In this document: in pieces, positions 1 to 64,000 of the stretch
How the letters are laid out: each line of letters starts with the position of its first letter
Numbering within the stretch: position 1 is the first letter of the stretch
DNA from: Akkermansia muciniphila
GTDB taxonomy: Bacteria > Verrucomicrobiota > Verrucomicrobiia > Limisphaerales > UBA9464
Length of the DNA stretch: 64,000 nucleotides
Assembly (NCBI GenBank): GCA_945861565.1
Contig: CAMAUY010000016.1
Location: 2,556-66,555, forward strand
Direction: 5' to 3'
The notes under the pieces: generated by a model
Told to the model about the DNA's origin: nothing
Databases searched by the model: none
What the model saw: only the letters and a program-made list of their open reading frames with translations
Translations under genes and position numbers: made by a program

Positions 1-1043
1 CCCGCAGCCGATTTATCTTCGGCGGGAGCAGCGGGATCCCCTTCAGCCGATGGCATTTTTGGAGCCGCCGGTGCTTTCGGTCCAGCAGGTGCGGGTCGCA
101 CAACATTGACACCCAGTGTCACGCGAACAAATTTTTCGTCGATCTCTGCGCCTGATTTGGCTGCCGGCGGGGGCGTTACCGGTGGAGCCATCCCACCCAT
201 CCCACCCATCCCACCCATGCCGTAGCGTCCCCGCATTCCGTACCGGGCAGCAATCATGGGGTCCATTCCACCGGGAAGTCCACCGGTCGAAAACGGAGTT
301 GCAGCCGGAGTATCCGTTTCCGGTGCCGCGTTCCGTTCGACATTGATACTTTTCACCACGAACATCTGCGGTGCATTGGCTAAGCCCGACAGAACGGCGG
401 CCAGTTCGGAGGAAAAACAGTTTAAGGAAAATTCGTACGGAGTATCTAAAAGGCCAACCTTGTCGTCGCGATTCGACTTGCGTGAGAGGAAACTGTTTCC
501 CATGTCGTTCGACATAACGGTGGGTCGGCGCACACTGTTCAATTCATTGATACGCGCTTCGAAAATAATTCGGCAGATGGCCTCGATGTCAAGAACCTGG
601 CCCGCCAGGACACCCAGCTTTTTCTCATCCAAGACCAATTCCTTGCGCTGTTCAGCGAACGTGAAGGCATACTTTGCCGGCAATTTCACTCCATTTCGCT
701 CCGCGACGCGTTCCAACCCTGTGATGGCAACTTCGAGCAGCGCTTTGAACTGCGCCGTCGCCATGTTTGTGGAAACAACCACTTCGGGGAACCGCTTGAG
801 TGCATTGGTCTTAAACTGAAGTACTCGCTCGGTTTCAAGGCGGGCGGCCTTGATGTTTTCCTCACTGGGATACGGCTTGCGGTCGATCAACTGATTGAGC
901 GCCGTCGATGCAGATTCCAAATTTGAAGCCACCTCGTCGGCGGCAGCTTTTCTGCCGAGGGAATACCAGATGCCAACCCCCAACAGGACTGCGGCGGCGG
1001 CGAGGCCGAGCACGAAATATAGATTACGCTTGATCCAGGCCAT
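1..1043 (-). CDS. Amuc_1100-like / PilO-like type IV pilus alignment protein (3' end runs off the window)
   Basis: Not in the ORF track because it has no stop in the window. Translated by hand from ATG at 1043: MAWIKRNLYFVLGLAAAAVLLGVGIWY (TM anchor), a coiled-coil, then PYEFSLNCFSSELAAVLSGLAN...FVVKSINVE (PilO-like). Lies directly downstream of pilM. Confidence 0.75.
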   Translation of the reverse strand, partial: MAWIKRNLYFVLGLAAAAVLLGVGIWYSLGRKAAADEVASNLESASTALNQLIDRKPYPSEENIKAARLETERVLQFKTNALKRFPEVVVSTNMATAQFKALLEVAITGLERVAERNGVKLPAKYAFTFAEQRKELVLDEKKLGVLAGQVLDIEAICRIIFEARINELNSVRRPTVMSNDMGNSFLSRKSNRDDKVGLLDTPYEFSLNCFSSELAAVLSGLANAPQMFVVKSINVERNAAPETDTPAATPFSTGGLPGGMDPMIAARYGMRGRYGMGGMGGMGGMAPPVTPPPAAKSGAEIDEKFVRVTLGVNVVRPAPAGPKAPAAPKMPSAEGDPAAPAEDKSAA

Positions 1044-1049
1044 GGCGGG

Positions 1050-2912
1050 TCAGAGCTTGATCGGACGCTTCAATTTAAGCTTCACGTCGAAAGTATAGGT
1101 CGGCGAATTGTCCTCTTGATTCAAATTGCCGGAAAGGACGGTCTCCTTTTCGTCAAAAAAAGGACTCGTCTTAAGTTCTTTCAGGAGATCAAACGCCAAC
1201 TCATTGTCGGCGTTCGGATTGGATTGCCGGAGACTGACGGCACGCATTGTCACCGTCACAGTGGCGACTTCGTTCGTATTTTTTTCCGGCTTTTTCGCCG
1301 CTCCCGTCCCATCGCCTGAATCAGCATCTGCCGAAGGTGCCATCATTCCCGGCATCCTTAGGCCATAACGCTTCATCAAAATTGGGTCCATGAACATCGA
1401 CCGCATCACGGGGGCCTCCTCAGCGGCCTCTTCATCCGGATTGGTGGGCTCCACAGAGAGTAATTTGTCGATCCAGACCCCGGCCGGACGTCCGAGTTTC
1501 TGCTGCGTGCCTGCCTCCGTCATCATCAACACGCGGCGAATCTCCGCAAGGATATCGCCCCAATACGTTTTCTCCCCGACAAACCCGCCCAGCAATTCGG
1601 TCTCATCGGTAGCCGCCTTAAGCTTGCCCTCCTCAGTCTTAAGCCGGTTTTCCGTATTCTGCAATGGGTCTAGCTGGACCTTGATTTCGTCCAACGCCTT
1701 TTGTTTGGCTTCCGCGACTCGAGTATTAAAGAAGCCATACGCGAAGCCGCCTAATGCGAGAGCGGCAAGAGCCCCGACGAGAAAAGGTTTCTTACTGTTG
1801 AACTCCTGTCGGGACTTCGAAGCCTTGGGAGTGAGGTCTAACTCGACCGGGCACTGGGCAATGTTACGAAGTCCGAGTCCCACGACTTCGCCAAAGCACT
1901 GAGCATATTTTTCCAGTTCGGCAACATTGACACCGGCATCCACCTGAACACTTCGAAACGGGTTGAAGTATTCGACGGGCAGGTTGAGTTTTTCCTGAAA
2001 AAACTGGGTTGCATAAGGCATGATCGAGCCCCCGCCGCAGAGATAAACCTGTGATGGCACCGAGCCACCCTGCTGAGTTCGGTAAAACTGGATCGTCTGG
2101 TTGACCTGCAAATGCAGACGGGTCAACACGTTACGGGCCACCTTCGAGACTGTCGCAAGGCGTGGGTTGTCGGGCTCTTCGTAGGCACCGCCAAGGCTGA
2201 CGAACCCGTCTGAGATCTTGAATTTCTCCGCTTCCGCAAAGGGCAGTTTGGCCTCTGCGGCAAACTCCTGAGTGACCGCATTCGCACCAATGTTGATCCC
2301 TCGGGTGTAAAACTTGTTCTTTTCAAACAGGAGCACATTACTCGTCTTCGCCCCGAGATCAATCAGGAGGGAGCATCCTTCTGCGTCGGAATAATTGAAG
2401 CGGAAGGCATTTGCCAGGGCGGCCATGGAAACATCGACCAGCTGTGTTCGCAGGCCATTGGATTCGCTCGTGCTGAACAACTTCTCGACCAAGTCCGCCT
2501 TAATGGCAACGAGAAGAACCTCCAACTCTCCACCCGTGCTCGTCCCGAGGATCTGGTAGTCCCAAACCGCCTCCGCCAAGGGAAATGGGATATTCTGTTG
2601 AGCCTCGTACTGAATAATCTGGGTGACCTTGGAGGTATCAACCGGTGGCAGTTTGATAAACTTGGAAAAGACTTGGAAGCCGGGGGCGCAGACATTGGCG
2701 TCGCGGGCCACGAAACCGCCTTCCGCAATCAATTCTGCCAGGGCTTTTTTGACGACGTTGTCACGGGCTGCGTCCTGAGACCCTGCGAGACCCAGCGGCT
2801 TCACCGCAAAACGGAGCAACTTTAGCCCCCCATCGTCGCCGGGAGCGAATTCGGCCGCCTTGAGGCAGCCGGCCCCAAAATCAACTCCGAGGATAGTCTT
2901 CGATTTTAACAT
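1050..2912 (-). CDS. pilM: Type IV pilus assembly protein PilM fused to a PilN-like C-terminal part (Amuc_1101-like)
   Basis: Actin-like N-terminus ILGVDFGAGCLKAAE, plus YEAQQNIPFPL, LIDLGAKTSNV and LCGGGS. Followed by a TM segment, coiled-coil and PilN-like beta region. Confidence 0.9.
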   Translation of the reverse strand: MLKSKTILGVDFGAGCLKAAEFAPGDDGGLKLLRFAVKPLGLAGSQDAARDNVVKKALAELIAEGGFVARDANVCAPGFQVFSKFIKLPPVDTSKVTQIIQYEAQQNIPFPLAEAVWDYQILGTSTGGELEVLLVAIKADLVEKLFSTSESNGLRTQLVDVSMAALANAFRFNYSDAEGCSLLIDLGAKTSNVLLFEKNKFYTRGINIGANAVTQEFAAEAKLPFAEAEKFKISDGFVSLGGAYEEPDNPRLATVSKVARNVLTRLHLQVNQTIQFYRTQQGGSVPSQVYLCGGGSIMPYATQFFQEKLNLPVEYFNPFRSVQVDAGVNVAELEKYAQCFGEVVGLGLRNIAQCPVELDLTPKASKSRQEFNSKKPFLVGALAALALGGFAYGFFNTRVAEAKQKALDEIKVQLDPLQNTENRLKTEEGKLKAATDETELLGGFVGEKTYWGDILAEIRRVLMMTEAGTQQKLGRPAGVWIDKLLSVEPTNPDEEAAEEAPVMRSMFMDPILMKRYGLRMPGMMAPSADADSGDGTGAAKKPEKNTNEVATVTVTMRAVSLRQSNPNADNELAFDLLKELKTSPFFDEKETVLSGNLNQEDNSPTYTFDVKLKLKRPIKL

Positions 2913-3295
2913 GTTCTGGCTCTCTCGGTCACGGGATCAACGCGACAAAAAAACTCGCCGCGGAATCCCCGCGAGCGAGCGAATTCGGAAAAGCTGATGG
3001 GTAATTAGAGAAGCGACGCGACGGGGTCAAACAGAAAAATCGAAAAACCGGAACAACCTGCTCATAAGTTTTCAATAGACGCGCCACGCAGTGATTCGAG
3101 CACGGCGGCGGCGTTTCGTCACGCACTGATCTCAAGAGTTTCTGGAGCCGGCTCGATTCGACATTGGGAAATAGCCCGGCCATCAAACTCCAGCCGCGCC
3201 CTGCCCAGAGCGCCGAAATGCTTTTCCATCTGGCGTCTTTCTTGTTTCCATGCTTGGCATGTTCAACCCGGCCCGGCTTGATCGTGTCGCTCGCC

Positions 3296-6043
3296 ATGTC
3301 CGCTGAACTCGATACTTTTGCCGTCCGCAACCTTCGTCGGTTGGCCGACCTGCTTTACCACCGGCCCGATTGGATCGTCTGGCCGCAGATTGTGCTTTTC
3401 ATCGTCGCCGTGGGGGGGACGTGGAGATTCTTAAAGCCGGACCTCGACCGCAAAAATCTGGTCGGCGCGGAGAGGCGGTACCACCGAAATTTCCAGTTGT
3501 TTAAGAAGGAATTTCCAGTCCAGGACGACTTGGTTGCGGTGGTGGAAAGCGAGGATCACGAAAAAAACAGGCAGTTCATCGAGCGACTCGGGGCCCGCCT
3601 GGAAAGCCACTCCACAACCGTTCACCCGACGAACCTGCTGACGGATGTATTCTTTAAGGGGGAACTCAAATTGATGGGGCGAAAGGCCCTACTCTTTGTT
3701 CCGGAGCGAGACCTCGAAGCGTTGAGTCGCACGATTGCCGAGTACCGCCCCTTCATCCAGCAGTTTGCCGGCGCGAGCAACCTCGCGACACTTTTCGGAT
3801 CGGTGAACCACCAGATTCGGACGGCCAAGCGGGAGGCATCGGCTGCCAACGAATCGATGGTTCGCGCCCTTCCGGCTCTGGAACGGATTATTCGTCGGGC
3901 GAATGAAAGCCTGGAGAAATCCGGCATCGCGCCCTCCCCTGGAATTGACGCCCTATTTGGCGCCGGACCGGAGGCGGAACGGGCAAAATACATCACCTTC
4001 GACCACGGTCGGATCTATATCGCCACCGCCAAGGCACGTCTTGCAGCGTTGGGTCCGGACGCCGTGGCGCTGTTTCGCCGGCTGCTGGACGAAACACACC
4101 GTGAAGTCCCCGGTGTCAACGTCGGCATTACGGGTGAACCCGTCCTGGAATACGACGAAATGCAGCAGTCTCAGCACGACTCGACCCTCGCCACTATCCT
4201 CTCTCTGGTGATCGTCGCCATTATCTTTGTCTTCGGCTACGGCGAGATCGGCCGCCCAATGAAGGCCGTGCTCTGCCTCGTGATCGGGCTGGGATATACA
4301 CTGGGCTATACGACCCTGGTAATCGGCCATCTCAACATTCTTACGATCACGTTTGTTCCCATGCTCATCGGACTGGCGATCGACTTCGGGATCCACCTGA
4401 TCACGCGCTACGAGGAAGAACTGCGCCTCGGACAAAGCCCGCGCGACGCGATGGAGAAAGCCGTTGTCAATACGGGGAATGGTATCTTCACCGGTTGCTT
4501 CACAACGGCCGGGGCATTCTTCGCGATGGCACTGACGGGTTTCAAAGGAATCCAGGAGATGGGGATCATCACGGGGGGAGGCATGCTGATCTGTCTCGTA
4601 CCCATGATGACCCTGTTGCCTGTGCTGTTGTTGCGTCGCAGCCGTCAGAACACGATCGTCCCGATGGAGGCGCGGACCGCGGCGACACCTCCGGCGAGTC
4701 CCTTGGGGGAGGCCGCCCTGGACTCACGAGCCCGATTCGAGCGTCTTTGGCTGGATCGGCCCTGGACGGTGATCGGGGTCGTTTTCGTCCTTTGTCTGCT
4801 GTCAATCGCCCGATTTCCCGTGGTGTTTTTCGACTACAACCTGCTCAACATGCAAAGTCCGAGACTCGACTCGGTGATCTTCGAAAGGAAATTGATCCGT
4901 TCGAGTGAACGTTCGGTATTATACGGGGCGATGGTGGCGAATTCCCTGTCCGAGGCCCACCAGATCGAGGAGAAGCTCCGGGCGCTTCCGTCCGTACTCA
5001 CCAACGATTCCATGGCAAAGTATCTTGGCCAGAACGCGACTGGAAAGCTGGCGCAGGTGGCCCGGATCCGTTCTGCGGTATCCGGTTTTCAGTTCGGAGA
5101 ACCCGACCTAAAGCCCGTGGAGATTAGTGAACTCAGCAACATTTTGTGGTCTCTTCAGGGGTACCTGGGACTGATTGCCGACGATCTCCGCGGCGATACG
5201 AACCAGAGCGTGCTTTTGGCCAATGCGTTGTCGCTGCGAGAAACCCTTGGAACGTTGCGGTATGCGATGCAGCAGGGAAGGAAGAGCGAGAATGCGGTCC
5301 GTTTGGGGCATTTTCAGCAGGCGCTGTTTGCGGACCTCCGGGACACCTTCGAAACCTTGCGCACGCAGGATTCCAGCTCTGGGCTGCATGCGGACGATCT
5401 GCCCCTTGCCATGCGGCACCGATTTATTGGGATTAACGGGAAACACCTGATCCAGATCTACCCGCGGCGGGATGCCTGGCAGCGCGACGCGCAAGAGGAA
5501 TTTGTTCGCGAACTCCGGACAGTGGATCCCGATGTGACGGGAACACCCGTTCAACTTCTGGAGTACACCAGCCTGCTAATGACGAGTTACGTGGAGGCGG
5601 CCGGATGGGCGCTCGCCGCCATCGTCCTTCTCGTCTACATCCATTTCCGGCGCGTGCTAAGCGTGATTCTGTCGCTCCTGCCGGTGGTGATCGGCGCAAT
5701 CTGGATGATTGGCTTCATGGGTTGGACGGGTATCCCATTTAATCCGGCGAACATCATGACCCTCCCTCTGGTCATTGGCATTGGCGTCACCAACGGCATC
5801 CATATCCTCAATCGTTTTGCGGAGGAGAAAAATCCATCGATCCTGGCAAAAAGCACCGGTAAAGCGGTCTTTGTTTCCGGTCTTACGACTATTGCGGGAT
5901 TCGGCAGCCTCTTAATCGCCGAGCACCCGGGCATTCGCAGCCTGGGCGCCGTCATGGCGGTTGGAACGACGACGTGCATGGTTGCCGGACTCACCTTCCT
6001 TCCGGCCCTACTAACGCTGTTGAACCGGCGCCGGGGTCCCTAA
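3296..6043 (+). CDS. MMPL/RND-family lipid transporter (HpnN-like)
   Basis: Two RND TM halves with GLAIDFGIH and GIGVTNGIH motifs, TGEPVL and TGTPV, and large periplasmic loops. Start set at ATG 3296 (MSAELD). Confidence 0.85.
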   Translation: MSAELDTFAVRNLRRLADLLYHRPDWIVWPQIVLFIVAVGGTWRFLKPDLDRKNLVGAERRYHRNFQLFKKEFPVQDDLVAVVESEDHEKNRQFIERLGARLESHSTTVHPTNLLTDVFFKGELKLMGRKALLFVPERDLEALSRTIAEYRPFIQQFAGASNLATLFGSVNHQIRTAKREASAANESMVRALPALERIIRRANESLEKSGIAPSPGIDALFGAGPEAERAKYITFDHGRIYIATAKARLAALGPDAVALFRRLLDETHREVPGVNVGITGEPVLEYDEMQQSQHDSTLATILSLVIVAIIFVFGYGEIGRPMKAVLCLVIGLGYTLGYTTLVIGHLNILTITFVPMLIGLAIDFGIHLITRYEEELRLGQSPRDAMEKAVVNTGNGIFTGCFTTAGAFFAMALTGFKGIQEMGIITGGGMLICLVPMMTLLPVLLLRRSRQNTIVPMEARTAATPPASPLGEAALDSRARFERLWLDRPWTVIGVVFVLCLLSIARFPVVFFDYNLLNMQSPRLDSVIFERKLIRSSERSVLYGAMVANSLSEAHQIEEKLRALPSVLTNDSMAKYLGQNATGKLAQVARIRSAVSGFQFGEPDLKPVEISELSNILWSLQGYLGLIADDLRGDTNQSVLLANALSLRETLGTLRYAMQQGRKSENAVRLGHFQQALFADLRDTFETLRTQDSSSGLHADDLPLAMRHRFIGINGKHLIQIYPRRDAWQRDAQEEFVRELRTVDPDVTGTPVQLLEYTSLLMTSYVEAAGWALAAIVLLVYIHFRRVLSVILSLLPVVIGAIWMIGFMGWTGIPFNPANIMTLPLVIGIGVTNGIHILNRFAEEKNPSILAKSTGKAVFVSGLTTIAGFGSLLIAEHPGIRSLGAVMAVGTTTCMVAGLTFLPALLTLLNRRRGP

Positions 6044-6055
6044 GATCCGCCAGGC

Positions 6056-6793
6056 TTAGGGGTTTGTCGGCCGGGGCGGCTGCTCAAACTCGAGCTCGGT
6101 GAGGGAATCTTTGCGTGCGTCGCGGATCTTAACGTCTTTCAGCATGTAGCCCTCGCCGTGGCGCTGGATGCTGCCGGTCGCGAAACGTTTCACCAACCGG
6201 CCCTGCGTATCATAGGCCTCAGCACCCAACAGCCCATTGTACTCAGCATCCACCCACGAAATCACCCGAGCGTAACCATTGGTGGACGGGTTGACACTCT
6301 CCAGTTTCCCGCACATCCGGCCGCTGTGAGGTTCGCGTCCGACGATGCGTTGATCAGGCCAGTGGAGGAATTCCCTGCCAAGATCAGCAAACCAGAAATC
6401 GGATCCGGCAAAGGAAGTGAACGCCGCCCCGCCCGTCAATCGCGCGGGAGCTTTTCCGGCCTGGGCGACTTCGTACACGGGCGCAAGGTGGTCCCGGTAC
6501 ACAATGGTGACCGTCTCCCCTGCCCCGTCGGGCGTCCGGATCGCCTCGTACCGAACCGTCCACTGAGCATCGTCGACACGGGTGGTAATCGTCACGGGAA
6601 CGGATCTTCTCCGACCGTCCGGGTCGATCAACCGGAGCCGGGCCAAGTTCGTAGATCCTTCCGAGGGCCGTTGCTGACGCAATTCAGCCGCCAGCGCCTG
6701 CCCTGCCTCGGTCTCAGGCGAGCCGAGTGCGACGGTGCAAAGAATAAAAAAAGTACCTAAAGATGCGGCTTGAAATCGATTCACGGTAGGCAT
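6056..6793 (-). CDS. Outer-membrane lipoprotein-sorting (LolA-like) protein
   Basis: Signal peptide, FAGSDFWFADL motif, and Y.RVISWVD...AEAYD.QG.LVK, typical of the LolA-like family often found near MMPL genes. Confidence 0.75.
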   Translation of the reverse strand: MPTVNRFQAASLGTFFILCTVALGSPETEAGQALAAELRQQRPSEGSTNLARLRLIDPDGRRRSVPVTITTRVDDAQWTVRYEAIRTPDGAGETVTIVYRDHLAPVYEVAQAGKAPARLTGGAAFTSFAGSDFWFADLGREFLHWPDQRIVGREPHSGRMCGKLESVNPSTNGYARVISWVDAEYNGLLGAEAYDTQGRLVKRFATGSIQRHGEGYMLKDVKIRDARKDSLTELEFEQPPRPTNP

Positions 6794-6821
6794 GAGACGG
6801 GTCAAAGGCCGGGGCTGTTCA

Positions 6822-7025
6822 TCAATGCTTCATTGCAACGGTGGGCCGTTCACCGCGGCGGGAGTGAACGAGCAAACCCGGCGGACGAATGCCGGTTCCG
6901 GCGCCCGCACACCCGCAGGGGATCGATTTTTTCAGCCGATACCGTGCGGGCCGAAACAATCGCCAAAGGACGGTACCGACCGTCGCGACGACGACCGCCA
7001 GAGCAATAGGTTGTTGCCAGTCCAC
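6822..7025 (-). CDS. Small membrane protein with a CxC motif (FeoB-associated Cys-rich-like)
   Basis: GTG start gives MDWQQPIALAVVVATVGTVLWRLF (single TM) followed by PCGC. Co-oriented with the downstream gene. Confidence 0.55.
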   Translation of the reverse strand: MDWQQPIALAVVVATVGTVLWRLFRPARYRLKKSIPCGCAGAGTGIRPPGLLVHSRRGERPTVAMKH

Positions 7026-7110
7026 AGGGTTACCCTGGCACAAGAGGACCTCTCAAACAATCGACGCGTAGAAAATTCGAACTCATTTTTCATCGATTGA
7101 TCTTGATGGA

Positions 7111-7126
7111 TGGCACGAGATTCGCT
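7111..7126 (+). promoter_or_regulatory. Putative sigma54 (-24/-12) promoter
   Basis: TGGCACGAGATTCGCT matches TGGCAC-N5-TTGCW with exact GG-N10-GC spacing, about 70 nt upstream of ATG 7195. Confidence 0.7.
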
Positions 7127-7194
7127 CTTTAGCGGCCGTACCGGATTTTCCCGTGCGGGACTTTTTTAAGGGAGGCCGGTCCAACGAAGCAGCT

Positions 7195-7509
7195 ATGCAT
7201 TCCAGCCATTCTCTCGGAAATTCGAACCCTCGTTTGTCGGCAAAGAAAACGGTTCGACCGACCAACTTCATCTGCATTGCGCCCGGTGCCGCAGCCGTTT
7301 CACTCATTGGGGATTTCAATGATTGGCATCCGAACGCGAATCCGATGCATCAACATTTCGACGGTTCCTGGCAAATCCAGTTTCCGCTGTCGCATGGGCA
7401 TCATCACTACGCGTTCTATGCCGATGGAAATATCCTTCTGGACCCCAAGGCACATGGGGTCGGACGGGACACCGAAGGGAGGAAGGTGTCACTCATCGCC
7501 GTCAGTTGA
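7195..7509 (+). CDS. Stand-alone glycogen-binding (CBM48/AMPK-beta-like) domain protein
   Basis: APGAAAVSLIGDFNDW...GSWQIQFPL..G.H.YAFYADG...DP motif. Confidence 0.8.
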   Translation: MHSSHSLGNSNPRLSAKKTVRPTNFICIAPGAAAVSLIGDFNDWHPNANPMHQHFDGSWQIQFPLSHGHHHYAFYADGNILLDPKAHGVGRDTEGRKVSLIAVS

Positions 7510-7519
7510 TCCCTGAGTG

Positions 7520-8083
7520 TCACGAGGCATCGGGTTCTTCGGGTGCCCTCGGTTCGGAGCCACCCGGAGGATTGGATCCGGCACGGTGAACCGACCGGGA
7601 GTGCCGAAGTGCCCGGTTGAGGGTCCGTTGTTCGCTGAAGAATTGGCGGAGGAGAGAGGTGCATTCCTCGCCGCGCACCCCGCTGGTGATTTCGCAGCGG
7701 TGATTTAGCGTGGGGAACTGCAAGAGGTTGAGAGCCCCCCCCGCAGCGCCTCCCTTTGGATCCGGGGCACCGAACACAACGCGGGCGCAACGGCAATGGA
7801 CCAAAGCTCCCGCACACATGGGGCAGGGTTCCTTGGTCACATAGAGGGTGCAATCCGTGAGTCGCCAGTCACCGACCGCCGACTGTGCCTGGGTCAAAGC
7901 CAGCATCTCGGCGTGCGCCGTCGCATCCGTCAGCAGTTCCACCTGATTAAAGGCGCGTCCGATAATCTTCCCCGCCCGCACGACCACCGCTCCCACCGGA
8001 ACCTCGGCGGCGTCATAGGCACGCCAAGCCTGCCGTAAGGCCTCCTGCATAAAATGGCTATCGAGATTCAAGGGTTCATCCAT
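7520..8083 (-). CDS. tadA: tRNA adenosine(34) deaminase
   Basis: FMQEAL, EVPVGAV, TAHAEM, LYVTKEPCPMCAGA and DPKGGA motifs. Confidence 0.93.
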   Translation of the reverse strand: MDEPLNLDSHFMQEALRQAWRAYDAAEVPVGAVVVRAGKIIGRAFNQVELLTDATAHAEMLALTQAQSAVGDWRLTDCTLYVTKEPCPMCAGALVHCRCARVVFGAPDPKGGAAGGALNLLQFPTLNHRCEITSGVRGEECTSLLRQFFSEQRTLNRALRHSRSVHRAGSNPPGGSEPRAPEEPDAS

Positions 8084-8149
8084 GACGTACTGTTGGGTGG
8101 GTCCCATCCTTGGTTCCGCAGCGAATTCTTCCGCACGTGGGCGGGGCAA

Positions 8150-8638
8150 TCAGGACTCTTCCAGTGTCCAAACATCCGGGCCGCCCGGATGGCAGTGGCA
8201 ATGTGCGGCAAAATAGCCACCCCGATGCTTCCAAAACAGTGGCCAGAGTTGTTCTCGGTCGGTACTCGGCAGCGGTAGGTCATGGAGGGCTGCTTGCGAA
8301 AAAAACCCAAAAGCTCCCTCCCGGTGCGGAGGGGGCAGTTGTCGCAATCGAGTGCGCACCTCGAAAAGAAAAATCAGCCAATGAGCTGTTCCCGAGTAAC
8401 CATACTCACTCACGATGCCGGTTAAATGCAAATCAGACGGCGCCAGAGCAATGCCGATCTCTTCGAAGGCCTCGCGGCAAGCGCATGCATACGGCGATTC
8501 GCCGTACTCCGTTTTGAGTTTGCCGCCTGGCGGACTCCAAAGGCCCGCATTGGGTTCCTGGCGGCGGTGCAGCAGCAAAACGTCCCCACTCTCATTAAAA
8601 CAATAGAGGAGCGTCGCGATCTGGTGAGGCAGCTTCAT
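8150..8638 (-). CDS. NUDIX hydrolase (MutT-like)
   Basis: Nudix box GGKLKTEYGESPYACACREAFEEIG. Confidence 0.9.
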   Translation of the reverse strand: MKLPHQIATLLYCFNESGDVLLLHRRQEPNAGLWSPPGGKLKTEYGESPYACACREAFEEIGIALAPSDLHLTGIVSEYGYSGTAHWLIFLFEVRTRLRQLPPPHREGAFGFFSQAALHDLPLPSTDREQLWPLFWKHRGGYFAAHCHCHPGGPDVWTLEES

Positions 8639-8798
8639 TCGTTCATCCAAGCAAACACGGATTCAACGCGCAAACTGCGAAACCATCGGCTTTTTCAAAT
8701 GGGTGTGGCACAAAAATCTGAAAAGCTTCAGTTTTCAGACTTTTTTGATGAATTTTGACTAAGCTCTCTGCTTGGATATTCCAATGAACCGGGGTTTG

Positions 8799-8979
8799 GA
8801 ACCGCGGATGAACGCCGATAAACGCTGATTGCAGGCGATCACTCCGAAAGTGATCAAAGTGAGAGGCAACGGCTTCCTCTTATCTGCGTCCATCCGTGTC
8901 AATCCGCGGTTCTCCCCCCCCGGCACTTTGCATTTCGACTCGAATCTCTCCGGGACTCCGTGCCCTCCATTGCCCGTTT
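8799..8979. repeat. Family A palindromic element (arms built of 10-nt units), 114-nt core plus about 65-nt extension
   Basis: Left arm GAACCGCGGAT GAACGCCGAT AAACGCTGAT; right arm ATCTGCGTCC ATCCGTGTCA ATCCGCGGTTC. Near-identical inverted copy at 19711-19859; the extension is shared with 26067-26170. Confidence 0.9.
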
Positions 8980-9009
8980 CCAGTTGGTTCCCATTGCAAT
9001 TCGGCGGCT

Positions 9010-10173
9010 TCATCGGATAGGCCGAACCATCGAAACCAGCGGGTGACCGCCGCAGTCGGCACAGGTCTTCGCCTCTTCGGTAAACTGACTTAAGCAGCGG
9101 GGACAATAACCGGAATGCGTTGGGTCACTCGGCATCGGAGGCCGTTCCCAAAGAGCCCAGTTCACGTTTACTTCCCGCAGGAGGTCTTCCACCCGAGATT
9201 TTATCTCCGACCGAAACCAGGCTTCCTCGGCGGCAACCTGCGGTGTCCTTAAATCCATCGTCACCGGCCGGGGAAAGCGAAGATCCCGCCAGATACGTTC
9301 GGCCAGGGGCTCAAGCGCCTCAGAACTAAGCAGCTCAGCCGCCACGCAGAGTGGATGGAAAGAGCCGAGCAACGGGCGTGACAACGAATCCGGGGCGCGG
9401 GTCGCGGAAACGGGCGCCAGGGCATAAACCAACGCCAGTTTAAATCGTTCGTCGTTGGCCGCAGGAAAAAACCGTCGGTGGAGTCGGATAAATCCAGCGG
9501 TGATCCACGCCAGTTGCAGAAGGAGCGCGGGTAGCAACCACCACAAGGCGGGAAGCCAACCGAATCGCCACAGGATCACCGGACACGCGATCATAAGAAA
9601 AATCCACAACCCGGTGCAGGCGGTCACCCAATTCGCCGCCCGTTCGGATAAATTCGCCCGGCGGACCCGTAACATCGGGCGGTCAAACGACTGCCGCAAA
9701 TACTCGCGCAGTCGGGTCGGACGATCCCTGGCGGGAAGTCGGGAAAGGTCCCGGAGCAGAGCCTCAAAATGAAGAGGTTCGTACGGCGAATCGCTCCGAA
9801 ACAGCGGCTGGCCATTAATCCGCAGGACCTTTCCGTCCGCCGCCACGTCGCGCACAGCCGCCCACGCGAAGAACACGGACGCCGTGCCGGAGTGACCCGA
9901 GGGATGCAGACATTCCACCGGGACGGTTGCAATGCCTTCTGGCCCCGCTACGAAGGGCCAACTGCGTGCGATGTAGACGCTGCCGGCCGGAGGGAAAGGC
10001 CAACACCAATGCAAGTCGCCGTGATGATTGCTGATCGCTTCGCTGCGGACGACGGCGCGCCAACGCCGAGTCGCCATTTGTCGAAAGACCACACCACCGC
10101 GGCGCACCCAGAACAAACATTCTGTCAGGGCCAGGAATCCCAAAACCAGCAAGAGATACTGGCGATCAGACAT
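9010..10173 (-). CDS. Hypothetical membrane protein with a C-terminal zinc ribbon
   Basis: N-terminal and central hydrophobic segments, C-terminal CPRC...CADC. Best ORF in this interval. Confidence 0.7.
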   Translation of the reverse strand: MSDRQYLLLVLGFLALTECLFWVRRGGVVFRQMATRRWRAVVRSEAISNHHGDLHWCWPFPPAGSVYIARSWPFVAGPEGIATVPVECLHPSGHSGTASVFFAWAAVRDVAADGKVLRINGQPLFRSDSPYEPLHFEALLRDLSRLPARDRPTRLREYLRQSFDRPMLRVRRANLSERAANWVTACTGLWIFLMIACPVILWRFGWLPALWWLLPALLLQLAWITAGFIRLHRRFFPAANDERFKLALVYALAPVSATRAPDSLSRPLLGSFHPLCVAAELLSSEALEPLAERIWRDLRFPRPVTMDLRTPQVAAEEAWFRSEIKSRVEDLLREVNVNWALWERPPMPSDPTHSGYCPRCLSQFTEEAKTCADCGGHPLVSMVRPIR

Positions 10174-10267
10174 GGTTAACCATTTCGGAAGCCGCGTTGA
10201 GATTCAATCCCAGGCCCGGACGCGTCAAAGCCTCGCAGGCAGCAGCTCCCGAAACCGTCGCCCGGCT

Positions 10268-11182
10268 CTAAACCTCATTTCGGCCTGACTTTCGGCCGGT
10301 GAGAACCTTCTTCATCCAGGCACCGAGAGCGACCACACCCACCACGATAAACTTAAAGGCCTTTTTCAGGAAACCCGCGACCATTCCGAAGAATCCAAGC
10401 TTATAAGCAGCGGCCGCCGTGCCTCCCAAAACCAGCGCACCCAATCCATACTGCGCAATCTTGTCACCCTGCTGAAACTCCGCGTAGTTTTCCCCCTGCG
10501 AATACTGAAATGAGTTCAACATCCCCCGAAACTCCGGCATTGCTGCATCCACTTTCTCAAAATCTTCAATCAGCGTCACTTCCGTGACCCCTTTCCGACC
10601 GAGGAGGCGCACGTTATAGTTCACAAACTTCTCGCCGGCGCTCTGGCCAAGGAGCGACCACTCCAGGTTCTTGGTGTCGTCATTGAATTTCGGTGCCACA
10701 TGCCATCCGAGAATTTCCAGGGTTGGGATCCCCTCCAATTTCCGACGCTTGTTATCTTCAGCGACTCCCTCGCGCATTCGTATTAGCAGTTTATCGGCAT
10801 TTAAATCCTTTTTCTCGTCGTCCTTGACATATCCGACCTCATCAAAACTGAAGATCGCCCACCAGTGATTCGATCGAGACTCGACGAGACCCAGCTCGTT
10901 GCCACGGGGCGCATTGCCCATCAGTTTCAAGATTTTCTGCGCATCCCCGGACTCGACATATCGAAATCCAGCCGGCAAACGCAACCGGGCCCGTGACTGC
11001 AAGTCGGCCGTGGCCGGACCGTTTAGCCATTGGAACCGGTCCAGCGGATCCTGTTGTGGCGACGGGTCGACGGGCGTCTCGGCAACGGAGGACTCCGCTG
11101 CGAAGGGAGTGACCGTAAGAGCCCATAACAGGCAAATCGGGAGGAGGCGGAGTGCCCACGACAAGACAGGTCTGATGCGCAT
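10268..11182 (-). CDS. DUF2167-family membrane-anchored protein
   Basis: GYVKDDE, VNYNVRLLGRKGV and GDKIAQYGLGALVLGG motifs; signal peptide and C-terminal TM. Confidence 0.85.
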   Translation of the reverse strand: MRIRPVLSWALRLLPICLLWALTVTPFAAESSVAETPVDPSPQQDPLDRFQWLNGPATADLQSRARLRLPAGFRYVESGDAQKILKLMGNAPRGNELGLVESRSNHWWAIFSFDEVGYVKDDEKKDLNADKLLIRMREGVAEDNKRRKLEGIPTLEILGWHVAPKFNDDTKNLEWSLLGQSAGEKFVNYNVRLLGRKGVTEVTLIEDFEKVDAAMPEFRGMLNSFQYSQGENYAEFQQGDKIAQYGLGALVLGGTAAAAYKLGFFGMVAGFLKKAFKFIVVGVVALGAWMKKVLTGRKSGRNEV

Positions 11183-11310
11183 GACCGGTCGCAGTAGACC
11201 GGGCAAACCGGGCGATCGCAAGCCACCATTTCCCGGGGAAAAGGCACAAAAAACGGGTGGCACATTGACGCCACCCGCCGAACACCACGCTCACAGCGCG
11301 GGAAGATCCT

Positions 11311-12624
11311 TCACGAACGAGCCGACGGCACATCGTCGATTTTTGCGTTCAGTTCGAGAAAATCCATCACCTTGTCGGTAACGACGCCCTGCTCAATCTC
11401 TCTGAATCCTCCGCGTTCCTGGATCAGCTTAATCATCTTTTCCATGCTCACTTCATTCTGTTGGGCGAGCGCACCGACGCGATTGATGACATCTCTTTGC
11501 TCCGCCTTGATTTTCTCGGCTCGGGCAATCCGGTTTAAGACGAACGCCGCCTTCACGCGCTCACGCGCGGTGCGGCTCGCGCCGGCATAGATCTCGTCTT
11601 TCTTCTGCTCGATTGCTTCCTTCGGCACGCCCCGTTTCTGGTTTTCATTGACGATGTTATAGACAAGGTCGCGGGTTTCGCCTGCCACAACGCTTTCGGG
11701 AAGATCCAACTCGACTCGGGCGAGGAGTTCCTTGAGCAACTGGTCGCGCACGTCCCTCTTCTGACGAAGAATCAGCTCGTTCTGCAGATCCCGGCGAATC
11801 CCATCGAGCAGCTGTTGAACGGTCTCCGCACCCAATGACCGGGCAAATTCCTCATTCACATCGGGTAGACTTTTTTCCTTTACCCCGACGATTTCGACAT
11901 CATAGACGGCGAGCTTTTTTGAAAGTTCAGCGGCAACAAACTCGGCGGGAAACTCGACCGTGACCGAACGTCGGTCGCCAATTTTTGCACCCTGGAGTTG
12001 CTCGGTAAATCCGGGGAGGAAGGAATCCTTGGCCACGGCGATCCAAAAATTCTGTTTCTCCGTCAGACCTCGGGCGGTGGGCGCGATCTCGGTGAGAGGT
12101 TTTCCATCAAGGGTCGCGGTGTAGTTGACGACGACCACGTCGCCGTCCTGCAATTCACGGGGGACGTCGTTGTACTTCACCTGCTGCTCCCGGAGAATGT
12201 TCGTCGCACGATCGACGTCCGCGTCCGATGGGACAGCAATTTCTCGTCGAGCCGTCAGGCCCTTGTATTCTGGGACCGTAAAATCGGGGACCACCTCGCA
12301 GGTAACGTTGTAGGCATAGGGCAAGCCCCGGCCGAACTGCTGCTCCTCGACATTCAGCGTCACAATGACTTCCAGTTTTTCCTGCTGGGCGGCGGCGCGA
12401 TAGGAATTCTCGAACAGCTGCTTACGGGTTTCCTCGATAATTCGAGGTTCATACGCCTTGACGATCAAATGCTCGGGAGCCCGCCCAGGCCGAAATCCAG
12501 GAAGTTTGGCCTCCTTTCGGAATTGTTTGGAAACGTCACCAAAGGCGGTATTGACCGCCTCCAGGGGCACTTCGACGCGGAGCAGCTTTTTGCAGGGACC
12601 AAGGTGATCAACGGAAACGTTCAT
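11311..12624 (-). CDS. tig: Trigger factor
   Basis: Ribosome-binding motif LPGFRPGRAP, FKBP-like FLPGFTEQL.G, 437 aa. Confidence 0.95.
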   Translation of the reverse strand: MNVSVDHLGPCKKLLRVEVPLEAVNTAFGDVSKQFRKEAKLPGFRPGRAPEHLIVKAYEPRIIEETRKQLFENSYRAAAQQEKLEVIVTLNVEEQQFGRGLPYAYNVTCEVVPDFTVPEYKGLTARREIAVPSDADVDRATNILREQQVKYNDVPRELQDGDVVVVNYTATLDGKPLTEIAPTARGLTEKQNFWIAVAKDSFLPGFTEQLQGAKIGDRRSVTVEFPAEFVAAELSKKLAVYDVEIVGVKEKSLPDVNEEFARSLGAETVQQLLDGIRRDLQNELILRQKRDVRDQLLKELLARVELDLPESVVAGETRDLVYNIVNENQKRGVPKEAIEQKKDEIYAGASRTARERVKAAFVLNRIARAEKIKAEQRDVINRVGALAQQNEVSMEKMIKLIQERGGFREIEQGVVTDKVMDFLELNAKIDDVPSARS

Positions 12625-12883
12625 GTTCTGCGTGTTTAAAAATCATGAGCCGGCCACGGACGGCCAGACCGGCAAAGACGGTGAACCTAGGAAGGGCTCG
12701 GAATACCGTCAAGCTTTGCCCGCAGGCTTTCCTGTTTGTCGGCGCCAAAAATCGATTGATTTGCAAAATGTAAATGTGTTTTCATTCGGGAACCGCGGAG
12801 CCTTCGGGGCCTTTCGTCTGCCGCGCTTTCACCGAAATAGCATGTAGCCGGGTACTTCCCCACGCTCCCACCGCACCGATTCC

Positions 12884-14797
12884 TCACTCGTGCCTGAAGA
12901 AGGCGTGGTCGGCATTGCCTTCGGCGAATAGATAGGCCAGCAGGTCTAAAACCTGGTCCTTGTTGATCAGGTTGAGCAGACCCCCCGGCATGAGTGAGCC
13001 TTGCTGCGTTGCCCTGGATTGGATCGAGGCTTTCTTGATCTTCTGAATCAGGGCCACGGAAGGGCCGGTCTGAAGTGTCACCTGTTCCGCATCCTCGGCG
13101 AGCACGATTCCGACAACGGTGTTTTCATCTCCGAGTTCGAAGGATTGCGTGCGGAATTTTTCGTCCAGTCCCTTCGCAGGTTCCAGAATCTGTTCCAGGA
13201 CCGCACCCCGATCGCCCTTCCAGCGCGCAAAGACTCCGGAAAGACTGGGTCCAAATGCCGCTCCTTCCACTCCAAGTTGATGGCATTGAATGCAGCCCAA
13301 CGAGCTGAACAAATTCTTTCCGCTGGAGTAACTACGGTGACGATCCATTCGGTTCAAATCATCGGCGAAGTCCGCAACCTTCCACTCGGTGAGTTTCGGC
13401 GCGTCCGGTTCGGGGTTCTTGGCAAGATAATCCTCGACATCTGCGGCGACGATCAAGCTCCCAAACATCCGCAACCAGTGGCCGGGGAATGTGCACACAT
13501 AACTATACTCCCCGGGCTCGGTCGGTGCGGTAAAGTTGAGTCGTAACGTAGAACCCGGGTCGACGAGCTTCGAAGCGAAGAGAACCTGGGTCGACTTCGG
13601 GATGAACATCCTCCCCTGCTCGTCCGCGTCGGGCATCATAACGTCGGCCAGCCGGCCGATCTCCTCGCGGGCTCCCGGCACCGTGATCACGAAATTGTGC
13701 GGCATGGAATCGGGGTTTTCGAAAATGATTTCCACCGGCTTCCCCGCCGCCACGACGAGTCGAGTTTTGTCGTAGAGCATTTGCTCGTGTAGCGTCTTGA
13801 GGACCAGCACCCTGACACCGAGCTCTGCCAGTGCCTTGCGAATGCGTCTGCCGTCGTCGGCCGGCAGCAGCAAGGAAAGGTCATTACCGAGTTGGACCGC
13901 ATCAAGAAAGTCCGCGTCCGTGCGCTGATCTGCAGGAACCTTGGCGGCGTAGTCCACGAGGCTCTGCGCGACGGGGCCGGCGGATTCCTTCTGCCAAAAG
14001 GAACGGGGAAGCTGCAACACGGCTCGCACGGCGGAGATTCGTTCCGTCCCGGCGCGAATCAGGCCGGCCAAAGCGGTGTAGTTGATTGCTTCATACCCCT
14101 TCAATGCGGGCAACGCCAGAATAGACAGTTGCTGCAACTCGGGTGTGGCCGCCCGTTGGGCGAGCGGCGCGATCAGCGGTTGAAAGGATGCCCGCAGCGC
14201 GGCATCGGTGAGCAACGGCACAGCACCCACGAGGTCGACCAACTTGGTATCATCCCGGGCCACCTGATCCCACAGAGGGTTGGGTTTGCCTTCAGCCGTG
14301 AGCCATCCGGCGAAGGCCGCTCGACGCGTCAACGGTTGCTCGGCCTTGGCAGCGAGAGTTTCAAGGCCAAGCTTTTTTTCGGCGAGATCCCGGCTCGCGG
14401 ATTTTGCCAACAGTGCCGCGAGATCCCGGATCGCCGGGGCCGCATTGGTCCCCCGTGCGTCGAGGCGCTCGAGGGCGGCGAGCAACTCGCTCAAACGGTC
14501 GGTCTTGTGCAATGTCGCCAGTCCCGTCAGAGCTTCCTCGCGGTATTTTGAATCGAGCCCCGTCCGTTCCAGCAAGGCATTGAATACCGGCTCGACCCGT
14601 GGCGCCTGCAGCAATTCCTTGTTCGACAGCCGCCCAAGCATATACGCCGCCGCTCTCGGATTAGCAGGCAGATAAAACTTTCGGGCCTCTTCCGGCGGCT
14701 TCGCCTCCCCACCCGCCGCGTCGGCCGCGGTTACTGGCAACAGCAGACGGAGGGCAGCCAGCAGGCACAGCCAGACGATAAAGATTCTCATGTTCAT
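12884..14797 (-). CDS. Secreted HEAT-repeat + cupredoxin (azurin/auracyanin-like) + cytochrome c protein
   Basis: Signal peptide; type-1 Cu ligands MPHNFV and YVCTFPGHWLRM; heme motif CIQCH, GPSL and distal SLMPGGL. Confidence 0.88.
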   Translation of the reverse strand: MNMRIFIVWLCLLAALRLLLPVTAADAAGGEAKPPEEARKFYLPANPRAAAYMLGRLSNKELLQAPRVEPVFNALLERTGLDSKYREEALTGLATLHKTDRLSELLAALERLDARGTNAAPAIRDLAALLAKSASRDLAEKKLGLETLAAKAEQPLTRRAAFAGWLTAEGKPNPLWDQVARDDTKLVDLVGAVPLLTDAALRASFQPLIAPLAQRAATPELQQLSILALPALKGYEAINYTALAGLIRAGTERISAVRAVLQLPRSFWQKESAGPVAQSLVDYAAKVPADQRTDADFLDAVQLGNDLSLLLPADDGRRIRKALAELGVRVLVLKTLHEQMLYDKTRLVVAAGKPVEIIFENPDSMPHNFVITVPGAREEIGRLADVMMPDADEQGRMFIPKSTQVLFASKLVDPGSTLRLNFTAPTEPGEYSYVCTFPGHWLRMFGSLIVAADVEDYLAKNPEPDAPKLTEWKVADFADDLNRMDRHRSYSSGKNLFSSLGCIQCHQLGVEGAAFGPSLSGVFARWKGDRGAVLEQILEPAKGLDEKFRTQSFELGDENTVVGIVLAEDAEQVTLQTGPSVALIQKIKKASIQSRATQQGSLMPGGLLNLINKDQVLDLLAYLFAEGNADHAFFRHE

Positions 14798-14818
14798 GAT
14801 TCGAACCAAAGCAACGAC

Positions 14819-14855
14819 AAATCGGCATGGCCCCATGACAGGCTCATGCCGATTT
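14819..14855. other. Intergenic stem-loop between the two PVC-type redox genes
   Basis: AAATCGGCATG-N15-CATGCCGATTT perfect 11-bp inverted repeat, no long U tract. Confidence 0.5.
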
Positions 14856-14881
14856 GGTGAGACTGACGCGGCAACCGGCCA

Positions 14882-17536
14882 CTAGTTTTTCGTCATGTAC
14901 TTGTCAAGTTGCTTCAGGGTCTCGTCGAGGCAGTACTTGATGTAATAGTCCGGTTTATTGGGATCCGTCTCCTTATCGAGCGCCATCAGGGCGATATCCC
15001 CGGCCTCGCGGGTGGTGAAAAAGCTGCAAGCCCGAACCGCCTCCAGACGGACGCGGGGATGGGAATCAACGACCTGCACCTTGAGGAGTGAAAGGGGATC
15101 CTTGACCCGATCACGCCAGTAGCAAAGCACCCGGGTGGCGGCCGCCCGAGCGCGGTGGTCGGGCGATCGGAGCATCTGCTTGAGCAGAGATTCGTCGACG
15201 ACGTTCTGCCATTGATGAACCCAGAGGGCTTCGAGCTTGTGGTGCTCGTAGGCGGGATCCTTGCGGTCGAGTGACGCCATCCATTCCTGGGTCGCTGCGA
15301 TCACTTTCGCGCTGTCGTGTTTGCCCAGCTCAATTTTGGCACGCGTCCGGACATCATCCTCGGGCGTTTTGAGGACCTCAAGCAGTGCGTCGACGGATTG
15401 GCCATCGATCTTCACAGGCGGGAGCAAGGGGCGGCCTTCGTAAGTCATCCGGTAGATGCGGCCATGCTGCTTGTCGCGATTAGGGTCGCGGATGTGATGT
15501 TGCATGTGACCGATGAGCGGCTTGGCCCAGTCGCAGAAGTAAAGGGAGCCGTCGGGTGCCACCCCCAGGGCGATGGGGCGAAAGTTGGGGTCGTCCGACT
15601 TGACGAGGTCGTCGGGAATTGTTTCGCCGGTGAGGCCGGAACCGCTCTCGCTGACCTTCACGCGGAATATTCCCTGAAACCCAATGACGTTGACGTTGAG
15701 GAAATTGTTTTGAAATTCCTCCGGGAAATGACGACTGGAAAGAATGGCGGTGGCCGGGCACGGACGGGACGGGCGTTTCCAAAACTGCTGCATCCCTTTA
15801 TGCTTGCCGGACTCCAAATAACCGCTGAACGCCGGGGCGAAGAAGTTCTCATTGCCGGTCGCATCGGTGATGATGTCATTGCCCCAGTGGTCGAAAACGC
15901 GCCCGTGCGGATTGGCGAAACCATACGGAACGTACCGTTCAAACTTTCCGGTGACCGGTTCAAATCGATAGATGCAACCGTCTGAATTGCGGACCGGCCC
16001 GATCGCGGTTTCGACTTGCGTGCGATGAAACACACCATCGCTCAGGTAGGTGGCCCCGCCGGGATCGAGCACCATGGCGTTGGCGGTATGATGAGAATCT
16101 GCAGAATCCATCCCCATCAGAACTCGTTCCTTCCAATCCGCCTTGCCGTCGCCGTCGGTGTCACGCACAAACCACAGATCCGGGGCCTGCATCACGAGGA
16201 CCCCGTCCTTGTAAAACTGAAATCCGGTCGGGCAGTTCAGCCCATCCAAGAAAACGGTCATCGTGTCCGCCTTTCCGGTACCCTTACGGTCCTCAAAGAT
16301 GAGTAACTTGTCCTTCACGGTGTCGGTCGGGCGAAGCTCCGGATAGCTCGGCCATACAGCGACCCAGAGTCGGCCCTTGGTATCGAAAGCCATCTGCACG
16401 GGGCTGGCGAGTTCAGGAAACTGTTCCTCGCTTGCGAACAGGGTCACCTTGCACCCCTTCGGCACGGTCATGTGTTGGATCGCCTCTTCACCGCTAAGGA
16501 ACGGTTTGATGTCAGGCTTGTTGGATTGCAGCTTTTCGACGGCCGGCAGATTCGAATCATCGACCTTCCGGTCGCCGCCCTTGGCGACTGCCCAGACTCG
16601 GAGGTCGCGATTCGCGGTCTTCACGTCCCGCTGGGACATCTCCTGCTGCATCACGTCGAAGTTGGAAATTTTTTCCGAATCCTTTCCCGCCTTCGGGAAC
16701 GTCAGCTTGGAACGGCCTCCGTAGACGTTATAGCCATCAACGGTTCGGTGCCTCGCATGCCATTCCGCATTCTTGTCATTCACCGCGGAACGAAGTTTTT
16801 CAACGTTTCCCAGCGGACGGGTTGGACCGAACAGATCGCGGAGAATTTCGGGAGCGAATGCCTTGTTCCCGGCCTCGGTGAGCATAAAGGTGTTGAAGGT
16901 CAGCGACTGTCCCGGCCGGGCCATCGGTGCGTAGAGGCGCTGAGAGATGGCGAACAAATCGACCATTGGCACCCCATTCGCGCCGGAAATTTCCGCCATG
17001 GCGGTCGTGTACTTTCTCAGATTGGCATTGTTTGCCGCCGGATCCGGCTGGTTCGGGTCGTTGATTTTTTCGTTGGCGATCGGACTGAAGAGGACCAACC
17101 GCGGTGAACCCTTTCCACTGTAGTCGCCGGCCCGGATGTCCTTGATGAACGCGTCGAGGTCGGTCTTGAACTTCGCCAATCCGGCGTCGCCTTTGAACGA
17201 TTCGTTGAAGCCGTAAAACGCGAAAACTACGTCGGCCTGCACCTTTTTCAACCATTCATCCCGTGAACCAAAATTCTCGGAGCGATGCCAGGTGGCGACC
17301 TCATCCGCGGTGACGGCCAGATTGCGGAAGACGAGGTCCTGTTCGGGAAAGCTCGCCACGACGAGGGTCTCGAGCCATCCATCGTGCTGCATGCGGTCGG
17401 CCGTCGAATTCCCGATCAGGGCGATGTGATCGCCCTTCTTGAGGGTCAGTTTGGGGGAGACGTCGGCCGCGGAAAGGGTCGAGCAAACACTCCAGAAGGC
17501 TAGACTGAGAAGGAGTCCACTGATTCGATAATGCAT
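14882..17536 (-). CDS. PVC-type membrane-bound dehydrogenase-like protein: SGNH-like domain + beta-propeller + HEAT repeats
   Basis: IALIGNS and GFNES (SGNH-like); LFASEEQFPELASPVQMAFDTKGRLWV, DTDGDGKAD, DSHH, HMQHHIRDPNRDKQHGRIYR; HEAT repeats such as HPRVRLEAVRA. Confidence 0.88.
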   Translation of the reverse strand: MHYRISGLLLSLAFWSVCSTLSAADVSPKLTLKKGDHIALIGNSTADRMQHDGWLETLVVASFPEQDLVFRNLAVTADEVATWHRSENFGSRDEWLKKVQADVVFAFYGFNESFKGDAGLAKFKTDLDAFIKDIRAGDYSGKGSPRLVLFSPIANEKINDPNQPDPAANNANLRKYTTAMAEISGANGVPMVDLFAISQRLYAPMARPGQSLTFNTFMLTEAGNKAFAPEILRDLFGPTRPLGNVEKLRSAVNDKNAEWHARHRTVDGYNVYGGRSKLTFPKAGKDSEKISNFDVMQQEMSQRDVKTANRDLRVWAVAKGGDRKVDDSNLPAVEKLQSNKPDIKPFLSGEEAIQHMTVPKGCKVTLFASEEQFPELASPVQMAFDTKGRLWVAVWPSYPELRPTDTVKDKLLIFEDRKGTGKADTMTVFLDGLNCPTGFQFYKDGVLVMQAPDLWFVRDTDGDGKADWKERVLMGMDSADSHHTANAMVLDPGGATYLSDGVFHRTQVETAIGPVRNSDGCIYRFEPVTGKFERYVPYGFANPHGRVFDHWGNDIITDATGNENFFAPAFSGYLESGKHKGMQQFWKRPSRPCPATAILSSRHFPEEFQNNFLNVNVIGFQGIFRVKVSESGSGLTGETIPDDLVKSDDPNFRPIALGVAPDGSLYFCDWAKPLIGHMQHHIRDPNRDKQHGRIYRMTYEGRPLLPPVKIDGQSVDALLEVLKTPEDDVRTRAKIELGKHDSAKVIAATQEWMASLDRKDPAYEHHKLEALWVHQWQNVVDESLLKQMLRSPDHRARAAATRVLCYWRDRVKDPLSLLKVQVVDSHPRVRLEAVRACSFFTTREAGDIALMALDKETDPNKPDYYIKYCLDETLKQLDKYMTKN

Positions 17537-17700
17537 ATCCAGTTGATGTAAATTTGCTTTTTGGACGCGGCGGGACAAACGGAAATTCGAGCATTGCGCC
17601 GGGTAGAAATTGCACTGTGACGGTCTTCCAAATCTACCCCGTCCGTCAAGCGTGGCCTGCCCGGCGGCAGCAGTTCAATTCGAACTCAACTTGAAAACCG

Positions 17701-17776
17701 GAGTTGAACCGCAGATGGACACCGATTCACGCAGATTGGGAAGGGTTGGTATCGTGTCCGCGTTTATCCGCGGTTC
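17701..17776. repeat. Family A palindromic element (short, degenerate copy)
   Basis: GAGTTGAACCGCAGAT GGACACCGAT TCACGCAGAT ... CGTTTATCCGCGGTTC. The left arm matches the reverse complement of 26441-26480. Confidence 0.8.
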
Positions 17777-17832
17777 CATTGAACGGTTCCATGTTTAGTT
17801 CATGATCAAAACTACCGGACCGGCCGCCGCAG

Positions 17833-18543
17833 CTACTCGGCCGGAACAACCCCCATCTGACGAAGCGAAATCCAGCCGTCCGGGAAGGATTCACTCCGAC
17901 GCCCAATGATGACATGGTCCACGACGGGTATTCTCAGGAGCTGCCCCGCCCGCACCAGGTCCCGGGTGGCCCGCGTATCGGCTTCACTGGGCACCGGATC
18001 CCCGCTCGGATGATTGTGAACCAAAACAATCGAATGGGCATTGGCCGCAATGGCGGGCCGGAAGACTTCCCGTGCATGGACCAAAATCTGATCGAGAAGT
18101 CCCGCCGCGACGGTTTCCACCCGGATCAACTTGCGGCGAGAGTTCAACAAGAGGACCTTCAGGTGCTCGGTTTCATAGGTGATCATCTCATCGCGCATTA
18201 CCGCAACGATGGCCTCGGGACGCTCCATCAGCGGCAAATCCCGGCGAAGATCGTCTGCCATCCGACGGGCCAGAGTGAAGGCAGCCTTCAGAGCAATGGC
18301 CTTATCGCGACCCACGCCACGCACTCTCAATTGTTCCAGGGGGGCCCGGGCCAGACCGTCGAGAGTCCCGAAGTGTTGCAGCAACTGCTCACCGACCTGC
18401 ACCGCCGACGCCCCTTGGACGCCGGTCCGCAAGAGGATCGCCAGCAATTCAGCATTCCGCAGAGACTCTGCGCCCTGCTCGGCGAGGCGTTCCCGCGGAC
18501 GTTCCCTAACGGCCAGGTCTTGGATTCGGATCGGGTCGATCAT
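17833..18543 (-). CDS. radC: RadC family JAB/MPN-domain protein
   Basis: RPRERL, ELLAILLRTG, HhH motif RGVG, and JAMM motif HNHPSGDPVPSEAD...DHVII. Confidence 0.92.
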   Translation of the reverse strand: MIDPIRIQDLAVRERPRERLAEQGAESLRNAELLAILLRTGVQGASAVQVGEQLLQHFGTLDGLARAPLEQLRVRGVGRDKAIALKAAFTLARRMADDLRRDLPLMERPEAIVAVMRDEMITYETEHLKVLLLNSRRKLIRVETVAAGLLDQILVHAREVFRPAIAANAHSIVLVHNHPSGDPVPSEADTRATRDLVRAGQLLRIPVVDHVIIGRRSESFPDGWISLRQMGVVPAE

Positions 18544-18767
18544 AGTCAGCGGAGAAAGACCCTTCGGCAGGCGGCGATTTCGATTCCCGTTGCGGGCGCA
18601 TGGACACGCTTGCAATCCGCTGCGGATGAAAATTCGAAGGGCCATGACCTTCGGAGTCCCCCGCGAGATCAAGGAAACGGCCTATCGCTCAGGGCAAACG
18701 AACGTCGAAACTCGTGTTTCGAATTTGCCAGAGTGCTGAACTCCCGCTCTCTTTCCCGCATCATTCC

Positions 18768-19580
18768 ATGAAGAAACTAATCCTCCTCGGCCTATCGGCC
18801 GTCATCCTGCTCTCCGGGGTTTCCGCCGGTGAACTGATCGATCAGCTTGCCATCCAGACTTGGACCCTGCGCAACATGAAGTTCGACGAAGTGATCGTCT
18901 TCGCAAAAAAGCATGGAATTCAGGAGCTCCAGTTGATCCCGAACCACATCGACTACAAGAGGGAGTCCAAGGAGGAGATGGTCGCCAAGAAAGAGAAACT
19001 CGCAGCGAATGGCCTGCATGCCTATACCTACGGAGTTGCGGGGACATCGATCGACAAGGCAGAAAACCGCCGCCTCTTTGAATTTTGCAAGTTCATGGGA
19101 TTCGGCGTCATCGTGGTGGAGCCGAACGATTTCCGGATCTGGGATGACCTGGAGGCTCTGGCGAAAGAGTTCGACATCAAAGTCGCCGTGCACAATCACG
19201 GTATCAAGTCACTCTACGGAAACCCGGCCATCGTGAAGCAAATCATCCAGCATCGAGACCGTCGGATCGGCGTCTGCATGGACATCGGCTGGGTTACCGG
19301 TGCCGGTTTCGACGCGGCCAAGATCTACAAAGAGTACGATGGCAGAGTTTTTGATCTGCACTTAAAGGATAAGCGCATCGAGAAAACCCAGGGAGACGAT
19401 ATCTCCTTCGACACCCACATCGGGGAGGGGAAGGCCAATCTCAAAGGGCTATTTGCGGAGCTAAAAAAGAGCAACTACGCCGGAAAACTGGCGATTGAAA
19501 CGGATAGTCAAGAGTTTGCAATGAGCCCGGACGCCTTTGTCGCGAAGGCGAAGGAATATGTGGCGGCTCAGGGGAAATGA
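18768..19580 (+). CDS. Secreted sugar phosphate isomerase/epimerase (xylose isomerase-like TIM barrel)
   Basis: Signal peptide MKKLILLGL; motifs VVEP, AVHNH, CMDIGW, LHLKD and IETD. Confidence 0.85.
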   Translation: MKKLILLGLSAVILLSGVSAGELIDQLAIQTWTLRNMKFDEVIVFAKKHGIQELQLIPNHIDYKRESKEEMVAKKEKLAANGLHAYTYGVAGTSIDKAENRRLFEFCKFMGFGVIVVEPNDFRIWDDLEALAKEFDIKVAVHNHGIKSLYGNPAIVKQIIQHRDRRIGVCMDIGWVTGAGFDAAKIYKEYDGRVFDLHLKDKRIEKTQGDDISFDTHIGEGKANLKGLFAELKKSNYAGKLAIETDSQEFAMSPDAFVAKAKEYVAAQGK

Positions 19581-19710
19581 CCCGTTCCGCCCCCTAAGAA
19601 TGCTGCTGGACGAGGGGGCAGACTTACTCCGTGTGGTTCCAAACTCCGGTTTATTGGATTACTGGAATATCCAGGCAGAGGGCCTGATCAAAACGTCTCC
19701 GGACAACCTT

Positions 19711-19859
19711 CGAGTCGAAACGCAAAGTGCCGGGGGGGGGGGGAAGAACCGCGGATTCACACGGATGGACGCGGATAAGAGGAAGCCGTTGCCCCTCACT
19801 TTGATCACTTTCTGAGTGAGCGCCTGGAATCAGCGTTTATCGGCGTTCATCCGCGGTTC
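19711..19859. repeat. Family A palindromic element (inverted copy of 8799-8942)
   Basis: CGAGTCGAAACGCAAAGTGCC-G12-AAGAACCGCGGAT TCACACGGAT GGACGCGGAT...ATCAGCGTTT ATCGGCGTTC ATCCGCGGTTC. The core 19746-19859 is 114 nt, the same length as 8799-8912. Confidence 0.9.
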
Positions 19860-19905
19860 CAAACTTGACTTGTCAGACATCCGAAAAACTCTACGCTCAC
19901 CCTCC

Positions 19906-20061
19906 ATGAATTTGATTAAGCCGATGCTGGTTTACCTGGTTTTCGGAGTGCTCCTTGGGATCGGCACGGCAAAAGCCATGACCGGTGCCCCGTTGATTCT
20001 TCTGGTGGGCTTTGCCATTTACGCGGGTCTGTTCATCAAGTACGGATGCCTTGGACACTGA
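19906..20061 (+). CDS. Small two-TM membrane protein
   Basis: MNLIKPMLVYLVFGVLLGIGTAKAMTGAPLILLVGFAIYAGLFIKYGCLGH, 51 aa, strongly hydrophobic. Confidence 0.65.
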   Translation: MNLIKPMLVYLVFGVLLGIGTAKAMTGAPLILLVGFAIYAGLFIKYGCLGH

Positions 20062-20139
20062 GAGATTCCCCAACAAATCTCGATAGCCCCGGGGCGGGCA
20101 GATCGACCCAGCCTCCGCAAGGCTGTTTGAGTTCCCGTT

Positions 20140-21060
20140 TCAAAAACGGAGCCGGATGCCGCCGGTCACGAACTGGCCATCCCCGAGATCCGTTTCCAGT
20201 CGCGACGTATCCCCATTTTTAATCTCCAATTCCTGCCGGAACAGATAGCCTCCGGCGAGGAAGACCCAGAGTCCTGCGGGTCCGACTTTAGCAAACTGGT
20301 ACTCCGCCCCAAGCCCTCCCCGCCAGCTCTTGTAGTTCAATCTTCGATTGTCGCCAGTCGCCGGATCAGCAACGCTCCATCCAGCGCCTCCCGGGCCCGC
20401 GAAGGCGCTGAAAAGCCAGGTGGGAGTGGGAGCGTATGAAACGGTCGCACGCGGGAATGTCAGGCCCACATTCCAATGCGGATCGGGCTTCCAGATCACG
20501 CCTAGCGCCGGAAGAAGTTGATCCTCGCCAAGATCCCGCGAGTAGTAAACGCCAAAGGCGGTGCTGAACTGGGGCGTGAACTGATAACTTCCCAAGGCCA
20601 GCACCGTCACGGCAAACGCATCGCCATCGACATGCTCGAAATCCGTGAACAAGCCCGGCTCCACACGGCCCCATGCCTTCCAGCGATCATTAAAGGAGTG
20701 CCAGAAATCAATCGGCAGTTGCAGACGATAAAGGTCGAGCGAATCGCCGAGGGTCGGACTGCGCTCGAAATCCAGCTGGTTCCAGCGCAATTGGACGCCT
20801 GCCGTTAGTCGTGAACGCTCGTTGCTGTAAACAGGTACGAGCGATTTGAATCCGGCTTCCTGCACCTGCACAGTCGCCCCCGCGACCGATTCGAGATCCG
20901 TCCGCGTGCTCCACAGATAGTAGGCCTCACCCGCGGCAAAGTTCGGGATGAACCGCTCCACGGTCGGCTCCTCCGCCGCAGTCACCGCCCAAGGAAGCCC
21001 CAGAACGGTATGCAATAGCATCACCCAGACCCACTTCGAGGTCGTCGAATTGAAAATCAT
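20140..21060 (-). CDS. Outer-membrane beta-barrel protein (DUF6268-like)
   Basis: Signal peptide, alternating aromatic beta strands, LLPALGVIW, and a C-terminal GIRLRF BAM signal. Confidence 0.75.
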   Translation of the reverse strand: MIFNSTTSKWVWVMLLHTVLGLPWAVTAAEEPTVERFIPNFAAGEAYYLWSTRTDLESVAGATVQVQEAGFKSLVPVYSNERSRLTAGVQLRWNQLDFERSPTLGDSLDLYRLQLPIDFWHSFNDRWKAWGRVEPGLFTDFEHVDGDAFAVTVLALGSYQFTPQFSTAFGVYYSRDLGEDQLLPALGVIWKPDPHWNVGLTFPRATVSYAPTPTWLFSAFAGPGGAGWSVADPATGDNRRLNYKSWRGGLGAEYQFAKVGPAGLWVFLAGGYLFRQELEIKNGDTSRLETDLGDGQFVTGGIRLRF

Positions 21061-21202
21061 GTCAGGCGGGAGGGTCGCTGACGCTGCGATTCGGGCAAGG
21101 CGTGATTCAGCCTGCAGCCACGGCGGAAAAAAAAGAGCCCTCAGGATGATTTCGTGTTGCGTCGCGTCGCCTTCGGCGGCATCCACCCCGCTTTACGATT
21201 TC

Positions 21203-23497
21203 ATGAACGAATCCTACGTCGCGAAGATTGCCTCGGAGTTGAAGATCCATGCCCGGCAGGTTGCCGCCACCGCCAAGCTGTTTGCGGACGGTGCTACCGT
21301 CCCGTTCATCGCTCGTTACCGGAAGGAAGTGACCGGCACGCTGGATGAGGTAACGATCACCTCGATTCGTGATCGGATACTGCAACTCACCGAACTGGAT
21401 GAGCGCAAAGCGTCGATCGTAAAATCGCTGGAGGAACGAAGTCTGCTTACCGACGGGCTGAAGGACGCCATTGCCGGGGCCGGGACGATGACCGCTCTGG
21501 AGGATCTGTACGCGCCATATCGCCCGAAACGCCGCACCCGAGCCACCCTCGCGAGGGAAGCCGGTCTGGAGCCGCTGGCGACCCTTATTTTCCAGCAGCA
21601 GGAAACCGTGGATCCTCTCAAGGAATCCGCCGCATACATCAATGCCGAGAAGCTCGTGATCGATGCCAACGCGGCGCTGTCGGGTGCCCGGGACATCATT
21701 GCGGAATGGATCAACGACGATCCAGTCGCCCGCGCAAAGCTCCGCCAACTCTTTTGGGATACCGCCACCGTCCGATCGAAACTGCTGACCGGTAAGGAAA
21801 TCGAGGGTGCGAAGTTTAAGGACTACTTTGACTGGACTGAGCCGGTTAAAACCATCCCCAGTCACCGCTTGTTGGCCATCCGTCGCGGCGAAACCGAGGG
21901 CTTCCTGATGGTCCGTATCACGCCGCCCGAAGCGGATGCGGTCCTGGCGCTGGAGGGGCTCTTCGTCAAAGCGCCTGGCAAGCCCGGCGGCGAACAAATC
22001 CGACTTGCTGCACAGGACTGTTACAAGCGTTTGCTCGGCTTCGGCATCGAGGTCGAAATCCGGATCGAGTCCAAGAAAAAGGCGGACGCCGAAGCCATCC
22101 GAGTCTTCGCGGAAAATCTGCGGGAGCTGCTGCTGGCGCCGGCTCTTGGCCAGAAAAACGTCCTGGCAATCGACCCCGGATTCCGCACCGGCTGCAAGGT
22201 TGTATGCCTCGACCGCCAGGGAAAATTACAACACCACGACGTGATTTATCCGACCGCCGCCGGTGCGTCGCAGGTGCGTGAGGCGGCAGAGGTTATTCTG
22301 GCGCTGATAAAAAAGTATCACATCGAGGCCATCGCCATCGGCAATGGCACGGCCGGGCGCGAGACGGAGACCTTCATCAAGCGGCTCAAGCTTCCGTCCG
22401 CTGTCACGGTCGTCATGGTCAACGAGAGCGGTGCCTCGATCTATTCGGCCAGCGAGGTGGCCCGCGAGGAATTTCCCACGGAGGATCTAACCGTTCGGGG
22501 CTCGATCAGCATCGGACGGCGTCTGATGGATCCCCTCGCCGAATTGGTGAAGCTCGATCCCAAGAGCATCGGCGTCGGGCAATATCAGCACGACGTAGAG
22601 CCGCACGCACTCAAGCGCAGCCTGGATGACGTGGTCGTCTCCTGCGTCAACGGCGTGGGTGTGGAGCTCAATACGGCCAGCAAACAGCTGCTGAGCTATG
22701 TCTCCGGCCTGGGTCCCTCCCTGGCCGCGAATATCGTTGCTCACCGCAACGAGAACGGCCCATTCCAGTCGCGCAGCCAGCTGCTAAAGGTGACACGCCT
22801 CGGGCCAAAAGCGTTCGAACAGGCCGCCGGTTTTCTGCGAATCCGCGACGGCGAACATCCGCTCGATGCGAGTGCCGTCCATCCGGAACGTTACCCCCTG
22901 ATCGATACGATGGCCCGCGACATCGGTTGCACGGTCAGGGACTTGCTCAAAGATTCGGCGGCCCGGCAGAAGCTGAAGTTGGAGAAATACGTTCGTGACG
23001 GCGTCGGTTTGCCTACGCTTCAGGACATCGTGCAGGAATTGGCCAAGCCCGGGCGCGATCCGAGGGAGACGTTCGAAGTCTTTAACTTCCAGGCCGGGGT
23101 GGAAAAGATGGAGGACCTCAAGCCCGGCATGAAGCTCCCAGGCATCGTCACGAACGTGACCGCCTTCGGGGCCTTCGTGGACATCGGCGTGCATCAAGAC
23201 GGTCTCGTCCACGTCAGCCAACTCGCCGACCGATTCGTGAAGGACGTGGCAGAGGTGGTTAAGGTTTCGCAAAAGGTGATGGTTACCGTTACCGAAGTCG
23301 ACCTGCCGCGAAAGCGCATCGCGCTCTCGATGAAGGCGAATCCGGAGATCGGTGTGGCCAAGGACCCGCGGAGTTCCCCGGGAACACCCCGGCCGGCGGG
23401 TGGCAAACCGCCGTTCGCACCGAAACCGAGGTTGAGTGACAGTGGCGGTCTGGGATCCCTGGCAGATGCCTTCGACCGATCCATGAAGAAGCTGTGA
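21203..23497 (+). CDS. tex: Tex family transcription accessory protein (YqgF + HhH + S1)
   Basis: GATVPFIARYRKE, LAIDPGFRTGCK, IGVGQYQHD, and S1 motif FGAFVDIGVHQDGLVH. Confidence 0.95.
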   Translation: MNESYVAKIASELKIHARQVAATAKLFADGATVPFIARYRKEVTGTLDEVTITSIRDRILQLTELDERKASIVKSLEERSLLTDGLKDAIAGAGTMTALEDLYAPYRPKRRTRATLAREAGLEPLATLIFQQQETVDPLKESAAYINAEKLVIDANAALSGARDIIAEWINDDPVARAKLRQLFWDTATVRSKLLTGKEIEGAKFKDYFDWTEPVKTIPSHRLLAIRRGETEGFLMVRITPPEADAVLALEGLFVKAPGKPGGEQIRLAAQDCYKRLLGFGIEVEIRIESKKKADAEAIRVFAENLRELLLAPALGQKNVLAIDPGFRTGCKVVCLDRQGKLQHHDVIYPTAAGASQVREAAEVILALIKKYHIEAIAIGNGTAGRETETFIKRLKLPSAVTVVMVNESGASIYSASEVAREEFPTEDLTVRGSISIGRRLMDPLAELVKLDPKSIGVGQYQHDVEPHALKRSLDDVVVSCVNGVGVELNTASKQLLSYVSGLGPSLAANIVAHRNENGPFQSRSQLLKVTRLGPKAFEQAAGFLRIRDGEHPLDASAVHPERYPLIDTMARDIGCTVRDLLKDSAARQKLKLEKYVRDGVGLPTLQDIVQELAKPGRDPRETFEVFNFQAGVEKMEDLKPGMKLPGIVTNVTAFGAFVDIGVHQDGLVHVSQLADRFVKDVAEVVKVSQKVMVTVTEVDLPRKRIALSMKANPEIGVAKDPRSSPGTPRPAGGKPPFAPKPRLSDSGGLGSLADAFDRSMKKL

Positions 23498-23722
23498 ACG
23501 GCGTGATCCCTCACCGACAGTCCGGCCTGGAGAGCGAAAACCTCCAAAAATGGACTCCCTTGTGATCAAGAACCGCTGCTAGCGGCACGCTGCCGCACGC
23601 CAGGGCGGCCGGCCGGTCGCCCTCACGGGTTCCGGGGAGAAGCCAAAGATGTCCCGACAGGCTTTGTGACATTTCCATGGCTATTCGATCGAAGATGCAT
23701 GGCGGTACGCAGCATCAAAAAG

Positions 23723-23739
23723 TTGGCCGGATATTTGCT
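23723..23739 (+). promoter_or_regulatory. Putative sigma54 (-24/-12) promoter of the sigma70-family gene
   Basis: TTGGCCGGATATTTGCT has GG-N10-GC with TTGCT, ending 26 nt before ATG 23766. Confidence 0.6.
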
Positions 23740-23765
23740 CTAATTCTCTCGGAAAGAGAAAAGCC

Positions 23766-24812
23766 ATGCATCAAACAAAGGCCATTGCTGTTAAGGAAAC
23801 CGTGTCTCCTCGGGTGAATCGCCCCAATCTGCCGGGCCGCAAACGGATCCCGGGGGCGCGCCTGCCGCCTGTTACTCGACCGACTATCCAAGTCCCGCGG
23901 GCCGAGTTGCCGCCTAGCGAGGCGGTCGCGGAGCGATCCGGGCGTGATGGCGACCATAGTCTGCGAGTCTATCTCCGAGAAGCGGGTGAGACTCCCCTGC
24001 TAACACCCCAGGAGGAGATCGCCCTCGCAAAACGCATCCGCGTTGGTGATGCCGCCGCGCGCGAACTCATGATCAAAGCAAATCTTCGGCTGGTCGTAAA
24101 AATTGCCCGGGACTACGACAATCTGGGGATGCCTCTGCTCGATCTCATCAACGAAGGCAACATGGGCTTGATGAAAGCGGTCGAGCGATTTGATCCCAAC
24201 CGCGGAGCCAAGCTATCGACCTATGCGGCCTGGTGGATAAAACAGTCCGTAAAGCGCGCTCTCGCAAACCAGGGGAAAACGATTCGCATCCCCGTTCACT
24301 TGGTCGATCTCCTCGCCCGAATGCGGCGGGCCGCGGCGGTGCTGCACGAGGAACTGGGAAGGGATCCGACGGATCTTGAACTCGCCCAAACGCTCGGAAT
24401 GAAACGGGCGCGGGTCACTGAACTGTGGGAGGCCAGCCGGCGGCCGACCTCCCTGGATGCGTCAATCGGAGAAGGCGAGGACGACACCCGAATGGGTGAA
24501 CTCGTGCCGGATGAACAGATGACCACCGCCTACGAGCAGTTGGACGAAGGCGCAACCCACTCGATGGTCCGCGAATTCGTCGAGCGACTCGACAAACGCG
24601 AGAGTGTCATCCTCCGGTACCGCTTTGGGCTCGATGGTGGAACCGAACGAACGCTCGAAGAAGTCGGATCCTATTTTGGCGTCACTCGCGAGCGAATCCG
24701 GCAAATACAGAACGCGGCGCTCAGCAAGCTCCGCAAACTGATTGAAAAACGGGAACAAGTGACCGCGCCGGATTTCAACCTGCCCTGGATGCGCTCAGGC
24801 CTGGGCACCTGA
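23766..24812 (+). CDS. RNA polymerase sigma70-family factor (RpoD/RpoS-like, group 2, no region 1.1)
   Basis: Region 1.2 YLREAGETPLLT, NLRLVVKIA, DLINEGNMGL, STYAAWWIKQ, and region 4 TLEEVG..FGVTRERIRQI. Confidence 0.93.
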   Translation: MHQTKAIAVKETVSPRVNRPNLPGRKRIPGARLPPVTRPTIQVPRAELPPSEAVAERSGRDGDHSLRVYLREAGETPLLTPQEEIALAKRIRVGDAAARELMIKANLRLVVKIARDYDNLGMPLLDLINEGNMGLMKAVERFDPNRGAKLSTYAAWWIKQSVKRALANQGKTIRIPVHLVDLLARMRRAAAVLHEELGRDPTDLELAQTLGMKRARVTELWEASRRPTSLDASIGEGEDDTRMGELVPDEQMTTAYEQLDEGATHSMVREFVERLDKRESVILRYRFGLDGGTERTLEEVGSYFGVTRERIRQIQNAALSKLRKLIEKREQVTAPDFNLPWMRSGLGT

Positions 24813-24853
24813 GGGCCCATCCCGCTTCCAGATCTGAGATTCCAATCGTCTGG

Positions 24854-25951
24854 TTAGTTGGGGGTCAGCCAGAATCGTGCGTCCTGACGAATGTGCGCGG
24901 TCGTTGGTCTTGCGCGGAGTCGAGTTCTGACGGGTACCGTTGCCTCGTAGCCAGCCGATGTTGCCGACATCGTGCATCCCGGACACCATCGGTCGGTAAT
25001 TCCAATTTCGGTCCGTTCTCGGGCAAACCGGTTGTTCGCCTCCCGAAACGCGCGTTGACGATAGTAGATTTCCTGCAACCGATCGCGCGCTACTTCCACC
25101 GGCCCCGGGCTCACCCGGCGGTCGCCACGGCTGGCCGAGCTAAATTGCACCAATCCCCATTTCTCGGGCCGATGCATGTCAACGATCCCGGTGGGTGACC
25201 ATACCCAGTTCTCTTCCGGACGGTTCGGAATCTTCTGGTACCGCCCGTCCACGATCTCCGTCTTCCATTGAACGCGGGAAAAATCAACCCGCCAACGATC
25301 TCCATCTCGCGGTGGAGACGGCACCGTGGAGAATTCTCCGAGCGCCTTCCAAGGCATCGCGATTTCCACCGTCCAGTGCCGGTCCACATCCCTCGAATCG
25401 TTCAACGTCCCGTCCACCTGCACCCCCGACTTCAGACCGGCAATATCCCATTCATTCAGAGCGGGAGCGCCGTCTTTATAGGGTCTTACCAGACGCAAAT
25501 CCCAGACGGTGTTCAGCGCGTTCATCTCGAACTCGTAGTACTCGTGAGCGTCACCATCCGGATCGATAAACACCTCGAAATCGTTGTCCTGAAAAATCAC
25601 GGCATCCCGCTGGGTGATGCTCCCCCAGACATGCGGCTCCGTCAGCTGGGCGGCGATGTAAAAAAACTGATCATCCCACAGCATCTTCGCGCGGGTGGCA
25701 TGCCACGGTCGGGGCATCGTCGCGCCCCGAATATCCACAAATTCCGCAGTCCACGCCGCGTTCTGCCACGCCGCCTCGTTCAACCGGCCATCCATCTGCA
25801 AAGTTCCGGAGGCCCGTAGACACAGATACCCGCGAGGAATCATCGGCTTCATGCGCGACCAATCCTCCAGCGAACCTGCGGAAAGGTGAACCGCCAAAAC
25901 GAAAGCGAAAGCGAAAGCGAAAGCGAAAACGAAAGCACGGCGAGCAATCAC
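24854..25951 (-). CDS. Secreted carbohydrate-binding family 9-like protein
   Basis: DGRLNEAAW, TRAKMLWDD, DNDFEVFIDP, YYEFEMNALNTVWDL and WVWSP..DMHRPE.WG motifs. Confidence 0.85.
   Translation of the reverse strand: MIARRAFVFAFAFAFAFVLAVHLSAGSLEDWSRMKPMIPRGYLCLRASGTLQMDGRLNEAAWQNAAWTAEFVDIRGATMPRPWHATRAKMLWDDQFFYIAAQLTEPHVWGSITQRDAVIFQDNDFEVFIDPDGDAHEYYEFEMNALNTVWDLRLVRPYKDGAPALNEWDIAGLKSGVQVDGTLNDSRDVDRHWTVEIAMPWKALGEFSTVPSPPRDGDRWRVDFSRVQWKTEIVDGRYQKIPNRPEENWVWSPTGIVDMHRPEKWGLVQFSSASRGDRRVSPGPVEVARDRLQEIYYRQRAFREANNRFARERTEIGITDRWCPGCTMSATSAGYEATVPVRTRLRARPTTAHIRQDARFWLTPN
25895..25936. repeat. In-frame hexanucleotide tandem repeat, 7 units of consensus GAAAGC, in a signal peptide
   Basis: CAAAAC (GAAAGC)4 GAAAAC GAAAGC; encodes AFVFAFAFAFAFVL on the minus strand. 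Confidence 0.85.
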
Positions 25952-26066
25952 CTCACGATCCTATTCAAGCGGATGCCACCGGTCGAGTCCGGGTGGCGAC
26001 AATTCTTCTGAACGGGTGGACGACAAAAATCTTCACGAGTTCCAGCATCATCCCCGTTACTCCTGC

Positions 26067-26480
26067 AAACGGGCAATGGAGGGCACGGAGTTCCGGAGAG
26101 ATTCGAGTAGAAACGCAAATTGCCGGGGGGGGAGGGAGAACCGCGGATTCACACGGATAGACGCGAATAGGGGAAAGAACCCACCGAACTTAAAGTGCGC
26201 GCTGTGATGCCATGAACCGAAGGCCCCCCCTCACCCGGCCTACGGCCACCCTCTCCCCCGCTCCGAGCGGGGGAGAGGGCAGGGAGAGGGGGCGGTTCAT
26301 GGGCAGGCGTTGCCTCTCACCGTCTGAACCGAACCTGGCATCGGCCGATGGAACCGCGGACGCGAATCCGGCCACCCGAGGATTCAGTGGGACGGCGACT
26401 CCCGCATGACGGTCCGGGATCACCGCCGGCTCCACTCCCTCCCTATCGGCGTGGATCCGTGTCCCTCTGCGGTTCAACTC
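26067..26480. mobile_element. Family A palindromic element carrying a nested CATGAACC cassette
   Basis: Left arm at 26138 (GAACCGCGGAT TCACACGGAT AGACGCGAAT), right arm at 26445-26475. 26171-26307 is an inverted near-copy of 43219-43334. The sequence resumes with CGTTGCCTCTCAC, as in the empty copies. Confidence 0.75.
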
Positions 26481-26499
26481 TTCCAGTCCGAGGGGCGAA

Positions 26500-28209
26500 T
26501 CAAATCGGCGTCGCGATCAGATCGTAGTCGGTGTGCCCGACAATTCGCACCCTTGCGAACCCACCAACCACCGCACGCCCACGAATGTAAACGCGACCGT
26601 CAATATCCGGCGCATCCGCCTCACCCCGTGCCACCAAGTACCGACCGCGGGTGGCCAACTCCCCGCCGCGGGTTTCCCGCCCGCGGATGAATCCATGTTC
26701 CCAGGAACTCACCGACGCGCCAGCCAGTTCCCCGGCCGATGCTTCCTTTTCCACCAGGACGCGGAGTTGCCGGCCGACCGCAGCTTCCGAAACGGATCGG
26801 GCGACCTTCTGCTGGATTGCCATCGCCCGTTCGCGACGGTCACGCCGCTTCGCCGGAGTCACCTGCCCCGCCATCTTGCCCGCAATCGTCCCATCCTCCT
26901 GCGAATATCCGAAAACCCCCAACCGCTCGAAACGGGTTTCCGCGATGAAATCGAGCAACGTCTGGAAATGGGCTTCGGTTTCACCCGGAAAGCCAACAAT
27001 AAAGGTCGTCCGCAGGGCGATGCCGGGTATCCCTGCCCGGATCCGGCGAATCAGATCGCGAATATAACGGCCGTCCGTCTCCCGTCGCATCCGGACCAAC
27101 ATGTCATCCTGAACATGCTGCAATGGCATGTCCACATAGCGCACCACTTTTGAGCACTCCGCCATCGTGGTAATCAATTCGTCCGTCCAGTGGGCTGGAT
27201 GGGTGTACAGTAGCCGGATCCAGAAATCCCCTTCGAGGGCATTTAACTCTCGAAGCAACCGGCTGAGCGTCGTTCCCTCCACCCCAAGCGCCCGGGTCGC
27301 TGCGTTGAATTTTTCCGGAGATGCAATCGCCCGGCTGTGATTCGGACGCAAGTCCAGCCCGTAGTAGGTGGAGTCCTGCGAAATCAGGTTCAACTCCTTC
27401 ACGCCGTCGGCGATCAATTGTTTGGCCTCGGCCACAATGTCCTTCGGAAGGCGGCTACGATGCGAACCACGCATCCGGGGTATAATACAAAAACTGCACG
27501 GATGATTGCACCCTTCCGCAATCTTTACGTAGGCAAAATGCTTCGGAGTGAGGCGGAATCGCGGCGACTCGAAATTCGGAACATAGTTCGGCCGCACCGT
27601 GACCGATAGGACGGGTGTCTCCGCGGCCCGCGGTATCACAGGGCGCCGGGTCTTACCAAAGTGCCCCCCTTCCCGCAGACTCTCCTCGGCACCGTGCCCG
27701 TGCCCGTGTTCCTCTGCTTTCCCCCCTGCCACGCTCAATTCGGCCAGCTTTGATTTGACTCTCCCGGCCCGTTTCGTCGGCTTTCCGATCGCATCCGCGG
27801 GAGCGGACAGCCGGGCCGCCCGTTTCGCAATCGCCTCTTCGACGATTAATCCCACCTGCTCGACCTGGTCGATGCCCATGAATGCATCGACCTCCGGCAT
27901 CAATCTGGGCAGATCCGCACGGAAACGCTGCGGCAGACACCCGGACACAATGAGTGCCTGGCCCCGGTTGCCGGCCTCCCGCACTGCACTGGATTCCAGG
28001 ATGGTATCCACGCTCTCCTCCTGGGCTGCATCGATAAAGGAGCACGTATTCACGATCATCGCGTCGGCCTGACGCGCGTCATTGACGATCTCCACCCCCC
28101 CTTTTAGCAATGAACCAAGCATAATCTCCGCATCAACGAGATTCTTGGCGCAGCCAAGGGAGATAAGCCCGACGCGCCGGGGCCTTGCCGTTGTCTTCAA
28201 ATCACTCAC
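26500..28209 (-). CDS. rimO: Ribosomal protein S12 methylthiotransferase
   Basis: SLGCAKNLVD, VNTCSFI and SGCL; radical SAM motif IAEGCNHPCSFCIIP; TRAM motif DAPDIDG. Confidence 0.93.
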   Translation of the reverse strand: MSDLKTTARPRRVGLISLGCAKNLVDAEIMLGSLLKGGVEIVNDARQADAMIVNTCSFIDAAQEESVDTILESSAVREAGNRGQALIVSGCLPQRFRADLPRLMPEVDAFMGIDQVEQVGLIVEEAIAKRAARLSAPADAIGKPTKRAGRVKSKLAELSVAGGKAEEHGHGHGAEESLREGGHFGKTRRPVIPRAAETPVLSVTVRPNYVPNFESPRFRLTPKHFAYVKIAEGCNHPCSFCIIPRMRGSHRSRLPKDIVAEAKQLIADGVKELNLISQDSTYYGLDLRPNHSRAIASPEKFNAATRALGVEGTTLSRLLRELNALEGDFWIRLLYTHPAHWTDELITTMAECSKVVRYVDMPLQHVQDDMLVRMRRETDGRYIRDLIRRIRAGIPGIALRTTFIVGFPGETEAHFQTLLDFIAETRFERLGVFGYSQEDGTIAGKMAGQVTPAKRRDRRERAMAIQQKVARSVSEAAVGRQLRVLVEKEASAGELAGASVSSWEHGFIRGRETRGGELATRGRYLVARGEADAPDIDGRVYIRGRAVVGGFARVRIVGHTDYDLIATPI

Positions 28210-28415
28210 ACGGGGCGGAGAGTACTGGGCTCAGCCGGGTCCCGTCGAGCCTCCAAGCCGGGAAGGAAAGCAAAGCAGCCTCCGGAACCAACCCAAAGCA
28301 CTCCGTATCAATAATTGAAGGCATCGGCTTTCTCGTGTACCCAACGCAAGATGAAACTCGACACTTTGGTTCTGGATGACGCCGCGAAGAACTATCCGGC
28401 CTCGGGGAGGATCCT

Positions 28416-29162
28416 ATGAAATACTCCTATGCAGAACTCGCCAAGATGATCGACCACTCGCTCCTGCATCCGACGATGACGGATTCGGAGTTGGAGAACG
28501 GATGCAAGATCGCCGTCCAATACGGCGTTGCCTCGGTCTGCATCAAACCCTACGCCGTGAAACGCGCCGCCGAACTCCTCCAGGGCAGTGGCGTGTTCGT
28601 CGGTGCGGTTATTGGATTTCCGCACGGCAACTCGACCACCGAATCCAAGCGGTACGAAACCGAACTCGCCTGCCAGGATGGCGCCGGCGAAATCGACATG
28701 GTCATCAACCTCGGCAAGGCGTTGAGTGGCGACTGGAATTACGTCGAGCGCGACGTGAAGGGCGTCTGCGACGAAGCGCATAAACACGGCGCGAAAGTAA
28801 AAGTCATCTTTGAGAACGATTACCTGACGGAGGGCGGGGCCGGTCTCAGTAGTGATGCTTTCAAACAGAAACTCTGCCGGCTCTGCGAACGCGCTGGGGC
28901 GGATTGGGTCAAGACGTCGAGCGGTTACGGATTCGTGAAACAAAAGGACGGCAGCTACAATTACCGGGGTGCGACCGAGCACGACCTTGCGCTAATGCGC
29001 GCCAGCGTCTCCCCGAAAGTACAAGTGAAAGCGGCCGGTGGCGTGCGCGATCTCGACGGATTGATTAAAGTTCGCGATCTCGGCGCTTCTCGCTGCGGCG
29101 CTTCGGCCACCGTTGTCATGCTTGACGAATATCGGCGCCGGGAAGCGGCTGAGAAGGTATGA
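28416..29162 (+). CDS. deoC: Deoxyribose-phosphate aldolase
   Basis: IDHSLL, VIGFPHG, EIDMVIN, VKTSSG, VKAAGGVR and GAS motifs; GGAGG RBS upstream. Confidence 0.93.
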   Translation: MKYSYAELAKMIDHSLLHPTMTDSELENGCKIAVQYGVASVCIKPYAVKRAAELLQGSGVFVGAVIGFPHGNSTTESKRYETELACQDGAGEIDMVINLGKALSGDWNYVERDVKGVCDEAHKHGAKVKVIFENDYLTEGGAGLSSDAFKQKLCRLCERAGADWVKTSSGYGFVKQKDGSYNYRGATEHDLALMRASVSPKVQVKAAGGVRDLDGLIKVRDLGASRCGASATVVMLDEYRRREAAEKV

Positions 29163-29245
29163 ACGTGCAATTCCTCAGGCCCAAAGGGCCATCATTCCTG
29201 AGCTCAGGCCATCGGCCTGGGTATCGGTGCGGCCACGTCGTATGG

Positions 29246-29406
29246 GGGCATCCCGAAGTTGTTGGTAGAGGTTGTCGCGCTGCGACAACCCCGCCCGCGT
29301 CCAACATGCGGACAGGGGCCGCAGCGCGGTTCGTTCCGCGACGGAACGGCGCGGGGACGCCGCAGCGCGGCGTCCGCTACCCTCTACCAGCAACCTCGAG
29401 ATACAC
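29246..29406. mobile_element. Family B MITE/REPIN-like element
   Basis: Termini GGGCATCCCGAAGTTGTTGGTAGAG and CTCTACCAGCAACCTCGAGATACAC, with two inward-facing GTAG-hairpins. Inverted copy at 54419-54577. Confidence 0.8.
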
Positions 29407-29440
29407 GGACGTCACGTCGTCCTCGATGGAAAACTAGGGA

Positions 29441-29470
29441 TTGACATCCATCCGCTCTTTTGGTCAATAT
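29441..29470 (+). promoter_or_regulatory. Putative sigma70 promoter of the PEP-CTERM gene
   Basis: Perfect TTGACA, 18-nt spacer, CAATAT, followed by an AT-rich leader. Confidence 0.45.
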
Positions 29471-29525
29471 CCCAAGGCTGACGATAGCAATTGCTGAAAA
29501 ACCTAACGTTAAATAAATATATAAC

Positions 29526-30245
29526 ATGAAAAAACTACTCACACCACTCGTTCTGAGTGCTGTTCTCGGTTCATCGGCCTTCGGTGCGACCGTGTCCCTC
29601 ACCCAGTTCGTCTACGGACCCGTCCTCGCAGACTTGAACAGCACGTTCTCTGTCCCCACGCTCGCGACCCTTCAGCAAGTCGTTTGCCCTCCGGGTACGA
29701 CTCTTGTCCTCAACTCTGTACGGCTCTCAATGGCTACCGAGATCTCAGCCTTGGGTTCTTTGACTCACAACGTCGCCCCAGGTAACCAGGCAATCAATGG
29801 GACTATTACCTACTCGGGACCGATCACCGTGACCGTTCCCGGAGGCGTTACCGGAGACGGCTTGTCGGCCGCACAATCCCTGACGTTTGGACCCATTGAA
29901 GTTCCTGCCGGAGGCGAAACTGCCTTCGGACCTGACGGTTCTGGAGGCAGCCCTTACCCTGACGTTGACTACGCCGTTGACGTTGCTCAGTTCGCCTCAG
30001 GTCTTGATGTGATTCTCAATATCTCTAGCACCATCACTACCAGTCTTTCGGGCGGTGCCAATATTGGTGTATCTTACGATGCTGCAATTTTCGAAGGTAA
30101 CTTCGCACAGGTTAATCTCGATGTGACCTATGACTACACCTGCCAGGATATCCAAGTTCCTGAGCCCAAGGTGTACGGCCTGATCGGTGGGGCACTGTCC
30201 CTCGGCGTGCTCGGCTACCGCCAGTACCGTTCCAAGAAGGCCTAA
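29526..30245 (+). CDS. PEP-CTERM surface protein with a choice-of-anchor E-like domain
   Basis: Signal peptide; Ser/Thr-rich beta domain ending VTYDY; C-terminal VPEP + hydrophobic helix + basic tail RQYRSKKA. Confidence 0.88.
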   Translation: MKKLLTPLVLSAVLGSSAFGATVSLTQFVYGPVLADLNSTFSVPTLATLQQVVCPPGTTLVLNSVRLSMATEISALGSLTHNVAPGNQAINGTITYSGPITVTVPGGVTGDGLSAAQSLTFGPIEVPAGGETAFGPDGSGGSPYPDVDYAVDVAQFASGLDVILNISSTITTSLSGGANIGVSYDAAIFEGNFAQVNLDVTYDYTCQDIQVPEPKVYGLIGGALSLGVLGYRQYRSKKA

Positions 30246-30274
30246 TCGGCTTGCTTGATTCGTAATTTTTTCAG

Positions 30275-30305
30275 AGGCGCATGGGTCACCATGCGCCTTT
30301 TTTTT
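30275..30305 (+). terminator. Rho-independent terminator
   Basis: AGGCGCATGG-GTCA-CCATGCGCCT followed by a T run. Confidence 0.85.
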
Positions 30306-30312
30306 CATCGAG

Positions 30313-31395
30313 ATGCAGACGTTGACCCGGTACCTCCTGCGCCAATTGTTGGCGAGCTTCGGACTTTGCCTGATCGTGTTCACCTTCCTGCTCCTCTTGG
30401 GCAATGTATTGAAGGAAATCCTCGATCTCCTCGCCAGCCAGCAGGCATCCCCCGAAGTCGCCCTGCGCGCCGTCCTCCTGCTCCTCCCGTTTGTCATTGC
30501 CTTCGCTCTCCCCATCGCCCTGCTCACGGCTGTCCTCCTTACCTTTGGCCGCCTCAGTGCCGATCAAGAAATTACCGCCATGAGGGCGGGCGGCATCAGC
30601 TTGGTCGAGATAGCTCTACCCGTCGTTGCCATTTCCCTGCTCTTTTCCGGCCTGGGAGGTTGGTTCAACCTGGACGTCGCGCCGCGCTGCCGCCAGGCGT
30701 TCAAGGATCTCCAGTACCAGATGGTGCGTGACCAATCTTCCCTCCGGTTGTTGCGACCCCGCAGCTACACGCAGATGGGTGATCTCGATATCTACGTTGG
30801 CGGCAATTCAGGGGTCCACCTGACCGATGTACTCCTCTACCGGTACACCAATCACGTGAAGATCCTGGAATGCCGGGCGGAGCGCGCTCGATTGGAAACC
30901 AACGAGCTCGGGTTCCCCATTCGCTTGGTCTTGGAAAAAGTGGATGCACTCCAAAAGTACGGAGATTCGTGGAACCCAGGTTCTTCTGAAGTTTTTCCCG
31001 TGGAACTTCCCTCGCGACGGAACACAACGCAACAGTGGCAGTTTAATGATATGACCTTTCGGCAACTGCTTGCCGCGAAGGCAACCCTGGAAGAGCGAGG
31101 CGCGAACGTCAGCCCGATCCAGGTACAACTGCACCGCCAGTTGGCCTTTTCCTTCGCCCCAATCGGCTTCGCCCTCATTGGTATTCCTCTCGCGATTCGG
31201 GCCCACCGCCGCGAGACCAACATCGGGATCGCAATCGCACTCCTCCTGGTTCTGATTTACTACAGTTTCATCATTATCGGTCAATCGCTCGAAACCCGCT
31301 CGTCATGGCGGCCGCACTGGATCATTTGGGCTCCTAATTTCCTCTTCCAAACGCTGGGTGCATTCCTGCTCTGGAGGGCGGACCGCAGAGGGTGA
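30313..31395 (+). CDS. LptF/LptG-family LPS export permease
   Basis: TLTRYLLRQ, LTFGRLSADQEITAMRAGGIS, 3 TM + periplasmic domain + 3 TM, WAPNFLF. Confidence 0.9.
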   Translation: MQTLTRYLLRQLLASFGLCLIVFTFLLLLGNVLKEILDLLASQQASPEVALRAVLLLLPFVIAFALPIALLTAVLLTFGRLSADQEITAMRAGGISLVEIALPVVAISLLFSGLGGWFNLDVAPRCRQAFKDLQYQMVRDQSSLRLLRPRSYTQMGDLDIYVGGNSGVHLTDVLLYRYTNHVKILECRAERARLETNELGFPIRLVLEKVDALQKYGDSWNPGSSEVFPVELPSRRNTTQQWQFNDMTFRQLLAAKATLEERGANVSPIQVQLHRQLAFSFAPIGFALIGIPLAIRAHRRETNIGIAIALLLVLIYYSFIIIGQSLETRSSWRPHWIIWAPNFLFQTLGAFLLWRADRRG

Positions 31396-31439
31396 AACGC
31401 AAGCTCGTACTCGCGTAAAATCCGCGAACGGTTCCCCAA

Positions 31440-31730
31440 CTACCGCCCCTGGAGCTTAAGAACGGCGGAGGCCATGCTCTCCACCGAAACGAGCACCGAC
31501 CGTGCCGCTTCGGCGTCGGAAATTTTCAGGCCAAAGTGTTTGTCGAGCATCACCACCAACTGAAGTGCATCCACCGAATCGAGACCAATCCCGGCCGGAC
31601 CAAACAGCGGTTGTTGGTCCTTAATCTCAGCCGGGGTGATCTGCAACATCAGCGTCTCGACCATCAGGGTTTTCAATTGTTCCCGGACACCGGCCGTCGT
31701 TGCCGAAGCACTCTCGCTTGATTCAATCAC
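31440..31730 (-). CDS. Acyl carrier protein (aryl-polyene/flexirubin-type)
   Basis: PLFGPAGIGLDSVDALQLVV with the phosphopantetheine Ser; GTGA overlap with the fabG stop. Confidence 0.88.
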   Translation of the reverse strand: MIESSESASATTAGVREQLKTLMVETLMLQITPAEIKDQQPLFGPAGIGLDSVDALQLVVMLDKHFGLKISDAEAARSVLVSVESMASAVLKLQGR

Positions 31731-32458
31731 AGGATTCCTCCGTCAATTTTGATTGCCGACCCTGTGAGGTAGGCCGCATCAGGACAAGCCAGAAATCGCA
31801 CGAGACTTGCCACTTCAGAAGGTCGCCCAAACCGGCGCATTGGAATCTGGGCTAGGGCGGACTGCCGCTTTTCCGGTGGCATGGATTCCAACGCTTCGGT
31901 TTCGATGTACCCAGGGCAGATGGCATTCACCGTGATTCCCATTCGGGCGGTTTCCTTTGCCAAGGATTGCGTCAGCGCGACCACTCCCGCCTTGGCCGCC
32001 GCGTAATTCGTCTGCCCAACCGGTGCCAGCAGAGCACTCAACGACGCCACATTGATGATGCGTCCCGATCGCTGAGAAATCATCTGGGGAAGCACCGCCT
32101 GACAACCGTGAAAGACCGCGTCGAGATTGGTCGCCAACACCCGATCCCAACTGTCCAGCGACATCGCCCCGAGGAGGGCGTCTTCGTGAACCCCCGCATT
32201 GTTGACCAGCACATCCAGTCGCCCCGCTGAATCGACAATGCGGGACACCGCCTGCTGCCACGCGGCACGCACCGAAACATCCAGACTCACCGGGCAACAG
32301 CGCCCGGGAAATTCGTCCGCAATCGGCTGCACGCGATCCTGCCGGTGATGAAAACCGGCCCAAACGATATTGTGATCCGATTCCTCCAAGAAATTTCGGA
32401 CGATGGCGGAACCAATTCCGCTGTTGGAACCGGTGACGAGTAGGATGCGAGGCGGCAT
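31727..32458 (-). CDS. fabG: 3-oxoacyl-ACP reductase (SDR)
   Basis: VTGSNSGIG, VNNAG and YAAAK motifs, GQTNY. Confidence 0.88.
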   Translation of the reverse strand: MPPRILLVTGSNSGIGSAIVRNFLEESDHNIVWAGFHHRQDRVQPIADEFPGRCCPVSLDVSVRAAWQQAVSRIVDSAGRLDVLVNNAGVHEDALLGAMSLDSWDRVLATNLDAVFHGCQAVLPQMISQRSGRIINVASLSALLAPVGQTNYAAAKAGVVALTQSLAKETARMGITVNAICPGYIETEALESMPPEKRQSALAQIPMRRFGRPSEVASLVRFLACPDAAYLTGSAIKIDGGIL

Positions 32459-32510
32459 GTGTGGGACGAAGAGTAGTGAATGAATTAATTCGCGGCAGCC
32501 CAAACCCCAT

Positions 32511-33542
32511 TTACGGTTGCGAACCGCCGTTTCGGTCCCATGCCGCCGCCACGGCCTGTTGGTTCATTCCAATGGCGGGCACCCAAACCCGGGTGGCTGA
32601 AGTGGACTCCAATAGCTCAAGTGCTGCCAAACACTGCCACGCCCCCCCAGCCGCCAACCCTTCCCCCAGTAGTGTTTTCACAGATATCCGCGGCCCTGCC
32701 CATTCCGACCACACGGCGGCCTCTGCTCGATCAAAGCTGCCACACCCCACGAGGCCATCGCTCAGTCCCGTCAGGCCCTCCCCGGGATACATCATCGCGC
32801 GAATCTGCCACGCCGCCCGATGCCTCTCCGAGGGTCCGCTGCAAGGCACCACCGCGGTTATCGTCTGGAGTTTCGTCCTGGATTTTTCGCGCCGTAGTCG
32901 GATTGCACCCGCACCCTCCCCCAAAATCACTCCGCGCGAAAAATGCCGCAAGGCATCGGCGGTAAGCCAGTCCCCCTCCTCCGCCGCCACCACGAGGCAA
33001 TCATCCACCCAGTCGTCCGCCAGCCATTCCGCCGCCAACTGCAGGCCACACACGAAGGCACTCTGATCCCCCACCAGCGTGTAGCACGGGCCGTTTGCAC
33101 CCAGCAGCGCGGCCAGGTGGGACGTCGGCGCATTAAAAACCGTTTCGGGAAAGATCAAGGGACTCGCCGTCGCCGGATCGCGAAGGGTTTCATCAAAAAA
33201 GCGCCGGGTGTAATTGACGCATCCGGAAAATACACAAAACACGATCCCCAACCGATCCGTCGACGGCTGGTCGGCGGCATCTCCGATTCCCATGGCCTCT
33301 AACCCAGCCGATACCATGTAACGGCTGATCGCACTTGCTCGACGCAGGCGGCCGTGCCCCAAAAACCAAGGCCGACTCACTGGAGGCGGGACGTTGCGAA
33401 CCCTCATAGCGTACTTCCGAGCCGACGGCGACACCCGCGTCTCCGGCACGGTCGTTCGATCTCTCAACACGGTCCGGAGTGGGCCCATCCCCCACCCAGC
33501 GGGCGTCACCGCCCCGACTCCGTGAACGTAGCAGTCGCTCAC
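32511..33542 (-). CDS. Non-catalytic ketosynthase homologue (chain-length-factor-like)
   Basis: KS N-terminal fold with SPLIFPETVFNAPTSH and GEGAGA; no catalytic Cys motif or HGTGT; GTGA overlap with the KS stop. Confidence 0.75.
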   Translation of the reverse strand: MSDCYVHGVGAVTPAGWGMGPLRTVLRDRTTVPETRVSPSARKYAMRVRNVPPPVSRPWFLGHGRLRRASAISRYMVSAGLEAMGIGDAADQPSTDRLGIVFCVFSGCVNYTRRFFDETLRDPATASPLIFPETVFNAPTSHLAALLGANGPCYTLVGDQSAFVCGLQLAAEWLADDWVDDCLVVAAEEGDWLTADALRHFSRGVILGEGAGAIRLRREKSRTKLQTITAVVPCSGPSERHRAAWQIRAMMYPGEGLTGLSDGLVGCGSFDRAEAAVWSEWAGPRISVKTLLGEGLAAGGAWQCLAALELLESTSATRVWVPAIGMNQQAVAAAWDRNGGSQP

Positions 33543-34777
33543 GGCCCCCTCCGGAATATGAGCGTTCCATTGGAACCTCCAAAACCGAACGAGTTGCTTA
33601 AAACCATCTCCACACGCGCATCCTCCGGCGCTCGGACGAGGCGAAACCGGCAAACAGGATCCACCGATTCGACCTTCGTCTCCGGCGGTAGCCATTGCTC
33701 CCGCAGCGTCATCAGACAAACAACCGCCTCCACCGCGCCGGCGGCGCCGAGTAAATGGCCGATGCCCGATTTGGTTGAACTCACCGCAACCCGCCCCGCA
33801 TTCGCTCCCGCCCAACGGTTAATCGCCGCGGCCTCCGCCGCGTCGTTGAGCAAAGTTCCAGTCCCGTGGGCGTTGATGTAGTCGATCTGATCAACCCCGA
33901 CTCCGGCAAGCCGGCAGGCCGCCGTCATCGCCGCCATGGCCGCATTCCCATCCGGATGCGGCTGCGTAAGGTGATGCAAATCCGTGGCGGCACCATACCC
34001 GATGATCTCACCCAGGATCTCCGCGCCACGGCTCCGTGCATGGTCGAGTGTTTCCAAACACAAAACCCCGGCTCCCTCCCCTAGCGCCAGCCCGTCACGC
34101 GCCACGTCAAACGGACGGCATCGAGTGGTTGAAAGGGCCTGCAATGAATCGAACCCTGCAAACACCAACTGACTGAGAGCATCGTATCCTCCCGACAACA
34201 CCCTTTCCGCACGTCCGTGCCGCAGCATTTGAAAGGCATGCCCAATGGCATTTGTGCCGGAAGCGCACGCATTCGCAATCAGCGTGACCGGCCCGGATAT
34301 CCCCGCGGCATCCTGCGCTGCCCGGGCCTGAGCCTGAGCCGGATACCCAGCAACCCGCGTCGCCTGCCCAAGTGCACCGCCCGACGCTTGCAGGGTATTC
34401 CGATAGTACGTCTCACCGAGTGCCATGCCACCGCTCGTGGTCCCGAACACACACGGGATATTTTTGCTGCCACCCGTCCACCGCGCCTGGTGGGTGGCCT
34501 CCACCGTCGCCAGGATCAGTAGGCGTGCTGCCCGATCCAGCCTTCGCTCGGCGTGCTTCGGGCGAGAACCCTCCGGCACCCAGGGGGGCAACGCCACCTC
34601 CGCCGCAACCCGAGCTCGTTGGCGGGTGACGTCGAAGTGGCTTACCGGGCGAAACGCGGTTGCTCCGGTGCGGAAACAGGCCGCGTTGATCGTCCACCCC
34701 ATACCGTGACCCGTGACGATCCCGGCGCCCGTAACGACCACCCGCCGAGGCGAAGTGGAAGAAGAAGAAACCGTCAT
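33539..34777 (-). CDS. Beta-ketoacyl-ACP synthase (FabF-like KS)
   Basis: RVVVTGAG, catalytic ANACASG, NAHGTGT, KSGIGHLLGAAG and SNSFGFGG. Confidence 0.92.
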   Translation of the reverse strand: MTVSSSSTSPRRVVVTGAGIVTGHGMGWTINAACFRTGATAFRPVSHFDVTRQRARVAAEVALPPWVPEGSRPKHAERRLDRAARLLILATVEATHQARWTGGSKNIPCVFGTTSGGMALGETYYRNTLQASGGALGQATRVAGYPAQAQARAAQDAAGISGPVTLIANACASGTNAIGHAFQMLRHGRAERVLSGGYDALSQLVFAGFDSLQALSTTRCRPFDVARDGLALGEGAGVLCLETLDHARSRGAEILGEIIGYGAATDLHHLTQPHPDGNAAMAAMTAACRLAGVGVDQIDYINAHGTGTLLNDAAEAAAINRWAGANAGRVAVSSTKSGIGHLLGAAGAVEAVVCLMTLREQWLPPETKVESVDPVCRFRLVRAPEDARVEMVLSNSFGFGGSNGTLIFRRGP

Positions 34778-34860
34778 CGAAAGCTGGAAACGAGAATGGC
34801 CCATTCGGCGGGCAACCGTCAACGCTGCCCTCTGATCCGCGGATAGGAATCTGAAAATGA

Positions 34861-34936
34861 GAACCACGGATAAACGGCGATAGACGCAGATTCCATGCCC
34901 TTTCTATCCGCGTCAATCCGTGTTCATCCGCGGTTC
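34861..34936. repeat. Family A palindromic element
   Basis: GAACCACGGAT AAACGGCGAT AGACGCAGAT ... ATCCGCGTCA ATCCGTGTTC ATCCGCGGTTC. Confidence 0.85.
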
Positions 34937-35080
34937 TCCTTATCCTCGGATTTGGGTTGCCGGCAAAAATCCCAGAGCGCATCCACCAACCCGGCAATGA
35001 GCCGTTGTCCATGGAGATAGAAGCAATTGCTTTACGATTGGCCTTGCACGGGCAGACTCCGTCCAGAACTTTAAATAATC

Positions 35081-35824
35081 ATGCCCGCCAAGAAAAAAAA
35101 GATCCCCCCGGCAGCGGTTTTGGTGCCCAAGCTTTCGCCGAAGCGCTTTTTTGGGCATGGACTTCCGGGGGTATCGCTCGGAGAATTGCCGGGTAAATTG
35201 ATCGTGGTGGAAGGTGCCGACGGCTCCGGGAGATCCTCCCAGATCGCACGCCTCGTGACGTGGCTCGAAGGCGCTGGACACCATACGATCGAGGTGGGGC
35301 TCAAACGGTCCACGCTGGTGAGCGAGGAATTGGAAAAAGCTCAGCAAGGAAACATTCTCAGCCGCACCACGCTCTCCCTGTTTTACGCCACCGACTTTGC
35401 CGACCAGTTGGAAAACGTCATCCTTCCCGCCTTGCGCGCCGGATCCATGGTTCTCGCCGATCGCTACATCTACACACTCATGGTGCGCGACCTCGTGCGC
35501 GGCATGGACGCGGGATGGCTGCAAAACATCTACGGAATTGCCCTAGTGCCGGACGCGGTCTTCTACCTCGAAGTCTGTCCAGAACAACTGGTCCAGCGGG
35601 TCTTCGCCAAAACTCACGCGCTCGATTATTGGGAAAGTGGCATGGATCTCGGCTTGTCCCGCGATATGTTCGCAAGCTTTCTGAAGTATCAGGGGTTGAT
35701 GCGTGACGAATTTCGCCGCCTCCAGGCCACCTTTCATTTCAGTATCATCAACGGTGAACGAAGTCCGGAGGTGATCAGTCAGGAACTTCAACGCCGCATC
35801 GAAGGGGTTCTCGCCCGGGGATAA
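35081..35824 (+). CDS. Thymidylate kinase-like protein (divergent)
   Basis: LIVVEGADGSGRSSQ P-loop variant, LADRY, and PDAVFYL. Confidence 0.8.
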   Translation: MPAKKKKIPPAAVLVPKLSPKRFFGHGLPGVSLGELPGKLIVVEGADGSGRSSQIARLVTWLEGAGHHTIEVGLKRSTLVSEELEKAQQGNILSRTTLSLFYATDFADQLENVILPALRAGSMVLADRYIYTLMVRDLVRGMDAGWLQNIYGIALVPDAVFYLEVCPEQLVQRVFAKTHALDYWESGMDLGLSRDMFASFLKYQGLMRDEFRRLQATFHFSIINGERSPEVISQELQRRIEGVLARG

Positions 35825-35865
35825 CGCCGGTGGGGACCGAAGCGATCGGAACGTTGTGACGCACG

Positions 35866-35901
35866 GAAAAAACGGCCGGAATGTGAACATTCCGGCCGTT
35901 T
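35866..35901. terminator. Probable bidirectional terminator between the convergent tmk-like and infA genes
   Basis: AAAAAACGGCCGGAATG-TGAA-CATTCCGGCCGTTT; the U tract is longer on the minus strand. Confidence 0.8.
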
Positions 35902-35949
35902 GAATGAAATGGTTGAGCTCGAAAACCGTACCCGCGGGCTACCAGCGCC

Positions 35950-36162
35950 TTACCCTAGGCGGTAGGTAATCCGGGCCTTGTTCATGTCGTAGGGAGACAT
36001 CTCAATCCGCACCCGATCACCCGGTGTCAGGCGAATAAAACGCTTTCGCATTTTTCCGGAGATGTGAGCGAGCACGACGTGCTTATTATCCAACTCGACA
36101 CGAAACATCGTGCCGGCAAGCACCGTGAGAATGCGGCCTTCCAAAACGACAGGTTCTTCCAT
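35950..36162 (-). CDS. infA: Translation initiation factor IF-1
   Basis: [38 protein letters not shown]...ARITYR. Confidence 0.97.
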
Positions 36163-36255
36163 GAATATCTTCCAACTTCCCGGTAATCGAAAAGAGTCGG
36201 CTTAGCTACCAAGCCAAAGGGGTAAAAATAGTGAGGGGACGTAGAAAACTCGCCT

Positions 36256-36282
36256 AAAAAAGGGGCTCTCTCAAGAGCCCCT
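36256..36282 (-). terminator. Rho-independent terminator after the RRM gene
   Basis: On +: AAAAA AGGGGCTCT-CTCA-AGAGCCCCT, i.e. a hairpin plus U run on the minus strand. Confidence 0.75.
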
Positions 36283-36336
36283 CTATGCAATCCGACAGCG
36301 AAATCCACAACAATTGGGATTGCGCGCAGAAATATC

Positions 36337-36723
36337 TTAGTAACGACCGCGCCCGCCACCGCCGCCACCGCCGCCACCGCCACCGCTGCCGCCGCGGTAA
36401 CCGCCACCACCACCGCCGCCACCGCCGCCACCGCCGCGGTACCCGCCACCACCGCCGCCACCGGGAGGCCGGTCTTCTTTCGGCCGGGCTTCATTCACGG
36501 TCAAGGCACGACCATCCAGCTGAGCTCCGTTCATAGCGCCAATGGCCGCCTGCGAAGCCTCTTCCGAAGCCATTGTGACAAAAGCGAATCCGCGAGAGCG
36601 GCCGCTCACCCGATCGACCATCAAACTGACCTCAGACACCGGCCCGTGAGCCGCGAACGCGTCCTGTAGATCATTCTCCGTCGTGTTAAACGACAGATTA
36701 CCGACAAACAACTTAGTACCCAT
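36337..36723 (-). CDS. RRM RNA-binding protein with a glycine-rich tail
   Basis: RNP2 LFVGNL, RNP1 RGFAFVTM, and a (G)nYR tail. Confidence 0.95.
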   Translation of the reverse strand: MGTKLFVGNLSFNTTENDLQDAFAAHGPVSEVSLMVDRVSGRSRGFAFVTMASEEASQAAIGAMNGAQLDGRALTVNEARPKEDRPPGGGGGGGYRGGGGGGGGGGGGYRGGSGGGGGGGGGGGRGRY

Positions 36724-36898
36724 GATGATTTGCTGGCATCACTCCCACTGCCTGATCCGAGACTGTTCCCGATTGTCGGGTTTCAAATCATCACTGAACG
36801 CCGTTCAACTGAGGATTTACCACGCCTTGAAGGCGGAAGAGTTTAGCCACCGGTCGGTAACATGATTCTTTTTTGACGGGAGTGCAAGCCTTGAATGC

Positions 36899-36933
36899 AA
36901 AAAAAACACCGCGGGGCGCTTCGCCCCGCGGTG
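36899..36933 (-). terminator. Rho-independent terminator after the giant SdrD-repeat gene
   Basis: Minus strand reads CACCGCGGGGCG-AAG-CGCCCCGCGGTG-TTTTTTTT. Confidence 0.88.
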
Positions 36934-36959
36934 CCTCCTGAATCCTGTGCAACGTCTGC

Positions 36960-39900
36960 TTATCGTGTCGCGTTGTTGTTCGCCGCATCGAGGGCCTTCA
37001 TCAGGCATTCCTGAGCCTCGCGGTTGGGATCACCCGACGGCGTGTATCCGTCCTGCGACAACTGCGCTTCGGTGGCCAAGATCAACTGGCTTGCGGTCAT
37101 GAACCGGTCGGCGTTGCAACCCGGGGTCGGAATGATCGTTCCGGGCTGGTAGAACCCGTGGAGCACATTCAACTGAAAGGCCGCCAGTTGCCCCGACGTT
37201 TGGAAAGCCATGTTGACGGCGTTCCGGTCTTTCAACCAAGTCGCAAGGGCCGACTTGTTTGCCGACAAACTACCCGTGAAATCTCGGGCACTGCCATCCG
37301 GGTTTCGCAGCGAAAGCTGCGTCAGCACGGCGAAATCATTCTGAGTCTCGAGGGCTTGGCCAACCTTGTTCGACCAGAAGCCCGCCGTACAGCCACGTCC
37401 TGTCGGTGAAGGACTACTATTTGCGGCATAGCCAAAGTCCACATCACGCCGTTTTTCTTTGGCAACCAGCGTCACGGTCGCCTTGTCCAACGTCGTGATG
37501 CCATCCATATCGTACGTCGCCGTATACCCGGAGGGACGAGTGATCAGGACGGTGTACGTCCCGGCGAGCAGATTGCCAAAGGTGTAGACTCCGTCCGGCC
37601 CGCTTACCGTCGTGGCGATGGTTACATTCGCGGCATCCTTGAGCGTCAGCGAAACGCCCGCTATTCCAGGCTCCGAGGGGTCCTGCGCGGCGTTCCAGTT
37701 CGAATCCAGCCAGACCCGATCTCCAATGCTGGCTAGATCCATCAATTCTCGACACCCCAAATCGATGTTGCTCAAATCCGTCGCAAACCCAAGCGTGACT
37801 GCGGTTATCCCGGGTGTGAACACCCCGTCATAGTCGTAGGTGGGCACATAATTTTGAGGAAGCGTTACGGTTACCGAGTAGGTTCCCGGCCACAGATTCC
37901 CGAATGAATAGATCCCATTGGGTCCTGAGATCGCCGTGGCCAACACCTGACCCGCACCATCTCGTAGCGTCACGGTTGCGCCCTCAAAGCCCGCCTCATC
38001 GACATCCTGGAGACCATCGCCGTCGGTATCAATCCAGACCCGGTCGCCGATCGATGATAAAATCGGTGAGTAAATGAATCCGAAATCAACATCCGTTCGA
38101 TCTTCCCCAATTTCCAATGTCAACGTCGCCTGGTTGGCGGTGGCGATTCCATCGAAGTCATAAGTGGGGTTGTAGAAATTCGCAGGAGGAATCACCCGAA
38201 CGGTATATCGTTCCGCGGCCAATCCGTTGAACGAATAATATCCACCCGACGACGTTACATTCGTTGCCTGGGCCACGTTTAGGGCGTTGTACAAGATGAC
38301 CGTCACGCCGACGAGACCCGTCTCGGAACCATTGAGCAGCCCGTCTCCATTGGTATCTTCCCATACCCGGTCCCCGATGCTGCCCGGCGGTGGCGCGTAC
38401 AAATACCCGAAATCAATGTCGCGTCGATCCTCTCCAGCCGCCAACGCAAAGGTCGTCCGGTTGCTCGTAGTTTGCCCATCCAGAGGAATCGTATCACGGT
38501 AGTGAAACGTCTCGAGGTAGTATTGAGGCGGCACCACGCTGACAACATAATTCCCCACCAGCAGGTTCGAGAACACGTAGTAGCCGTCGGCTCCGCTGAT
38601 TTCATTTGTCAGGATGACACCCAACTGGCTGAGAATCACCGGCACTCCGGCCAGACCTGGCTCTCCGGAATCCTGGGTCCCGTTGGCATTCAGATCCTGC
38701 CAGATACGGTCACCGACCGATCCCACAGGCGGTACATAGTGATACCCAAAATCGGCATCCACCCGATCCTGGCCCGCCGCAAGAGGTACGACAGCGGTTC
38801 CCGGCGATCCCACTCCATCCAGATCATGCGTTGCAAAATGATACGCCGGAGGCAGCACCGTTACGGTGTATGATCCCGCGAGCAAGTTGTTAAAGCTGTA
38901 TGCGCCGCTCGTGTCGGTGACGGCACTCGTGATCAGACTCGCTCCCTGACGCAATTCCACAGTCACTCCACTCAACCCCGATTCATCGTTGTCCTGGACA
39001 CCATTTGCGTTCGCATCGTTCCAGACCAGATCCCCGATGGAACCGACGATCGATTGATATCCGAAGTCAATATCGGTGGGGGTTTGGTTGATTCCCATCA
39101 CCACGACTGTTTCTCCCGGCGTTCCCACCCCGTCCTGATCATACACCGCGGCGTGATTCAGAGGAGTTGTGACGCTGACGGTATACGTGCCCGAAAACAC
39201 ATTGGTGAATCCGTAGCTGCCGTTCGCCGCCGTCACCGTGGTTGCCACCTCCGTCGTTCCTTGAAGCAAGGTAACCGTGACACCCGCCAAGCCGGCTTCC
39301 CCCCCGTTCTGGACACCATTTCCATTCGCGTCCAACCAGACCAGATCCCCAATGCTTCCTGGCAATTCCTGGTAACCAAAATCGATATTGAGATTGTGTT
39401 CCCCGTCTGCCAATTCGATGAGGACCATGTTGGGTGAATCGATCACCCCATCCAAATCGTACACCGGATTGTGTCCCGCCGGCGGAGTGACCGTTACCAG
39501 ATAGGTCGATGGGGTCAGATTCTGGAAAAGGTAGGCTCCATTCGCAGCCGTCGCAATTGACTGCGTACCCCCTCCAAAGAGGTCTTCGAGAGTCACCGTC
39601 ACATTCGCTAGACTCGGTTCACCCCCGTCCCGAACACCATTGCCGTTTCGATCCAGCCACACCAGATCGCCAATCCGGCCCTGAGGTCCCGCGTTTTGCG
39701 TCTGACGGTAACCGAAGTCCACCTCGGTCCGAGCCGCGCCGGCGGCCAAAATGACGACCGCCACACTCGGCGTGTTGGTTCCGTCGAAATCAAACGTGGC
39801 ATTATATCCCGGCGGTCCCCCGGCGCTTACCGTGTACGTGCCGGCAATAACACCGGTGAGGGAATACTGCCCGTTGGCGGCCGTTACCGCGGTATACGTC

Positions 39901-42266
39901 CCGCCGGGACCGGATGCCGTAACGGTTACACCCGACAACCCCGGTTCACCCAGTTCGGGGGCTCCGTTGCCGTTCAGGTCGTTCCACACCAAGTCTCCGA
40001 TCGACGCCAACTGTTGGTACCCAAAGTCAACATCCGTCCGCGTTACCCCCGCCACAAGGGTCACCACAGACGAGTTGGGCGCCGGCACCAGTAGCCCATC
40101 CAAATCGTAGGTCGGGACGTATCCCGTCGGCTGCCCGGCCGACACGGTGTAGGTTCCCGCCGGGAGGTTTGTGAACATATAATGGCCGTTGAGATCGGTC
40201 ACCTGGGCACCCACCAAATTGTTCAGCGCATTGAATGCCTGCACCGTGACACCCTCCAACCCGGCTTCACCGCCGTCCTGAAGCCCGTTGCCGTTGCTAT
40301 CGCTCCAAACTCGATCGCCGAGCCCCCATCCCCCTCCCCCCTGGTTACCGCCATCGTCACCTCTTTCCTTGTAGCCAAAATCGACATCCATGCGGTCCTC
40401 ACCCACCGCCAAGTTGACGCTCGCCTGATTGGTGGATCCCAAGCCATCGATGTCGTAAGTCGGCACAAACCCGGTTCCACTGAGGGTCACTTCCACTCGA
40501 TAGGTATCGGGGCCCAAATCGCCAAAGGTATAGAATCCGGTGGCATCGGACGTCGTCACCCCAAGGGAAATCCCCCCGATGAACAGTTCCACCACCGCTC
40601 CCGGGATGCCCAATTCTCCACCCTCTTGTAACCCGTTCCCGTTCGCGTCATTCCAAATTCGATCCCCCAAACTCGCCCGGTCATAACCGAAATCGACGTT
40701 GGCTCGCGCTTGCGCCCCTCCGAGGATGATCTGCGTGCAGTTCGGCGTTCCAAGCCCGTCCAGATCGTAGGTCGGCGCGTACCCTCCAGGCAGGTCGGTC
40801 TTGACCAGATACACTCCGGCGAAAAGCGATTCGAAACCGTAGTTTCCGCTGGCATCCGTCGTCCATGACCCGATCTCGTTCAAGGGATCAGCCGCCGAAT
40901 AAATGTGCACCACGACACCGGGGATTCCCGACTCCCCAGGATCCTGAACTCCATCCCGATCCCGGTCATTCCAGACAAGGCCCCCGATTGACGCATCATA
41001 CGTTTGATACCCAAAGTCGATCTCAAGCTGATTTTCACCGGGACTGAGGGGATATCCCACCTCATTCGGAGTCAGGGTTCCGTCGTAATCCGTTGTAGGA
41101 AATCCCGCCACCGGGGGATTCAAGACAACCACGGTGTACCAAGCGGACGGCAGATTTGTGAAGATGTAGAAGCCATTCGCGTCCGTGACCTGCTGGGCCA
41201 GATCGGCCAAGGATTCGTCGCGGAGAACAACGCTCACCCCGGCAATTCCCGGCTCACCGGGGCTCTGGAGTCCGTCCCCGTCATTGTCGTACCAAACCCG
41301 ATCTCCGATGCTCCCAACGTCGGTGCTGACCGGTACGGTGTACCCAAAATCCACGTTCAACATGTCCTGGCCAGTGACACACGTAAACGACGCTTCGTTC
41401 GCAGTGTTGGTTCCGTCCAAATCATAGTTTGGGGAAAAAATCGGCGGTGGATAAACGTGCACGCGGTAGTTGCCCGCTGGAACATCTCGGAACAAGTAAG
41501 CACCCGTCCAGTCGGTCACCTGCGGCAGTACTCCCGCAACCGGTGCGCCCGCCTCATCCAGCATTGTCACCACCGCTCCACCGATTCCCGGCTCTCCCCC
41601 ATCGATCGCTCCGTCACCGTTCAAATCGTTCCAAACAATATCTCCGACAAACGAATCCCGGGGTTCATAGATATACTCCAGTTCCACTGCGGCCGCCGAG
41701 GATGTCCGCAGTATTTTCGTCAATTCAGCCCCACCTGAGGCCGTCGATGCTGAGGAGGCATCCACCGTAAGCGCAATCGTCCCCGGTCCCGCAAACAAAG
41801 TCAGATCACCGCTCGGCGCCACCGAATTGGTGGTCCGCGACGCGGAGGATCCCAAATCCAGCAACGTAACTCCGGAATCTCCACCGAAATCAGTCACGCC
41901 ATCATACGCCAGAAGCTGGCGCGTCACAGAGGTCTGCGCGGTCACCCCGACAAGCACCGAGCCGTCAGGCCGTCGCACAGTCACCGTGGCGCCGACTGCA
42001 ATCGACACCGTCACCGGTGCGTTCAAATCACGATTCTCGATTTGCGCCGAACCCACCGCCAAATCGGTCACCGTCACCCGCACCTTCCTCAGGGTCCCCA
42101 AACTGGTATCGAATTTGTTAAACGGAAACGCGTTCGTCCAATCGACCGGTGTCTGAAACACACTCTGCGACTGAGAGACCGACAATTCCACGGATGCCTG
42201 CAGATTCGCAGTCGTTGCCGACAGGAAGCAGGCGACACCTAAAACAGTCGCGCCCGCGGAACGCAA
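36960..42266 (-). CDS. Giant secreted protein: choice-of-anchor E-like N-domain + 13 SdrD B-like repeats + distinct C-terminal domain
   Basis: 13 copies of (I/V/L)GDxVWxDxNGxG...DxDFGY (Ca-binding SdrD B-like); N-domain FDTSLGTLRKV; C-domain GCTAGFWSN. The start is uncertain (TTG). Confidence 0.88.
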   Translation of the reverse strand: MRSAGATVLGVACFLSATTANLQASVELSVSQSQSVFQTPVDWTNAFPFNKFDTSLGTLRKVRVTVTDLAVGSAQIENRDLNAPVTVSIAVGATVTVRRPDGSVLVGVTAQTSVTRQLLAYDGVTDFGGDSGVTLLDLGSSASRTTNSVAPSGDLTLFAGPGTIALTVDASSASTASGGAELTKILRTSSAAAVELEYIYEPRDSFVGDIVWNDLNGDGAIDGGEPGIGGAVVTMLDEAGAPVAGVLPQVTDWTGAYLFRDVPAGNYRVHVYPPPIFSPNYDLDGTNTANEASFTCVTGQDMLNVDFGYTVPVSTDVGSIGDRVWYDNDGDGLQSPGEPGIAGVSVVLRDESLADLAQQVTDANGFYIFTNLPSAWYTVVVLNPPVAGFPTTDYDGTLTPNEVGYPLSPGENQLEIDFGYQTYDASIGGLVWNDRDRDGVQDPGESGIPGVVVHIYSAADPLNEIGSWTTDASGNYGFESLFAGVYLVKTDLPGGYAPTYDLDGLGTPNCTQIILGGAQARANVDFGYDRASLGDRIWNDANGNGLQEGGELGIPGAVVELFIGGISLGVTTSDATGFYTFGDLGPDTYRVEVTLSGTGFVPTYDIDGLGSTNQASVNLAVGEDRMDVDFGYKERGDDGGNQGGGGWGLGDRVWSDSNGNGLQDGGEAGLEGVTVQAFNALNNLVGAQVTDLNGHYMFTNLPAGTYTVSAGQPTGYVPTYDLDGLLVPAPNSSVVTLVAGVTRTDVDFGYQQLASIGDLVWNDLNGNGAPELGEPGLSGVTVTASGPGGTYTAVTAANGQYSLTGVIAGTYTVSAGGPPGYNATFDFDGTNTPSVAVVILAAGAARTEVDFGYRQTQNAGPQGRIGDLVWLDRNGNGVRDGGEPSLANVTVTLEDLFGGGTQSIATAANGAYLFQNLTPSTYLVTVTPPAGHNPVYDLDGVIDSPNMVLIELADGEHNLNIDFGYQELPGSIGDLVWLDANGNGVQNGGEAGLAGVTVTLLQGTTEVATTVTAANGSYGFTNVFSGTYTVSVTTPLNHAAVYDQDGVGTPGETVVVMGINQTPTDIDFGYQSIVGSIGDLVWNDANANGVQDNDESGLSGVTVELRQGASLITSAVTDTSGAYSFNNLLAGSYTVTVLPPAYHFATHDLDGVGSPGTAVVPLAAGQDRVDADFGYHYVPPVGSVGDRIWQDLNANGTQDSGEPGLAGVPVILSQLGVILTNEISGADGYYVFSNLLVGNYVVSVVPPQYYLETFHYRDTIPLDGQTTSNRTTFALAAGEDRRDIDFGYLYAPPPGSIGDRVWEDTNGDGLLNGSETGLVGVTVILYNALNVAQATNVTSSGGYYSFNGLAAERYTVRVIPPANFYNPTYDFDGIATANQATLTLEIGEDRTDVDFGFIYSPILSSIGDRVWIDTDGDGLQDVDEAGFEGATVTLRDGAGQVLATAISGPNGIYSFGNLWPGTYSVTVTLPQNYVPTYDYDGVFTPGITAVTLGFATDLSNIDLGCRELMDLASIGDRVWLDSNWNAAQDPSEPGIAGVSLTLKDAANVTIATTVSGPDGVYTFGNLLAGTYTVLITRPSGYTATYDMDGITTLDKATVTLVAKEKRRDVDFGYAANSSPSPTGRGCTAGFWSNKVGQALETQNDFAVLTQLSLRNPDGSARDFTGSLSANKSALATWLKDRNAVNMAFQTSGQLAAFQLNVLHGFYQPGTIIPTPGCNADRFMTASQLILATEAQLSQDGYTPSGDPNREAQECLMKALDAANNNATR

Positions 42267-42312
42267 TAGAGATAGCCCGGAAAATACGGACGCGAAAGAA
42301 CCCCAGCGGCTC

Positions 42313-42365
42313 GGTAGGGGGTACTGCCACGCGTCGAAGCCGGACGGACGGCAGGCCGCCCTACC
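42313..42365. repeat. GTAG-type REP-like palindrome
   Basis: GGTAGGGGGTACTGCC...GGCAGGCCGCCCTACC, followed by GTTCATGGGCA (cassette-end-like). Confidence 0.6.
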
Positions 42366-42854
42366 CCGTTCATGGGCAACACTGCCCGCAGCAAATCAAA
42401 CGTACTGAGAGGAGATTTCATAAGTATTCCGTTATTGTGTGTTTTGACCATGACACGTCTTTGGTTCTGGGTATTGTGCGGGATTTCGGCCTGAAAAATC
42501 TGAAAAATGGCTAATTCTAGACGGAATCCGCGTTTAGATGCCTTCGGACACCGATTTTATGCGTCGCGGGAAGTTCATTTCTGAAATCCATAGTATCGCG
42601 AGATGTTTTCAATTCAATAATAAAATTCCAACAAATTGCCGCATCAGAGGTTGATTCATGGTTTATTTAAATCTTTAATCATTTGTATCTCATTTATTAT
42701 TAACAGATTAACTATACTTTAAAGCCGAAAAACGGTCCTCAACACCAGGTTGCGTGGCCTCATTTTTGGTTTGAGATCGACCCAATTGTTCCACCGTTCC
42801 CATGAAAATATGCCTCTCGGAACACCAAATAAGGCACATCACATATTGAAGAAT

Positions 42855-43334
42855 TTTGGAAAACCTCGCTCTCCATGAACCGACTCCCTGGGAGCGCTGG
42901 CATCCTGCCGGCGAGCCTGCAGAAAGGACCAACACCCGCCGGCAGGGATGCCGGCGCTCCCAGGTTCATGGTCTTAATTCATGTCCATTCTTTGGAAAAC
43001 ATTCCTACCCATGAACCGGCTCCATTTCCCAATTCGAGGACGAAGAACGAGCGCGACGGACGAGGACGATTTGAAGGACCCCATTGCGGCGCTTTCGCCC
43101 TCGTCCTCGTCCTTCGTCCTTCGTCCGTCGATGGCGACGAACAGCACACCGGCCTATGTGCCGGGACGCACGGAGCGCGGTTCATGGTCACAATTCATGT
43201 CCATTCTTTGGAAAACTTTCCTACCCATGAACCGCCCCCTCTCCCTGCCCTCCCCCGCTCCGAGCGGGGGAGAGGGGGGGGCTTCGGTTCATGACATCAC
43301 GGCGCGCATTGTTAAGTTCGGTGGGTTCTCTCCC
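42855..43334. repeat. Array of 55-nt GGTTCATG-N39-CATGAACC repeats separating three unrelated palindromic cargos
   Basis: Full repeats at 42963-43017 and 43179-43233 (52/55 identical), a partial repeat at 42855-42881, and a divergent terminal unit at 43286-43334. Cargos are 81, 161 and 52 nt. Confidence 0.9.
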
Positions 43335-43336
43335 GG

Positions 43337-43804
43337 TCACGGCTTAGCCACCGCGCGAAGGCGGAAAAATGTGGCGCTGTTTTCCCGCGGGAGCGTCACT
43401 TGGAATTCGTTGCCGACGGGCTGCGGATTCACCGGAAGGATCTGCCACGTGGAGGGATCCGCGAGATCACGAGAACGTTCGAGCGTAAAGGCACCGGCTG
43501 CCACCGGCCAGGCGAGTACCAGCAATTCACCGATGCGCCCGGCGGAAAGCACCGGCTTCGCGACCACCGGCACCGCGGTCGGGCCAGGCCAGAAACCGGC
43601 CTGCAGAGTGAACGAACCCCCACTCGCCTCCCCCGCATCCGGTTGACCCAGGGTGGCGTTCAGTTCAAAAGTACCCCCTCTTGCTGTGCCACCCCCGGCA
43701 TCAATGCTGATCCAGTCGAGACGGAACGCGTCCGCAGTCTGCCCACCAAGGGAGGTCAGTAGCATCAGCAAAGCCGCAGGTATTTGGCGTATTCGTGAAT
43801 TCAT
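43337..43804 (-). CDS. Small secreted protein with a GQPDAG motif and a verrucomicrobial FFRL-type C-terminal domain
   Basis: Signal peptide, WISIDAGGG...LGQPDAG...LQAGFW, and C-terminal LAWP...TLERS.DL...W...FFRL. Confidence 0.8.
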   Translation of the reverse strand: MNSRIRQIPAALLMLLTSLGGQTADAFRLDWISIDAGGGTARGGTFELNATLGQPDAGEASGGSFTLQAGFWPGPTAVPVVAKPVLSAGRIGELLVLAWPVAAGAFTLERSRDLADPSTWQILPVNPQPVGNEFQVTLPRENSATFFRLRAVAKP

Positions 43805-43832
43805 GGCAGCGAAGGTTTTGGGGGCAAGTTCA

Positions 43833-45674
43833 TTACCAGGCGACTTCAGCGGTTTGGAGGCGAGCCACCCAGCGCACCACATCCGGCGTCCCCGCACTGT
43901 TAACGCCAATCACGAGGCTGCCAGGGCCGGCCGTCACTTGGACACTCCAGGCCGGATCATCCTCACCCAACTCGGTAACGGTCGGGGTTCCGACAAAGCT
44001 GGCCGTCCCTCCCACGTTCTTGATGACCCCCCGTACCGCATAACCGCCTGAGACGGAAAAATTGGGCGGGACACCCGCACTTCGACCGGCCACGAGAATC
44101 TCAAACGTCCGCGTGCGGCCAACTCCGATTCCCAGCGGCAGGCCGAGGCCATTGAGTGAAAGTGACGTCAAGGGGTTGACGATGGACGTTTGGCCGCGGA
44201 GCACGAACACGGATGTCTGCGCGTCGCCGGGCGAACTGAAATCACCGGCGGACTGCGCCATCTGCCCGTGCTGGTCAGCCAACGCCTGGGCTCCGCCCGG
44301 AATGATGGAGTACGGCCCCGTTGCGAAATTGGCGTTCCCGCCGGCCACGGTGGCGTGCGCCGCTCGAGCCTGATTGCCGACACCCCCTCCAACCGTTGCA
44401 CCGAACTGTTGCGCCAAGTTTTCGCCCCCACCACTGACCGTGCTGAGGTCAAGTTCCGCCCGGTTCCCCACGCCGCCACTTGTGGTCGCTCCCGCTCCGG
44501 CCGCGAGATTGCCCCCGCCGCCACCCACGGTAGATTGATCAAAATGCGCGGCATTGTCCTGGCCGCCCGAAACCGTCGATGCCACTCCATCGGCAACGTT
44601 CTGCCGGCCCCCTCCCACCGTGGCGTGCTCCCTGGCGGCCTGGTTAAGCGATCCTCCGGCAACAACCGATACGAAACCCGACGCAAAATTCTGTGTGCCG
44701 CCACTCACGATCGAGTAGCCGTTGGTGGCGGAATTTCCTAGGCCGCCAGCCACGGTCGCAGCCACGCCGCTCGCCGTGTTGCTCATTCCGCCACCAATGA
44801 ACGCGTAATTGGCACTGGCCAGATTGATGTTGCCCGCGCTGCCGCCCCCGCCAATGACGACACCGACCGCTCCAGTCACGACATTTCCGAAGTAGCCACC
44901 GACGAGGTTGGGACTCAGGCCGGCCGGTGTGATCAGCAGAGCCCGGGCATTGCCAACCCGCACCTCGATCGAGCGCTGGTCTGTGGTGCCGAGGAAGTCC
45001 GAGGCCGTTGTCCCGGCGTTGCCCGCGAGTAACCACGCCGGCCCGGGAGCCGGCACGATCGAGAACTTCGTGCCCGCCTGCACCGCCACGATCCCGCTGA
45101 CCGTCGCGGGCAGAATCGTCCCGACCAGCGCGGACGGAGTGAGCCCTCCGGGGGTAATCGAGGCCGCCGCCGCCGCACGGATCGCGGTGGGCGCCGGGGT
45201 AATCCGGATGGCTGGCAGCAGAGTGACAAATCCGGCCGGTGGCGCAGCGGGACGTGCCTGTCCGCCCAAACGATCGGTGGCACTGGCGGCGACGATCGCG
45301 GTGGAACTTACGGCGACTTCGAGATACCGGCCGTCATCCTGGGACTCACCATTGGCGGAGTAGAATACGTCGAAGAACGCCGGTCGGAAATGAACCTCGG
45401 TGGCGAAGAGTCCGTCCTGAACGGGCACCGCCGGGCGAAGATACTCGGCGAGGGCTTCGCCCTTGGGCCCGCTCCGCAACGTGAAGTAAAAATCGTAGAG
45501 TCCCGTCGCCGGCTTGCCTTCCTGTGATAGCTTACCCTGGACGGTGAATCCGATGTCCTGTGAGTAGACGCCGACACAGGCACAGACCAGGGTCGCGATC
45601 GCGAAAAACCAGCGAGGCACCCTTGGATGGATGGAGGCCGCAGGCTGCGGTAGATGTGAGTGTTGGGTCTTCAT
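43833..45674 (-). CDS. Secreted fibre/adhesin-like protein with 14-aa glycine-rich repeats
   Basis: Signal peptide; N-domain FTVQGKL..G.PATGLYDF.F.L; W.LAGNAGT..FLGTTD; more than ten xTVxGGxxNxAxxx repeats. Confidence 0.8.
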   Translation of the reverse strand: MKTQHSHLPQPAASIHPRVPRWFFAIATLVCACVGVYSQDIGFTVQGKLSQEGKPATGLYDFYFTLRSGPKGEALAEYLRPAVPVQDGLFATEVHFRPAFFDVFYSANGESQDDGRYLEVAVSSTAIVAASATDRLGGQARPAAPPAGFVTLLPAIRITPAPTAIRAAAAASITPGGLTPSALVGTILPATVSGIVAVQAGTKFSIVPAPGPAWLLAGNAGTTASDFLGTTDQRSIEVRVGNARALLITPAGLSPNLVGGYFGNVVTGAVGVVIGGGGSAGNINLASANYAFIGGGMSNTASGVAATVAGGLGNSATNGYSIVSGGTQNFASGFVSVVAGGSLNQAAREHATVGGGRQNVADGVASTVSGGQDNAAHFDQSTVGGGGGNLAAGAGATTSGGVGNRAELDLSTVSGGGENLAQQFGATVGGGVGNQARAAHATVAGGNANFATGPYSIIPGGAQALADQHGQMAQSAGDFSSPGDAQTSVFVLRGQTSIVNPLTSLSLNGLGLPLGIGVGRTRTFEILVAGRSAGVPPNFSVSGGYAVRGVIKNVGGTASFVGTPTVTELGEDDPAWSVQVTAGPGSLVIGVNSAGTPDVVRWVARLQTAEVAW

Positions 45675-45834
45675 GGGATCAAATGTTGAATTCTTATTGC
45701 GACTCGGTGCGATTCGGTGCGCTCCATGGCGAGCGAGTACTGAATATTCCCGACACGATGGAGGTTCTCCTTTTAATCACACCTTTTCCGCTCCTGACAA
45801 GTTGTGATTTGGTTTAGGCTGATCCGTCCTTCTC

Positions 45835-48690
45835 ATGCCAAACGACTTTCATCCCGGCCAGCGCTGGATCAGCCAAAGTGAACCGGAACTCGGACTGGGT
45901 TCCCTTCATCGCGTCACGCCGCGAACGGTCACGATTGTCTTCAGGGCCAGCGCTGAGACCCGAGAATATGCCCTCGATAATGCCCCCCTCCGACGCGTGC
46001 GCTTTCGCGTGGGGGACACCCTCAAGAACCAGGCGGACTCGACGCTGGTCGTGCAATCGGTGATTGAGCGGGCCGGGCTTATTTTCTACCGGAGCCGACA
46101 GCAGGAATGGTGCGAAACCGAACTGAGCGACACCATCAGCTTCAACCAACCCCAGGAGCGCTTGCTCTCCGGTCAACTCGATCCGACGGAAGTCTTCGAT
46201 CTGAGAGTGGCCGCCCTGGAGCATCAGCACCGCCGATGCAAATCCAAGGTCCGCGGGTTTGTGGGGGGCCGGATTGAGCTGATTCCGCACCAGCTCTATA
46301 TCGCCTCCGAAGTGGCGGGACGACTCCTGCCCCGTGTTTTGCTCGCCGACGAAGTGGGCCTCGGCAAGACCATCGAAGCCTGCCTGGTGCTGCATCGATT
46401 GATTCTGACCGGTCGTGCGCAGCGAGTGCTCATCGTGTTGCCAGACTCGTTGGTTCACCAATGGTTCGTCGAGTTGCTGCGCCGCTTTAACCTCTGGTTT
46501 CACATTTTCGACGAGGAGCGGTGCGAGGCCATCGAAGCCGTCAATGCCGAAACCAATCCATTCCTCGACGATCAACTGGTGCTCGCCCGCCTAAGCCTGT
46601 TCACCGCCAAGGAGCAGCGGTTGCAACAAGCGGTCAGCGCCGGATGGGACCTGCTCGTCGTGGATGAAGCCCACCACCTCGGCTGGTCCCCGGAATCCGT
46701 CAGTCCGGCATACGCCGTGGTCGAGGCGTTGGGTCGGCAAACTCCCGGACTCTTGCTGCTGACCGCAACACCCGAGCAACTTGGCATGGTCAGCCATTTC
46801 GCCCGGTTGCGGTTGTTAGATCCGGATCGGTTCTATGATCTGGAGGAATTCCTGCGGGAAGCGGCGGGGTATCGGGACGTCGCGGGCCTGGCCGAAAAAC
46901 TTCTCGCCCGACATCCACTCTCGGACGGCGACGTTGCGACGCTCGCGCGGATTCTGGCGGATTCGGAGACGAACGTTCGGTCACGATTGCAGCGAATCGC
47001 ACAAGGCGCTGACGGCGTTCGCGACGAGTTGATCGCGGCGTTGCTCGATCAACACGGCACCGGTCGCCTGATGTTTCGTAACACCCGCGCAACCATCCGT
47101 GGGTTCCCCGAGCGCGTGGCCCGATTGTGTCCCTTGGTCCCGTCGGATGCCGACACGGAATGTTTCGATGCATTGGCCCAGGAATTTGCGGCCGACACCG
47201 ATTCGAAAACATCCACCCCGTTTCAACCGGATTTTTCGAAGGATGTACGGGTGGATTGGCTCGCGGATCGACTGCGACGTTTAGATCAGGAAAAGGTGTT
47301 GGTTATCGGACGCACCCAACGAAAAGTTGAGGCGATCGATGCCGCGTTGCGACAGCGGATGAACGTGAAGCAGGCGGTGTTTCACGAAGGACTTTCGCTG
47401 GTGCAACGGGATCGCAACGCCGCGTGGTTCGCGGAGGATGACGGAGCGCGCATCTTGATTTGCTCGGAGATCGGCAGTGAAGGCCGAAACTTTCAGTTCG
47501 CCCATCATCTGGTCCTGTTCGACCTCCCGCTCGATCCGGAATTGTTGGAACAACGAATCGGGCGACTCGATCGGATCGGGCAAACATCCGTCATTCAGGT
47601 GTATGTGCCGTTCGTCACCGGGAGTTCGCAGGAAGTCTTGGCGCGCTGGTATCAGGAAGGGCTGAATTCTTTCGAAAGGAATCTGCACGGCGGACATGAG
47701 TTGCTCGATCGTTTCGGCGCGCGGGTTTACGATCTGGCGCAGGACTTCCACGAAACGGAAACGACCGCGCGCGCCGAATTGGACCGTCTGATTCTTGAGA
47801 CGCAAACCGCGCGGAAAGAACTGACGCTGCGACTGGAACAAGGCCGCGACCGATTGCTCGAAATGAATTCATTTCGCCCGGAAGTCGGCGCCAGAATCGT
47901 GCAGGAGATTCGTCATCCCGATGCGGATCGTACGCTCGACACGTTTATGATCGCTGTTTTTGATCACTTCAACATCCACGTCGAAGAACTGAAACAGCGC
48001 ACCTATCAACTGGGTTCGGCGGGCGTGTTCGCAGAATCCTTTCCCGGCCTGCCGACCGCAGGACTCACGGTCACTTGCGACCGTCAGCAGGCACTGGCAC
48101 GCGAGGAGATTCAGTTTCTGACGTGGGATCATCCGCTGGTGACGGGCGCGCTTGATCTCATACTCGGATCTGAGAAAGGAAACAGTAGCTTCGCAAAATG
48201 GCCCGATGCCAGGACACCGGGATTATACGTCGAAATCATTTACGTGCTTGAATGCATTGCCCCGCCGCATCTGCACGTGGATCGCTTCCTGCCGCCGACG
48301 CCCTTGCGCGTGTTGATGGATCATCGCGGCAACGATGCAGGACGTTCCATCACGACCGAAATGCTCGCCCGTCATCTGAAAAACGGCGACCCACATTCCT
48401 TGCTCGATCAGCCGGAATTTCGCGAAGACGTTCTTCCGAACCTGATCGAAAACGCGCAGGCGATCGCGCGCCAACAGGCTTCGGGAATCATCGCCCAGGC
48501 ACGCAAGGAAATGAACGCCCAATTGAAATTTGAAATTTCCCGCCTCATGGAACTGCAAAAGGTGAATCGCAGCGTCCGCAACGAAGAGATCGATTTGCTC
48601 GTTCAGGAACAGAACGCATTGGATCATCATCTCAAAGACGCCCCCCTGCGCATCGACGCGATCCGATTGGTACAGCGCGGACCGTCGTAG
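45835..48690 (+). CDS. rapA: RNA polymerase-associated SNF2 ATPase RapA
   Basis: GQRWISQSEPELGLG, LLADEVGLGKTIEA, VDEAHH, TATP, CSEIGSEGRNFQFA and EQRIGRLDRIGQ. Confidence 0.95.
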   Translation: MPNDFHPGQRWISQSEPELGLGSLHRVTPRTVTIVFRASAETREYALDNAPLRRVRFRVGDTLKNQADSTLVVQSVIERAGLIFYRSRQQEWCETELSDTISFNQPQERLLSGQLDPTEVFDLRVAALEHQHRRCKSKVRGFVGGRIELIPHQLYIASEVAGRLLPRVLLADEVGLGKTIEACLVLHRLILTGRAQRVLIVLPDSLVHQWFVELLRRFNLWFHIFDEERCEAIEAVNAETNPFLDDQLVLARLSLFTAKEQRLQQAVSAGWDLLVVDEAHHLGWSPESVSPAYAVVEALGRQTPGLLLLTATPEQLGMVSHFARLRLLDPDRFYDLEEFLREAAGYRDVAGLAEKLLARHPLSDGDVATLARILADSETNVRSRLQRIAQGADGVRDELIAALLDQHGTGRLMFRNTRATIRGFPERVARLCPLVPSDADTECFDALAQEFAADTDSKTSTPFQPDFSKDVRVDWLADRLRRLDQEKVLVIGRTQRKVEAIDAALRQRMNVKQAVFHEGLSLVQRDRNAAWFAEDDGARILICSEIGSEGRNFQFAHHLVLFDLPLDPELLEQRIGRLDRIGQTSVIQVYVPFVTGSSQEVLARWYQEGLNSFERNLHGGHELLDRFGARVYDLAQDFHETETTARAELDRLILETQTARKELTLRLEQGRDRLLEMNSFRPEVGARIVQEIRHPDADRTLDTFMIAVFDHFNIHVEELKQRTYQLGSAGVFAESFPGLPTAGLTVTCDRQQALAREEIQFLTWDHPLVTGALDLILGSEKGNSSFAKWPDARTPGLYVEIIYVLECIAPPHLHVDRFLPPTPLRVLMDHRGNDAGRSITTEMLARHLKNGDPHSLLDQPEFREDVLPNLIENAQAIARQQASGIIAQARKEMNAQLKFEISRLMELQKVNRSVRNEEIDLLVQEQNALDHHLKDAPLRIDAIRLVQRGPS

Positions 48691-48758
48691 CACCGAATCA
48701 AGGACACTGAATGGAAAAACCGTTGTCACCCGTCCTCGGAGGCAGACACTCTTCCTCG

Positions 48759-50498
48759 ATGAAGTCGCCGCAACACTGCGTCTTTCAGGACCGTGCAGCG
48801 TCAAAACGCAGATGGCTGCCATGGGCGCGTAAGGTCACAAAGACCAGCGTTCTCCCGCTCGTTCTCGCATGCGCCGTGCCGTTTGCGTTTGCGCAAGTTC
48901 CCGCTGCCATCTCCCCGGCGAGTATTCTTGCCCGAACTAAGGTGCTAGCCTCGGATGAATTTGAAGGTCGCGCCCCCGGTTCTCCAGGCGAAGAAAAGAC
49001 CGTTGCCTACCTTGTCCGCGAGTTCAAGAGGTTGGGGCTGCAGCCGGGCAATCCGGACGGCACCTACCTCCAAGATGTCCCGCTGGTCGGCATCACCTCG
49101 CACTCGACGCTCTCGTTCGACATCAACGGCAAGACCGTTCCGATGGCCTCCATCAATGATTTTGTCGGCCCAACCAGTCGAGTGTCACCCCACGTGGCGG
49201 CGAAAGACAGCGACGTCTTCTTCTTGGGCTATGGCGTCATCGCGCCCGAATTCAATTGGGACGACTTCAAAGGCGTCGACGTTCGCGGCAAGACCGTCGT
49301 CATGCTCGTCAACGACCCCCCTGTGAACGACCCACAAACCGGTCAGCTTGATCCGAAGATTTTCGGCGGCAAAGCCATGACCTACTACGGCCGCTGGACC
49401 TACAAATACGAAATCGCCGCCTCTCACGGTGCTGCCGCCTGCCTCATCGTCCACGAGACCGGTCCCGCCGCTTACCCGTTCGCGGTCATCATCGGCAGTC
49501 GGAGCCGGGAAAATTTTGAACTCCACACACCCGATGGCAACCGAGACCATTTGGCAATGGAAGGATGGCTTACACTCGAAGCCGCCACCCGACTCTTCGC
49601 GGCCTGCGGCCAGGATTTCGCGACGCTCAAGAAAGCCGCCCTCAGCCGCGATTTCAAGCCAGTCCCGCTCGGTGCCAAGGCGTCATTCACCATCGATAGC
49701 GAGCTCCGGAACGTCGACTCGAAGAACGTCGTCGCCCGACTTCCGGGCTCCGATCCCAAACTCCGTGACGAGCATGTGGTCTACACTGCGCACTGGGATC
49801 ACCTCGGTCGAAACCCAAAACTTGAGGGTGACCAGATTTACAACGGCGCTGCGGACAACGCCGCCGGCGTCGCCGTGATGCTCGAATTAGCCCAAGCGTT
49901 CCGCGCGTTGCCTTCCGCGCAACAACCCAAACGCAGCATCCTCTTCCTCTCGGTCACCGCCGAAGAAAAAGGTTTACTCGGATCGCGGTTCTATGCGCAG
50001 CGCCCGCTTTATCCGCTCACTAAGACGCTGGCCAATATCAACATGGATGGCGCTAATCCATTCGGACCCACCCGCGACATGGCTACCATCGGCTTCGGGG
50101 CATCGACGCTGGATGACGTCGGCACGGCCGTCGCCGTTGGCCAGGGTCGGACGATGGCACCGGAAACTCATCCCGAGAACGGCTACTACTACCGCAGCGA
50201 CCATTTTGAATTCGCGAAGGTCGGCGTACCCGCCTACTACGCGAAATCAGGCACCCACTTCATCGGAAAACACCCCGACTTCGGCGAAAAACTGATTCAG
50301 GACTACATTGCGAAAGACTACCACAAGGTCACCGATGAAGTGCGCCCCGACTGGACTTTCGAGGGCGCGGCGCAGGACACCGAGTTCCTGCTGCAAGTTG
50401 GGCTCCGCGTCGCCAATGGCGACACTTGGCCCGAATGGCGGCCCGGCAATGAGTTCAAGGCTCGGCGCGACGCGATGATGAATTCCGCGAAACAGTGA
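48759..50498 (+). CDS. M28 family aminopeptidase with a PA domain
   Basis: LASDEFEGR, TAHWDHLG, GAADNAAG, TAEEKGLLGS, RSDH and DYH motifs. The exact start is uncertain. Confidence 0.9.
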   Translation: MKSPQHCVFQDRAASKRRWLPWARKVTKTSVLPLVLACAVPFAFAQVPAAISPASILARTKVLASDEFEGRAPGSPGEEKTVAYLVREFKRLGLQPGNPDGTYLQDVPLVGITSHSTLSFDINGKTVPMASINDFVGPTSRVSPHVAAKDSDVFFLGYGVIAPEFNWDDFKGVDVRGKTVVMLVNDPPVNDPQTGQLDPKIFGGKAMTYYGRWTYKYEIAASHGAAACLIVHETGPAAYPFAVIIGSRSRENFELHTPDGNRDHLAMEGWLTLEAATRLFAACGQDFATLKKAALSRDFKPVPLGAKASFTIDSELRNVDSKNVVARLPGSDPKLRDEHVVYTAHWDHLGRNPKLEGDQIYNGAADNAAGVAVMLELAQAFRALPSAQQPKRSILFLSVTAEEKGLLGSRFYAQRPLYPLTKTLANINMDGANPFGPTRDMATIGFGASTLDDVGTAVAVGQGRTMAPETHPENGYYYRSDHFEFAKVGVPAYYAKSGTHFIGKHPDFGEKLIQDYIAKDYHKVTDEVRPDWTFEGAAQDTEFLLQVGLRVANGDTWPEWRPGNEFKARRDAMMNSAKQ

Positions 50499-50552
50499 GG
50501 GTTCACGGCTTCCTGATGGTAACAGTTCATATGAGTGCGGCTCTGGAAGCGC

Positions 50553-52946
50553 TTACGGTTTCGCGGCGTCGAGTACGCCCCGAACCTCGGGCGGCATTTC
50601 GGTAGCCGCGAATGCCGCCCGAGCCGCGGAGGGATTGGATTTCATCCAACGCCCGCCAACGTGAATTATCGCCTGGGTACGCTCCCGGGGATCGGTCAAC
50701 GCTGAAGCCCATTGCCACGCCCACTGCGGTGCGCGTTCGGCCGCCTTGTCGACAATCGGTTGGAGGGCCTGGAACCGCGCGTTGTCGACAGGTAGCGTGA
50801 GAAACCAGGCCGCAGCCGCCTCCGGATCGTTTTGCGCCCAGGTACTCGCGATCATTGGCGTTGCCGCCGTGCGCACATCGCCGGTCGGAAACTCGGCCAG
50901 CCAGGCCGTTGCTCGCTGCGGGTCGGATTTGGCGATCACGCCAAGTACTTTTTCAACCGTCCGCGCCTGTTCTCCCGGGTCTGTGAGATGCGTCGCGTAG
51001 TTCGCAGCTGCGGTCGGATCGGCCTCCGCCCAATGCCCAACCGCAGTCGCCATTCCATCCCGTCGAACTTCGCCGGCTGGGAGGGTTTCAATCCACGCCA
51101 GAGCTACCTTCGGGTCCTGCTGGCTCCAATGCTGCGCGACAGACTTCAGCGCCTGATCTTTACCGTCTCCCGGTGGCAGTTCCTGTACCCAGTTCGCGGC
51201 GGTTTGCGAGCCTTCACCCGCAGCGATGCGCACCACGTTGTCGAGAATATCTCGCCGAGCCTCTCCGTCCGGTTGGCTCACGAAAAACTCCAGTGCCGCC
51301 TTGGGATCGCTCACGGACCACGATTTAGCGACCGACGTAAGCGCCCTGTTCTTGACGGTCCCATCGGGAAGCCCGCTCGCGAATTCCACCGCGCCCGGCA
51401 TATCAGAAATGGCCCATCGCATCACGATGTTGTCGATCCACGCGACCTGGCGATTCTGTGAGGGGAGCGACAGCAGCAAACGCGCGGCCGAACGGGGATC
51501 ACGTTCTGCCAGCGACTCCATGGTGTCTCGCGAAATCGCTTCCGAAAGAGTGCTTATGGGTTGCTGCTCGAGCCAGGCGATCGCCGCGTCGGGATCGCGC
51601 TCTTGCCAGGCCCGGAAGACCGTCCCAAGAGCGTTCTTCTGCACACTGGCGGGCAGTTGTAAAACCTTTTGAATTGTGCCAGCCGGATCGGTCTCTGCCT
51701 CGGCATTCAACAGTTGGCTCAGCGCTCGATCACGGGCGGGTCCGGCCGGAAGTCCTTCGACCCAGGCACTCGCAGCGATCGGATCCAAGCGGCCCCAGTG
51801 CGCTGCGAGAAACCCTCCCACCTCCACGCGGTCCTCGGGAGACGCCTCGGAAGCGAGATATCGTGCGGCCAGAGCCGGGTCCTGCGCAACCGCAGCGCGT
51901 ACAAATTGCGCGAGGCTCTTTCGACGAATCTCGCCGGCGGGTTGTGTTTGAAGCCATTGCTCGGCGGCAATCAGATCCTGGCGACACCACGCTTGGAAGG
52001 CGTCGCTCAACGCACTATGAGTGATGTCACCCGTGCCCAACTTCAACGCCAGCTTCATCGCGCGCGCGGGATCTGTCGCTGATATGGCTTTGGATGCCTG
52101 AGCGAGACTTACCTTGCGCTCGAATTCGGATGGCAGCGATTCACACCACGCCACTGCAGCATCGGCATCGTTGCGGATCCATTCCGCGAGCACGCCCTCG
52201 AGGGCGCCGATTCGCTGTCGAAGCGGCGATCCGGCAAGTTCCTGCATCGCTGCAACTGGGTCCGTCCGGGCCAGGCTAACGAGGGTTTCGTGAACGAGGT
52301 CGTCGAAACGACTGATCTTGAGGGCACAAATTTCCCGCAGAGCCCGCACGGGATCGGACTGAGCAAGGACCTGCAGCACGGAACGAATGAGTGCGAGTCG
52401 ATCATCGGTCTGAGGACGAGCCTTGGCGGATTCGAGGGCGGCAGCAGGTTCGAGAGCGGCCCAGGCGGCATAGACCGCTCGCAAGGCATTTGCGCGGTCG
52501 CGATAGCTGGGCAGCGACCCGGCGTGGCCCAATGCCGCGGCAAGATCCTCGCGGGCCCAGCGTTTACGGAGCGCTTCGTCTAAGAGATTGAAAGTTTGGT
52601 TGTCGAGGGCACCGCGAGCCAGGACCAGAGCTCCTGGAAACGCAATGAGGGGAAGGCGCGCGACCAATTCACGAATGGCATCGCTTCGGGAATTCATCCC
52701 AAGTCGCAGGAGTTTCCGAAACTCACCCGGCAAGTCCGACACGGTCAGCATTCCGGCGGTTGATGCCTGGATGATACTCGCGCCTATTTGGTTTGAACCG
52801 GTTCCCACGCCGAAAGAGGGTGAAGCCGGAGCCTGTTCAATTCCAGGCGTAGCGTTGAGCGCATGCTTGCTTTGGAATCCTGCCAGGTAACCCACGGCAG
52901 CGCCTGCGACGAACAAGCAGAGCGCTGCAACGTGCTGGGATTTCAT
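50553..52946 (-). CDS. Membrane-anchored alpha-solenoid repeat protein (DPxAAxxW repeats)
   Basis: N-terminal TM followed by many approximately 31-aa W.xxDP.AA..W...LP.G..R repeats. Confidence 0.8.
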   Translation of the reverse strand: MKSQHVAALCLFVAGAAVGYLAGFQSKHALNATPGIEQAPASPSFGVGTGSNQIGASIIQASTAGMLTVSDLPGEFRKLLRLGMNSRSDAIRELVARLPLIAFPGALVLARGALDNQTFNLLDEALRKRWAREDLAAALGHAGSLPSYRDRANALRAVYAAWAALEPAAALESAKARPQTDDRLALIRSVLQVLAQSDPVRALREICALKISRFDDLVHETLVSLARTDPVAAMQELAGSPLRQRIGALEGVLAEWIRNDADAAVAWCESLPSEFERKVSLAQASKAISATDPARAMKLALKLGTGDITHSALSDAFQAWCRQDLIAAEQWLQTQPAGEIRRKSLAQFVRAAVAQDPALAARYLASEASPEDRVEVGGFLAAHWGRLDPIAASAWVEGLPAGPARDRALSQLLNAEAETDPAGTIQKVLQLPASVQKNALGTVFRAWQERDPDAAIAWLEQQPISTLSEAISRDTMESLAERDPRSAARLLLSLPSQNRQVAWIDNIVMRWAISDMPGAVEFASGLPDGTVKNRALTSVAKSWSVSDPKAALEFFVSQPDGEARRDILDNVVRIAAGEGSQTAANWVQELPPGDGKDQALKSVAQHWSQQDPKVALAWIETLPAGEVRRDGMATAVGHWAEADPTAAANYATHLTDPGEQARTVEKVLGVIAKSDPQRATAWLAEFPTGDVRTAATPMIASTWAQNDPEAAAAWFLTLPVDNARFQALQPIVDKAAERAPQWAWQWASALTDPRERTQAIIHVGGRWMKSNPSAARAAFAATEMPPEVRGVLDAAKP

Positions 52947-53098
52947 GTGGTTTTCAGCCCCAAGGCGGTAAGCAACGTCTTGGGCAAACGAACCCCTTGA
53001 CTGTTTCCCCACGCTTGTAGCGTTGTTGTCCTGGGGCAAAAAGGTATAGCCGTCCACTAAACGTGGCAAGGCTTCGTCGCACTCGGTTCCTGGAACCG

Positions 53099-53184
53099 GT
53101 GCCTCCCGATGTTGTCGGTGCTCGAAACCCGCATGGATCGGGGCATCTCCATTTTTCATTTTCACCAACAACGTCGGGATGCAC
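53099..53184. mobile_element. Family B element, short variant with a different interior
   Basis: GTGCCTCCCGATGTTGTCGGTG ... CACCAACAACGTCGGGATGCAC; same termini as 29246 and 54419. Confidence 0.7.
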
Positions 53185-53218
53185 GGATTGTTCAGTCCAT
53201 TCTACCGTTTTTTATGCC

Positions 53219-53300
53219 GGGCCTTCAGCCCTTACGATGCTTTGGTGTCCGTTTCCTGGGGCGTTGCCCCAGGCTGAGATGAGGACGCACCTTCGGTGCT
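53219..53300. repeat. Three-hairpin REP-like element
   Basis: GGGCCTTCAGCCC, CCTGGGGCGTTGCCCCAGG and GCACCTTCGGTGC in series. Confidence 0.6.
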
Positions 53301-53416
53301 GGACCATTCGGAAGTGCTCGTTTTGGAGGCTATATCTCCGCCAGAGTTCGGTTCCGGGACAGACACCCAGGCGAGCGCAATTGAAACGCCAACTCTGCCG
53401 GCGCGGAAGGAGGCGG

Positions 53417-54364
53417 CTACTTGAGCATTTCACGCTCTTTTTCTGCAATGTTCCGTTCGATGCGTCTGCGGACCTCGAGATAGACGTCATTGGTCACTCC
53501 GGTGAGCAGATCCCGAGCCTCCTGAAATCGCTTTTCGCGGAGCTTCCAGCGAGCGACGTGAATCTTAACACCCTGATCCTCGATGGGGCCGCCCACAAGT
53601 TTCCAGGCATTGGTCCACGCCCCCAGCGCCTGCTGGGTCAAACGGTTTTCCGCCAACCGCTTCCCTTCCTCGTTCGTCGCCAGGGCCGGTTTGATGCCGT
53701 AGTACGTTTGTGCGATGTCACTCGCCAGGATAAAATTGGTCGAATCCAATTCCATCGCGTGTGCGTATAGATCGAGAGCCTTGGCGAAAACTCCCTGTTC
53801 ATTGGTGTGGTATCGCTCCTGGGCATCCTTGCGAAACAGGAATACGACGGTGCCAAGAGTGTGCCAGTATTGAGATTCCTTGGGATTCAGTGCGATGGCC
53901 TTTTCATAGTAGGGAAATGCCTTCTCAATGGGACCTTTGTGCGCAAAGTGCCCGGCCAAGTTGTTCCATGCGGCGGGATTTGACGGGTCCAGCTCCCGTG
54001 CTTTTTCCCAATGTTCCACCATGCCATCTTCTTCTCCCATGTCGCCGAGAAAACTGCCGTACGCTAAGTGTGCAGGCGCATTCGTTGGCTCCCTCTTCAG
54101 AAACTCCTCGTACCCGCTGCGGACCGCTCTCAACCGGTCGTCGATCTTTTTCTGCAACGTCACCTTCAAAGGTGCCGTTTCAGGATTGACGGGGTGATTG
54201 GCTTCCTCGCTCCATTTCTCCACGTCCTCGCGAGCCTGGTCATCTTCATCCATCAGTTTTTGCAGCGCCGGGGACACGGCGGGATTGCGAGGCGGCGCCT
54301 CCTCCGCTCGAACGACCCAGCCGGAAAGCAGCCCGACGGCCACGACAACGAGAAGAATGCGCAT
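53417..54364 (-). CDS. Secreted tetratricopeptide repeat protein
   Basis: Signal peptide; TPR motifs AHLAYGSFL, WEKARELDPSNPAAWNNLA and YEKAIALNP. Confidence 0.85.
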   Translation of the reverse strand: MRILLVVVAVGLLSGWVVRAEEAPPRNPAVSPALQKLMDEDDQAREDVEKWSEEANHPVNPETAPLKVTLQKKIDDRLRAVRSGYEEFLKREPTNAPAHLAYGSFLGDMGEEDGMVEHWEKARELDPSNPAAWNNLAGHFAHKGPIEKAFPYYEKAIALNPKESQYWHTLGTVVFLFRKDAQERYHTNEQGVFAKALDLYAHAMELDSTNFILASDIAQTYYGIKPALATNEEGKRLAENRLTQQALGAWTNAWKLVGGPIEDQGVKIHVARWKLREKRFQEARDLLTGVTNDVYLEVRRRIERNIAEKEREMLK

Positions 54365-54418
54365 GCCGAGAAGCTGCCCCTGAATTGAACGGATTTCAAC
54401 GGTGACGTCAGAGCGCGC

Positions 54419-54577
54419 ACGCATCCCGAAGTTGTTGGAGACGGTAGCAGACGCCGCGCTGCGGCGTCCCCGCGCCGTTCAGGCCCGGCACGAACCGCGC
54501 TGCGGCCCTGTCCGCCCGCTTGACGCCGGCGGGGTTGTCGCAGCGCGACAACCTCTACCAACAATTTCGGGATGCAC
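54419..54577. mobile_element. Family B MITE/REPIN-like element (inverted copy of 29246-29406)
   Basis: GCATCCCGAAGTTGTTGG ... CCAACAATTTCGGGATGCAC, with hairpins GACGCCGCGCTGCGGCGTC and GGTTGTCGCAGCGCGACAACC. Confidence 0.8.
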
Positions 54578-54685
54578 CGCAGTGCTTGCCAGCGTGATGT
54601 TGACCATTGCAACCCAAACGTGCCGGATTCAACCTCTCCGCCGTGTCGACGGACCCACCCGTTGGGTCCGCTGAAACAAATCCTG

Positions 54686-55315
54686 ATGAAAGCTCGTTTT
54701 CTTTATTTCGTGCTAGGCGTTGCCTGTTCGCGACTGATCGGGGCCGAAACACCCCCTGTTTCCCCGCCATCCCCAGGGACATCCACCCTATCGGCTCCGG
54801 CGGCTCCGGGGTCTCCGCCCGCGCCGCCTTCCGCCAAACCCCTGCCGCCCCTCCGCCCAAACCTATGGCCGGGTGCCCCCAACCTGACGGAATCACAGCG
54901 TGCGGCAGTTCGATCCGCGCGCGAGGAAAACCTCAAGGTGAGCGCGCCGATTCGCGAAAAACTGTCCCGCGCTCGGAAGGACCTCGAGGACTACCTGTTC
55001 TCGCCGACGGCCGATTCCGCTGGAGTAAAAGCCAAGGTATCTGCAATTGGGCAATACGAGGCGGAGCTTGCGGAGCATCGCCTCGCCTTCATTGCTCGGC
55101 TGCGGCCCGTATTGAATGCGGAGCAATTGGCGAGGCTTCGCAATAACCGTGGCGAATGGGCTGAACGGATGACGGGAACTCCCCCAGCGGGTACCAATGC
55201 CGCCAGTGGCCCAACCCCTCGCCCGCCCCGCCTTCACACGATTGGGGCCCCTCCGCTCACGCCTCCCCCAGCGTCAGCACCCACGGTACCGACGGTGCCT
55301 CCGGCTCCAAAATAG
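54686..55315 (+). CDS. Spy/CpxP-like periplasmic protein with Pro-rich flanks
   Basis: Signal peptide and LTxxQ-type motifs NLTESQ and VLNAEQ. Confidence 0.75.
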   Translation: MKARFLYFVLGVACSRLIGAETPPVSPPSPGTSTLSAPAAPGSPPAPPSAKPLPPLRPNLWPGAPNLTESQRAAVRSAREENLKVSAPIREKLSRARKDLEDYLFSPTADSAGVKAKVSAIGQYEAELAEHRLAFIARLRPVLNAEQLARLRNNRGEWAERMTGTPPAGTNAASGPTPRPPRLHTIGAPPLTPPPASAPTVPTVPPAPK

Positions 55316-55356
55316 CCGACACTTTGGCCGCGGCAGAGCCGGCACGTCCCCGCTCC

Positions 55357-57285
55357 CTAACCCGCGACCCGATGATCCGTCAGTTCGCTCGACTCCAGAT
55401 CGGACAATCGCTTTGCGGCGTCTTCCCAGGCACGGTTTTTTTCTGCCATTTCATCGACGACTATTTTTAGTTCGCGATTGATTTCGACTGCCCGTCCCGG
55501 TGTCTCGTAGGTGGCGGGTTTTTCAAGTTCGGTAGCCAATTCATCCTGACGCACCTCCAAGGCCGCAATGTGCGCCTCAAGGTCTGCGACCAAGCGCCGT
55601 TGGGCAGATACCAACTTCCGGACATCCGCCACCTGCTGACGGCGGTCCTTTTGTGAACCGGCTCCATTTCCCGCCGCGGTGCGGGCGACGGTTTCGGTCG
55701 GACGCGCATTGGTCGGGCGGCTCGTAGCCCCGACGTCTCCGCTCGTGGCAGTCAAGGCTGCCCGGGCAGAAACAGCCCGCGTTTTCTCCAAGTAATAGGC
55801 ATAGTCTCCCGCGTAGCTGGTCAGCCGACCGGCATCGATATGCACGACACGCGAGGCGATCGATCGGATGAAATGAACGTCGTGACTGATAAAGATCACA
55901 GTGCCGGTGAATTCCGTAAGGGCCGCAACCAACGCATCGATGCTCGACATGTCCAAGTGCGTCGTGGGTTCGTCCATGAGCAGCAGGTTGGGGGGATCGA
56001 GAAGAATTTTCACGAGCGCGAGCCGGCTTTTCTCACCGCCACTGAGGACGTCGACTTTTTTGAACACATCGTCGTCCCGGAAGAGGAAGCAGCCGAGGAG
56101 CGAACGGACGGCAAGTTCCGTGACGCGAGCTGGGGTATCGAGGGCCTCGGCGAGGACGGTCCGACCCGACTGGAGCATTTCGGTACGATATTGGGAATAA
56201 TAGCCGACGCGAACCTTGAGACCCTCGTCCCGTTCTCCGCGAGTCGGGGTGAGCACACCGGCGAGCAATTTGAGCAGCGTTGACTTGCCGGAGCCATTGG
56301 GGCCGACCAGGACGACGCGGGCACCGCGTTCCGCTTCGAAATCAATTCCGCGATAGACGGAGTGATCTCCATAGGCAAAGTGAACTTCGCGGAGCGTAAT
56401 AACGCGTTGGCCGCTCTTCTCCGGCTGAGGGAAGTTAAAATCAACGGTGGCCAACGCGGCATCGGGTGCGGAGATCTTCTCCATGCGATCGATCTGCTTC
56501 AGCTTACTCTGAGCCTGAGCAGCTTTGGTATTTTTTGCGCGGAATCGCGTCACAAAATCCATCAGACGCTCGATTTCCCGCTGCTGATTCTTATAGGCAG
56601 CGAGTTGCTGCTCTTCGGCGGCGGCGCGTTGTTCGAGGTAGGCGTCGTAGTTGCCGCGATACCGCCAAAGTCGGCCCTGGCGAAGTTCGACAATATGGGT
56701 GACGAGTTGATTCAGGAATTCGCGGTCGTGTGAAATGAGGAGGATCCCGCCGGGGTAGGATTTCAGGTACTGCTGAAACCAGATTAATGTTTCGAGATCG
56801 AGATGGTTGGTCGGCTCATCGAGCATGAGCAGATCCGGCTCTTGCACGAGCAAGCGGGCGAGATGCGCTCGCATGACCCAGCCGCCGCTCAATGTTTTCA
56901 CGGCCCGATCGAAATCGGTTTCCCGGAAGGCGAGACCCTTCAGAATTCGTTTTGCTTTGGCCACCGCCGAACCGTCGAACTCCAATTCCGCATCGTCTTC
57001 GTGCCCCATGCCGGAGGCCGGAAGACTGCAGACCAGTTCGATGACTGTTTCTTCGCCGGCGGGTGCGGTTTCCTGGGGAAGGAATCCAACGGTTGCACCC
57101 CGCTGGAAAGTGACCGATCCGGAATCGGGTTCCTCCTGCCCCAGGATGAGTTTGAAGAGAGTAGTTTTTCCAGCACCGTTGGGTCCGACCAACCCGATGC
57201 GGTCGCCACGGTTTACCTGGAGAGTAACTTCGGAAAAAAGGGTTCGGCCGGCGTAGGACTTTTCGCAGTCAGAAAGGGTCAGCAT
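55357..57285 (-). CDS. ABC-F family ATPase (YheS/Uup-like)
   Basis: Two NBDs (GPNGAGKTT/LSGGW and GPNGSGKST/LSGGEK), DEPT motifs, no TM, C-terminal coiled-coil. Confidence 0.92.
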   Translation of the reverse strand: MLTLSDCEKSYAGRTLFSEVTLQVNRGDRIGLVGPNGAGKTTLFKLILGQEEPDSGSVTFQRGATVGFLPQETAPAGEETVIELVCSLPASGMGHEDDAELEFDGSAVAKAKRILKGLAFRETDFDRAVKTLSGGWVMRAHLARLLVQEPDLLMLDEPTNHLDLETLIWFQQYLKSYPGGILLISHDREFLNQLVTHIVELRQGRLWRYRGNYDAYLEQRAAAEEQQLAAYKNQQREIERLMDFVTRFRAKNTKAAQAQSKLKQIDRMEKISAPDAALATVDFNFPQPEKSGQRVITLREVHFAYGDHSVYRGIDFEAERGARVVLVGPNGSGKSTLLKLLAGVLTPTRGERDEGLKVRVGYYSQYRTEMLQSGRTVLAEALDTPARVTELAVRSLLGCFLFRDDDVFKKVDVLSGGEKSRLALVKILLDPPNLLLMDEPTTHLDMSSIDALVAALTEFTGTVIFISHDVHFIRSIASRVVHIDAGRLTSYAGDYAYYLEKTRAVSARAALTATSGDVGATSRPTNARPTETVARTAAGNGAGSQKDRRQQVADVRKLVSAQRRLVADLEAHIAALEVRQDELATELEKPATYETPGRAVEINRELKIVVDEMAEKNRAWEDAAKRLSDLESSELTDHRVAG

Positions 57286-57858
57286 GCTAGGGTTAGGAAA
57301 TAATTGGGGTCGAGAATGGCAAACGAGGGAAGGTTTGGAACAAAAACGTGAGACAGGGACAGATGCGTAAGAGCTCCATCCACCGTAAGAATTTCTGGAC
57401 ATCGCGCAAGCCTTTCATGGTTACAAGCAGCCTACCCCCCACTCCTCGTCCCCCCGGCATCTTTCCGATCCCATCGAGGGTTACCGCCAAACGTAAAATG
57501 GCCCGGACCGTCGACCCACTTAGGATGACCTTCTGGCGGATGGATCCCATGGGCATATGGCTCACGGCATCAGCGGCGGCCCGGGGGGGCGTTCCCCGCC
57601 CAACGTCGGACGCCTTGAGGAATCCCACCCTCTCCGGGCTGTCGGTTGGCTTTAGAGCTTAAATTCCAGTCGCTCCGCGGCCGTCCTGCTTAATGCCTAA
57701 TTCCAGAGGAATTCGCCGTGGGCCAGGCGTGTAGGCCTGTGAATTCAGCCTTGACTACCCGCCTGCACGAGGAAGGCTCGCCAACATCCATTTACATCGC
57801 GGAAACAACCTTCCGTAACCGCGGAGCATCCCTACTAAATTCTATCCCTTGGAATCCC

Positions 57859-59076
57859 ATGGCACATCTCTCACGACGTGATTTTTTGAAGGCCAGCGCC
57901 GCGGTGGCTGCAGCGGGCACATGGCCCATCGGGCGCCTGCAGGCCGCTCTCCAGGACATCCGGTCGGTCAAGATCACCGGTATCGACAGTTTCGCAATCC
58001 GCATCCCGGTTTCCAACGAGGAGGCCGCGGTGGGCAAGATCGCCTCGTATCAAGTCGCCCGCGTCGATACAGACGCCGGGGTGCGCGGTTACTCGTTCGC
58101 CGGTCCGCCATCGGATTTACTCGATGCCCGCCTTCGTCCGGCACTCGTTGGCAAGGACCTGTTCGCGATCGAACGTCATCTCAAGAACGGACTGATCGAA
58201 TCGGGCGGACTCGAGCACGCGCTTTGGGACGCCATTGGAAAGCTGGCCGGGCAGCCGGTGTACCGTCTACTCGGCGGGGCTAGAAAGAGTGTCAAAGTCT
58301 ATTTAACGTGCGTTTGGCCAGGCAATTTGGACCAATCCCACGTCTCCTACGATCAACAAGCCGAGATGGCCGTCCGGATTCAAAAGGCCGGATTCAAGGG
58401 GATGAAAATTCGGGCCTGGCGGCCAAAGCCGCTCGACGATGCCGAAGCGTGCCGGGTCATCCGCGCCGCCGTCGGTCCGGACTTCGCAATTATGTTTGAT
58501 CGGACCGCCCATTTGCCGCATTCGGTCGGTCAGAAAACCTGGGACTACCCGACCGCGCTCAAGGTTGCGCGGGCGATGGAGAAACACCAGGCGACCTGGC
58601 TGGAAGAGCCGTTCGACCGGGATGATTTCCTCAGCCCGGCAAGGTTGGCGCGCGACGTGGACATCCCGATCACCGGGGGCGAAGGCTACGTCGGGTTGGA
58701 TCCGTTCCGCGAGTGCCTGATGAACGGCACCTATGACATCCTCCAGCCCGAGGGCGGTGGATCGGGCGGCATTATGATTTGTCGGAAGGTTGCCGCCATG
58801 GCCGAGGCGTTCCACGTCCCCTGCATTTTGCATGGCACGATGGGCCTTCGCCTTGCCGGTTGGGTCCAAGCCAGTGCTGCCATCGGTGCGGAGTGGCAGG
58901 AACTGGCCCTCATCACCCCGCCGCTCTTGCCGGAGGAACAATGGAGTCCAGGCTTCAAAGTCCTGAATGGTGGCAAATTCTTCGGGTTCAAGGACGGTGA
59001 AATCGTCCTGCCCGACTTGCCCGGAATTGGATTGGACGTCGATGAAGAAGCATTGGAACGATATCGAGTTCGGTGA
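57859..59076 (+). CDS. Tat-exported mandelate racemase/muconate lactonizing enzyme family protein
   Basis: SRRDFLK Tat motif; ALWDAIGK...PVYRLLGG, KxK motif GMKIR, WLEEP, GGE and PGIG. Confidence 0.88.
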   Translation: MAHLSRRDFLKASAAVAAAGTWPIGRLQAALQDIRSVKITGIDSFAIRIPVSNEEAAVGKIASYQVARVDTDAGVRGYSFAGPPSDLLDARLRPALVGKDLFAIERHLKNGLIESGGLEHALWDAIGKLAGQPVYRLLGGARKSVKVYLTCVWPGNLDQSHVSYDQQAEMAVRIQKAGFKGMKIRAWRPKPLDDAEACRVIRAAVGPDFAIMFDRTAHLPHSVGQKTWDYPTALKVARAMEKHQATWLEEPFDRDDFLSPARLARDVDIPITGGEGYVGLDPFRECLMNGTYDILQPEGGGSGGIMICRKVAAMAEAFHVPCILHGTMGLRLAGWVQASAAIGAEWQELALITPPLLPEEQWSPGFKVLNGGKFFGFKDGEIVLPDLPGIGLDVDEEALERYRVR

Positions 59077-59432
59077 AGCTTTCCGGCTGTGCGCCCGTAG
59101 GACACTTTTATAAACTGATCTTTTTCTGAGAAACGCGTCACGAGTGCTGGCTTGGAAAAATCCGGCGGTGGCCACGCGGCGTGGGCGACCGATCGCTCAG
59201 ACATCTTTAAACGCGTTGAAGTGGCGGCGGAAGATGCCCAGGACTGCGGTGGCGTTGGAGTGGCGACCTCGCTTCTGGTCCCAGCGTCACTTTCCTCACC
59301 GGCCTGACACAGCCATGCATCAGGCAATTGTCGAGGGCGACTTCCGTTTTACGGGCAACCTCCCCGCTTCGTTCATTGGCGTATGGCAGAAGAAACTCTC
59401 GCCGTAGATTCCTTCCCCTATAGGGTGGCGGC

Positions 59433-60689
59433 GTGATAGCACGCATTTTGTTGGCGGCCGCGGGAATCATTTGCGTCGTGATGCCCCCCCTCGCCGACGA
59501 GCCAAGCCGAGACTGGCCTCACTGGAGAGGGCCGAAGGCGGACGGGATTGCGGACAATCGAAATCTCCCCACCCGATGGAGCCCGTCCGAAAACATCCTC
59601 TGGTCGGTGAAATTACCCGGCTGGGGAACGAGTTCACCGGTCGTTCGTGCGAACCGCGTGTTCGTCACTTCGGAAGTCAACGAGGGTGGCAAGAAATCGC
59701 TACTCACATTTTGCTTTGATCGGACGGACGGACGAGAATTGTGGAGACATGATTTTGGCATGGGTGTGAATCAGCGCGTTCACCAAAAATCAAACTTGGC
59801 CGTCAACACTCCGGCCGTCACCGCGGACGCGGTCTACGTCGCGTTCGGAAATGCCGATATCGCCCGCTACTCACACGCTGGAACGTTGCAGTGGGTGAAT
59901 CGCTATATCTCTCGTTTCGGCGATCCGAAAATGGCGTGGGGATACGCCCTGAGCCCGCTCGTTCTCGAGGATTCCATCCTGTTTCCATGGGATCATCACA
60001 CGGGGCCCTGTTTTCTGATTGGCCTGAATCCACAAACCGGCGAGATCGCTTGGAAGAACGAGCGCCCCATCGGAACGGCCCATGCGACTCCCCTGCTCGT
60101 GGAACATCATGGCCAGCAAGACATCCTTGTCCCCGGGAAGAATCGATTGACCGCCTTTGACGCCAAAACACGTTCGCAGTTGTGGCAATACGGCGAAGGC
60201 GAAGGTCCATACAACGGCGAGATCATCGCTAGTCCGGTCTTTGGTGATGGCATGGTTTTCCTGCAGTTGTGGAGGCAAAGCCGCATTCACGCGATTCGCT
60301 TGAGCCCAAATAGAAAACCGCCGGAACCTGTTTGGATCAGCGACAAACCCGGCGGTGTGGAGCCATCCCTGCTGTATTACCGCGGCCTGCTCACTGTGCT
60401 GATGGATAACGGGGTGCTGGTTTGCTTGGACGGGCAGACCGGCAAAGAGCATTACCGGGAACGACTCGGGGGCGAGTGCAATTCATCGCCCGTGGCGAGC
60501 GACGGGAGAATTTATCTCAGCAACAACGACGGCCAAACATTCGTGGTCAAAGCCGAGACTCAGTTCCAATTGCTGGCCACAAACAATCTCGGCGAACGAA
60601 TCACGGCATCGCCGGCAATCTCAGGCAACGCAATCCTCTACCGGACGGACTCGCACCTTTATTGCATCGGAACTTCGACCGAACGATGA
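59433..60689 (+). CDS. Secreted PQQ-like/BamB-type beta-propeller protein
   Basis: DWPHWRGP..DG, SSPVV, repeated G...W blades, and ASPAIS...YRT..HLYCIG. Confidence 0.88.
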   Translation: MIARILLAAAGIICVVMPPLADEPSRDWPHWRGPKADGIADNRNLPTRWSPSENILWSVKLPGWGTSSPVVRANRVFVTSEVNEGGKKSLLTFCFDRTDGRELWRHDFGMGVNQRVHQKSNLAVNTPAVTADAVYVAFGNADIARYSHAGTLQWVNRYISRFGDPKMAWGYALSPLVLEDSILFPWDHHTGPCFLIGLNPQTGEIAWKNERPIGTAHATPLLVEHHGQQDILVPGKNRLTAFDAKTRSQLWQYGEGEGPYNGEIIASPVFGDGMVFLQLWRQSRIHAIRLSPNRKPPEPVWISDKPGGVEPSLLYYRGLLTVLMDNGVLVCLDGQTGKEHYRERLGGECNSSPVASDGRIYLSNNDGQTFVVKAETQFQLLATNNLGERITASPAISGNAILYRTDSHLYCIGTSTER

Positions 60690-60772
60690 GGTTGGAGTCG
60701 GCGTCGATCATCGTCCTCCTTTGAGCCCTTTCACGAGGGCGACCTTCAATGGCTCGACCGAAGAGCATTGCG

Positions 60773-62002
60773 TCAACTCGGATCGTTGTCCGGCACGACC
60801 AAGGGAGTTTTTCCACCCTTCAAGCGCGCAATCTCCGGCAGGAGGAGCAGGCTGGCCCCCAGGATGAGCATGGCACTGAATCCCCCCAACGTCCCCAAGC
60901 TGAAGCGACTGACCGCATGAAAGGCCGCGAACGGGGCCACCACGCCCCGAACCCCCGTCAAAAACGTATGCACGCTCATGTAATCCGCAACGCGGCCCGA
61001 TGGAGCGAGTTTCGTGACCCATAACCCCCAGGCGACGTCACCGCCCGCATTGGAAATCCCAAACACCACCGCCGCCACAATCAAACCCGTGCGACTTGTG
61101 CTCGTAAAAAACGTCAAAATACCCAGGGCAAAACCCACGTTAAGTATCACTCGAAGCGAGAAGAAATTCATCCGGTCAAAGACCCAACCCCAAATCGGGC
61201 TGAGTCCCAGCCGGGCCAGATTCGGAATCACCACCGTCAGCAGAGCAATCTCGTCTGACGGACGCCCAAGACCAAACCGCGGATTCGCCAAGTACTCAAC
61301 TCGCATGGGCAACATCATCAGGTTTGCGAACCCCATCAACATCCAGGCGTACAATGCCTGGCGAAACAACCGATCTTCCGCCACCAAACTCAGCGCGTGC
61401 AGCGGATGTGCCAGGACATTGCCACGCAAGGGCAGCGATGGAATCCCGGCAAGAGCGACCGAGGCCACAACGAATGCACCGCCGTAGGCCGCCAGTAATA
61501 CTCGGTACCACGCCAGATGCTCGGTTAACCACCACCCCGCCACCCATCCAAACAAAACGGTGGCCGCAATTCGCACCATAAAAGTCCGCGAATACAACTG
61601 ACCGCGCCGCTCGGTGGGATAGTTATCTTGGTAGATCTGCGTCATCAGCGGGATGCAGGCCGAAGTCGTCATCATGGCCAAGATGCCAGCGATCACGAAA
61701 ACGGCCTCCGAAGGAAAGGCCACCATCACCGCACACGCAATCGCACCCAGGGCAAACAAGCGCGACGCCGCTCGCGCCGGCGGCCATCCCCAACGCAGCA
61801 CCACGGTGACGGTGACCGGCGTCAGCAACAAACCCAGACTGCCACCCGCCGCCAACAGGGATTTCGCGTTCGCCCCCGCCTGAAACCACTTCACCGCAAT
61901 CAAGAGGAGAAACGTGCTGCCCGCTGTTTCCAGGATTCCACTGGATGCCGATCGCCACAACTCACGGCGAAACGTTTGTCGGGTACGGACAGTGTCAGAC
62001 AC
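60773..62002 (-). CDS. MFS transporter
   Basis: About 12 hydrophobic segments, YP.ERRGQ and WG.VFDR loops. Confidence 0.82.
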   Translation of the reverse strand: MSDTVRTRQTFRRELWRSASSGILETAGSTFLLLIAVKWFQAGANAKSLLAAGGSLGLLLTPVTVTVVLRWGWPPARAASRLFALGAIACAVMVAFPSEAVFVIAGILAMMTTSACIPLMTQIYQDNYPTERRGQLYSRTFMVRIAATVLFGWVAGWWLTEHLAWYRVLLAAYGGAFVVASVALAGIPSLPLRGNVLAHPLHALSLVAEDRLFRQALYAWMLMGFANLMMLPMRVEYLANPRFGLGRPSDEIALLTVVIPNLARLGLSPIWGWVFDRMNFFSLRVILNVGFALGILTFFTSTSRTGLIVAAVVFGISNAGGDVAWGLWVTKLAPSGRVADYMSVHTFLTGVRGVVAPFAAFHAVSRFSLGTLGGFSAMLILGASLLLLPEIARLKGGKTPLVVPDNDPS

Positions 62003-62103
62003 AGGACGTCCAGTATTTCGTAGAATGGGTGGGGCGCAACGGCATTCGTCTTTCGATAGCGAGTGTCGGGCGCAATTCCCAGCAAGAGCCGAACCCCAGG
62101 AAT

Positions 62104-63075
62104 CTATTGCCCCCGGACAAGATGGCACGCCGTCCAACGGCCCGGTGAAGTCTCAACAAGTTCAGGTCTTTCCGTTCGGCATCGAGCCTCCGCAATCGGG
62201 CAGCGTGGATGAAAAGGGCATCCGTTTGGGGGATGGATGGGCGAGGGCACATCGCCTTTCAGCACAATACGCTGCCGCTTCGAATCACAATCAACGACCG
62301 GCACCGCGGACAATAGGGCCTGCGTGTAGGGATGGTGCGGCGTGCGACAAATCTCACGAATCTCGCCCGCTTCGACGACGCGGCCCAGATACATCACGAG
62401 CACACGCCGGCAAAGATGTTCGACGACGGCCAGGTCGTGAGAGATAAAAAGGTAGGCCATTCCGCGCTCGTGCTGGAGGTCCTGCAGGAGATTGATCACC
62501 TGCGCCTGGATGCTCACGTCGAGCGCACTCACGGGCTCATCGCAGACGATGAGTTTGGGTTCCACCGCGAGGGCTCGCGCGATGCCGACGCGCTGGCGCT
62601 GACCGCCGCTGAACTCATGGGGATACCTCTGGGCGTGCGCCCGCTCCAACCCGACGCTCTCGAGCAATTCGCTGACTCGCGCCGTGCGCGCAATCGTCGA
62701 TGGCACCAGGCGGTGAATATCGAGCGCCTCGCCGATGATATCGCCAAGGGTCATCCGCGGATCCAGCGAGCTATAGGGATCCTGGAAGATCATCTGGAAT
62801 TCTCGGCGACGAGCCCGGAGGGAGTTTGCGGACAAGTGCGTGATGTCTTCGCCCTTGAACACGATGCGTCCGGCTGTCGGCTCGATCAGGCGGAGAATCG
62901 CACGGCCGAGAGTGGTCTTGCCGCAGCCGCTTTCGCCGACGAGACCGAGCGCTTCGCCCGGCTCTAGAGTGAAGCTGACGTCCTCCACGGCGCGAACCCA
63001 AGCCCGTTTTTGCGCCAAGACGCCCTGAGTCACCGGGAAGTGAACCTGAAGGCTTTGGATTTCGAGCAACGGCAT
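62104..63075 (-). CDS. Oligopeptide/dipeptide ABC transporter ATPase (OppF/DppF-like)
   Basis: [26 protein letters not shown], and C-terminal GCPFHPRC...ACH. Confidence 0.93.
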
Positions 63076-63083
63076 GGCGGCAA

Positions 63084-64000
63084 CTATTCCCAGAATGGAC
63101 AACGAACCCGTCGATCGGGCTTGGCGTCGGCAAGGCGGGGCGGGTTCGTGGCGCATTCCGGGTGCGCAACCGGGCAGCGAGGTTCGAACCGGCAGCCCGC
63201 CGGCCAGTTGCCTGGAACCGGCACCGCCCCCGGTATCGACTCGAGACGCTGGCGCTCCCGACCAATGTGCGGCACGGAGCGGATCAACGCCTGGGTGTAC
63301 GGATGCAGCGGTTGACGGAGAAGGGTGTCGGCCGCCGCTTCTTCAACGATTTGGCCGGCGTACATCACTGCCACTCGATCTGCAATGTCTCCGACGATCC
63401 CCAGATTATGAGTGATGAGCAGGATCGCCATGCCCAACTGTTGCTGGAGCTCACGCAGCAGTTCAATGATCTGAGCCTGGATGGTGACGTCCAACGCGGT
63501 GGTTGGTTCGTCGGCGATAAGCAATTTTGGCTCGCTGGCAAGCGCCATCGCAATCATGGCGCGCTGCTGCATGCCCCCCGATAGCTGATGCGGATACTCC
63601 CGGATCCGGCTCTCGGGTGCCGGAATCCCCACGAGTTTCAACAACCGAATAATTTCGTTTTCGTTCGCCCAGGCGGGCCGATGCTCGGTAAGCATCTCTC
63701 GAATCTGCGCCCCAATGCGCATCACGGGATTGAGAGATGCGCCGGGCTCTTGAAAGACATAGCTGACAACGCCGCCCCGTATATTTCGCAACTCAACCGA
63801 CGACATGCGCAGGACGTCGCGGCCCTGAAGTAAGATCTCGCCTCCGGCATACCGGGCGGGCGGCGTGGCAAGAAGGCGAGCGATACTGAGTGCGGTGACA
63901 CTCTTGCCGCACCCGCTTTCGCCGACGAGACACAAGGTTTCACCTTCATCGACGGACAACGACACCCCGTCCACGACACGGACGGAACCGTAATCAATCT
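63084..64000 (-). CDS. Oligopeptide/dipeptide ABC transporter ATPase (OppD/DppD-like); 5' end outside the window
   Basis: [27 protein letters not shown] and GCRFEPRC. The frame is open to the window edge. Confidence 0.92.

Follow-up and report, generated by a model that had tools for sequence, protein, structure and literature searches.

The window, by which we mean the whole 64,000-nt stretch of DNA analysed here, carries at positions 26178-26306 a discrete 129-nt insert inside a family A repeat, and this insert is one copy of a non-autonomous, non-coding mobile unit. It is laid out as a 33-nt left-end module, termed T', followed by CATGAACC, a 75-nt hairpin cargo, GGTTCATG and the pentamer GGCAG, and the plus strand from 26171 to 26313 accordingly reads GGGAAAG-AACCCACCGAACTTAAAGTGCGCGCTGTGATGC-CATGAACC-(75 nt)-GGTTCATG-GGCAG-GCGTTGCC. 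Because AG ends both the left flank and the insert, the position of the insert is ambiguous by 2 nt, with 26176-26304 as the alternative register. The source is a metagenome-derived assembly of 5.9 Mb in 262 contigs with a G+C content of 59.4%. That the unit really moves is, in our judgement, very probable, and the initial annotation, which had proposed that the array units of this window are mobile and have borders marked by a purine word, was right in substance, as judged from nested insertion events and from an empty paralogue of the insertion site.

Family A is an abundant repeat (154 BLAST hits with E values up to 1e-3), and the 48 copies with at least 120 aligned bases, called full-length here, were aligned with one another. 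All 48 read ..AAG(A/G)GGAAGCCGTTGCC.. unbroken at the position of the insert and none carries the segment, nor was a unit-type cut seen in the eight partial copies that were inspected. The closest paralogue, G000 C41:29830-29988, is 95% identical over the 165 nt left of the insert and reads AATAGGGGAAAG|GCGTTGCCTCTCACCGTCTGA without a break, GCGTTGCCTCTCACCGTCTGA being identical to window positions 26307-26327 (21/21). Set side by side, the empty site in C41 reads AATAGGGGAAAG|GCGTTGCC and the filled site in the window reads AATAGGGGAAAG-[129 nt]-GCGTTGCCTCTCACCGTCTGA. A further uninterrupted family A copy is present in the window itself (19700-19865, plus strand), with the empty site near 19746. 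The proposals of the initial annotation that the segment interrupts a family A element, and that the copy at 19746 represents the empty site, are thus both upheld. Its suggestion of looking for the uninterrupted allele in close relatives could be followed only in part: both same-genus genomes were examined, but the orthologous intergenic region, delimited by genes with 92/89% and 82/81% identity in the two genomes, is devoid of the whole block 26000-26493, and these genomes therefore cannot supply an uninterrupted family A allele.

The interrupted repeat itself consists of a left part that includes an upstream module (26013-26177, plus strand; 95% identical to C41:29830-29988 and 94% to G002:C73:1780-1938) and a right part (26307-26476, plus strand). 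Within the right part, 26307-26327 matches C41, the divergent centre at 26328-26440 has a sole weak match in the genome, on C33 (70%), and 26441-26476 forms a variant right arm. The block 26000-26498 (about 494 nt), made up of family A with its upstream module, the nested unit and the divergent centre, has a direct repeat of 5 nt, GGCGA, on either side (25995-25999 and 26494-26498). Many family A copies are followed downstream by CCGGTTCATTGGATTACTGGAATATCCAGGCAGAGGGCCTGGTCAAAA and a terminator-like AAAAGGCTGAAAACTGAATCTTTTCAGATTTTTGTC (e.g., G000 C13:43000-43060 and C19:44300-44360), and family A belongs to a larger mosaic, with occasional tandem copies (C10).

Public runs were examined as assembled contigs, which break inside repeats. 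The left junction is bridged by a 173-nt contig from another study's run (X3, record 22) that spans 26129-26218, with 49 and 41 letters on either side of the junction, and the join is therefore not an assembly artefact. At the right junction, a public-run contig (X6, record 30) covers 21 letters on one side only. None of the contigs listed has a joint that skips 26178-26306, which is not informative on empty alleles. RNA-library contigs (X15) fall on parts of the locus, but these parts are repeats, and for this reason the contigs were not counted as transcription. A search of the whole window against Rfam gave no match at gathering score. Compared with the window, contigs of one DNA run and one RNA-library run have CAGTGGG once more at position 26384, as a tandem duplication of 7 nt. 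A series of CGAAAG hexamers occupies 25895-25935, at the start of or just upstream of the minus-strand ORF 24854-25951, and the summed contig depth of the other runs peaks there.

The unit sits immediately 3' of the target motif GGGGAAAG (26170-26177, plus strand), which is part of family A and present as the same 8 nt in the uninterrupted C41 paralogue. T' occupies 26178-26210 on the same strand and is 33 nt long here and 34 nt in most copies (AAYCCACCGAACTTAACAGTGCGCGCCGTGATGC); 16 copies were found in the window's genome and 44 unique ones across three sister genomes. Next comes CATGAACC (26211-26218, plus strand), the 5' arm of a conserved hairpin foot, which in the minimum free energy fold pairs with 26294-26301, where GGTTCATG, recognised by 8-mer occurrence and fold, supplies the 3' arm. 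Between the arms lies the E-type cargo (26219-26293, plus strand), a 75-nt double hairpin (GGCCTACGGCC + CCCTCTCCCCCGCTCCGAGCGGGGGAGAGGG) assigned from its fold and from similarity to a cassette at C9:31824-31924 that is 97% identical to the window cassette. The right-end pentamer GGCAG (26302-26306, plus strand), of the form G-R-N-A-G, is missing from the empty paralogue on C41 and belongs to the unit. The ends can be written as AAYCCACC... on the left and ...GGTTCATGGGNAG on the right, and no clear terminal inverted repeats were seen at them. The stretch 26170-26315 folds at -49.1 kcal/mol (z -6.1), and none of 200 shuffles was as good; the four stretches folded gave z values of -6.1, -5.7, -3.8 and -8.2, each with 0/200 shuffles as good. 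In these folds T' is unpaired, and the foot, CCATGAACC/GGTTCATGG, forms the 8-9-bp base of one long hairpin. In the window, CATGAACC occurs 9 times against 2.38 expected, a count of at least 9 being reached in 0/100 shuffles.

This layout is general: T' or, in arrays, a second module termed L', of about 34 nt, then CATGAACC, an exchangeable hairpin cargo, GGTTCATG and G-R-N-A-G. The genome holds 28 CATGAACC...GGTTCATG cassettes with exact 8-mers at both feet, the smallest of which is 68 nt long, and no empty cassette is among them. Their cargo belongs to a few hairpin families, namely P (an inverted pair of small hairpins, about 80 nt), D (about 165 nt), E (about 75 nt) and several others. Each cassette is preceded by T' or L', apart from a third linker type that occurs once (C33) and is common in other genera, and is followed on its 3' side by G-R-N-A-G. 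L' is represented by 87 unique copies, 55 of them in the window's genome. In one P-type cargo (G000 C1:15380-15700) the loop is in turn interrupted by an element about 320 nt long, bounded by terminal inverted repeats CTGGAGATTGGCCATT; this element is another abundant repeat and occurs also on C38, C13, C8 and at least 20 other contigs.

A second E-type unit lies in the window in the opposite orientation. The reverse complement of 26165-26320 aligns with 43213-43345, from CCT(G/A)CC-CATGAACC to GGTGGGTTCT(T/C)TCCC, with 107 of 114 aligned columns identical (93.9%) and 24 gap columns made up of one 21-nt, one 2-nt and one 1-nt indel, and the two sequences diverge past both ends of the alignment. 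This matches the earlier description of 26171-26307 as an inverted near-copy of the 43219-43334 region, two details of which need correction. The cargo at 26219-26293 had been taken to have gained a hairpin of about 20 nt, whereas the long form, with its GGCC..GGCC hairpin, is the usual one (four of the five E-type cassettes with exact 8-mers), and it is the array copy at 43234-43285 that has lost about 21 nt. What had been called the terminal linker of the array is its leading (left) end, the array being read on the minus strand, and not a trailing one.

The array in question comprises three units (42869-43334, minus strand; row G000_C16 45882). In reading order it consists of the target GGGAGAG (43328-43334), T' (43294-43327), a short E cassette (43226-43293), L' (43187-43225), a D cassette (43010-43186), a second copy of L' (42971-43009), a P cassette (42874-42970) and a final GAGAG (42869-42873), all on the minus strand. 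An open reading frame of 139 aa covers most of it (42875-43294), from the ATG of the first CATGAACC to a TGA formed by the last GGTTCATG-A; a coding reading of this frame was rejected and the frame taken as a repeat artefact because the lengths of the cassettes are not divisible by three. Array growth appears to proceed by insertion of a unit after the right end of the preceding one, which gives head-to-tail arrays of mixed cargo. For arrays of unlike cargo, such as that at 42869-43334, growth by insertion is preferred because tandem amplification would not mix cargos. Another array, in C179:1-1000 (D cassette, L', a P-like cassette and T), ends 80 nt from the stop codon of a truncated tyrosine-recombinase gene, which is present as a 192-aa open frame.

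Both junctions of the window insert recur in at least three other nested insertions of the same genome. On C1, a unit with a 387-nt cargo lies inside an E hairpin and reads GGGGGGAGAG|AACCC...GGTTCATGGGCAG|GGTGGCC; on C212, a unit with a 42-nt cargo splits an E-like cassette and reads GGGGAGAG|AACCC...GGCAG|GGTGCCC; and on C51, a unit splitting another E cassette reads GGGGAGAG|AACCC...GGCAG|GGCAGCC. The recurrence of the same junctions in independent nested events agrees with the earlier suggestion that linker and cassette form one insertable unit. At the loci orthologous to C51 in both sister genomes (L039 and L058), one extra L' unit is present exactly after GGCAG, so that C51 differs from them by one L' unit, gained or lost, whose borders are those predicted. 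Filled/empty pairs between sister genomes at unique loci (L040/C22, L051/C13 and L061/C21) are too diverged to fix junctions.

Alignment of the cassette flanks, which the initial annotation had proposed as a check, produced a consistent junction motif across 44 T' and 87 L' copies. The five bases before T' are G in 40 copies, A in 34 or G in 8, G in 32 or A in 11, A in 43 and G in 42. Before L' stands GGTTCATG, matched in 62-78 of the 87 copies per position, and then G in 81, G in 67, N, A in 76 and G in 86. A purine motif like GG(N)AG is therefore found at both junctions of the window insert, as a GGAAAG-type word on the left and GGCAG on the right, and again after GGTTCATG at array junctions, as had been noted. 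The words at the two junctions differ in origin: the one on the left is part of the target, the one on the right is part of the unit, and they have only AG in common. In T'-started arrays, of which 31 were compared, the pentamer on the left matches that on the right 5 times, each time as GAGAG, the commonest word, while the final right-end pentamers are GGCAG in 10 arrays, GAGAG in 6, GGTAG in 2 and others in 13. The earlier idea that the motif is a target duplication does not hold, because GGGGAAAG is already in the empty paralogue, GGCAG travels with the unit and the pentamers agree in only these 5 of 31 arrays. Most of the 10 T'-started arrays that end in GGCAG continue into the remainder of an E hairpin, which makes the arms of E hairpins the preferred site for T' units. 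Insertion takes place 3' of G-R-N-A-G words, for T' units mainly behind the GGGGAGAG arm of an E-type hairpin and for L' units behind a resident GGTTCATG-GGNAG. Insertion is sequence-specific, duplication-free and end-defined, and the right end of the unit mimics its target.

The junction pattern GGTTCATGGNNAG-N26-38-ACCATGAACC was searched for in other genomes. It was found in 21 of 201 sampled genomes of the order, spread over 16 of 119 genera, at up to 53 copies in a single genome (G043 and G177 have about 50 junctions each), and the reversed control gave none in the same 201 genomes. Outside the order, it occurred in 0 of 398 genomes of a phylum sample; that sample comprised 401 genomes, with the window's own genome as the only positive and two others from the same order. 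Distant members keep the foot, the G-R-N-A-G end and a T'-like leading end behind GGAGAG; their linkers end in ..GCATTGGGAC-CATGAACC, and among the cargos are classical GTAG-tagged REPs as well as REP pairs in inverted orientation. T'-like ends behind GGAGAG are thereby known from further families within the order. E-like hairpins alone are far more widespread and occur in many genomes of the order. The exact L' linker was found only in the window's genome and in two other species records, titled as Verrucomicrobiota metagenome-assembled genomes, and metagenome scans with one T' pattern and one L' pattern returned no matches for either.

The footprints might have arisen without any transposition, by an assembly join or by gene conversion or template switching at stretches of short homology shared between repeats. 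The genome is indeed crowded with similar repeats, its source is a 262-contig metagenome assembly, and GGGGAAAG has a likeness of 5-8 nt to the GGGAGAG that precedes other T' copies. Nevertheless, we consider this explanation very unlikely. Identical end points recur beside four different flanks on the downstream side, the right end invariably falls at G-R-N-A-G irrespective of the sequence beyond it, the left junction is spanned by a contig obtained independently in another study, and the architecture is conserved over 16 genera. Equally little, or slightly less, can be said for a MITE mobilised by a DDE transposase, with a 2-bp (AG) target duplication and degenerate terminal inverted repeats. 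AG does stand on both sides, and by eye the outer end AACCCACCGAAC is weakly like the reverse complement of the right end GCCCATGAAC, but this likeness fades in the commoner T' form AATCCACC, the conserved word of 5-7 nt is on one side only, the equality of left and right pentamers in 5 of 31 arrays and the lack of clear inverted repeats at the ends speak against it, and no full-length partner was found among the left-end copies.

Two site-specific recombination systems also come into question. IS110/IS1111 elements make no duplications and often target REP-type hairpins, and their non-coding end encodes a bridge RNA. A recombinase of this DEDD type, inserting site-specifically at a CT/AG core with an RNA- or protein-guided target, would account for the AG at both junctions in every nested event, for the absence of duplication and for hairpin arms as targets, and the genome has one DEDD_Tnp_IS110 gene (on C69). 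The flanks of that single gene are, however, without T', L' or foot sequence, one gene copy stands against more than 70 units, and left-end modules of only about 34 nt are far below the length of a bridge-RNA-encoding non-coding end; we consider this origin improbable. An integron-like system, in which a tyrosine or serine recombinase moves cassettes, the CATGAAC...GTTCATG hairpins are attC-like and arrays grow by cassette capture, seems to us highly doubtful. The arrays are head-to-tail, the genome has 14 Phage_integrase matches, one truncated copy of which abuts the C179 array, and the hairpin feet begin with ..AAC and end with GTT.., as attC sites do. The junctions, in contrast, lie 5 nt past GGTTCATG and at the outer end of T' rather than at G|TT, the cassettes are without genes, arrays in general have no integrase beside them, and the C179 gene is a 192-aa fragment placed tail-on to its array.

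If the movement is real, we give an even chance to trans-mobilisation by an HUH/Y1 enzyme of the RAYT or IS200/IS605-like kind. The tyrosine enzyme, supplied in trans, would cut and join the unit as a single strand, and the candidate enzyme may act by recognising the conserved foot of the hairpin together with the sequences beside it. In the genome, 13 Y1_Tnp matches above the Pfam cut-off fall into five groups, and the representatives of all five groups match NF047646, the NCBIfam model of REP-associated tyrosine transposases, one of them over its cut-off (87.5 vs 80 bits). Cargos of the GTAG-type REP kind have one orientation relative to the unit ends in 7/7 units, and on the strand that reads GTAG-hairpin the unit is bounded CT|...CT|; E. 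coli TnpA-REP cuts at CT, 5' or 3' of the REP, as described in an excerpt of PMC8266576. For IS608, the target is set by a guide adjoining the foot of the hairpin (PMC8266576). The pairing of two left-end types with two sorts of target, T' after GGGGAGAG and L' after TTCATGGGNAG, fits this IS608-type guide logic. Against an HUH enzyme, the GTAG directly 5' of the palindrome that marks classical REPs is confined to some of the cargos and missing from the conserved foot, T' shows no Watson-Crick guide for GAGAG, and the shared AG/CT dinucleotide fits an IS110-type core equally well.

The genome's own Y1 genes were examined for a link to the units, and none of the groups examined has a distribution that cleanly follows that of the element. 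The genes on C225, C38, C5 and C106 and the two multicopy Y1 groups have no T', L' or foot units in their flanks. The C106 gene and the 322-aa group are flanked by other repeats, in the case of the multicopy 322-aa family by its own inverted repeat, AAGTGACAGGTTCAAT, and not T'/L'. Only on C177 does a Y1 gene lie close to a T', and the sequence downstream of this gene has nothing in common with that of its two paralogues. Across genomes, the 322-aa group was not found in the pattern-positive G027 and G029 and is present in pattern-negative genera, the C106 RAYT was not found in G001 or G002, and the C225-type Y1 has a single orthologue in all three sister genomes and homologues of 55-62% identity in pattern-negative genomes. 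No gene was found between left and right end among 74 left-end copies, in an assembly that is 93% complete and fragmented, and the genome gave no TnpB match (PF07282). The 322-aa Y1 transposase-like family, with 17 matches in G000 (C181, C29, C49, C90, C61, C191 and others) and 31 and 41 in two relatives, constitutes a separate REPIN-like system together with AAGTGACAGGTTCAAT, which also occurs elsewhere as short palindromic pairs (65 hits with up to 2 mismatches).

A wider reading, which we put forward only tentatively and hold to be possible rather than probable, is that of an order-wide hairpin-cassette system. One end-recognising machinery would move interchangeable, foot-framed REP/REPIN hairpins, the left-end type would set the target (T' behind GGGGAGAG arms, L-type ends behind a resident right end), and arrays would grow unit by unit. 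Were this reading true, it would be the first natural record of BIME-like mosaic assembly, and a naturally re-targetable single-strand transposition system without a gene of its own. An excerpt of PMC8266576 describes the spread of REP/BIME sequences as unresolved. Direct in-genome footprints of REP/BIME movement are scarce, and the nested insertions described here, together with a single gain or loss at orthologous loci, fix the ends to the base and supply a target word and a rule of array growth for a family conserved over at least 16 genera of one order. The mechanism becomes testable with a few oligonucleotides and the genome's own Y1 proteins. On the practical side, the units break assemblies and create false ORFs, such as the 139-aa frame over 42875-43294.

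The 13-mers GGGACCATGAACC and GGTTCATGGTCCC had no match in literature full text, a search that figures and supplements lie outside, and the 11-mer GACCATGAACC does occur in literature text, where the matches inspected concern unrelated topics. Integron cassettes share with the present units their ordered head-to-tail arrays, a folded hairpin in each unit and additions beside an existing boundary; in contrast, the present units have their boundary elsewhere than at G|TT, lack an integrase/attI platform and are non-coding. The REP- and attC-targeting IS1111/IS110 elements are alike in their hairpin targets, lack of duplication and shared core dinucleotide, but the ends here are short and no related transposase copy carries them. 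The nearest kin in behaviour are the REP/BIME/REPIN systems and the IS200/IS605 derivatives. With IS200/IS605, the units have in common insertion immediately 3' of a fixed short word without duplication, the absence of terminal inverted repeats, a hairpin near the end and a target that varies with the left end. They differ in having one long hairpin rather than two small subterminal ones, and neither a TnpA-bearing copy with these ends nor TnpB was found. The target words of IS608 and ISDra2 are 4-5 nt long, whereas the word here, at 5-10 nt, is longer.

With the REP/BIME/REPIN sequences of E. coli and Pseudomonas and their RAYTs, the units share an intergenic, high-copy existence as hairpins in mosaics with conserved linkers, the presence of RAYT-like genes in the genome, and cargos that in some units are classical GTAG-tagged REPs or inverted REP pairs. 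In REP/BIME-RAYT systems, a palindrome of 20-50 nt has a conserved tetranucleotide, GTAG or CGTC, directly in front of it. GTAG directly 5' of the palindrome is found in the R-type cargo of a sister genome and in cargos of G027 and G125, and not in E or P cargos or at the foot. On the REP strand, the unit borders show CT, as at the published cleavage site given in an excerpt of PMC8266576. Di Nocera et al., in an excerpt of PMC3733652, describe REP dimers embedded in a constant palindrome of which no empty form was found, and the cargos here are likewise set in a constant foot, which is empty in none of the 28 cassettes. Unlike in REP/BIME systems, however, a foot of 8-9 bp (CCATGAACC/GGTTCATGG) is common to unrelated cargo hairpins, left-end modules of about 34 nt come in several types, arrays are polar and head-to-tail rather than alternating REP/iREP, no RAYT gene is framed by units, and only here, as compared with classical REPs, do clean filled/empty footprints define the ends. 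The shared foot, the modular left ends, the polar arrays and the base-exact footprints are the four features in which these units differ from both REP/BIME/REPIN and IS200/IS605.

What the first reader, a model, noticed from the sequence alone, without database searches (positions are those of the whole stretch)
42855..43334. Cassette array: 55-nt repeats alternating with three unrelated palindromic cargos
Seen: the repeat GGTTCATGGTC(TT/AC)AATTCATGTCCATTCTTTGGAAAAC(A/T)TTCCTACCCATGAACC occurs at 42963-43017 and 43179-43233 (52/55 identical). It has its own 9-bp terminal inverted repeat, GGTTCATGG/CCATGAACC. A 3' half-repeat lies at 42855-42881, and a divergent unit at 43286-43334 keeps the 39-40 nt linker length and a CT(C/A)CC-like end. 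The three intervening sequences share nothing with each other, yet each is self-complementary. (1) 81 nt with GGAGCGCTGGCATCCTGCCGGC/GCCGGCAGGGATGCCGGCGCTCC arms (GGAG REP-like). (2) 161 nt with inverted GACGAG/CTCGTC micro-repeats. (3) 52 nt of the CCCTCTCCC/GGGGAGAGGG type. Inference: the layout resembles a CRISPR or integron array, but the payloads are other repeat families. This suggests a carrier unit (linker + CATGAACC...GGTTCATG) that captures palindromic elements and integrates in tandem at its own end. I know of no named system with this architecture.
Basis: partly seen in the sequence, partly recalled or inferred. Interest (0 to 1): 0.85.

Follow-up and report, generated by a model that had tools for sequence, protein, structure and literature searches.

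The report
Hairpin-plus-leader repeats that land on start codons
The array is a tandem cluster of small mobile DNA units, each a hairpin plus a short leader ending in ATG, that in this group of bacteria insert exactly at gene start codons and hand the gene a new one.

Summary
The 55-mer (L) occurs at 42963-43017 and 43179-43233, alternating with three unrelated hairpins, and shuffles give no such match. It is not a local oddity. L has 53 copies in this genome, and all three "cargos" (A, B, C) and the "divergent unit" (D, at least 17 copies) are repeat families that combine in variable order.

Comparison with two sister species gave 11 filled/empty site pairs. In 10, a block of one to three units had been inserted immediately after the ATG start codon of a gene. 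A unit reads AACC, hairpin, GGTTCATGG, leader, CCCATG, so its last three bases become the new start codon. An outgroup shows 3 of 4 tested events are gains.

In this genome, 12 of 36 array-terminal L copies start long ORFs at L's own ATG. All 10 of these that were scanned have Pfam domains.

Each unit ends in its own target, which would explain tandem arrays.

The L family occurs in 30 of 151 sampled genomes of the order. The order-wide consensus carries a GGAGGT motif 12 nt before the ATG.

The window's own array fronts no gene and sits at a synteny break.

The mobilising enzyme is unknown. The closest known analogues are REP/BIME mosaics and Neisseria REP2.

The parts
42855..42877 (+). 3' half of an L-type leader, ending in CTCTCCATG. 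Its ATG (42875-42877) is the site after which unit 1 begins.
   Evidence: (family D2). Homology with the sister species G002 ends about 10 nt to the left, at window 42843.
42878..43013 (+). Unit 1 (136 nt): AACC + hairpin module A (42882-42962, two inverted REP-like arms) + L copy 1 up to its ATG (43011-43013).
   Evidence: (pair I4). Copies of A that are 100% identical occur at G000:C33, C174 and C212.
43014..43229 (+). Unit 2 (216 nt): AACC + hairpin module B (43018-43178) + L copy 2 up to its ATG (43227-43229).
   Evidence: (pairs I3, I5). The block A-L-B-L recurs at 97% identity at G000:C33:43321-43684.
43230..43285 (+). AACC + hairpin module C (43234-43285, of the CCCTCTCCC/GGGAGAGGG type).
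   Evidence: (pairs I1, I6, I8).
43286..43334 (+). Module D, a second linker family. It starts GGTTCATG but has no terminal ATG, and it closes the array.
   Evidence: at least 17 copies in G000 at E below 0.001, each following a hairpin module. Also seen in G001 and G002.
42873..42971 (+). Long hairpin 1. Base stem CCATGAACC (42873-42881) pairs with GGTTCATGG (42963-42971).
   Evidence: minimum-energy and centroid structures.
43009..43187 (+). Long hairpin 2. Base stem CCATGAACC (43009-43017) pairs with GGTTCATGG (43179-43187).
43225..43293 (+). Long hairpin 3. Base stem CATGAACC (43226-43233) pairs with GGTTCATG (43286-43293).
   Evidence: (pair I1).
43337..43909 (-). Flanking ORF (190 aa, no Pfam family) whose stop codon lies 3 nt beyond the array. 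The array therefore fronts no + strand gene.
   Evidence: The orthologous flank in G002 aligns from window 43328 onward.
36960..42266 (-). Flanking gene (1768 aa, SdrD B-like and carboxypeptidase-regulatory-like repeats). Its AT-rich upstream region (about 42580-42760) separates it from the array.
   Evidence: A promoter-like site lies at 42723 to 42696 on the - strand.

Best explanation
The window holds a tandem cluster of small non-autonomous mobile units that are typical of this verrucomicrobial order.

**Anatomy of a unit.** Read 5' to 3', a unit is:
- AACC(G);
- a GC-rich hairpin module from one of several interchangeable families (A, B, C here; a GTAG-tagged REP in the sister species G001);
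- GGTTCATGG;
- a linker of about 37 nt, AT-rich in this genus;
- CCCATG.

**Shown.**
- Units, singly or in blocks of two or three, are present or absent between related genomes exactly after an ATG that is the start codon of a gene, in the orientation of that gene.
- CATG is repeated at both ends of the block, and the last three bases of the block serve as the gene's start codon.
- Where an outgroup was read, most of these events are gains.

**Inferred.**
- The element is cut and joined at (C)CATG^.
- Because every unit ends in that sequence, later insertions land at unit ends and build arrays of variable order.
- The old ATG ends up in the base stem of the new hairpin (CCATGAACC pairs with GGTTCATGG). 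The linker then offers an unstructured leader and a fresh ATG. The order-wide form also has a Shine-Dalgarno-like GGAGGT. Insertion at the most sensitive point of a gene would therefore be nearly harmless.
- The window's own array ends in a D module against the 3' end of a convergent ORF and lies where synteny with G002 breaks. It is most likely a relic left by a rearrangement and does not drive a gene.

**Enzyme.** It is not identified. My working guess, about one in three, is a single-strand HUH (Y1) transposase acting on the hairpin, as proposed for REP/BIME and IS200/IS605-derived elements.
For: **Dispersed families with variable grammar.**
- There are 53 L copies at E below 0.001.
- Deduplicated near-full copies number A 25, B 25 and C 14.
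- Array orders differ between loci: A-L-B-L-C-D in the window; B-L-B-L-B at C31; B-L-A-L at C174; A-L-C at C9; B-L-C at C7, C108 and C237.

**Left junction.** By my reading, about 52 of 64 hairpin copies are preceded by CATGAACC or a variant of it (a mismatch or a single-base gap), including where the upstream DNA is unique.

**Filled versus empty sites.**
- Eleven pairs were read at base level. In 10, the block sits directly after a gene's ATG and ends in ...CATG.
- The inserts were C+L, A+L, C+L, C+L, B+L, A+L, C+L, two units, three units, and a 1.39-kb block ending in B+L.

**Polarity.** With G001 as outgroup, 3 of 4 sites are empty in both G001 and G000 and filled in G002, so these are gains.

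**L's ATG is a start codon.**
- Of the 36 L copies not followed by a hairpin module, 12 have ORFs of 166-713 aa starting at L's ATG.
- Ten of those 12 were scanned and all 10 have Pfam domains.
- Several domains begin at the very N-terminus: LpxI_N aligns residues 1-121 to profile positions 2-122, Rossmann folds start at residues 4-9, and MFS_1 starts at residue 17.

**Structure.** Three long hairpins with conserved base stems, z = -9.7.

**No L-L junction without a hairpin** was found in G000: 0 matches at up to 1 mismatch.

**Spread.**
- The L core gives 59 matches in G001 and 44 in G002, against 0-1 for the reversed control pattern.
- A profile of L finds matches in 30 of 151 genomes of the order, in 28 of 108 genera.
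- The same hairpin/linker architecture was read in G119, G074 and G023.
- In an alignment of 15 copies from outside the genus, 12 have TGGAGGT 12 nt before the ATG.
Against: - No cognate enzyme was found.
- The multi-copy 322-aa Y1 genes have inverted-repeat ends of their own, and no A, B, C or L module lies within 3 kb of them except in two cases.
- That Y1 family is not co-distributed with L. It was not found in the L-bearing genomes G021, G022, G023 and G028.
- One of the 11 pairs (L050 against C102) is not at an ATG. It looks like a truncated copy between convergent gene ends.
- One of the 4 polarised sites holds a degenerate AACC...CTCTATG insert in the outgroup, so precise loss also seems to occur.
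- The window's own array fronts no gene.
- 21 of the 36 terminal L copies have only short frames, or no start codon, after L's ATG position.
- The simple scan found no sigma-70-like promoter and no intrinsic terminator in the array.
- The sequestration idea was tested on two diverged natural copies and held in only one. In L043 the old AUG is paired and the new one free in the centroid (z -5.7). In L045 it is not (z -1.6).
- All the genomes are draft assemblies from metagenomes, and no contig of the four runs laid spans the window's array.
Confidence: 0.75

Rival explanations
1. This is an integron-like system. The hairpins with their AAC...GTT-bearing ends are attC-like sites, the 37-nt linkers are minimal cassettes, and an integron integrase (IntI) moves them.
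For: - The hairpins are 70-180 nt imperfect palindromes with conserved ends and variable interiors.
- G000 has an intact integron integrase at C119:13302-14231, scoring 393 bits against a cut-off of 265.
- G000 also has a degraded integrase at C179:386-974, whose 3' end lies about 30-40 nt from a B-L-A-D array.
- In the order sample, IntI is found in 17 of 30 L-bearing genomes against 42 of 121 others. This is my hand count.
- One insert carries a whole gene plus B+L.
Against: - The crossover cannot lie at the canonical G|TT (AA|C). In at least 3 of 10 events the bases after the ATG differ between the left and right junctions, so the exchange lies at or before ATG|.
- The flanks do not fit RYYYAAC/GTTRRRY beyond the AAC/GTT triplets.
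- No CATGAACC or GGTTCATG motif lies on the contig of the intact intI in G000, or in the 3-kb stretch read around that of G002.
- L-rich genomes gave no IntI hit: G001 (59 L copies, 93% complete), and G074, G091, G106, G142 and G150.
- In the listed part, none of the L matches I checked lies on an IntI contig.
Confidence: 0.1
2. This is not a mobile element. L is a conserved regulatory leader of a regulon, the hairpins are ordinary REP-like structures, and similarity is kept up by selection and by gene conversion between 5' regions.
For: - L sits at true gene starts.
- The order-wide consensus has a Shine-Dalgarno-like motif.
- No transposase could be tied to it.
- L has two direct copies and one inverted copy of TTCATG, as an operator might.
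Against: - Whole units are gained at sites that are empty in two other species.
- The boundaries are precise and flanked by a repeated CATG.
- Arrays of up to three or four units occur with no gene between or after them.
- The genes served are unrelated in function: LpxI, an MFS transporter, DUF1501, a hydrolase, a methyltransferase.
- Copies within one genome are up to 96-100% identical while orthologous flanks between the species are 83-93% identical.
Confidence: 0.1
3. This is a classical cut-and-paste MITE. The hairpin alone (AACC...GGTT) is the element, with terminal inverted repeats and a 4-bp CATG target duplication made by a DDE transposase. L is only the preferred target.
For: Every hairpin is bounded as CATG|AACC...GGTT|CATG, which looks like inverted ends plus a palindromic 4-bp duplication.
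Against: - In 10 of 10 start-codon events the linker came in together with the hairpin. No event added a hairpin alone.
- No hairpin-free L-L junction exists in G000.
- No insertion sequence with matching ends was found. The most abundant long repeat is an IS481/IS3-like element.
Confidence: 0.1
4. This is a CRISPR-like array or a structured RNA gene.
For: A regular repeat alternates with unrelated inserts. A contig from an RNA library covers 42976-43221.
Against: - The "spacers" measure 52-161 nt and are themselves repeat families found all over the genome.
- The repeats are dispersed singly in front of genes.
- Rfam gives only sub-threshold microRNA-hairpin look-alikes, 21-29 bits against cut-offs of 54-100.
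Confidence: 0.02

Closest known systems
REP sequences and BIMEs (bacterial interspersed mosaic elements) with RAYT/Y1 transposases
   Same: Short GC-rich extragenic palindromes occur in many copies and cluster into mosaics in which palindromes alternate with a few conserved linker motifs. Copy number and order vary between relatives. One module in G001 carries the canonical GTAG tag next to its stem. REPs regularly embedded in a longer palindromic repeat are on record (PMC3733652, section 7, read).
   Different: The linker here ends in an ATG that is used as a start codon, and units are found inserted exactly at start codons. Hairpins in an array all face the same way instead of alternating. 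The window's modules A and C have no GTAG or CGTC tag. No Y1 gene is flanked by these modules. Copy numbers are tens, not hundreds.
Neisseria REP2 repeats and the similar Borrelia IR sequences
   Same: These are dispersed repeats of 120-150 bp with 5' stem-loops. They lie immediately upstream of unrelated ORFs and contribute the ribosome-binding site and the ATG itself. Their way of spreading is called an open question (PMC3184786, sections 11-12, read).
   Different: REP2 is described there as having no terminal inverted repeats and no link to REPs, and no tandem arrays or empty-site evidence are mentioned. Here the hairpin part is modular and REP-like, units stack in tandem, and base-level empty sites define the insertion point. 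Sequence relatedness to REP2 was not tested, because no REP2 sequence was at hand.
Integron attC sites, cassette arrays, and attC clusters that lack an integrase
   Same: Arrays of imperfect palindromes have variable length and interior but conserved ends carrying AAC...GTT. The unit boundary falls inside the conserved end, so each site is split between neighbours. Integron integrase genes are present in the lineage.
   Different: The crossover point is not G|TT. The material between hairpins is a 37-nt leader rather than an ORF, with one exception. There is no attI or intI next to arrays apart from one degraded intI. L-rich genomes occur without IntI hits.
IS200/IS605-derived hairpin MITEs and REPINs (single-strand HUH transposition)
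   Same: The elements are non-autonomous and hairpin-bearing. They have no inverted unit ends and insert on the 3' side of a short specific sequence in one orientation. Y1 genes are present in all 30 of 30 L-bearing genomes of the order sample, against 99 of 121 others (my hand count).
   Different: The unit's own 3' end repeats the target sequence. No parent element with the same ends was found. The abundant Y1 genes of this genome sit in elements with different inverted-repeat ends, like the TIR-associated tyrosine transposases (TIRYT) described in PMC3733652.

Membership tests
REP/BIME | Short imperfect palindromes, many extragenic copies | tested here: met
   A, B and C are hairpins with 25, 25 and 14 near-full copies. 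Each arm of A is itself an imperfect palindrome. Copy numbers are tens rather than hundreds.
REP/BIME | Conserved GTAG (or CGTC) tetranucleotide at one end of the palindrome | tested here: not met
   Neither tag flanks the stems of A or C in the window. The hairpin module of G001 does carry GTAG next to its stem, so the feature is met only by some modules.
REP/BIME | Clusters in which palindromes alternate in orientation and are separated by conserved linker motifs | tested here: inconclusive
   Conserved linkers (L, D) between palindromes are present. Modules in an array keep one orientation rather than alternating.
REP/BIME | A cognate RAYT gene flanked by the same REPs | tested here: not met
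   There are 13 Y1_Tnp hits. None has A, B or C flanking it; within 3 kb only one L and one partial C were seen. The best NCBIfam match is the REP tyrosine transposase model, but below cut-off: 47-57 bits against 80. Six paralogues have their own GTGACAGGTTCAAT-type inverted ends.
Neisseria REP2-type repeat | The repeat lies immediately upstream of unrelated ORFs and its ATG is the start codon | tested here: met
   12 of 36 terminal L copies start long ORFs. 10 of 10 scanned have Pfam domains, and in several the match starts at or close to the first residues. 10 of 11 insertion sites are at start codons.
Neisseria REP2-type repeat | The repeat carries a ribosome-binding site and a promoter | tested here: inconclusive
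   GGAGGT lies 12 nt before the ATG in 12 of 15 copies from outside the genus, but the window's subfamily has GGAAAAC there. No sigma-70-like site was found in the array, and that scan does not cover other promoter types.
Neisseria REP2-type repeat | Sequence homology to REP2 | not tested
The resemblance is one of organisation only.
Integron cassette array / attC | Palindromic sites ending in RYYYAAC ... GTTRRRY | tested here: not met
   The ends are CATGAAC ... GTTCATG. Only the AAC and GTT triplets fit.
Integron cassette array / attC | Cassette boundary at G|TT of the 3' core site | tested here: not met
   Junctions lie at or before ATG|. The bases after the ATG differ between left and right junctions in L043, L045 and L049.
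Integron cassette array / attC | An integron integrase with attI next to the array | tested here: not met
   The intact intI (C119) has no such motifs on its contig. Only a degraded intI abuts an array (C179). G001 has 59 L copies and no IntI hit.
IS200/IS605-type hairpin MITE | Insertion 3' of a short specific target, no inverted ends, fixed orientation | tested here: met
   In 10 of 11 events the block begins right after (C)CATG and lies in the gene's orientation. The unit ends AACC... and ...CCCATG are not inverted repeats of each other.
IS200/IS605-type hairpin MITE | A parent element encoding a Y1 transposase with the same ends | tested here: not met
   None was found among the 13 Y1 loci.
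IS200/IS605-type hairpin MITE | Bias towards the lagging-strand template | not testable with these tools
   The draft has 262 contigs, so replication direction is unknown.
CRISPR array | Unique spacers of uniform length between identical repeats | tested here: not met
   The inserts measure 81, 161 and 52 nt, and each is a multi-copy family.

The most novel reading that the evidence does not exclude
These units may be the visible product of a so-far undescribed site-specific recombination system of the order. It would recognise a folded hairpin with the invariant CCATGAACC/GGTTCATGG base and exchange strands at CATG, with translation start codons as its natural landing sites. Because a unit restores the start codon and brings its own leader, the system could shuffle leaders upstream of any gene. 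The 1.39-kb insert that carries a whole gene plus B+L suggests it could also shuffle whole genes. That would make it a cassette platform anchored at ATG rather than at an attI site.
Probability: 0.2. Interest if true: 0.9.

Novelty: new variant of a known kind. Interest (0 to 1): 0.68.

Why it matters
A start codon is about the worst place for a mobile element to land. These units seem to have solved that by carrying a replacement ATG and leader, and by base-pairing with the old ATG. That is a different route to harmlessness from self-splicing introns or in-frame palindromic elements.

The finding gives base-level insertion sites for a kind of repeat whose way of spreading is called an open question for Neisseria REP2. 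That question becomes testable.

There are practical consequences:
- Start codons and 5' regions in this order are easily mis-annotated.
- Many contig ends of these assemblies fall inside the modules.
- The unit is a natural, portable translation-start cassette.

Tried and rejected
- **Rfam.** A scan of 41500-44500 at E up to 1 gave only microRNA-precursor look-alikes far below their cut-offs. No known RNA family fits.
- **CRISPR.** Rejected because the inserts are themselves repeats.
- **Promoter and terminator scan.** Nothing was found inside the array. This neither shows nor excludes a promoter of another type.
- **Orthologous locus in G002.** The two flanks lie on two different contigs, with other genes next to them and no array. 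This gives a synteny break rather than a clean empty site for the window's own array. In G001 the right flank starts at a contig end.
- **Public reads.** The four runs are held as contigs that break inside the repeats. None spans the array, and the joints listed come from other copies of the modules. A 246-nt contig from an RNA library covers 42976-43221, which does not show transcription.
- **Y1 family of 322 aa as mobiliser.** Not co-distributed with L.
- **Pfam Y1_Tnp.** Present in 129 of 151 genomes, so nearly uninformative.
- **IntI as mobiliser.** Disfavoured by crossover position, lack of adjacency and phyletic pattern.
- **Most abundant long repeat in G000.** It is an IS481/IS3-like element, judged by eye from the translated ORF. 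I recall that family's usual target as a different sequence, and I did not link it to L.
- **Exact-match scan of 185,579 species genomes for the genus-type L core.** It found only two MAG records plus one chance hit inside an AT-rich coding region. The profile search was needed to see the order-wide family.
- **RNA folds of two natural filled sites.** They gave mixed support for sequestration of the old AUG.
- **Tool failures.** The script machine was lost. As a result three planned steps were not run:
  - a background model of start-codon contexts;
  - a full tally of arrays against downstream genes;
  - a script-based check of A-like copies in other genera.

  The last was replaced by reading a few loci by eye. 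Counts taken were made by hand.
- **Papers.** Additional files of PMC3733652 list REP families of Verrucomicrobia and Planctomycetes and might already include some of these hairpin modules.
- **Literature searches** found no description of these units. Most subscription-journal papers are not in that library.
Full report
**1. Observation**

The sequence is as described.
- Two 55-nt copies, here called L, lie at 42963-43017 and 43179-43233 and are identical at 52 of 55 positions.
- A 27-nt 3' half copy lies at 42855-42881.
- Three unrelated, self-complementary stretches of 81, 161 and 52 nt lie between them.
- The pattern GGTTCATG-N35..45-CATGAACC is found twice in the window and never in 100 shuffles.
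- As a single strand, 42850-43340 folds into three long hairpins at -126.2 kcal/mol, z = -9.7. The base stems are CCATGAACC paired with GGTTCATGG, and the middles of L stay unpaired.

**2. Nothing in the array is unique to it**

The window lies on contig C16 of a 5.9-Mb draft of 262 contigs.
- L has 53 copies at E below 0.001 on many contigs.
- The three "cargos" are repeat families too. Near-full, deduplicated copies number A 25, B 25 and C 14.
- The "divergent unit" 43286-43334 is a fourth family, D. It has at least 17 copies, each following a hairpin module.
- The modules combine in many orders:
  - L-half, A, L, B, L, C, D in the window;
  - A-L-B-L-x-L'-B-L-C on C33;
  - B-L-B-L-B on C31;
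  - B-L-A-L on C174;
  - A-L-C on C9;
  - B-L-C on C7, C108 and C237.
- The block A-L-B-L of the window recurs at 97% identity on C33.
- By my reading, about 52 of 64 hairpin copies are preceded by CATGAACC or a variant of it (a mismatch or a single-base gap), even where the DNA further upstream is unique. Most are followed by GGTTCATGG plus L or D.

**3. L ends in a real start codon**

- Of the 53 L copies, 17 are followed directly by another hairpin module and 36 are not.
- Among the 36, 12 have ORFs of 166-713 aa that begin at L's own ATG (positions 49-51 of L).
- Two more run off contig ends.
- One long frame (C33:43321) I rejected because it runs through further repeat modules.
- The other 21 have only short frames, or no start codon at that place.
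- I scanned 10 of the 12 against Pfam, leaving out C23 and C225. All 10 are ordinary genes.
- Several domains start at the very N-terminus. LpxI_N aligns residues 1-121 to profile positions 2-122. Rossmann folds start at residues 4-9. MFS_1 starts at residue 17. Others begin after signal peptides.

**4. Filled and empty sites**

L is shared by the two other species of the genus.
- The core pattern, with up to 3 mismatches, gives 59 matches in G001 and 44 in G002.
- The reversed control pattern gives 0 and 1.

I fetched 40 L-bearing stretches: 34 from G002 and 6 from G001. I mapped their flanks onto G000. Eleven pairs could be read at base level.
- In 10 of them the species with L has a block that the other lacks.
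- The block starts right after the ATG of an ORF (...YCCATG|AACC...).
- It lies in the orientation of that ORF and ends ...CCCATG|, followed by the second codon of the same ORF.
- The blocks were C+L, A+L, C+L, C+L, B+L, A+L, C+L, two units, three units, and a 1.39-kb block.
- The 1.39-kb block consists of a leader, a 361-aa ORF and B+L.
- CATG is repeated at the two ends.
- In one case the repeat extends to 12 nt, because the gene itself begins CCCCATGCACCG, which is close to L's end plus AACCG.
- The eleventh pair (L050 against C102) is a truncated C+L without ATG between convergent gene ends.

Other loci differ in the modules upstream of a shared, gene-proximal L.

With G001 as outgroup, the sites of L045, L049 and L056 are empty at the ATG in both G001 and G000 and filled in G002, so these are gains. 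The L043 site carries a degenerate AACC...CTCTATG insert in G001.

**5. What the unit is**

The boundaries define a unit that reads AACC(G), hairpin, GGTTCATGG, linker of about 37 nt, CCCATG.
- In window coordinates, unit 1 is 42878-43013, unit 2 is 43014-43229, and a third hairpin plus D is 43230-43334.
- The unit's ends are not inverted repeats of each other.
- The inverted 9-mers instead clamp each hairpin. The left one is made of the target's CCATG plus the unit's AACC.
- Because a unit ends in CCATG, it recreates its own target. I take this to be the origin of the arrays; that step is an inference.
- No L-L junction without a hairpin exists in G000 (0 matches).
- In none of the 10 events did a hairpin arrive without a linker. 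Hairpin and linker therefore travel together.

**6. Likely function of the parts (inferred)**

- After insertion the old ATG lies in the base stem of a strong hairpin, and a new ATG follows an AT-rich, unpaired leader.
- In the order-wide form of L, 12 of 15 aligned copies from other families carry TGGAGGT 12 nt before the ATG.
- The genus subfamily has TGGAAAAC at that place.
- The simple scan finds no sigma-70-type promoter and no intrinsic terminator in the array. Transcripts from the native promoter may simply read through.
- RNA folds of two diverged natural insertions gave mixed results. In L043 the old AUG is paired and the new one free in the centroid (z -5.7). In L045 this is not so (z -1.6).

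**7. Spread**

- An exact scan of one genome per species (185,579 species) for the genus-type core found it only in two MAG records plus one chance hit. One record is titled Pedosphaera sp., and the other carries the name of another verrucomicrobial genus.
- A profile built from 21 copies found L in 30 of 151 sampled genomes of the order, in 28 of 108 genera.
- Arrays with the same grammar were read in G119, G074 and G023.
- A-like hairpins occur in other families too:
  - with CCATTGAACC...GGTTCATGG flanks in G022;
  - without them in one G023 copy.

**8. The window's own locus**

- The array lies between two genes on the minus strand, so it fronts no gene.
- In G002 the left flank (up to window 42843) and the right flank (from 43328) lie on different contigs, next to other genes, without an array.
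- I read the array as a relic at a rearrangement point.
- Contigs of four public runs confirm both flanks at 100% in one run but break inside the repeats. Summed depth there is about 5 to 100 times that of the flanks, as expected for multi-copy modules.

**9. Enzyme**

It is not found.
- G000 has 13 Y1_Tnp hits. They are proteins of about 320 aa, closest to the REP tyrosine transposase model but below its cut-off.
- Six paralogues sit in elements of 1.1-1.7 kb with inverted ends of their own. These resemble the TIR-associated tyrosine transposases (TIRYT) of PMC3733652 (passages read).
- That Y1 family occurs in 14 of 31 relatives. It was not found in the L-bearing genomes G021, G022, G023 and G028.
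- Any Y1_Tnp domain is present in all 30 of 30 L-bearing genomes and in 99 of 121 others.
- An intact integron integrase lies on C119 without any of the motifs nearby.
- A degraded integrase on C179 ends about 30-40 nt from a B-L-A-D array.
- IntI is found in 17 of 30 L-bearing genomes against 42 of 121 others (hand count).
- IntI is missing from the L-rich genomes G001, G074, G091, G106, G142 and G150.
- The crossover point does not fit G|TT.

**10. Comparison with what is known**

- **BIME mosaics.** REPs with conserved linkers share the mosaic grammar. REPs regularly lying inside longer palindromic repeats do so too (PMC3733652, section 7 read whole and passages).
- **Neisseria REP2 and Borrelia IR repeats.** They share the fusion of a repeat's ATG to unrelated ORFs and the 5' stem-loops, and their mode of spread is stated to be unknown (PMC3184786, section 11 read whole and passages).
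- **Reused "mobile promoters".** This idea I saw only as a search listing and the start of an abstract (PMC3575422).
- **REPIN/RAYT papers.** I saw these only as listings.
- **What I recall rather than read.** Details of integron attC sites, of IS200/IS605 and of IS91 come from my own knowledge.
- **What seems new here:**
  - the base-level demonstration that units land on start codons and replace them;
  - the modular hairpins;
  - the tandem stacking;
  - the order-wide spread.
- Four literature searches found no description of it.

**11. Limits**

- All genomes are draft assemblies from metagenomes.
- The polarity of most events is not known.
- Counts after one search were made by hand because the script machine was lost.
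- Supplementary files of papers could not be read.

Noticed in passing
G000:C119:13302-14231 (+) and G000:C179:386-974 (-): There is an intact integron integrase gene (393 bits, cut-off 265) with no cassette-like motifs seen around it. A second, degraded copy lacks the middle of the protein and has a TGA. Its 3' end lies about 30-40 nt from a B-L-A-D array at the start of contig C179. Integron integrases are common in the order: 59 of 151 genomes at E up to 1e-50.
   Followed up: partly
G000:C90:743-1977, C49:14214-15285, C61:1165-2259, C191:6738-8003, C181:7590-8646, C29:35588-36642: A multi-copy element carries a 322-aa Y1 (HUH) transposase-like gene, bounded by its own inverted repeats of the GTGACAGGTTCAAT type. 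It has up to 41 matches in relatives such as G005, so it looks like an active insertion sequence of this bacterial family.
   Followed up: partly
L062 (G002:C222), locus positions 2027-3418, against G000:C64 around 6957: A 1.39-kb block is present in G002 and absent in G000, flanked by direct CCATGAAT. It holds a short leader, a 361-aa ORF that by eye looks like a formylglycine-generating-enzyme family protein (not scanned), then TTG|AACC-B-L. It could be a gene-carrying unit, or a deletion between two CCATGAA sites.
   Followed up: partly
L positions 19-21 (window 42981-42983 and 43197-43199): The best-conserved part of the genus-type L contains a second ATG (TTCATGTCC). Among the 12 gene-adjacent copies it does one of the following: opens a 10-codon frame ending at the TGA that overlaps the main ATG(A) in 5; is in frame with the main ATG in 2; stops early in 2; is mutated in 2; runs past the ATG in another frame in 1. 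This is my reading. It may be a small upstream ORF.
   Followed up: no
L034 (G002:C51), locus positions 2225-2556: A 332-nt repeat, 92-96% identical to eight or more places in G000 (C18:62525, C13:33323, C8:9487, C4:62166 and 87437, C1:109542, C28:43982, C29:27454). Its nature was not examined.
   Followed up: no
G000:C182:7616-8586, C249:2742-3709, C20:18757-19600 and about nine more: This is the most abundant long repeat of the genome (10-12 copies of 0.8-1.1 kb). It encodes a protein that by eye looks like an IS481/IS3-type integrase-core transposase.
   Followed up: partly
window 36960-42266 (-): A giant 1768-aa protein has 13 SdrD B-like and 12 carboxypeptidase-regulatory-like repeats. 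Its AT-rich upstream region borders the array.
   Followed up: no
G000:C245:8-58 and 1413-1466, C9:92-142, C199:7380-7430: Two paralogous FAD-dependent oxidoreductase genes lie in tandem, each preceded by its own L copy. In the first, L's start position is GTG and the frame is only 85 aa, so it may be broken. Several contigs end inside this repeat.
   Followed up: no
window 42976-43221: A 246-nt contig from a metatranscriptome library (coded run X11) covers part of L1, all of B and part of L2 with 4 differences. DNA carry-over cannot be excluded.
   Followed up: no
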